Part shown: one piece after another, positions 1 to 5,154 of the stretch
Layout of the letters: each line of letters begins with the position of its first letter
Numbering within the stretch: the stretch's first letter is position 1
Virus record (IMG/VR): IMGVR_UViG_2606217117_000011
Strand: one strand, 5' to 3'
Source: a virus
Taxonomy: Duplodnaviria; Heunggongvirae; Uroviricota; Caudoviricetes
DNA: 5,154 bases
Notes under the pieces: generated by a model
What the model was told of the DNA's origin: nothing
Databases searched by the model: none
The model's input: only the letters and a program-made list of their open reading frames with translations
Program-made: the position numbers and the translations under genes

Positions 1-812
1 TCAGACGAACCGATGACTGGATGGATGGCCGCCGCAGTCGTCACACTGATGATACGGATGTGCTTCTCCGTATACACCATGTTATCGGAGAGCTGCCCAC
101 GTATGGTTATCGTCGGGTATGGGCGCTGCTTCGCAGACAGGCAGAACTTGATGGTATGCCTGCGATCAATGCCAAACGTGTTTACCGGATCATGCGCCAG
201 AATGCGCTGTTGCTTGAGCGAAAACCTGCTGTACCGCCATCGAAACGGGCACATACAGGCAGAGTGGCTGTGAAAGAAAGTAATCAGCGATGGTGCTCTG
301 ACGGGTTCGAGTTCCGCTGTGATAACGGAGAAAAACTGCGAGTCACGTTCGCGCTGGACTGCTGTGACCGTGAGGCACTGCACTGGGCGGTCACTACGGG
401 CGGCTTCAACAGTGAAACAGTACAGGACGTCATGCTGGGAGCGGTGGAACGCCGCTTCGGCAACGAGCTTCCGGCGTCTCCAGTAGAGTGGCTGACGGAT
501 AATGGTTCATGCTACCGGGCTAATGAAACACGGCAGTTTGCCCGGATGTTGGGGCTTGAACCGAAGAGCACGGCGGTGCGGAGTCCGGAGAGTAACGGCA
601 TAGCAGAGAGCTTCGTGAAAACGATAAAGCGTGACTACATCAGTGTCATGCCCAAACCAGACGGGTTAACGGCAGCAAAGAACCTTGCAGAGGCGTTCGA
701 GCATTATAACGAATGGCATCCGCATAGTGCACTGGGTTATCGCTCGCCACGGGAATATCTACGGCAGCAAGCCAGTAATGGGTTAAGTGATAACAGGTGT
801 CTGGAAATATAG
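1..812 (+). CDS. insD: IS2 transposase InsD (OrfB), 5'-truncated by the window edge; stop TAG at 810-812
   Basis: ORF-track protein 21..812 ([40 protein letters not shown]...[16 protein letters not shown]...[31 protein letters not shown]) matches my recollection of IS2 InsD over its whole length. The frame stays open upstream to base 3, so the true start is outside the window. Confidence 0.93.
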
Positions 813-823
813 GGGCAAATCCA
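783..823 (+). repeat. IS2 right terminal inverted repeat (approximate extent)
   Basis: Terminal sequence GGGTTAAGTGATAACAGGTGTCTGGAAATATAGGGGCAAATCCA ends the element. The exact inner boundary of the IR is from memory of IS2 (~41 bp), not computed. Confidence 0.65.
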
Positions 824-1213
824 TCCATTGAGCATTGCCGCAATTTCTTTTGTGGTGATGTCTTCAAGTGGAGCATCAGGCAGACCCCTCCTTATTGCTT
901 TAATTTTGCTCATGTAATTTATGAGTGTCTTCTGCTTGATTCCTCTGCTGGCCAGGATTTTTTCGTAGCGATCAAGCCATGAATGTAATGTAACGGAATT
1001 ATCACTGTTGATTCTCGCTGTCAGAGGCTTGTGTTTGTGTCCTGAAAATAACTCAATGTTGGCCTGTATAGCTTCAGTGATTGCGATTCGCCTGTCTCGG
1101 CCTAATCCAAACTCTTTACCCGTCCTTGGGTCCCTGTAGCAGTAATATCCATTGTTTCTTATATAAAGGTTAGGGGGTAAATCCCGGCGCTCATGACTTC
1201 GCCTTCTTCCCAT
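824..1213 (-). pseudogene. int: Lambda-type tyrosine integrase Int, N-terminal 130 codons only, truncated by the IS2 insertion
   Basis: Minus-strand ORF 737..1213 begins MGRRRSHERRDLPPNLYIRNNGYYCYRDPRTGKEFGLGRDRRIAITEAIQANIELFSGHKHKPLTARINSDNSVTLHSWLDRYEKILASRGIKQKTLINYMSKIKAIRRGLPDAPLEDITTKEIAAMLNG, matching lambda Int residues 1-130 as I recall them. After residue 130 the frame runs into IS2 terminal sequence ([11 protein letters not shown]...), so the catalytic C-terminal domain is absent on this side of IS2. Confidence 0.9.
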
Positions 1214-1409
1214 TTCTGATCCTCTTCAAAAGGCTACCTGTTACTGGTCGATTTAAGTCAACCTTTACCGCTGATTCGTGGAACAGATATTCTCTTCCAT
1301 CCTTAACCGGAGGAGGGAATATCCTGCATTCGCGCACCCATCGACGAACTGTTTCAAGGCTTCTTGGGCGTCGCTGGCGAGCGTTCCACTCCTGAAGTGT
1401 CAAGTACAT
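1191..1409 (-). CDS. xis: Excisionase Xis (72 aa), lambda-type; overlaps the int start by 23 nt as in lambda
   Basis: Protein MYLTLQEWNARQRRPRSLETVRRWVRECRIFPPPVKDGREYLFHESAVKVDLNRPVTGSLLKRIRNGKKAKS matches lambda Xis from memory. GGAG lies about 9 nt upstream of the ATG on the minus strand. Confidence 0.93.
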   Translation of the reverse strand: MYLTLQEWNARQRRPRSLETVRRWVRECRIFPPPVKDGREYLFHESAVKVDLNRPVTGSLLKRIRNGKKAKS

Positions 1410-1435
1410 CGCAAAGTCTCCGCAATTACACGCAA
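1395..1435 (-). promoter_or_regulatory. Putative pI-type CII-activated promoter (TTGC-N6-TTGC motif at 1422-1435, minus strand) overlapping the xis start
   Basis: Minus strand reads TTGCGTGTAATTGCGGAGACTTTGCGATGTACTTGACAC. TTGC-N6-TTGC is the CII recognition pattern of lambda pRE/pI/paQ promoters, and the position just upstream of and overlapping the xis ATG corresponds to lambda pI. The -10 element and transcription start were not mapped. Confidence 0.45.
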
Positions 1436-1460
1436 GAAAAAACCGCCATCAGGCGGCTTG
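1436..1460 (-). terminator. Candidate intrinsic terminator on the minus strand (stem CCGCC / loop UGAU / GGCGG, then UUUUUU) overlapping the stop of the 55-aa ORF
   Basis: Minus strand reads AAGCCGCCTGATGGCGGTTTTTTCTTGCG: a short GC-rich hairpin followed by a 6-T run. The stem is only 5-7 bp, so the call is weak. Confidence 0.4.
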
Positions 1461-1616
1461 GTGTTCTTTCAGTTCTTCAATTCGAATATTGGTTACGTCT
1501 GCATGCGCTATCTGCGCCCATATCATCCAGTGGTTATAGCAGTCGTTGATGTTCTCTGCTTCGATAACCCTGTTGAATGGCTCTCCATTCCATTCACCTG
1601 TGACTCGGAAGTGCAT
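1449..1616 (-). CDS. Small hypothetical protein, 55 aa (position and size equivalent to the small ORF between xis and ea8.5 in lambda)
   Basis: Not in the ORF track (below its length cut-off). Hand translation of the minus strand from ATG at 1616-1614 to TGA at 1451-1449 gives MHFRVTGEWNGEPFNRVIEAENINDCYNHWMIWAQIAHADVTNIRIEELKEHQAA. GGAG lies 7 nt upstream of the ATG. The spacing relative to xis and ea8.5 matches my recollection of the lambda map. Confidence 0.6.
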   Translation of the reverse strand: MHFRVTGEWNGEPFNRVIEAENINDCYNHWMIWAQIAHADVTNIRIEELKEHQAA

Positions 1617-1704
1617 TTATCATCTCCAAAAAACAAACCCCGCCGTAGCGAGTTCAGATAAAATAAATCCCCGCGAGTGCGAGGATTGTTATGTAATATT
1701 GGGT

Positions 1705-1986
1705 TTAATCATCTATATGTTTTGTACAGAGAGGGCAAGTATCGTTTCCACCGTACTCGTGATAATAATTTTGCACGGTATCAGTCATTTCTCGCACATT
1801 GCAGAATGGGGATTTGTCTTCATTAGACTTATAAACCTTCATGGAATATTTGTATGCCGACTCTATATCTATACCTTCATCTACATAAACACCTTCGTGA
1901 TGTCTGCATGGAGACAAGACACCGGATCTGCACAACATTGATAACGCCCAATCTTTTTGCTCAGACTCTAACTCATTGATACTCAT
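1705..1986 (-). CDS. ea8.5: Ea8.5 protein (93 aa), lambda b2-region gene of unknown function
   Basis: Protein MSINELESEQKDWALSMLCRSGVLSPCRHHEGVYVDEGIDIESAYKYSMKVYKSNEDKSPFCNVREMTDTVQNYYHEYGGNDTCPLCTKHIDD matches lambda Ea8.5 as I recall it. Strong RBS AAGGAG lies 6 nt upstream of the ATG on the minus strand (1993-1998). Confidence 0.88.
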   Translation of the reverse strand: MSINELESEQKDWALSMLCRSGVLSPCRHHEGVYVDEGIDIESAYKYSMKVYKSNEDKSPFCNVREMTDTVQNYYHEYGGNDTCPLCTKHIDD

Positions 1987-2037
1987 TTATAAACTCCTTG
2001 CAATGTATGTCGTTTCAGCTAAACGGTATCAGCAATG

Positions 2038-2062
2038 TGAACCGCCCCGGGTTTCCTGGAGA
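2038..2062 (-). repeat. Terminal inverted repeat of the IS3-family element (orfB-distal end)
   Basis: TGAACCGCCCCGGGTTTCCTGGAGA at 2038-2062, 18 bp beyond the orfB stop (2080-2082). The extent is approximate and cannot be confirmed against the left IR, which is outside the window. Confidence 0.6.
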
Positions 2063-2079
2063 GTATTTTATCTGTGAAC

Positions 2080-2600
<521 letters not shown>

Positions 2601-2603
2601 CCC

Positions 2604-2637
2604 GAACCGGACGTGCACCTTTCAGCGCATCCGGCTC
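2604..2637 (-). ncRNA. Group II intron domain V (catalytic hairpin)
   Basis: Minus strand GAGCCGGAUGCGCUGAAAGGUGCACGUCCGGUUC is 34 nt with the AGC triad, a GAAA-type loop and a 2-nt bulge, closely matching the domain V consensus GAGCCGUAUGCGAUGAAAGUCGCACGUACGGUUC. It starts 5 nt after the IEP stop codon. Confidence 0.88.
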
Positions 2638-2642
2638 TCCAT

Positions 2643-4166
2643 TTAAATGCTGGCGAACGCCATTGCCACTTCTGTAAAGCGCGATGTATACGTGTTTCTG
2701 GTCTCCGTCCTCAGATAGGGATTACCTTCGGGTAGCCGCCAGCGGAACAGCTTCTTGCCTTGCCCCACCAACCGGTACAGTATTTCGCCGCTGAGCTTGC
2801 CGTGATTGGTTTTACCAAATAAAACCCACGTTTTGCTCTGACCCGGTTTCGGTGATTTACACCACCACCTCATCAGGGAAGCGATACCTGTACGGTATTT
2901 GCGGGCCAGCCAGTGAGCCAGCTTCCAGAACACGACACGGTCGATATAACTGAAGACTTTGGCCTTAAAATCAACGAACTGATAGAACATGGCCCAGCCT
3001 TTCAGTTTTCGGTTGAGTTGTTCAGCCATATCGACTTTGCTTTCACTGTAGTTGCCTGATAACAGTGCTGTCAGCGATGCGGCGAAGTTTCTGGCTTTCT
3101 CCTGCGGGATCGTTGAGACCACTCGCATCTCGCCATAACGACTGCGTTTGCGAATGATCCTGTGCCCCAGAAAGATAAAGCCGTCATTAACATGGGTGAT
3201 TTTAGTCTTATCCATGTTCAGCCTGAGTTTCAGACTGCCTTCGAGCACACCCCGACACTCCTCCCTGATGGCTTCCGCCTGTGCTTTGGTGCCTTTGACG
3301 ATGAGGACAAAATCATCGGCATAGCGGCAGTACGCCACCGCGGGTTTCCACTGCCAGTTTTCTCTGACCGCCGTACTTCGGCCCCGTTGGATACTGTTAT
3401 TCCAGTACCACCGATCTTTTCTGGCTTTCCCGCTCAGGTAGCGCTCATGCAGGTATTGATCGAACTCATTCAGCATGATGTTCGATAATAGCGGCGATAT
3501 AACACCGCCCTGTGGCACACCTTCACTGGCCGCCCGAAAGAGACCGACATCGATATGTCCCGCCTTGATGGTTTTCCACAGCAGAGTCATGAAACGTGCG
3601 TCACTGATCCTGCGGCGTACAGCCTTCATCAGCAGTCGATGATGTACGGTGTCGAAGTAACTGGACAGGTCGCCTTCAATCACCCAGCGTCCCCGGGTTT
3701 CACCACAGTCTGTGAGCTGTAATTTCACCGTGCGGATCGCGTGGTGGACACTGCGCTCAGGCCGGAAGCCATATGAGAGCGTATGAAAATCACTCTCCCA
3801 TATCGGCTCCATCGCCATCAGCATGGCCCGCTGAACAATACGATCCCGCAACGCGGGGATACCCAGTGGTCGCAGTTTGCCGTTGCTTTTAGGGATGTAA
3901 ACCCGTCTGGCGGGCAAGGGCTGGTAGTGGCCTGAGAGTAATTCATCCCTGAGGATTTGCAGCTCAACAGCCAGTCTGGCCTGTAGCATTGTTTTGTTCA
4001 CGCCATCAACGCCGGGGGTATGGGCCCCCTTTGATGAAAGCGTGATCCGCGCCGCTTCAGCCAGCCATTCTGGTTGTGTTATCAGACGCAGCAGCCGTTG
4101 AATCCGTAGGGACGGATCGGTGACTGCCCATGTGGCAAGCTTGCGTTGCATTTCGCTGATTATCAA
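2643..4166 (-). CDS. Group II intron-encoded protein: reverse transcriptase/maturase (507 aa from TTG at 4166, or 502 aa from the first ATG at 4151)
   Basis: RT motifs are visible in the translation: KLRPLGIPALRDRIVQ (RT1), SYGFRPERSVHHA (RT2), GVPQGGVISPLLSNIMLNEFD (RT4), YCRYADDFVLIV (RT5 with YADD), LNMDKTKITH and GFIFLGHRI (RT6/7), followed by a maturase-like region (RNFAASLTALL...KLKGWAMFY). No Cys/His-rich HNH endonuclease block is seen at the C-terminus. Confidence 0.93.
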   Translation of the reverse strand: MIISEMQRKLATWAVTDPSLRIQRLLRLITQPEWLAEAARITLSSKGAHTPGVDGVNKTMLQARLAVELQILRDELLSGHYQPLPARRVYIPKSNGKLRPLGIPALRDRIVQRAMLMAMEPIWESDFHTLSYGFRPERSVHHAIRTVKLQLTDCGETRGRWVIEGDLSSYFDTVHHRLLMKAVRRRISDARFMTLLWKTIKAGHIDVGLFRAASEGVPQGGVISPLLSNIMLNEFDQYLHERYLSGKARKDRWYWNNSIQRGRSTAVRENWQWKPAVAYCRYADDFVLIVKGTKAQAEAIREECRGVLEGSLKLRLNMDKTKITHVNDGFIFLGHRIIRKRSRYGEMRVVSTIPQEKARNFAASLTALLSGNYSESKVDMAEQLNRKLKGWAMFYQFVDFKAKVFSYIDRVVFWKLAHWLARKYRTGIASLMRWWCKSPKPGQSKTWVLFGKTNHGKLSGEILYRLVGQGKKLFRWRLPEGNPYLRTETRNTYTSRFTEVAMAFASI

Positions 4167-4822
4167 AGGTCTTCACCTCGTTAGGTCAGTTAATTCACGT
4201 CGCAAACACATTCAAACTGCTTCCCTTCGCCATGTAATGGGCTTTCCCCATCGCGGACTACTACGGAAGCTCCGCCAGCCAGCGCGTCATCGGAGCCATG
4301 CCCCCTTAACATCCGTCGCTGACCTTCCCCGGTTTACCTGCCTGGACTCAGGCATACTGAGGAGGCTGCCCGTCGCACTCTTTATCCTTGCTTGCCGCAA
4401 GTTGGCAGAAGTCAGCAACGCAAGCGTGATAGACGCTGCTGCCCCGGTGTTTCGCATACATGTCAAAACACCTTCGACCGGCAGTGCTTACGTATCACTG
4501 CCAGTTCCTCCTGCACGGCCTGTCAGATCACGTAGGCCGTGGTGACGTTTTCAACCCACAGAGGCGGATTAACGGGTTCATGTTCTTCAGCCTTTCAGTA
4601 CTTAACCTTGAGGATCATCTCGGCTTAGTGATCTCGCCTCAATCCCCGTTGTCAGCGGGTTACATCACCCTGCGGGCATGCCGCAGGTCACTGCCGCTCA
4701 GGTTCTCCACCGTCACACCCGGTGGGATTGTTGGGTTTCTCATCGTGAGTTACCGGCTCAATATTCCAGACAGACTCGCGGTTCATTTAAGCATCCATGC
4801 CCGCCCTGAACTCCGGGCACAC
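4167..4822 (-). ncRNA. Group II intron 5' ribozyme portion (domains I-III and the 5' part of domain IV)
   Basis: Lies between the intron 5' end (GUGUG, 4818-4822 on minus) and the IEP start. Contains the EBS1-bearing hairpin CAGUG-AUACGUAAG-CACUG. The plus-strand ORFs in this interval (4120..4545, 4460..4831) have no recognisable protein features. Confidence 0.6.
4487..4492 (-). other. Putative EBS1 (5'-CGUAAG-3') in a hairpin loop of intron domain I
   Basis: Perfect Watson-Crick complement to the last 6 nt of the 5' exon (IBS1 5'-CUUACG-3', window 4823-4828 on minus). About 330 nt from the intron 5' end, flanked by the 5-bp stem CAGUG/CACUG. Confidence 0.55.
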
Positions 4823-5154
4823 CGTAAGTAAAATCAGCCACCCACAGCTGGTCAGGTCGTTCTGCCACGAACTGACGGTTTACGCGGTCGCCTGCGGCAA
4901 CGGCTTTCCGGCTGATGGTCGTACGGACCTTTTTACCCCGGAGAACACCGGCAAGTCCCATAACCGCCATGAGACGTGCCACAGTGCATCTGGCCACTCT
5001 GATACCTTCCCGTAACAACTGACGCCAGACTTTACGCACACCGTATACCTTGTGATTTTCATCGTATACGCGCTGTATCTCTTTCTTCAGCCAGTCATCG
5101 CGCTGCGCACGGGCACTGCGTTTATCCGGATGATGTCGCTGTTGCTGACAGTGG
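4823..5154 (-). CDS. IS3-family transposase OrfB, 5' exon portion (N-terminal/middle region; continues beyond the window end)
   Basis: Minus-strand frame is open from the window edge: HCQQQRHHPDKRSARAQRDDWLKKEIQRVYDENHKVYGVRKVWRQLLREGIRVARCTVARLMAVMGLAGVLRGKKVRTTISRKAVAAGDRVNRQFVAERPDQLWVADFTY, then the intron. The ORF track shows only the part from an internal GTG (4758..5039) and reads through into the intron. Confidence 0.85.

Follow-up and report, generated by a model that had tools for sequence, protein, structure and literature searches.

The stretch of DNA analysed here (5,154 bp; hereafter the window) is pieced together from four mobile elements. Positions 1-823 (plus strand) are the 3′ part of the insertion sequence IS2 (IS2 positions 509-1331), and the interval from 2038 to the right edge is occupied by an IS629/IS1203-type element that is interrupted by a group II intron. 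Window positions 823-2038 correspond to lambda 28492-29707 with 17 mismatches (98.6% identity), and no lambda homology was found in the window outside this interval. The visible prophage is thus a 1,216-bp lambda island carrying a truncated integrase gene (int′), xis, orf55 and ea8.5, with insertion elements on both sides.

Aligned to IS2A, the annotated K-12 copy (1331 bp), the IS2 part covers positions 509-1331 without gaps and at 96.96% identity, which is above the 95% nucleotide identity to the reference by which an IS2 isoform is recognised. The last 12 nt of IS2A are found at window positions 812-823, and the right terminus (IRR), ending in …GGGGCAAATCCA, has its final IS2 base at position 823. 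This terminus is independently delimited by an IS2 copy of E. coli FDAARGOS_1249, which is 100% identical to that of the window and has the 5-bp duplication CAACC on either side. The variant is a widespread isoform: 890 records carry it at 99% identity or more, and numerous unrelated genomes and plasmids contain it at 100% identity. A frame at 21-812 (plus strand), which is open from the start of the window and has its listed ATG internally, encodes the C-terminal part of the OrfB transposase; the HTH_21, rve and rve_3 domains detected in it by Pfam identify the product as the DDE (rve) transposase OrfB of IS2, a member of the IS3 family.

Lambda homology begins at window 823/824 (lambda 28492), and the exact junction reads …GGGGCAAATCCA/TCCATTGAGC (here and below, a slash marks the join), with one base (A) common to IS2 and lambda. 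On the minus strand, positions 1213-824 encode codons 1-130 of a lambda-type integrase, whose 130 residues, the last of them being AAMLNG, are all identical to lambda Int 1-130. The frame then reads through into the IS2 right end for 28 IS2-derived codons and stops at 737 (737-823, minus strand), which gives an ORF of 158 aa at 737-1213. The preliminary description had placed the end of IS2 at 823 and the cut in int after codon 130, and the alignments to IS2A and to lambda Int (130/130) proved both positions exact to the nucleotide. The IS2 orfB and int′ genes are convergent and overlap by 76 nt, so any transcript reading out of IS2 would run antisense to int′ and xis. A promoter scan of the junction region found no outward consensus promoter there, and the promoter, terminator and repeat scans of the same region returned only known lambda terminator-like hairpins.

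The domain content of the 158-aa product was then compared with that of the full-length enzyme. Pfam assigned residues 1-69 to the arm-binding domain (PF09003, Arm-DNA-bind_1; E = 2e-33), and residues 81-129 gave a partial, sub-threshold match to a SAM-like domain in the core-binding region. Matches to the PDB structures 1z1b, 1kjk and 2oxo end at about residue 133, and 1kjk spans residues 1-64 of the arm-binding domain, which folds alone. In full lambda Int the catalytic domain (PF00589) lies at 179-345; in the Pfam search this domain, which holds the active-site tyrosine, was found neither in the 158-aa product nor elsewhere in the window. Of the domains of Int, the int′ gene retains the arm-binding one and roughly half of the core-binding one, and what the window holds is an integrase gene fragment, not a functional member of the family. 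Because every catalytic residue is missing, the int′ product is incapable of strand exchange, so that this copy yields no active recombinase able to cut or rejoin att sites. The proposal that this copy of int is inactivated is thus upheld, with an authentic IS2 terminus at codon 130/131 and PF00589 absent from the frame, and the fragment should be labelled a pseudogene.

The neighbouring xis gene (1191-1409, minus strand, 72 aa) is complete. Its product shares 71 of 72 residues with lambda Xis, contains the Exc domain PF07825 over its full length (residues 1-72; E = 3.9e-41), and matches the excisionases of the closest prophages, those of E. coli MMC-J-0105 and FDAARGOS_1249, at every residue. 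Window positions 1381-1505 show zero differences from lambda; they span the pI start region, the -10 region and the motif TTGC-N6-TTGC at 1422-1435 (minus strand), which was read directly from the sequence, is identical to lambda, and in lambda is the cII-binding box of pI. At the sequence level, therefore, the earlier statement that xis and pI are intact was confirmed. Further to the right are lambda orf55 (the lambdap35 homologue; 1449-1616, minus strand), which was assigned from the lambda annotation and is one residue off lambda, and ea8.5 (1705-1986, minus strand; PF20735, E = 1.1e-48), whose product is identical to lambda Ea8.5. The exact orf55 protein is very common (8,139 blocks) and normally adjoins an intact int of 356 aa.

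An intact xis ORF, however, is not the same as an expressible one. In lambda, the leftward pL transcript is the sole source of Xis, because pI initiates inside xis; pI also needs cII. At this locus the insertion sequence and the intron cut xis off from that transcript, which would have to cross about 3.6 kb of them before reaching the gene. We therefore consider xis best annotated as probably unexpressed.

The right side had been treated in the preliminary description as intact prophage, but this view was not sustained: lambda DNA stops at 2038, which is 51 bp upstream of the start codon of ea8.5, and there meets the intron-bearing IS629-type element. The junction reads CAGCAATG/TGAACCGCCCCGGG and represents the right terminus (IRR) of that element, while lambda itself continues from 29708 onwards as TTTATGTAAAG. 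The 3′ part of the element, including IRR, lies at 2038-2552 (minus strand), contains rve domains and is 98.9% identical to the intron-less copy of MMC-J-0105. Its upstream exon part (4823-5154, minus strand) runs past the window edge and is 100% identical to positions 9678-10009 of the MMC-J-0105 locus. Between the two parts is a group II intron of 2270 nt (2553-4822, minus strand), the ends of which, GUGUG ... UAC, were set by alignment to the uninterrupted insertion sequence and agree with the GUGYG...AY pattern. The intron is matched by Rfam RF00029 at 2553-2639 (64.9 bits; gathering score 40), is oriented in the sense direction within the IS629/IS1203-type transposase gene, and carries ltrA (~2643-4151, minus strand), a reverse transcriptase and maturase ORF with RVT_1 and GIIM domains.

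This IS-intron unit is present at 99.8% identity in many E. coli chromosomes and plasmids, as annotated ltrA-bearing IS copies. In E. coli WP9-S17-ESBL-11 (locus L003, 5584-6197) and about 10 similar genomes, the intron-bearing IS629-type element directly abuts a truncated IS2 whose cut matches window ~195, and the resulting IS-in-IS nest lies in an island near cobU. Nests of this type indicate that the IS629-type element and IS2 repeatedly end up adjacent to each other.

Comparison with relatives placed the lambda island in a lambda-like prophage lineage. The 1,216-bp segment shares 99.84% identity with phage PhiR11_1 and with the prophages of FDAARGOS_1249 and MMC-J-0105, all three of which have an intact int (356 aa), whereas the int of the window is cut. 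The prophage of the closest relatives is located at the classical attB beside ybhC. Among the sampled contexts of the same orf55, int was intact (354-357 aa) in 10 of 10, mostly beside ybhC. Given the intact gene in both sets, the truncation is the derived state. Over the 1,216 bp only two differences from the nearest prophages were found, at 1629 (A) and 1638 (C), both of them intergenic, and the fragment and its nearest relatives have identical coding sequences. The two substitutions are in the orf55-ea8.5 spacer, beside a terminator-like hairpin. A pattern scan of genome contigs (GTDB species representatives) gave no match to the two private SNPs together, and a BLAST search of this region against 5,426 complete E. 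coli genomes gave 98.6% identity at best, with no genome sharing the SNPs.

The IS2-int junction was likewise not found by megablast in the 5,426 complete E. coli genomes. The sole match with 80% coverage of the junction, in E. coli SCU-105, was rejected, as it has a different insertion point. Exact-pattern scans for the junction gave 0 matches in GTDB species representatives, JGI metagenomes and IMG/VR, the PLSDB plasmids contained no match crossing it, and the 158-aa fusion ORF had no exact match in the gene index. For the ea8.5-IS629 junction, 0 matches were obtained in the scan of viral contigs (IMG/VR). This particular allele thus appears to be unique among the sequences searched, yet it is of a known kind. 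The junction and the two private SNPs could serve as lineage markers.

Several relatives carry insertion elements close to the right border of the island. In FDAARGOS_1249 (locus L002, 9249), an inverted IS2 with the duplication CAACC is found 34 bp to the right of the IS629 site of the window. In MMC-J-0105 (locus L001, 9215), an IS629 end (IRL) is located at lambda 29707, the same nucleotide as the IRR of the window and in the opposite orientation, and a deletion extends from this IS629 end, on the ea8.5 side, to gene O. In PSS-12, an IS1203 lies about 194 bp further right in the ea8.5-ea22 spacer. Judged from these genomes, insertion elements seem to have landed repeatedly in the ea8.5-ea22 spacer.

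A question raised by these findings is how the junction between IS2 and int came about. Since its position coincides with the very last nucleotide of a 1331-bp element, it is not a chance feature; it is a transposition signature rather than a product of chance or of assembly. If the 823/824 join were a chimera produced by mis-joining at a repeat, int would be intact in the real genome, and it is true that IS2 is a multicopy repeat and that the junction occurs in no other sequence searched. Such an error, however, would have had to break IS2 on its exact last nucleotide, for which a random breakpoint has a chance of about 1 in 1331, and the one ambiguous base shared by the two sides offers no repeat or microhomology to mislead an assembler. 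The other two mobile-element junctions of the window are equally precise, the IS629-type terminus being authentic and the intron lying at its exact site. We hence regard a chimera as highly improbable.

The best overall explanation, to which we assign a probability of roughly 85%, is that IS2 transposition truncated int, and that the locus is now an IS-bounded remnant which would no longer be excised by its own Int and which decays neutrally. According to this explanation, transposition joined the right end of IS2 to a lambda-type int between codons 130 and 131, in a lambda-like prophage lineage whose closest relatives occupy the classical attB next to ybhC; on its right side the lambda island ends at an IS629/IS1203-type element that was later invaded by an E.c.I4-like group II intron; and the region would be decaying neutrally.

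Given that the junction is real, a simple IS2 insertion is the event that we think probable. The int 3′ half and attL would then lie just beyond the left end of IS2, with TCCAT as the 5-bp duplication; IS2 positions 1-508 and the DNA to their left fall beyond the window edge. The sequence expected some 508 bp upstream of the window would be ...GTCTATGTATCCAT/TAGACTGGCCCCC, and at the left end of IS2 one would expect ...GCCTTTCCCTCGTCTATGTATCCAT/TAGACTGGCCCCC, with int codons 131-356 on the minus strand. The preliminary description had stated that an IS2 insertion inactivates int. The presence of an IS2 terminus in int stands, but the insertion had been assumed, and a deletion or inversion leaves the same junction.

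The junction may accordingly also be the scar of an IS2-mediated rearrangement, that is, of an adjacent deletion, an inversion or a recombination between two IS2 copies, an origin that we consider possible though clearly the less likely of the two. In favour of such an origin, insertion elements bound the lambda fragment on both sides; the 100%-identical inverted IS2 of FDAARGOS_1249, 34 bp beyond the IS629 site, would by inversion, or by a local hop followed by recombination between the inverted copies, give exactly an IRR joined to int; and the same prophage lineage has undergone a large IS629-associated deletion in MMC-J-0105. However, the IS2 variant is 100% identical in very many genomes, which makes its identity with the FDAARGOS_1249 copy weak evidence, and the content of the window is equally compatible with a simple insertion. 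Simple insertion is, moreover, what SCU-105 shows, and it is the default product of IS3-family transposition. As a diagnostic of a local hop or inversion, the identity of the FDAARGOS_1249 copy was rejected, the variant being found at 100% in many unrelated genomes and plasmids. If a rearrangement did take place, the int 3′ half and attL would be deleted or elsewhere, and the 1.2-kb lambda piece would be an orphan with no prophage attached.

A different reading is that the truncated Int, with its arm-binding domain, and Xis have been kept as a working module that might bind the P-arm sites of lambda-type att sites, whether incoming or resident, and so disturb their integration or excision. The arm-binding domain is complete and able to fold independently, xis and pI show no change, and the coding sequences of the fragment equal those of the nearest relatives, all of which would suit such a role. 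The locus is nevertheless a single instance that does not recur in any collection, and thus shows nothing that would point to selection; the core-binding domain is broken off mid-fold and followed by a nonsense tail; and with two intergenic differences only, the event is too recent to test constraint. In addition, pI needs cII, and the insertion sequence and intron stand between pL and xis. We therefore think a working module very unlikely. Equally unlikely is the wider proposal that the whole island is a retained module. Should the source genome still have the FDAARGOS-type IS2, inverted IS2 copies would flank the island on both sides, and its Int arm-binding fragment and Xis could then interfere with att recombination of lambda-specificity phages; alternatively, the island could be an invertible or mobilisable segment bounded by IS2.

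Returning to IS2 transposition into int as the preferred explanation, its main consequence concerns excision. The preliminary description had proposed a fixed or cryptic prophage without Int-dependent excision; the missing catalytic domain of int′ bears this out in part, but the loss of excision itself is what we infer from it. A prophage relying on the int′ copy would not be expected to excise by its own Int, though an additional Int of lambda specificity, encoded at another place in the genome, could act in trans. The region is more aptly labelled an IS-bounded lambda remnant than a prophage merely without Int. It also illustrates how prophages become domesticated and decay by a well-documented route, the nesting of mobile elements: IS2 lies in int, an IS629-type element by ea8.5, and a group II intron inside the latter. 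Every component belongs to a well-described family. Insertion-element disruption of prophage int genes is well documented and is a textbook step in prophage decay; the finding is for this reason ordinary and carries little weight beyond annotation.

The individual parts of the locus have counterparts in known systems. The group II intron E.c.I4 homes into IS3-family transposase genes (PMC3522654), and, like the intron of the window, it has an RT/maturase ORF and sits in sense orientation at a defined site of an IS629-type transposase gene, the likeness being one of behaviour; the intron adjoins the int truncation described here but forms no part of it. A direct precedent for the int truncation exists in E. 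coli SCU-105 (locus L004), where the same int gene is interrupted, some 110 bp deeper into its sequence, by a simple insertion of an IS3-family element 97% identical to the IS of the window. In SCU-105 both halves of int are present at ybhC, and, as in the window, an arm-domain fragment is kept beside an intact xis. For the predicted failure to excise, a parallel is provided by the lambdoid prophages Sp3, Sp11 and Sp12 of E. coli O157 Sakai, in which int is disrupted and which were predicted to be non-excisable, circular forms not being detected (PMC2669165); our inference agrees with these observations. In contrast to the Sakai prophages, the gene disrupted here is an int of true lambda specificity, with IS2 at codon 130/131, and 1.2 kb of lambda DNA is visible.

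Follow-up and report, generated by a model that had tools for sequence, protein, structure and literature searches.

The mobility of RmInt1, a group II intron associated with the insertion sequence (IS) ISRm2011-2 in Sinorhizobium meliloti, has been demonstrated experimentally, and to our knowledge no comparable mobility experiments exist for the intron known as E.c.I4, or as S.f.I1 in Shigella flexneri. E.c.I4 and S.f.I1 are class A introns without an endonuclease (En) domain (PMC3552965), and the homing sites of E.c.I4 lie at a fixed position in the transposase genes of the IS3-family elements IS629, IS911, ISEc16 and ISEc31 (PMC3522654). The intron is found in high copy number with less than 1% divergence within the species, and the only copy in Escherichia coli K-12 is a truncated one, located in IS911A at ykfC (PMC3522654, PMC3552965); the published list of intron copies gives one E.c.I4 fragment for strain MG1655 (PMC3552965). 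In some strains up to 100% of the homing sites are occupied, a pattern that has been explained by retrohoming (PMC3522654). Under the naming rule of the intron database, an intron takes the name of a reference intron with which it shares more than 95% nucleotide identity (PMC3552965).

Here we describe a locus at which such an intron occurs together with two insertion sequences and a fragment of a phage genome. The window, by which we mean the whole stretch of 5,154 nucleotides that was analysed, consists of 1.2 kb of lambda-like prophage DNA with IS2 on one side and an intron-bearing IS629-type element on the other (Table 1). Its components, the IS2 part (positions 1-823), 1214 nt of prophage, 847 nt of IS629-type element and 2270 nt of intron, sum to 5154 nt, in line with an initial annotation that had estimated about 4 kb of mobile DNA against about 1.2 kb of prophage. 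The same annotation had named IS2, an IS629-like element of the IS3 family, a group II intron within the latter and a lambda-type prophage between them, and all four are indeed present, with base-exact boundaries. Its description of three nested elements holds for the intron, which lies inside the IS629-type element, but not for IS2 and the IS629-type element, which are separate insertions flanking the prophage piece. It is very probable, in our judgement, that a lambda-like prophage was struck by two independent IS insertions and that a group II intron then entered one of these elements by retrohoming. The combination of an intron in IS629 with IS2 in a lambda-like prophage is real, ordinary and already known.

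Table 1. Features of the 5,154-nt window, with strand and the evidence used for each assignment
Feature	Position	Strand	Basis
IS2 isoform, 3' 823 bp (IS2 positions 509-1331)	1-823	+	Ungapped alignment, Pfam
int, first 130 codons, cut by IS2 end	824-1213	-	Pfam Arm-DNA-bind_1 2e-33
xis (excisionase), complete, 72 aa	1191-1409	-	Pfam Exc 3.9e-41; lambda 28860-29078
orf55, small lambda-type ORF, complete, 55 aa	1449-1616	-	ORF list
ea8.5, complete, 93 aa	1705-1986	-	Pfam Lambda_ea8_5 1.1e-48; lambda 29374-29655
IS629-type (IS3-family) element, 3' part = intron 3' exon	2038-2552	-	Alignment, Pfam rve, rve_3, rve_2
Group II intron (E.c.I4 type, class A), 2270 nt, GUGUG...CUAC	2553-4822	-	Rfam, empty-site comparison, folds
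Domain VI	2555-2601	-	Fold, bulged A at 2559
Domain V	2604-2637	-	34-nt hairpin fold with conserved AGC and GAAA loop
ltrA (RT/maturase, 502 aa)	2643-4151 (intron positions 672-2180)	-	Pfam RVT_1 1.5e-34, GIIM 1.3e-10
Stretch identical to K-12 sRNA EyeA, within intron	4359-4433	-	
EBS1 loop CGUAAG	4487-4492 (intron positions 331-336)	-	Hairpin fold
IS629-type orfB, upstream part = intron 5' exon	4823-5154	-	Alignment, Pfam HTH_21 1.9e-18

The limits of the intron were set by comparison with uninterrupted IS copies at loci L003 and L004, which preserve the empty site ...GATTTTACTTACG|TCAGCACATGG and place the intron at exactly 4822 to 2553. No target duplication is present at the intron site, and removal of 2553-4822 rebuilds the L003/L004 empty site exactly; a precise empty site without duplication is as expected for retrohoming, not for transposition. 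The ends of the intron (GUGUG at the start, CUAC at the close) fit the GUGYG/AY rule, and the Rfam model RF00029 (Intron_gpII) matches positions 2553-2639 on the minus strand over its whole length (model 1-77 of 77), with 64.9 bits (gathering score 40) and an E-value of 1.4e-11. When the final 90 nt are folded at minimum free energy, a sole A bulges from domain VI, at a distance of 7 nt from the 3' end. The EBS1 motif occupies a 9-nt loop on a 10-bp hairpin and shows six of six Watson-Crick matches to exon positions -6 to -1 (CUUACG), while candidates for EBS2/IBS2 amount to just 5-nt pairings that include G-U, such as UGAAA at intron positions 226 or 270. The RT/maturase frame sits in domain IV and stops just ahead of domain V. 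It is intact, and its exact 502-aa sequence recurs in more than 10,000 blocks of the collection; this very common allele is one residue (V10 versus A10) apart from WP_001189111.1, the allele at L001 and L002. Pfam detected no endonuclease (HNH) domain in the intron protein, the 507-aa open reading frame giving RVT_1 and GIIM alone.

These features point to E.c.I4, a name that we base on the published host sites and on a match to the K-12 fragment rather than on a labelled reference sequence. In MG1655 we saw a single stretch of the intron, in IS911A at the ykfC region, and it shares 99.2-99.7% identity with the intron described here; the RefSeq annotations beneath the intron matches include IS629 and ISEc31. 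The intron stands in sense orientation at the cognate site of the IS629 transposase gene, and when it is removed orfB stays open across the joint, with no stop. Given this orientation, the intact domains V and VI and the maturase, splicing of the transposase transcript would be predicted to restore an open orfB, so that the IS629-type element may not be dead.

The right terminal repeat of the host element begins at 2038 (TGAACCGCCCCGGGTTTCCTGGAGAG), and the repeat at this position, TGAACCGCCCCGGGTTTCC, matches the IS ends in L003 and L004. From 2552 the C-terminal part of orfB runs along the minus strand to a stop at 2080-2082. Identity of the 3' exon is 98.9% with the uninterrupted IS of L004 and 94.9% with the IS1203 copy of L003; the 5' exon matches the IS of L004 and L020 without a difference (100%). 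A terminal inverted repeat and a DDE (rve) OrfB, with Pfam matches to rve, rve_3, rve_2 and HTH_21, place the element in the IS629 type. The window covers 847 of its about 1310 bp; the element runs off at 5154, and the left terminal repeat, orfA and the site of the programmed -1 frameshift lie beyond that base. Related IS629-type copies carry annotations of a frameshift and an AL1L pseudoknot. The insertion point falls in the ea8.5-ea22 spacer, between lambda positions 29706 and 29707, 51 bp upstream of the ea8.5 start codon.

At the other end, the IS2 part is 96.96% identical over 823 bp, without gaps, to K-12 IS2A (NC_000913 381260-382590), collinear with it and above the 95% nucleotide identity from which a copy is counted as IS2. 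This variant is widespread: many E. coli genomes contain copies identical to it (100%), which RefSeq labels simply 'IS3 family transposase'. The OrfB/InsD frame, with Pfam matches to rve, rve_3 and HTH_21, is open to a stop at 810-812, and the right terminal repeat closes with ...GGGGCAAATCCA at 823; the left 508 bp of the element and its left flank are outside the window.

Positions 824-2037 correspond to lambda (J02459) 28493-29706 at 98.6% identity and to Escherichia phage PhiR11_1 at 99.8%, and the identity to lambda, together with the Pfam matches to Arm-DNA-bind_1 and Exc, establishes the homology of the int-xis module. Relatives carry this module at the lambda attachment site, adjoining ybhC. 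Many E. coli prophages encode the exact orf55 protein, which matched no Pfam family, beside int and xis. Window position 824 equals lambda 28493, inside lambda int (27812-28882), and the cut by IS2 after codon 130 bears out, within the window, the earlier proposal that the prophage is being degraded by insertions. The int reading frame continues into IS2, which accounts for a 158-aa chimeric ORF at 737-1213. In the visible part, IS2 separates the arm-binding domain of the integrase from its catalytic domain, so excision should be blocked, and with int disrupted the remnant is probably locked into its present site.

The intron is far from confined to this locus. Full-length copies are present in 1874 of 5426 complete E. 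coli genomes, and the initial annotation's proposed check, whether other IS copies bear the same intron at the same site, gives a clear answer: an identical intron/IS629 5' junction is found in 1447 of these genomes, about a quarter, which agrees with the behaviour published for E.c.I4 (PMC3522654). Across 2884 E. coli records, most copies match the window intron at 99% identity or more, and copies this similar also sit, with EBS1 unchanged, at the homologous codon of an IS911-type gene and of a third IS3-family gene. At L001 the 3' exon of the IS differs from that of the window at 25 of 515 positions and the intron at 3 of 2270; an IS exon so much more divergent than the intron within it indicates that divergence among the IS copies preceded the entry of the intron. 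This distribution lends at most indirect support to splicing and retrohoming. At L024 and L034 the intron lies between hybrid flanks, which shows recombination across IS-intron composites.

The identities of the elements, their exact limits, the intact intron features and the recurrence of the junction are direct results; in what order the events took place, whether this copy is active and how it is primed are matters of inference. An intron RNA-protein particle would find its target in part by base pairing between EBS1 (CGUAAG) and the six nucleotides at the end of the 5' exon (CUUACG), the intron would reverse-splice into the DNA, and it would then be copied from a replication-fork primer, the source of priming suggested by the lack of an endonuclease. 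As to the IS insertions, the window holds one end of each element, with any target duplications (5 bp for IS2, 3 bp for the IS629-type element) out of view, so that simple insertion and IS-mediated deletion or recombination look alike here. In the nearest relatives, L004 and L020, an IS629-type element lies at the same nucleotide in the opposite orientation and without intron, followed by a deletion to lambda O, which argues for a site history more complex than one clean insertion.

This complexity bears on the alternatives. The 1.2-kb piece could be a remainder from deletions that IS elements mediated, or from recombination among IS copies, with DNA beyond both elements that is unrelated to the prophage, and we regard this as a serious possibility while leaning somewhat against it. 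It agrees with the arrangement in L004 and L020, where lambda replication gene O directly follows the IS629-type element at the same position and about 9 kb are missing, with L003, where an IS1203 copy lies 194 bp further on and is followed by a lysis gene, and with the recombination across composites seen in the hybrid-flank copies; the junctions themselves both fall exactly at element termini, which is compatible with either history. Transposition of a ready-made IS629::E.c.I4 composite (~3.6 kb) into the prophage as a unit, with transposase supplied from spliced mRNA or in trans by another IS629, seems to us unlikely. Near-identical composites of IS and intron (99.9% over 3118 bp) do occur at unrelated loci of GCA_041077845.1 (L029, L030, L032), and IS629-intron composites are found in many other genomes and plasmids; the visible terminal repeat is intact, the spliced orfB would be open, and the intron-less, opposite orientation of the IS at this site in L004 and L020 makes the window copy a separate arrival. 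Retrohoming, however, already explains the published pattern of full occupancy (PMC3522654), and an intron more uniform than its IS hosts (3/2270 against 25/515) and present in three IS3-family genes requires homing events.

That the arrangement arose in assembly, by joining IS repeats to the wrong unique flanks, is highly improbable. Both ends of the window do lie in repeats, and neither the IS2/int junction nor an ea8.5/IS629 junction in the same orientation occurs in the other records searched: the former is absent from the complete E. coli genomes, GTDB species representatives, metagenome contigs and viral contigs, and the latter, in the window orientation, from every other record of the collections searched. 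Yet both junctions fall on the last base of IS terminal repeats, the intron lies precisely between its cognate exons, an IS629-type element occupies the same nucleotide independently in two other records, and a wrong join within a repeat would leave the content of the window unaltered.

The repeated use of one position raises a further idea, which we put forward tentatively and hold to be rather unlikely, namely that the ea8.5-ea22 spacer of lambda-like prophages is a nucleotide-precise hot spot for IS629-type insertion. Lambda 29706/29707 is occupied by an intron-bearing copy in the window and, in opposite orientation, by intron-less copies in L004 and L020. Recombination within an IS cannot swap the terminal repeats at a junction, which leaves repeated site-specific insertion or the insertion of a second IS; in the latter case a second element, possibly the whole IS629::intron composite, may have been targeted to the end of a resident IS629-type element.

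The initial annotation had suggested a genome with a heavy IS load, of a Shigella-like or pathogenic E. coli-like kind. The presence of IS2, an IS629-like element and E.c.I4 is by itself not diagnostic of such a genome, all three being common across ordinary E. coli. An IS2-like copy (at least 80% query coverage) is found in 4174 of the 5426 complete genomes and an uninterrupted IS629-like copy in 3068, and since each of the three occurs in a third to three quarters of these genomes, their combination should not be read as a signature of Shigella. Defective prophages accumulate insertion sequences at no cost to the host, and a textbook group II intron within an insertion sequence matters little beyond correct annotation. 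In that respect, 'IS3 family transposase' pseudogene fragments flanking ltrA are better annotated as one intron-bearing IS629-type element, since splicing would be expected to restore an open orfB.

Compared with known systems, the window keeps the gene order and gene lengths of the int-xis-ea8.5 region of phage lambda, and differs in that IS2 cuts int after codon 130 and the IS629-type element cuts the ea8.5-ea22 spacer. Its IS2 matches K-12 IS2A in collinearity, OrfB length, stop and terminal sequence, with 3% divergence at the nucleotide level. The second element shares the terminal repeat TGAACCGCCCCGGG... and the DDE (rve) OrfB of the IS629/IS1203/IS3411 group; it is 95-97% identical to an annotated IS1203 copy, and across the exon-intron junction it agrees fully (100%) with copies that bear the RefSeq label 'IS3-like element IS629 family transposase'. 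It differs in that its orfB is split by the intron. RmInt1 is a class D intron, as opposed to class A here, and belongs to another host IS family and another bacterium. The closest counterpart is E.c.I4, from which we found no meaningful difference: like it, the window intron lies in an IS3-family transposase gene and encodes a reverse transcriptase and maturase without an endonuclease.

The ORF list, Pfam and Rfam are mutually consistent and confirm that the window contains IS2, prophage DNA, an IS629-type element and a group II intron. The initial annotation had described the mobile elements as nested, which is correct for the intron, as it lies inside the IS629-type element, and incorrect for IS2 and the IS629-type element, neither of which is nested.

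Features of the window, with the Pfam matches that identify them
Feature	Position	Strand	Description
IS2, 3' part	1-823	plus	3' two-thirds of IS3-family transposase gene; rve, rve_3, HTH_21
int	within 824-2037	minus	first 130 codons; Arm-DNA-binding domain, 2e-33
xis	within 824-2037	minus	complete; Exc, 3.9e-41
ORF	within 824-2037	minus	55 codons
ea8.5	within 824-2037	minus	complete; match, 1.1e-48
IS629-type element	from 2038	orfB minus	right end (TGAACCGCCCCGGGTTTCC...); orfB split by group II intron
RT/maturase gene (ltrA)	2643-4151		502 codons, directly upstream of D5/D6; RVT_1, GIIM

Uninterrupted IS copies in two E. coli chromosomes (L003 and L004) read ...GATTTTACTTACG/TCAGCACATGG, with the slash marking the intron site, and the window reads ...GATTTTACTTACG-GTGTGCCCGG...CTTACTCTAC-TCAGCACATGG at the same place, so the intron extends exactly from 4822 down to 2553, a length of 2270 nt. 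Its ends are GUGUG and AC, its orientation is sense, and there is no target duplication. With the intron removed, orfB is an open frame containing no stop, and the predicted ligated exon junction after splicing would be ...TTTACTTACG-TCAGCACATGG. On the minus strand, 2553-2639 scores 64.9 bits (gathering score, 40) with the Rfam group II intron model, which covers domains V and VI, and a permissive E-value scan of the window returned no Rfam family beyond this D5/D6 match. In the predicted fold, domain V is canonical and 34 nt long, with a GAAA loop and the conserved AGC, while domain VI has a single bulged A that lies 7 nt before the 3' end. Intron positions 318-346 form a hairpin, and its 9-nt loop holds CGUAAG. 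This motif is the perfect complement of the final six exon bases, forming the intron/exon pairing sites EBS1/IBS1; a search of the intron for EBS2 gave no confident assignment. The K-12 small RNA gene eyeA (b4690), at 2081-2155 of the K-12 locus L016, is identical at 75/75 positions to domain I of the intron (intron positions 390-464; window 4359-4433, minus strand), and in K-12 it sits within a truncated intron copy in IS911A. What is annotated as a small RNA is therefore part of a group II intron.

A TTG five codons upstream of the 502-codon RT/maturase gene extends the ORF to 507 aa, and Pfam detects no endonuclease domain in the protein. The window's LtrA allele is very common, being present in 10,192 collection blocks. 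At residue 10 (window 4123) it has V10, versus A10 in the RefSeq allele WP_001189111.1 of records L001 and L002.

Other copies of the IS element very often have this intron at this very site: 1447 genomes match at least 80% of a 200-bp query that bridges the 5' exon/intron junction. A spliced 847-bp query detects an uninterrupted IS629-type copy in 3068 genomes. In two further IS3-family genes the intron occupies the homologous codon, its EBS1 loop unchanged, at ...GTGACCTATA/TCTGGAC in the IS911 type and at ...ATAACGTATA/TCCCTAT in a third type; among the three host types, 6/6 EBS1 pairing is seen at the IS629 site only. Between L001 and the window there are 25/515 differences in the IS 3' exon and 3/2270 in the intron, and as the exon is far more diverged, the intron is younger than the divergence of its IS hosts, as retrohoming predicts. 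Some intron copies have hybrid flanks, L034 joining an IS911-type 5' exon to an IS629-type 3' exon and L024 an IS629-type 5' exon to a different 3' exon, and such flanks suggest homologous recombination between intron copies in different IS elements. The Stx-phage record LC727904 was considered as a case of the window's arrangement and rejected, its arrangement being different and its composite internally deleted. In this Stx1-converting phage (L018, LC727904.1), the IS629::intron composite at 4957-7231 has no match to window 2161-2988, a stretch that takes in the end of ltrA (3'), the intron D5/D6 and the greater part of the IS 3' exon; the composite shows the decay of IS629::intron composites inside phage genomes.

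The prophage segment, 824-2037, corresponds to lambda 28493-29706 with 98.6% identity, and its identity to Escherichia phage PhiR11_1 is 99.8%. Relatives carry the same int-xis-ea8.5 module at the lambda attachment site, adjoining ybhC, and the 55-aa ORF protein is very common by exact look-up. The IS2 part gives an ungapped alignment with IS2A of E. coli K-12, positions 509-1331 (96.96% identity), and terminates in the IS2 terminal sequence ...GGGGCAAATCCA; many chromosomes and plasmids of E. coli carry copies 100% identical to it, and it is a distinct, widespread IS2 isoform. This copy is 3% diverged from K-12 IS2A, and identical copies are labeled in RefSeq only as 'IS3 family transposase', not as IS2. 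The IS2/int junction is present in 0 of 186 genomes holding the int-xis-ea8.5 module, and its exact 30-mer has no match in GTDB species genomes, JGI metagenomes or IMG/VR. At this junction the truncated int frame continues into the IS2 end as a chimeric minus-strand ORF of 158 aa (737-1213), to which the Int arm-binding region contributes 130 aa and IS2 28 aa; an exact look-up of this product in a large protein collection gave no match. Neither the 5426 complete E. coli genomes nor the PLSDB plasmids or the GenBank phages contain a locus that covers at least 80% of the whole window.

The 31-mer spanning the ea8.5/IS629 junction has 0 matches in genomes and metagenomes, and it matches one IMG/VR contig (L020), which has an opposite-orientation, intron-less arrangement. 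An IS629-type element is found at the same nucleotide as window 2037/2038 both in strain MMC-J-0105 (L004, 7215/7216) and in L020 (~231/232), in each case reversed relative to the window, without the intron, and with the lambda O gene immediately after it, the deletion beyond the element extending to that gene. In L003, an IS1203 copy lies 194 bp beyond the window's IS629 site, with a lysis gene after it. The ea8.5-ea22 spacer is thus repeatedly hit, in association with deletions. Homologous inversion between IS copies, as a cause of the opposite orientation, is ruled out by the junction-proximal terminal repeat, which stays in place: a crossover inside the IS is unable to swap the repeat at the junction, so the elements of the window and of L004 and L020 are separate insertions at one site. 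That IS629-type elements of either orientation have used one and the same nucleotide position is the sole mildly unexpected point of the analysis. Since each IS has one end inside the window, the window's two IS can be read either as simple insertions or as deletion end-points.

The interpretation in the initial annotation is partly supported; its suggestion of a Shigella-like or pathogenic E. coli-like genome with a heavy IS load stands as a possibility. Two IS within 1.2 kb of disabled prophage fit the general rule that IS accumulate in dispensable DNA. For a query containing both IS ends, L004 has at least 40 matching places, with a median of 7 per genome, a count that is suggestive and bears only indirectly on the window's own genome. 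IS2, the IS629-type element and the intron all occur widely in ordinary E. coli, so their presence is no pointer to a Shigella-like genome.

Of 5426 complete E. coli genomes, 2347 contain the intron sequence and 1874 have it in full length (at least 80% of the query), nearly always with at least 99% identity. In K-12 MG1655 it is represented by a 1764-nt 5' fragment (99.7% identity) corresponding to the ykfC region; this fragment lies within the IS911A copy in the CP4-6 prophage and is truncated by IS5. The published intron E.c.I4 is likewise described as having a single fragment in MG1655, as many as 15 copies in a genome, and a within-strain divergence of <1% (Leclercq and Cordaux, PMC3522654); together with the 99% identical S.f.I1, it is assigned to class A, without an endonuclease domain (Toro and Martinez-Abarca, PMC3552965). 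The distribution pattern of the window's intron is exactly that of E.c.I4 in PMC3522654, and we strongly infer, from matches to the description in later papers, that E.c.I4 is its name. All components of the window belong to described families behaving as published, and the finding is one that is already known.

Follow-up and report, generated by a model that had tools for sequence, protein, structure and literature searches.

Lambda-type xis-ea8.5 DNA between IS2 and an intron-bearing IS629: a probable relic of prophage decay by nested mobile elements

The lambda promoter pI requires CII. It lies in xis and transcribes int independently of xis (PMC2951348). Transcription from pL across the ea8.5 region is N-antiterminated and processive (PMC2951348, PMC2800207), and the N-modified polymerase is processive through terminators (PMC2800207). 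Among the mobile elements found in prophages, IS629 has been surveyed in O157 genomes, where 62% of its sites are in prophages (PMC3271280). The element makes duplications of 3–4 bp, which were kept at 21 of 47 sites (~45%) in the O157 genomes, and it has been reported to lack a sequence-specific target (PMC3271280). Deletions adjacent to IS629 are promoted by IEE (PMC9330008). The transposase genes of IS629, IS911, ISEc16 and ISEc31 are in turn homing sites, at specific positions, of the group II intron E.c.I4 (PMC3522654).

Here we analysed a stretch of viral DNA of 5,154 nt (from here: the window), in which lambda-type genes adjoin elements of all these kinds. The overall best explanation of its organization, to which we assign a probability of about 0.6, is a decayed relic that is bracketed by IS2 and IS629 and carries orphan genes. 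The segment 824–2037 is what is left of a lambda/PhiR11_1-type prophage between two IS3-family elements, and a group II intron has in turn entered the IS629 copy, at its usual homing site within orfB. The features of the window are, from left to right:

1–823, + strand: 3′ part of IS2 (orfB, ORF 21–812), with Pfam rve, rve_3 and HTH_21 matches; ends in ...GGGGCAAATCCA at 823
824–1213, − strand: int′, the 5′ part of a lambda-type int (390 nt, 130 codons), from alignment to lambda and PhiR11_1
1191–1409, − strand: xis, intact, 72 aa (Pfam Exc, E = 4e-41), collinear with lambda 28860–29078
1422–1435, − strand: CII motif of pI, TTGC-N6-TTGC, identical to lambda and without a second match in the window; the xis ATG (1409) follows 13 nt downstream
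1440–1459, − strand: terminator-like hairpin, then UUUUUUCUU, between orf55 and xis (consensus scan), conserved in lambda
1449–1616, − strand: 55-aa ORF (lambda orf55, lambdap35), collinear with lambda 29118–29285
1652–1639, − strand: weaker terminator-like hairpin (scan and fold)
1666–1687, − strand: terminator-like hairpin with U-tract, then UUUAUUUUAU, 18 nt after the ea8.5 stop (consensus scan), conserved in lambda
1705–1986, − strand: ea8.5, 93 aa (Pfam Lambda_ea8_5, PF20735, E = 1e-48), nucleotides identical to lambda
1987–2037, − strand: remnant of the ea8.5-ea22 spacer, 51 bp, identical to lambda in the alignment
2038–2552, − strand: right end of IS629 with IRR and the C-terminal part of orfB (ORF 2080–2526), from BLAST, global alignment to IS629/IS1203 copies and Pfam
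2553–4822, − strand: intact group II intron of 2270 bp, co-oriented with IS629 orfB (Rfam RF00029)
2643–4166, − strand: RT/maturase gene ltrA, 502 aa from the ATG at 4151 (Pfam RVT_1 and GIIM)
4823–5154, − strand: central part of IS629 (positions 516–847 from the IRR end), from alignment, with Pfam HTH_21 in ORF 4758–5039

Megablast against phage records aligned positions 835–2038 with lambda 28504–29707, and the junction alignments shifted the left limit to 824 (lambda 28493) and the right limit to 2037. The lambda-type DNA is hence collinear with lambda 28493–29706 over 1214 bp (megablast and alignment to J02459/NC_001416 and PhiR11_1), at 98.6% identity to lambda and 99.8% to Escherichia phage PhiR11_1, and alignment to this interval gave the lambda gene order ea8.5-orf55-xis-int. 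The matches of both the relic and IS629 have E = 0, far past chance. T2038 can be assigned to either partner, lambda T29707 being identical to the first base of the IS.

In lambda, ea8.5 occupies 29374–29655 and ea22 occupies 29847–30395, with a spacer of 191 bp between them. The break at 29706/29707 falls within this spacer, 51 bp from the ea8.5 start (ATG at window position 1986) and 140 bp from the ea22 stop. An initial annotation of the window had placed an IS3-family element about 50 bp upstream of ea8.5, in the ea8.5-ea22 spacer, and had called for a comparison with lambda as the way to fix the insertion point. That comparison bears out the placement and identifies the element as IS629; the predicted limits, a spacer at 1987–2037 and an IS terminus at 2038, proved exact, and the estimate of about 3.5 kb of IS plus intron agrees with 1310 + 2270 = 3580 bp, the sum for a full-length IS with its intron.

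The ribosome-binding site of ea8.5, AAGGAG, is kept at 1999–1994 and is identical to that of lambda. The exact Ea8.5 protein occurs in 19,309 blocks of the assembly collection. No Pfam family matched the 55-aa ORF at 1449–1616. Positions 1629 and 1638 are the sole differences from both PhiR11_1 and the E. coli strain MMC-J-0105 in the 1214 bp. Both lie within the weak terminator-like element (hairpin 1652–1639) that follows ea8.5, where they read on the − strand as an extra G beside the stem and as a change from UUUUAU to UUUUUU. We considered this variant as a unique marker of the window and rejected it as such, as it is also present in four lambdoid IMG/VR contigs that are otherwise different mosaics (L027–L030). 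Its presence there indicates that the variant is a circulating polymorphism.

On the left, lambda int is cut by IS2 at 823/824, after codon 130 (lambda 28493). The IS2 matches in the database carry the annotation ‘IS3-like element IS2 family transposase’. The int′ reading frame continues into IS2 as ORF 737–1213, which retains the Arm-DNA-bind_1 domain (Pfam, E = 2e-33) and is missing the catalytic domain; an exact-protein look-up of the assembly collection returned no record of this int′-IS2 fusion ORF. The relic in the window is without attP/sib, the catalytic domain of int and anything upstream of lambda 29706. It would be unable to integrate or excise because Int is truncated. Both flanking IS3-family elements, IS2 on the left and IS629 on the right, point their right ends at the relic, so that read-through from IS2, if there is any, would run antisense to the genes of the relic (int′, xis, orf55, ea8.5).

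In E. coli SCU-105 (NZ_CP051738, L015 5228–7634), a different lambdoid prophage at ybhC also has its int gene interrupted by an IS3-family element. Both int halves are retained there, and the IS event is separate from that of the window. IS insertions in the int gene of ybhC prophages therefore recur.

On the right, the IS629-type end TGAACCGCCCCGGGTTTCCTGGAGAG occupies 2038–2063 and starts with TG. Its right inverted repeat, IRR, TGAACCGCCCCGGG, begins at 2038; the same 14-mer stands at both ends of the complete IS629 in MMC-J-0105, and the window holds the right end only. ORF 2080–2526 on the − strand matches the integrase core and DDE transposase families rve (E = 2e-18) and rve_3 (E = 4e-12). 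The transposase is encoded on the − strand, as is ea8.5, so it is the right inverted repeat that adjoins lambda DNA, directly beyond the orfB stop codon at 2080. With the intron left out, the IS629 sequence (2038–2552 plus 4823–5154) covers 847 of 1310 bp and aligns without gaps to the complete MMC-J-0105 copy at 99.5% identity (843/847). Identity to IS1203 of E. coli PSS-12 is 95.8%, and BLAST against this uninterrupted copy matched 2038–2561 and 4823–5154. Database matches of the element are annotated as ‘IS3-like element IS629 family transposase’. The window stops inside IS629, with ~463 bp (orfA, the frameshift region and IRL) beyond 5154; the frameshift pseudoknot annotated in PSS-12 corresponds to IS positions 859–975 from the IRR end, outside the 847 bp present in the window.

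The sequence that interrupts orfB matches Rfam RF00029 with 64.9 bits (threshold 40, E = 1e-11), with domains V/VI at 2553–2639 on the − strand. Its 5′ end, GTGTG at 4822–4818, fits the consensus GUGYG, and its removal from the alignment gives back a gapless IS629. The exact 502-aa RT/maturase is present in 10,192 blocks of the assembly collection, and composites of IS629 and the intron occur at 99.8% identity in many E. coli genomes. Neither for this protein nor for Ea8.5 did the places listed include the locus of the window. From the homing site described in the literature (PMC3522654), we infer that the intron is of the E.c.I4 type.

The initial annotation had further proposed that the IS decouples ea8.5, the 55-aa ORF and xis from pL, and that these genes depend on local promoters such as a pI-type site at 1395–1435, or on outward transcription from the IS. 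The pI site is real, with its CII motif at 1422–1435. Judged from its position, however, it cannot drive ea8.5, orf55 or xis, because pI is located inside xis (PMC2951348), with ea8.5 and orf55 upstream of it; it could transcribe the truncated int only. The decoupling itself is doubtful as well, since pL transcription is N-antiterminated and processive (PMC2951348, PMC2800207). By analogy with lambda, the 3.6-kb IS would not by itself uncouple ea8.5 from pL, and uncoupling would need loss of the pL-N module. The route to ea8.5 that had been given, through upstream genes of the b2 region, is to be corrected also, as ea22 and ea8.5 belong to the exo-xis region and not to b2.

A consensus scan of 800–2700 yielded no sigma-70 consensus promoter on either strand, and a relaxed scan of 1960–2200 gave weak candidates only. 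The best of the candidates, CTGGCA-15 bp-TAAAAT inside the IS, was rejected for its poor spacer. A hybrid IS/lambda promoter was discarded too: the junction creates TTCACA, but an acceptable −10 element is missing downstream of it. Outward −35 elements can occur at IS3-family right ends (PMC9330008), and by this analogy a weak hybrid promoter may be present at the IS right end. Between 2700 and 1987 the consensus scan found no terminator-like sites on the − strand. For the hairpins downstream of ea8.5, RNA folding gave −13.1 kcal/mol (z = −4.4) at 1687–1666 and −16.1 kcal/mol (z = −3.6) at 1459–1440; as predicted from their sequence, read-through at both would need N antitermination.

The relic genes would be transcriptional orphans, because the interval from the IS end to ea8.5 contains no sigma-70-like promoter and pI points away from ea8.5, orf55 and xis. 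The only plausible sense transcription would be weak read-through from the IS629 transposase/intron unit, which has the same direction. Outward transcription from the IS, as suggested in the initial annotation, is thus geometrically possible, being on the same strand as ea8.5, but hairpins follow ea8.5 and precede xis. Without N, this read-through would mostly end at the 1687–1666 hairpin, at the weaker one at 1652–1639, or at 1459–1440 before xis. It follows from this arrangement that ea8.5 is probably at most weakly expressed and that xis is probably silent. These considerations of transcription are based on consensus scans and on the orientation of the elements.

The junction of the window, in the orientation found there, was absent from 5,426 complete E. 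coli genomes, queried with the whole window and with both of its junctions, from plasmids and from phages, and searches with exact junction patterns did not find it in species-representative genomes, metagenome contigs or IMG/VR. Chimeric queries for an IS629 end, in either orientation, joined to the ea22-side flank found no genome. Among the 5,426 complete E. coli genomes a single related junction was present, in strain MMC-J-0105 (NZ_CM128543, L014 9189–10498). The flank-IS boundary ...CAGCAATG followed by TGAACCGCCCCGGG is at the same nucleotide in the window and in MMC-J-0105, and the IS629 isoform is the same. In the MMC-J-0105 prophage, which resides at ybhC, the IS has the opposite orientation, with IRL adjoining the lambda flank there and IRR in the window. 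It also differs in that the IS is without intron and int is intact beside attL/ybhC. At its far end the IS is fused to a truncated replication gene O; the DNA from ea22 through cII has been deleted, and there is no target duplication. The int-xis-orf55-ea8.5 DNA of the two differs at 2 of 1214 positions (1629 and 1638). The IMG/VR contig UViG_2541047946_000010 (IS at 233–1542) is 100% identical to MMC-J-0105 over 9.3 kb and was rejected as an independent case, since it has the same arrangement and lineage. In E. coli PSS-12 (NZ_AP027697, L001 6383–7692), an IS1203 copy lies 245 bp upstream of ea8.5, 194 bp beyond the site of the window, in a lambda-type prophage at ybhC. A truncated rrrD is directly next to it, which marks an adjacent deletion of the early region.

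The IS629 junction of the window is probably the edge of an IS-associated deletion or rearrangement rather than a simple insertion with ea22 beyond it; as the far IS629 end is outside the window, the two were weighed by analogy and base rates. A deletion or rearrangement implies unrelated DNA beyond IS629 and no repeat of ATG or AATG. A simple insertion of IS629 into the ea8.5-ea22 spacer, which we regard as possible but hold tentatively, implies instead that the arm from ea22 and exo to N and pL continues beyond the element after a duplication of 3–4 bp (ATG or AATG). The far side would then read (A)ATG followed by TTTATGTAAAGAAACAG..., through ea22 and exo to pL; seen from the element, the IS629 left end ...GGGGCGGTTCA would be followed by (A)ATG TTTATGTAAAGAAACAGTAAG and then by ea22. 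In that event pL transcription could still reach ea8.5 upon induction, since the IS would be no barrier to N-modified RNA polymerase. The clean IS terminus at an intergenic site is what such an insertion would leave, ~45% of the IS629 sites in O157 do keep a target duplication (PMC3271280), and the 2 differences in 1214 bp from the functional phage PhiR11_1 suggest that decay was recent. However, int has already been destroyed by IS2, so that the prophage is at least partly decayed, and both comparable IS629/IS1203 junctions near ea8.5, those of MMC-J-0105 and PSS-12, come with large adjacent deletions. Moreover, the reciprocal junction between an IS629 end and the ea22-side flank was in no genome searched.

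The boundary shared with MMC-J-0105 raises the further question whether lambda 29706/29707 is a preferred target of IS629 that was hit independently in the two copies, which we consider unlikely. The flank-IS boundary is the same in both, yet IRR adjoins it in the window and IRL in MMC-J-0105, and only 2 of the 1214 positions of the lambda flanks differ. Recombination between IS copies was rejected as a way of flipping the IS, since homologous recombination of this kind preserves each flank-to-IS-end junction and, by this reasoning, cannot turn an IS relative to its own flank. What is left are two independent hits or an insertion targeted to the end of a resident IS; in the latter variant, which shares the low probability of the former, a second IS629 would have targeted the resident IS end and the first copy would have been lost. 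IS insertions at this nucleotide would read as CGGTATCAGCAATG with a non-lambda continuation. Only two lineages are known, however, as the IMG/VR contig represents MMC-J-0105 and is not independent; IS629 has been reported without a sequence-specific target (PMC3271280), and comparison of the target with the IS629 ends by eye gave no convincing resemblance. With a similarly low probability, lambda 29706/29707 could be a recurrent IS629 target used in both orientations in separate E. coli lineages, at which inserted copies give rise to IS-mediated deletions; lambda-type prophages would thereby lose the early-left arm but keep ea8.5-xis. Finally, three repeated mobile elements within 5 kb, and an arrangement absent from every collection searched, could point to an assembly chimera of collapsed IS629 repeats. 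This is very improbable, as the break is exactly at the IS terminus, where a true IS boundary should be, and not inside the repeat, and as the same flank-IS boundary is present in an independent complete genome.

Every component of the locus is known, at 98.6–100% identity: the lambda exo-xis genes, IS2, IS629 and an IS-homing group II intron. The junction exemplifies a phenomenon already known; both prophage-borne IS629 and deletions next to IS629 are well documented. Read as a decayed relic, the locus shows in textbook form how nested mobile elements, here IS2, IS629 and the group II intron within IS629, break down a prophage. For annotation, its value is that int, xis and ea8.5 are here parts of a dead relic, so that scoring them as a prophage or a regulated exo-xis module would be an error; nor is pI to be cited as the promoter of genes upstream of it. 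That another lineage has IS629 at this very nucleotide, but in the reverse orientation, is a mild lead that hints at a local target preference.

In comparison with known systems, the element at the junction is a typical IS629 (isoforms IS1203/IS3411; IS3 family) as found in lambdoid prophages of E. coli and Shigella, with the same terminal repeat, the rve domain in orfB and a prophage location. It differs from known IS629 insertions in its flank-IS junction, which in this orientation was absent from the collections searched, with 847 of 1310 bp of the element visible. The intron resembles E.c.I4 in IS3-family transposase genes, being likewise in sense orientation in IS629 orfB and having an intact RT/maturase and domain V. 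Compared with the lambda exo-xis region and its control by pI and pL, the gene order, the coding sequences, the CII motif of pI and the hairpins are conserved at 98.6–100%, and 1.2 kb of that region survives here.

Follow-up and report, generated by a model that had tools for sequence, protein, structure and literature searches.

The group II intron E.c.I4 in an IS629-family transposase gene: comparative support for EBS1 and EBS2, and a second EBS1-like hairpin that may act as an alternative guide

The group II intron in the viral DNA analysed here (a window of 5,154 nt; all features below lie on its minus strand) was found to carry two neighbouring domain I hairpins of the same loop design, both of which covary with the end of the 5' exon across relatives. 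The explanation we favour is a combined one, and we consider it likely as a whole: the intron is a copy of E.c.I4, loop 1 serves as EBS1 at this site, the EBS2 contact is imperfect, and loop 2 is an alternative guide. The first-pass annotation had described one exact 6-base match between intron and exon; as reported, that match is correct and is a routine annotation of a known intron. What is added here to the known E.c.I4 is comparative support for EBS1 and EBS2 and, as the alignments suggest, a second EBS1-like hairpin.

The intron (bacterial class A) occupies 2553..4822 (2270 nt, GUGUG...CUAC) and interrupts orfB of an IS629-family (IS3 family) transposase, the upstream part of which forms the 5' exon (4823..5153; Pfam HTH_21) and the rest the 3' exon (2080..2552; Pfam rve, rve_3 and rve_2, NCBIfam transpos_IS3). 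The 5' exon terminates in ...GAUUUUACUUACG at 4823, its last codons being D-F-T-Y plus the first base of the following codon; GUGUG opens the intron at 4822 and CUAC ends it at 2553. Joining the exons at the 4823/4822 boundary restores the frame of an IS3-family transposase (...ADFTY/VSTW...), in agreement with the exact 5' splice site proposed in the first-pass annotation, and RefSeq annotates the gene under identical junctions as "IS3-like element IS629 family transposase". At 2266 of 2270 positions (99.8%) the intron agrees with NC_009801:4848623-4850892, which the supplement of PMC3522654 lists as E.c.I4-2b. Domains V and VI (2553..2639, ending ...CUUACUCUAC) match the ribozyme core model RF00029 with 64.9 bits (gathering score 40, E = 1.4e-11); the Rfam search gave no family for domain I of class A, its matches being RF00029 and two domain V models. 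The intron-encoded protein (IEP; 2643..4166, 507 aa from a TTG start) is a reverse transcriptase and maturase, with RVT_1 and GIIM as its only Pfam domains and a score of 340.9 bits against NCBIfam TIGR04416 (cut-off 300). An HNH/En endonuclease family is absent among its Pfam and NCBIfam matches, and the protein stops ∼80 residues past the maturase domain; the E.c.I4 IEP has been described without an En domain and assigned to class A (PMC3552965). We regard it as practically certain that the window intron is E.c.I4, known from E. coli, in full length.

Of 5426 complete E. coli genomes, 2347 contain E.c.I4; its copies in this species share at least 99% identity and occupy several distinct IS targets, and its ORF is intact. 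Junctions were counted with 51-nt queries (E <= 1e-12), which were substituted for 90-nt queries that gave cross-matches between related IS types. Among the junctions of E.c.I4 in E. coli, the IS629 type is the most frequent, with 2860 of 5170 intron places in 1416 of the 5426 genomes. In the transposase gene the insertion point lies just after the codons of a conserved D-(I/F/V)-T-Y motif, which we take to hold the first catalytic Asp of the DDE triad of IS3-family transposases and retroviral integrases. Introns with the loops of E.c.I4 have 11 distinct 5' flanks, all at the D-x-T-Y motif, including the L168 flank with CCGACA where UAY is usual. The published hosts of E.c.I4 are "various IS3 elements" including IS629, IS911, ISEc16 and ISEc31 (PMC3522654), and the E.c.I4/S.f.I1 intron of E. 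coli and Shigella (class A) is the same element in the same IS3 hosts. The publications consulted depict class A as a small set of nearly identical introns (three members in PMC3552965; a "paucity" in PMC7306698); we found 493 tblastn-confirmed class A loci in species-representative genomes, and a metagenome scan gave at least 120.

The last six nucleotides of the 5' exon, 5'-CUUACG-3' (IBS1, exon -6..-1, 4823..4828), are the exact complement of CGUAAG at 4492..4487 (intron nt 331-336, designated EBS1a), so that the original coordinates are confirmed. CGUAAG fills the last six positions of the 9-nt loop AUACGUAAG (4495..4487) of hairpin 1 (4478..4504). The location of this hairpin ∼330 nt into the intron was correctly given in the first-pass annotation, but its stem, described as CAGUG...CACUG, was too short: the actual stem, CUGGCAGUG/CACUGCCGG, has 9 bp and appears in the MFE fold, and the hairpin is conserved across relatives. 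Within the first 660 nt of the intron, CGUAAG is the sole perfect Watson-Crick 6-mer partner of exon -6..-1. A perfect CGUAAG is also present in 11.7% of dinucleotide-preserving shuffles of these 660 nt, and the hexamer match alone is therefore not significant; its significance comes from the comparison with relatives. Across 56 distinct exon-plus-intron rows, the six pairs between loop 1 and the exon are paired in 77.4% of cases vs. 71.9 ± 1.4 in shuffles (0/500), and sliding the register lowers the pairing to 20-46%. The permutation test gave z = 5.3 (124 distinct combinations; phylogeny is ignored by this test). Several relatives appear retargeted, with matching changes on both sides: exon CCAAAC faces loop 1 GUUUGG in L189, GCUAUC faces GAUAGC in L074, CGUUCG faces CGAAUG in L080, and CUUUUG faces UGAAGG in L141. 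The host of L074 is an IS66-family transposase, and its EBS2, loop 1 and delta are all altered in concert. The 9-nt loop 1, with the consensus A-N-A-N-G-U-A-N-G, is found in 157 of 168 class members. A functionless chance complementarity would be compatible with the frequency of the hexamer in the shuffled sequences; it is at odds with a conserved hairpin, a mostly exact 9-nt loop, covariation with the exon, the drop in slid registers and the matching changes in retargeted lineages, and we give it hardly any weight. We concluded that 4487-4492 very probably acts as EBS1 at this site, and that the comparison with other copies and their flanking exons, suggested as a check on the first reading, bears this assignment out through the loop-exon covariation.

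For the exon bases further upstream, the first-pass annotation had sought a partner for AUUUUA, which is the wrong register. IBS2 is 5'-GAUUU-3' (exon -13..-9, 4831..4835), i.e., the Asp codon and the two bases that follow it, and it pairs with ACGUC (intron nt 275-279, 4548..4544) in the loop UGAAAACGUC of a short hairpin with a GGU/ACC stem (4541..4556), whose 3 bp covary (UA 19 / CG 21). Class-wide, EBS2-IBS2 is 94.3% paired vs. 90.4 ± 0.6 in shuffles (0/500), slid registers range from 4 to 56%, and four of the five pairs show compensatory changes, for example UCAUC/GAUGA (EBS2/IBS2) in L036, AAGUA/UACUU in L074, and the ACGUC introns that reside in GAYGU exons. Two further pairs proposed by RNAalifold within the EBS2 loop (G-C and A-U) never vary and were for this reason left out of the model. 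GAGAUCA (nt 188-194), an EBS2 candidate from the window alone, was rejected as it lies inside the conserved Ic helix. The assignment of ACGUC as EBS2 is, in our judgement, highly likely to be right. In the window copy the contact consists of three Watson-Crick pairs, one G.U wobble and one C x U mismatch (4/5 paired), and the site is therefore not a perfect match overall. The earlier proposal that the intron occupies a cognate homing site holds insofar as this is the commonest E. coli E.c.I4 junction and the only one of the 11 flanks to form six Watson-Crick pairs with loop 1, but not to the extent of a perfect fit, given the imperfect EBS2 pairing.

The consensus fold of domain I (29 sequences) shows nested Ia-Id helices; compensatory changes support 92 of its 128 pairs. 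The distal Id stem, GCAGGAGG (4514..4507) with ACUUCUGC (4412..4405), is present in both the consensus and the MFE fold, encloses hairpins 1 to 3 (4405..4514), and corresponds to pairs 327-334/440-447 of alignment A2 with many compensatory changes. An Ib-type hairpin (4706..4726) presents GUGUGA (4718..4713) as alpha, and hairpin 3 (4413..4441) presents UCACGC (4429..4424) as alpha'. These kissing loops are 93% paired (shuffles, 78.2 ± 1.5), with compensatory changes at each of the six pairs. Hairpin 2 was considered as alpha' and rejected, alpha' having been mapped to hairpin 3; in a scan for a conserved intramolecular partner of loop 2, none exceeded 65%. A single-column covariation scan of all domain I columns against all exon positions was too noisy to give a signal and was superseded by per-sequence helix mapping and helix-level tests. 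Hairpin 1 thus lies in the distal Id arm next to the covariation-supported alpha' hairpin, the canonical neighbourhood of EBS1; the fold does not place EBS1 outside this arm, nor does the hairpin belong to a different conserved domain I helix.

Loop 1 also offers a candidate delta-delta' contact. Its position 3, A330 (4493), lies directly 5' of EBS1a and is A in 79 of 85 class members, and the first base of the 3' exon, the candidate delta'/IBS3 (2552), is a conserved U, likewise in 79/85. This conserved A probably pairs with the conserved +1 U in a delta-delta' interaction resembling that of the IIA type (Ll.LtrB). Variation is otherwise small, and only two delta covariations are informative, L074 (U, with +1 A) and L012 (U, with +1 G). 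Class A carries the published label "IIA/B hybrid" (PMC7923331), which the delta-like arrangement seen here fits.

The assignment of EBS1 stands, but a second EBS1-like element accompanies it: hairpin 2 shares the loop design of hairpin 1 and is backed as strongly by the comparison. It lies 32 nt downstream of hairpin 1 (4446..4472), has a covarying 9-bp stem and the 9-nt loop ACAUGUAUG (4463..4455), and was present in all sampled relatives (comparison base ∼120), with an identical loop consensus; both loops are exactly 9 nt in 157 of the 168 members, and positions 1 and 3 are conserved in loop 2 at least as well as in loop 1. The last six positions, UGUAUG (4460..4455, EBS1b), covary with exon -1..-6: 81.3% of the cells are paired vs. 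74.6 ± 1.4 in shuffles (0/500), and slid registers, a control that retains relatedness, give 19-51%. The permutation z of 5.9 is, like the other permutation values, inflated since intron and IS can be inherited together and the tests ignore phylogeny; the z values stayed similar when each distinct loop pair was represented by a single site.

The two loops appear to complement each other. Where exon -1 is left unpaired by loop 1, loop 2 pairs it in 22 of 28 cases (null 0.51, P < 2e-4); where it is left unpaired by loop 2, loop 1 pairs it in 11 of 17 (null 0.41, P = 0.0016). The better loop's score summed over sites gave z = 8.7, and the number of exon cells unpaired by both loops gave z = -7.2. 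Perfect sites number 53 for either loop, 32 for loop 1 (14.0 ± 2.9 expected) and 22 for loop 2, the last alone being marginally enriched (16.3 ± 3.1, P = 0.05), with no more than a single site fully paired by both. The target motif ACN UAY N is highly conserved, which constrains both loops to N-G-U-A-N-G and leaves just two to three informative loop positions; the loops differ mostly opposite exon -1 and -5, where the coding motif is least constrained. The two 6-mers are never identical (0 of 100 distinct introns vs. 5.1 ± 2.1 expected, P = 0.004), and the same base stands opposite exon -1 in both loops in only 5 of 55 introns. Loop-2-specific targets include (exon/loop) CAAAAG/GUUUUG in L203, CCUGGC/GCCACG in L030 and CCUUUU/GGAAUG in L035, along with L051, L037, L219 and the E.c.I4 copies L155 and L162. 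Loop sequences also recur in the other hairpin of a related intron: UGUAGC is found as loop 1 in L172 but as loop 2 in L219, and UGUAGG as loop 1 in L131 but as loop 2 in L114. Within E.c.I4 itself, the IS629-type flank is the only one of the 11 that forms six Watson-Crick pairs with loop 1, and loop 2 is unpaired at exon -5 in 10 of the 11 flank types. E.c.I4 also sits after GAUAUUACGUAUA (324 places in 206 E. coli genomes), where loop 2 pairs 6/6 and loop 1 4/6.

Much of this could in principle be accounted for by a single EBS1, with hairpin 2 an old tandem duplicate of structural or protein-binding function whose complementarity to the exon results from the shared consensus and the conserved target. 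Such an account is in keeping with the window site, to which loop 2 pairs at 5/6 positions and loop 1 at all six, with the clear perfect-match enrichment for loop 1 as opposed to the marginal one for loop 2, and with the fact that both candidate delta compensations (L074 and L012) are in loop 1. It does not readily explain why loop 2 pairs above both permutation and shuffles and does so specifically where loop 1 fails, why non-UAY targets fit loop 2 and not loop 1 (L203, L030/L051, L035/L037 and L208), or why the AGC-type UGUAGC is in loop 2 of L219 and in loop 1 of its relative L172. Both loops, moreover, have switched to ..UAGC in the IS66-retargeted L074, and the two 6-mers are not shared in any intron. 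We consider a single EBS1 unlikely.

The reverse assignment, in which hairpin 2 would be the genuine EBS1 of class A and hairpin 1 an accessory, draws on the slightly better pairing of loop 2 (588 vs. 572 cells; better at 59 vs. 47 sites) and the slightly higher conservation of its positions 1 and 3. The retargeted sites that are specific to loop 1 (L189, L141, L080, L074 and L019), the six Watson-Crick pairs of loop 1 at the commonest E.c.I4 site and the stronger perfect-match enrichment for loop 1 speak against it, and we hold it to be very improbable. A third arrangement, in which both loops bind the same exon at different steps (e.g., forward vs. reverse splicing), would be consistent with the conserved design of the two loops and the covariation of each with the exon. 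If both were required everywhere, convergence on one sequence would be expected; instead, the 6-mers are never shared, the base opposite exon -1 is seldom equal, and full pairing is achieved by one loop only at most sites. This arrangement seems to us rather improbable.

Each natural site is well matched by one loop or the other, and we therefore propose that hairpins 1 and 2 would be alternative EBS1 guides, widening the range of transposase genes that can be invaded. That one intron has two functional alternative EBS1 loops is, from the comparative evidence, fairly likely. Loop 1 would be in use at the IS629 site of the window, and loop 2 at the other E. coli E.c.I4 site (..ACGUAUA/). For splicing, the 5' splice site would be set by the CUUACG-CGUAAG and EBS2-IBS2 contacts together with the probable delta-delta' pair; with an endonuclease-less IEP, the same exon-intron contacts would, by analogy with RmInt1, steer reverse splicing into the DNA target. 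For the class as a whole, E.c.I4 included, we lean only slightly towards a joint proposal: the two EBS1 hairpins may be interchangeable, either one docking the exon or DNA target and giving one RNA two specificities, and these may be adapted to wobble and flanking positions within the conserved catalytic-Asp motif in DDE transposase genes. To our knowledge every described group II intron reads its 5' exon via one EBS1, and we know of no structural precedent for two hairpins docking alternately in one active site.

In most respects the target contacts resemble those of canonical IIA and IIB introns (Ll.LtrB, ai5-gamma and RmInt1): a 6-bp EBS1-IBS1 pairing in a terminal loop of distal Id beside alpha', a 5-bp EBS2-IBS2 pairing with EBS2 ∼55 nt upstream of EBS1, and unpaired exon positions -7 and -8 that separate IBS1 and IBS2. 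Unlike these introns, class A has two tandem EBS1-type loops, and its EBS2 is in the terminal loop of a 3-bp hairpin. RmInt1 (class D) is similar to E.c.I4 in its endonuclease-less IEP, its residence in an IS, its target recognition by EBS-IBS pairing and, probably, its mechanism, namely reverse splicing into DNA that is transiently single-stranded at replication forks (PMC8914252). It differs from E.c.I4 in the class of both IEP and RNA, and it has only one EBS1. Thermosynechococcus introns (PMC2882425) and RmInt1 relatives (PMC4615759) face the same problem of target saturation and solve it by EBS divergence, but there the divergent guides are in separate intron copies, whereas here they are apparently in one RNA. 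The EBS2a-IBS2a pairing of IIB1 introns (PMC8643678) shows that an extra target contact can be long missed in well-studied introns; it is a simultaneous contact with a different target segment and not an alternative copy of EBS1. A literature search for a second or alternative EBS1 found no description, Toor et al. (2001), Dai and Zimmerly (2002) and the Zimmerly database being beyond its reach.

If the dual-guide proposal is true, E.c.I4 would, as far as is known, be without precedent among group II introns in having alternative guides built in, and two EBS1 loops would represent a new route by which a retroelement broadens its target range. It would also pose a structural puzzle, since two hairpins would share one active site, and might provide a design idea for gene-targeting introns (targetrons) with dual specificity. 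Class A would then be a widespread clade specialised on the catalytic-site motif of transposases, rather than a few copies in E. coli and Shigella, and its introns would parasitise, and possibly restrain, insertion sequences.

The first-pass annotation had read the last six nt of the 5' exon, CUUACG (4828..4823, minus strand), and intron CGUAAG (4492..4487, intron nt 331-336) as an EBS1-IBS1 pairing presented in a hairpin loop. The two hexamers are exact complements, and CGUAAG forms the 3'-terminal six nt of a 9-nt hairpin loop, AUACGUAAG, on a 9-bp stem (loop 1, hairpin 1). No second perfect 6-mer partner of the exon hexamer was found in the first 660 nt; by itself the hexamer says little, being present in 11.7% of dinucleotide-preserving shuffles. 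A consensus fold of domain I from 29 sequences contained 128 pairs, 92 of them with compensatory changes, and placed the hairpin first of three under one distal Id stem. The loop of the third paired with an Ib-type hairpin loop (93% of cells paired vs 78.2 ± 1.5 in shuffles; 6/6 pairs compensatory), which is the alpha-alpha' arrangement. Because it is the first of the three, with alpha-alpha' on the third, hairpin 1 sits where EBS1 is expected; the fold placed EBS1 nowhere else and assigned the hairpin to no other conserved domain I helix.

The host gene of the intron is an IS3-family transposase orfB on the minus strand, whose 5' part (5153..4823) and remainder (2552..2080) flank the 2,270-nt group II intron (4822..2553, GUGUG...CUAC); intron removal restores the frame (...ADFTY|VSTW...). 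Domains V/VI were found at 2639..2553 of the minus strand (Rfam RF00029, 64.9 bits, gathering score 40), and the minus-strand intron ORF (4166..2643) encodes an RT and a maturase domain and no others, and scores above the NCBIfam cut-off for group II RT/maturases. RefSeq annotation of identical junctions assigns the gene to the IS629 family. The intron is E.c.I4: it is 99.8% identical (2266/2270) to NC_009801:4848623-4850892, which is E.c.I4-2b in the list of Leclercq and Cordaux (PMC3522654), and the reported pairing is an ordinary feature of this known element. E.c.I4 is reported to home into IS629, IS911, ISEc16 and ISEc31 (PMC3522654), and its IEP belongs to bacterial class A, without an endonuclease domain (PMC3552965). 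Downstream of orfB, lambda-like ea8.5 (1986..1705) and xis (1409..1191) are intact, and IS2 TnpB/orfB lies within a lambda-type integrase gene (21-812, plus strand, and 737-1213, minus strand; NCBIfam PRK09409, 620 bits), of which only the N-terminal arm-binding part survives the truncation by IS2. Since int is cut by IS2 while xis and ea8.5 are intact, the intron-bearing IS629 belongs to a decayed lambdoid prophage, where it occupies the int-xis-b region and where IS2 has struck as well; the own motif of IS2, WCSDGFEF, is no class A target.

IEP relatives were numerous (67-100% identity); of their loci, 80 were fetched from species-representative genomes, 19 from viral contigs and at least 120 from metagenomes. 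Nearly all readable 5' flanks end in GAY-NTN-ACN-TAY-N, codons for D-(I/F/V)-T-Y, with the intron inserted one base into the next codon; the 3' exon opens with U in 79/85, and the spliced exons encode continuous rve integrase-core domains. This shows D-(I/F/V)-T-Y to be the class-wide target motif. Class A relatives also occur beyond IS3-type genes, in an IS66-family transposase (L074) and in a gene with a weak rve match only (L062, ..LSDFTY|F..). At L206:3988-6380 two class A introns stand head to tail, with model matches 2272 nt apart, and what stands as "5' exon" before the second intron is the first intron's 3' end (..CUCUUACUCUAC); either a tandem insertion or the homing of one intron beside another could explain this. 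Class A-like introns greatly exceed, in number and in taxonomic spread, the 2-3 members known to the literature, which portrays the class as tiny (PMC3552965, PMC7306698): one-genome-per-species data yielded 493 confirmed loci and metagenomes at least 120, and the hosts include Marinobacter, Photobacterium, Legionella, Sphingomonads, Endozoicomonas and Desulfarculaceae MAGs. Four IEPs 86-99% identical to that of E.c.I4 (L004, L007, L011, L014) come from short contigs attributed to Microbacterium, Chryseobacterium, "Candidatus Halomonas stercoripullorum" and a Bacillota MAG, for which contamination or binning errors are more likely than real hosts.

Next, pairing between loop 1 and the exons was scored across the class, where the loop is exactly 9 nt long in 157/168 members (covariance-model alignment). 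In 56 distinct exon+intron rows (alignment A3), 77.4% of cells of the six pairs were paired, compared to 71.9 ± 1.4 in shuffles (0/500 reached the observed value) and 20-46% in slid registers. When exons were permuted among introns over 124 distinct exon/loop combinations, the paired cells gave z = 5.3, and perfect 6/6 matches numbered 32 against 14.0 ± 2.9 expected. The covariation is clearest in lineages at unusual targets, whose loops are GUUUGG with exon CCAAAC (L189), UGAAGG with CUUUUG (L141) and CGAAUG with CGUUCG (L080). L074, in the IS66-family transposase (PF03050), was retargeted in concert: EBS1 GAUAGC/GCUAUC, EBS2 AAGUA/UACUU, and a U 5' of EBS1 with +1 A. We concluded that this covariation shows loop 1 to be EBS1, with the exon hexamer as its partner. 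The 3' strand of domain VI (2553-2562, minus strand) reads CUUAC-UCUAC and is invariant class-wide; its CUUAC repeats the pentamer at exon -6..-2 and is thus complementary to loop 1 GUAAG, and as it never varies, covariation gives no support for a role.

The first-pass annotation had sought an EBS2 partner for exon AUUUUA and found none; a recurrent site emerged when each sequence's own exon complement was mapped onto the alignment (43/58 sequences). This site lies in the conserved GAAAYGUC, which is the loop of a hairpin with a 3-bp stem some 55 nt upstream of EBS1, and in the window pairs ACGUC (4548..4544) with GAUUU (4835..4831), both on the minus strand. Class-wide, EBS2-IBS2 pairing reached 94.3%, against 90.4 ± 0.6 in shuffles (0/500) and 4-56% in slid registers, with compensatory changes in 4/5 pairs. 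Because IS629 encodes D-F, not D-I or D-V, the helix of the window copy carries a single C x U mismatch and a single G.U wobble. Comparative analysis shows the domain I architecture and EBS2 with its exon partner.

Hairpin 2, GGUGUUUUG-ACAUGUAUG-CGAAACACC (4472..4446, minus strand), stems from the same junction as hairpin 1. Its stem covaries, and its 9-nt loop (4463..4455) has the same consensus as loop 1, A-N-A-N-G-U-A-N-G. The last six bases of loop 2 paired with exon -1..-6 in 81.3% of cells (A3), on par with loop 1 (shuffles 74.6 ± 1.4, 0/500; slid 19-51%), and gave z = 5.9 on the 124 combinations, with only marginal enrichment of perfect matches by loop 2 alone (P = 0.05); these helix tests have only 2-3 informative positions per helix, and the permutations ignore phylogeny, which is mitigated by de-duplication and slid-register controls. 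The two loops cover for each other. Exon -1, where unpaired by loop 1, is paired by loop 2 in 22/28 (null 0.51), and the reverse holds in 11/17 (null 0.41); at -6 the failure of one loop is always covered by the other (7/7 and 9/9). The better loop's score summed over sites gave z = 8.7, and 58 exon cells are paired by neither loop (97.8 ± 5.5 expected). The two 6-mers are identical within an intron in 0/100 distinct introns (5.1 expected, P = 0.004), and the same base stands opposite -1 in only 5/55. At non-canonical targets, loop 2 is GUUUUG with exon CAAAAG (L203), GCCACG with CCUGGC (L030/L051) and GGAAUG with CCUUUU (L035/L037). In related introns one specificity can occupy either hairpin: UGUAGC, which matches AGC-UAC-A exons, is in loop 1 of L172 and loop 2 of L219, and UGUAGG is in loop 1 of L131 and loop 2 of L114. 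No conserved intramolecular partner of loop 2 was found. The Marinobacter intron L022 lies one base further downstream (..ACCUACUG|) than that of L012 (..ACCUACU|) in a similar D-I-T-Y-C context, and its site is poorly matched by both loops.

The proposal that the intron occupies a cognate homing site held up in E. coli, where the intron was found in 2347/5426 complete genomes, mostly at ≥99% identity, and at 5170 places in total. Junctions were counted with 51-nt queries able to seed only across the junction. The IS629-type 5' junction (..GAUUUUACUUACG) is the commonest, with 2860 places in 1416 genomes, followed by ..GAUGUGACCUAUA (1315 places, 1154 genomes), ..GAUAUUACGUAUA (324 places, 206 genomes) and ..GACAUAACCUACA (54 places, 47 genomes); many of these copies must be IS-borne duplicates, not independent homing events. 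Among the 11 flank types seen for this intron, only the IS629 site is Watson-Crick paired with loop 1 at all six positions; E.c.I4 also occupies the ..ACGUAUA site, where loop 2 matches 6/6 and loop 1 4/6. In K-12, the gene ykfC ("reverse transcriptase domain-containing protein") is an E.c.I4 copy cut down to intron nt 1-1764 (99.7% identity; genome matches H25-H28). In several genomes (H1, H5, H20, H21) the intron is split by the IS4-like IS421, with the IS421 transposase between the two intron pieces, so that mobile elements are nested three deep. The flanks of L155 are chimeric, with an IS911-like 5' exon (..VWCGDITY) and an IS629 3' exon (STWQGFVYVAF..), and L064 and L067 have a common 3' flank and unlike 5' flanks, which suggests homologous recombination between intron copies in different IS elements.

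From the covariation we propose that the two hairpins serve as alternative EBS1 guides, and we lean moderately toward both loops being functional. No mention of such a two-guide architecture was found in the literature searched, which did not extend to the original papers on class A structure. From what is generally known of group II introns, and by analogy with RmInt1 for endonuclease-less IEPs, we infer that the EBS/IBS pairings would serve both splicing and reverse splicing into DNA. The variable exon positions are -5 (the Thr-codon wobble) and -1 (position 1 of the codon after Tyr), and it is opposite these two that the loops differ most. Opposite the Tyr (-2) and Asp (-11) wobble positions most introns have G, which accepts C and U alike. 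A pair of loops would therefore span a larger share of the synonymous and flanking variation in the conserved catalytic-site motif.
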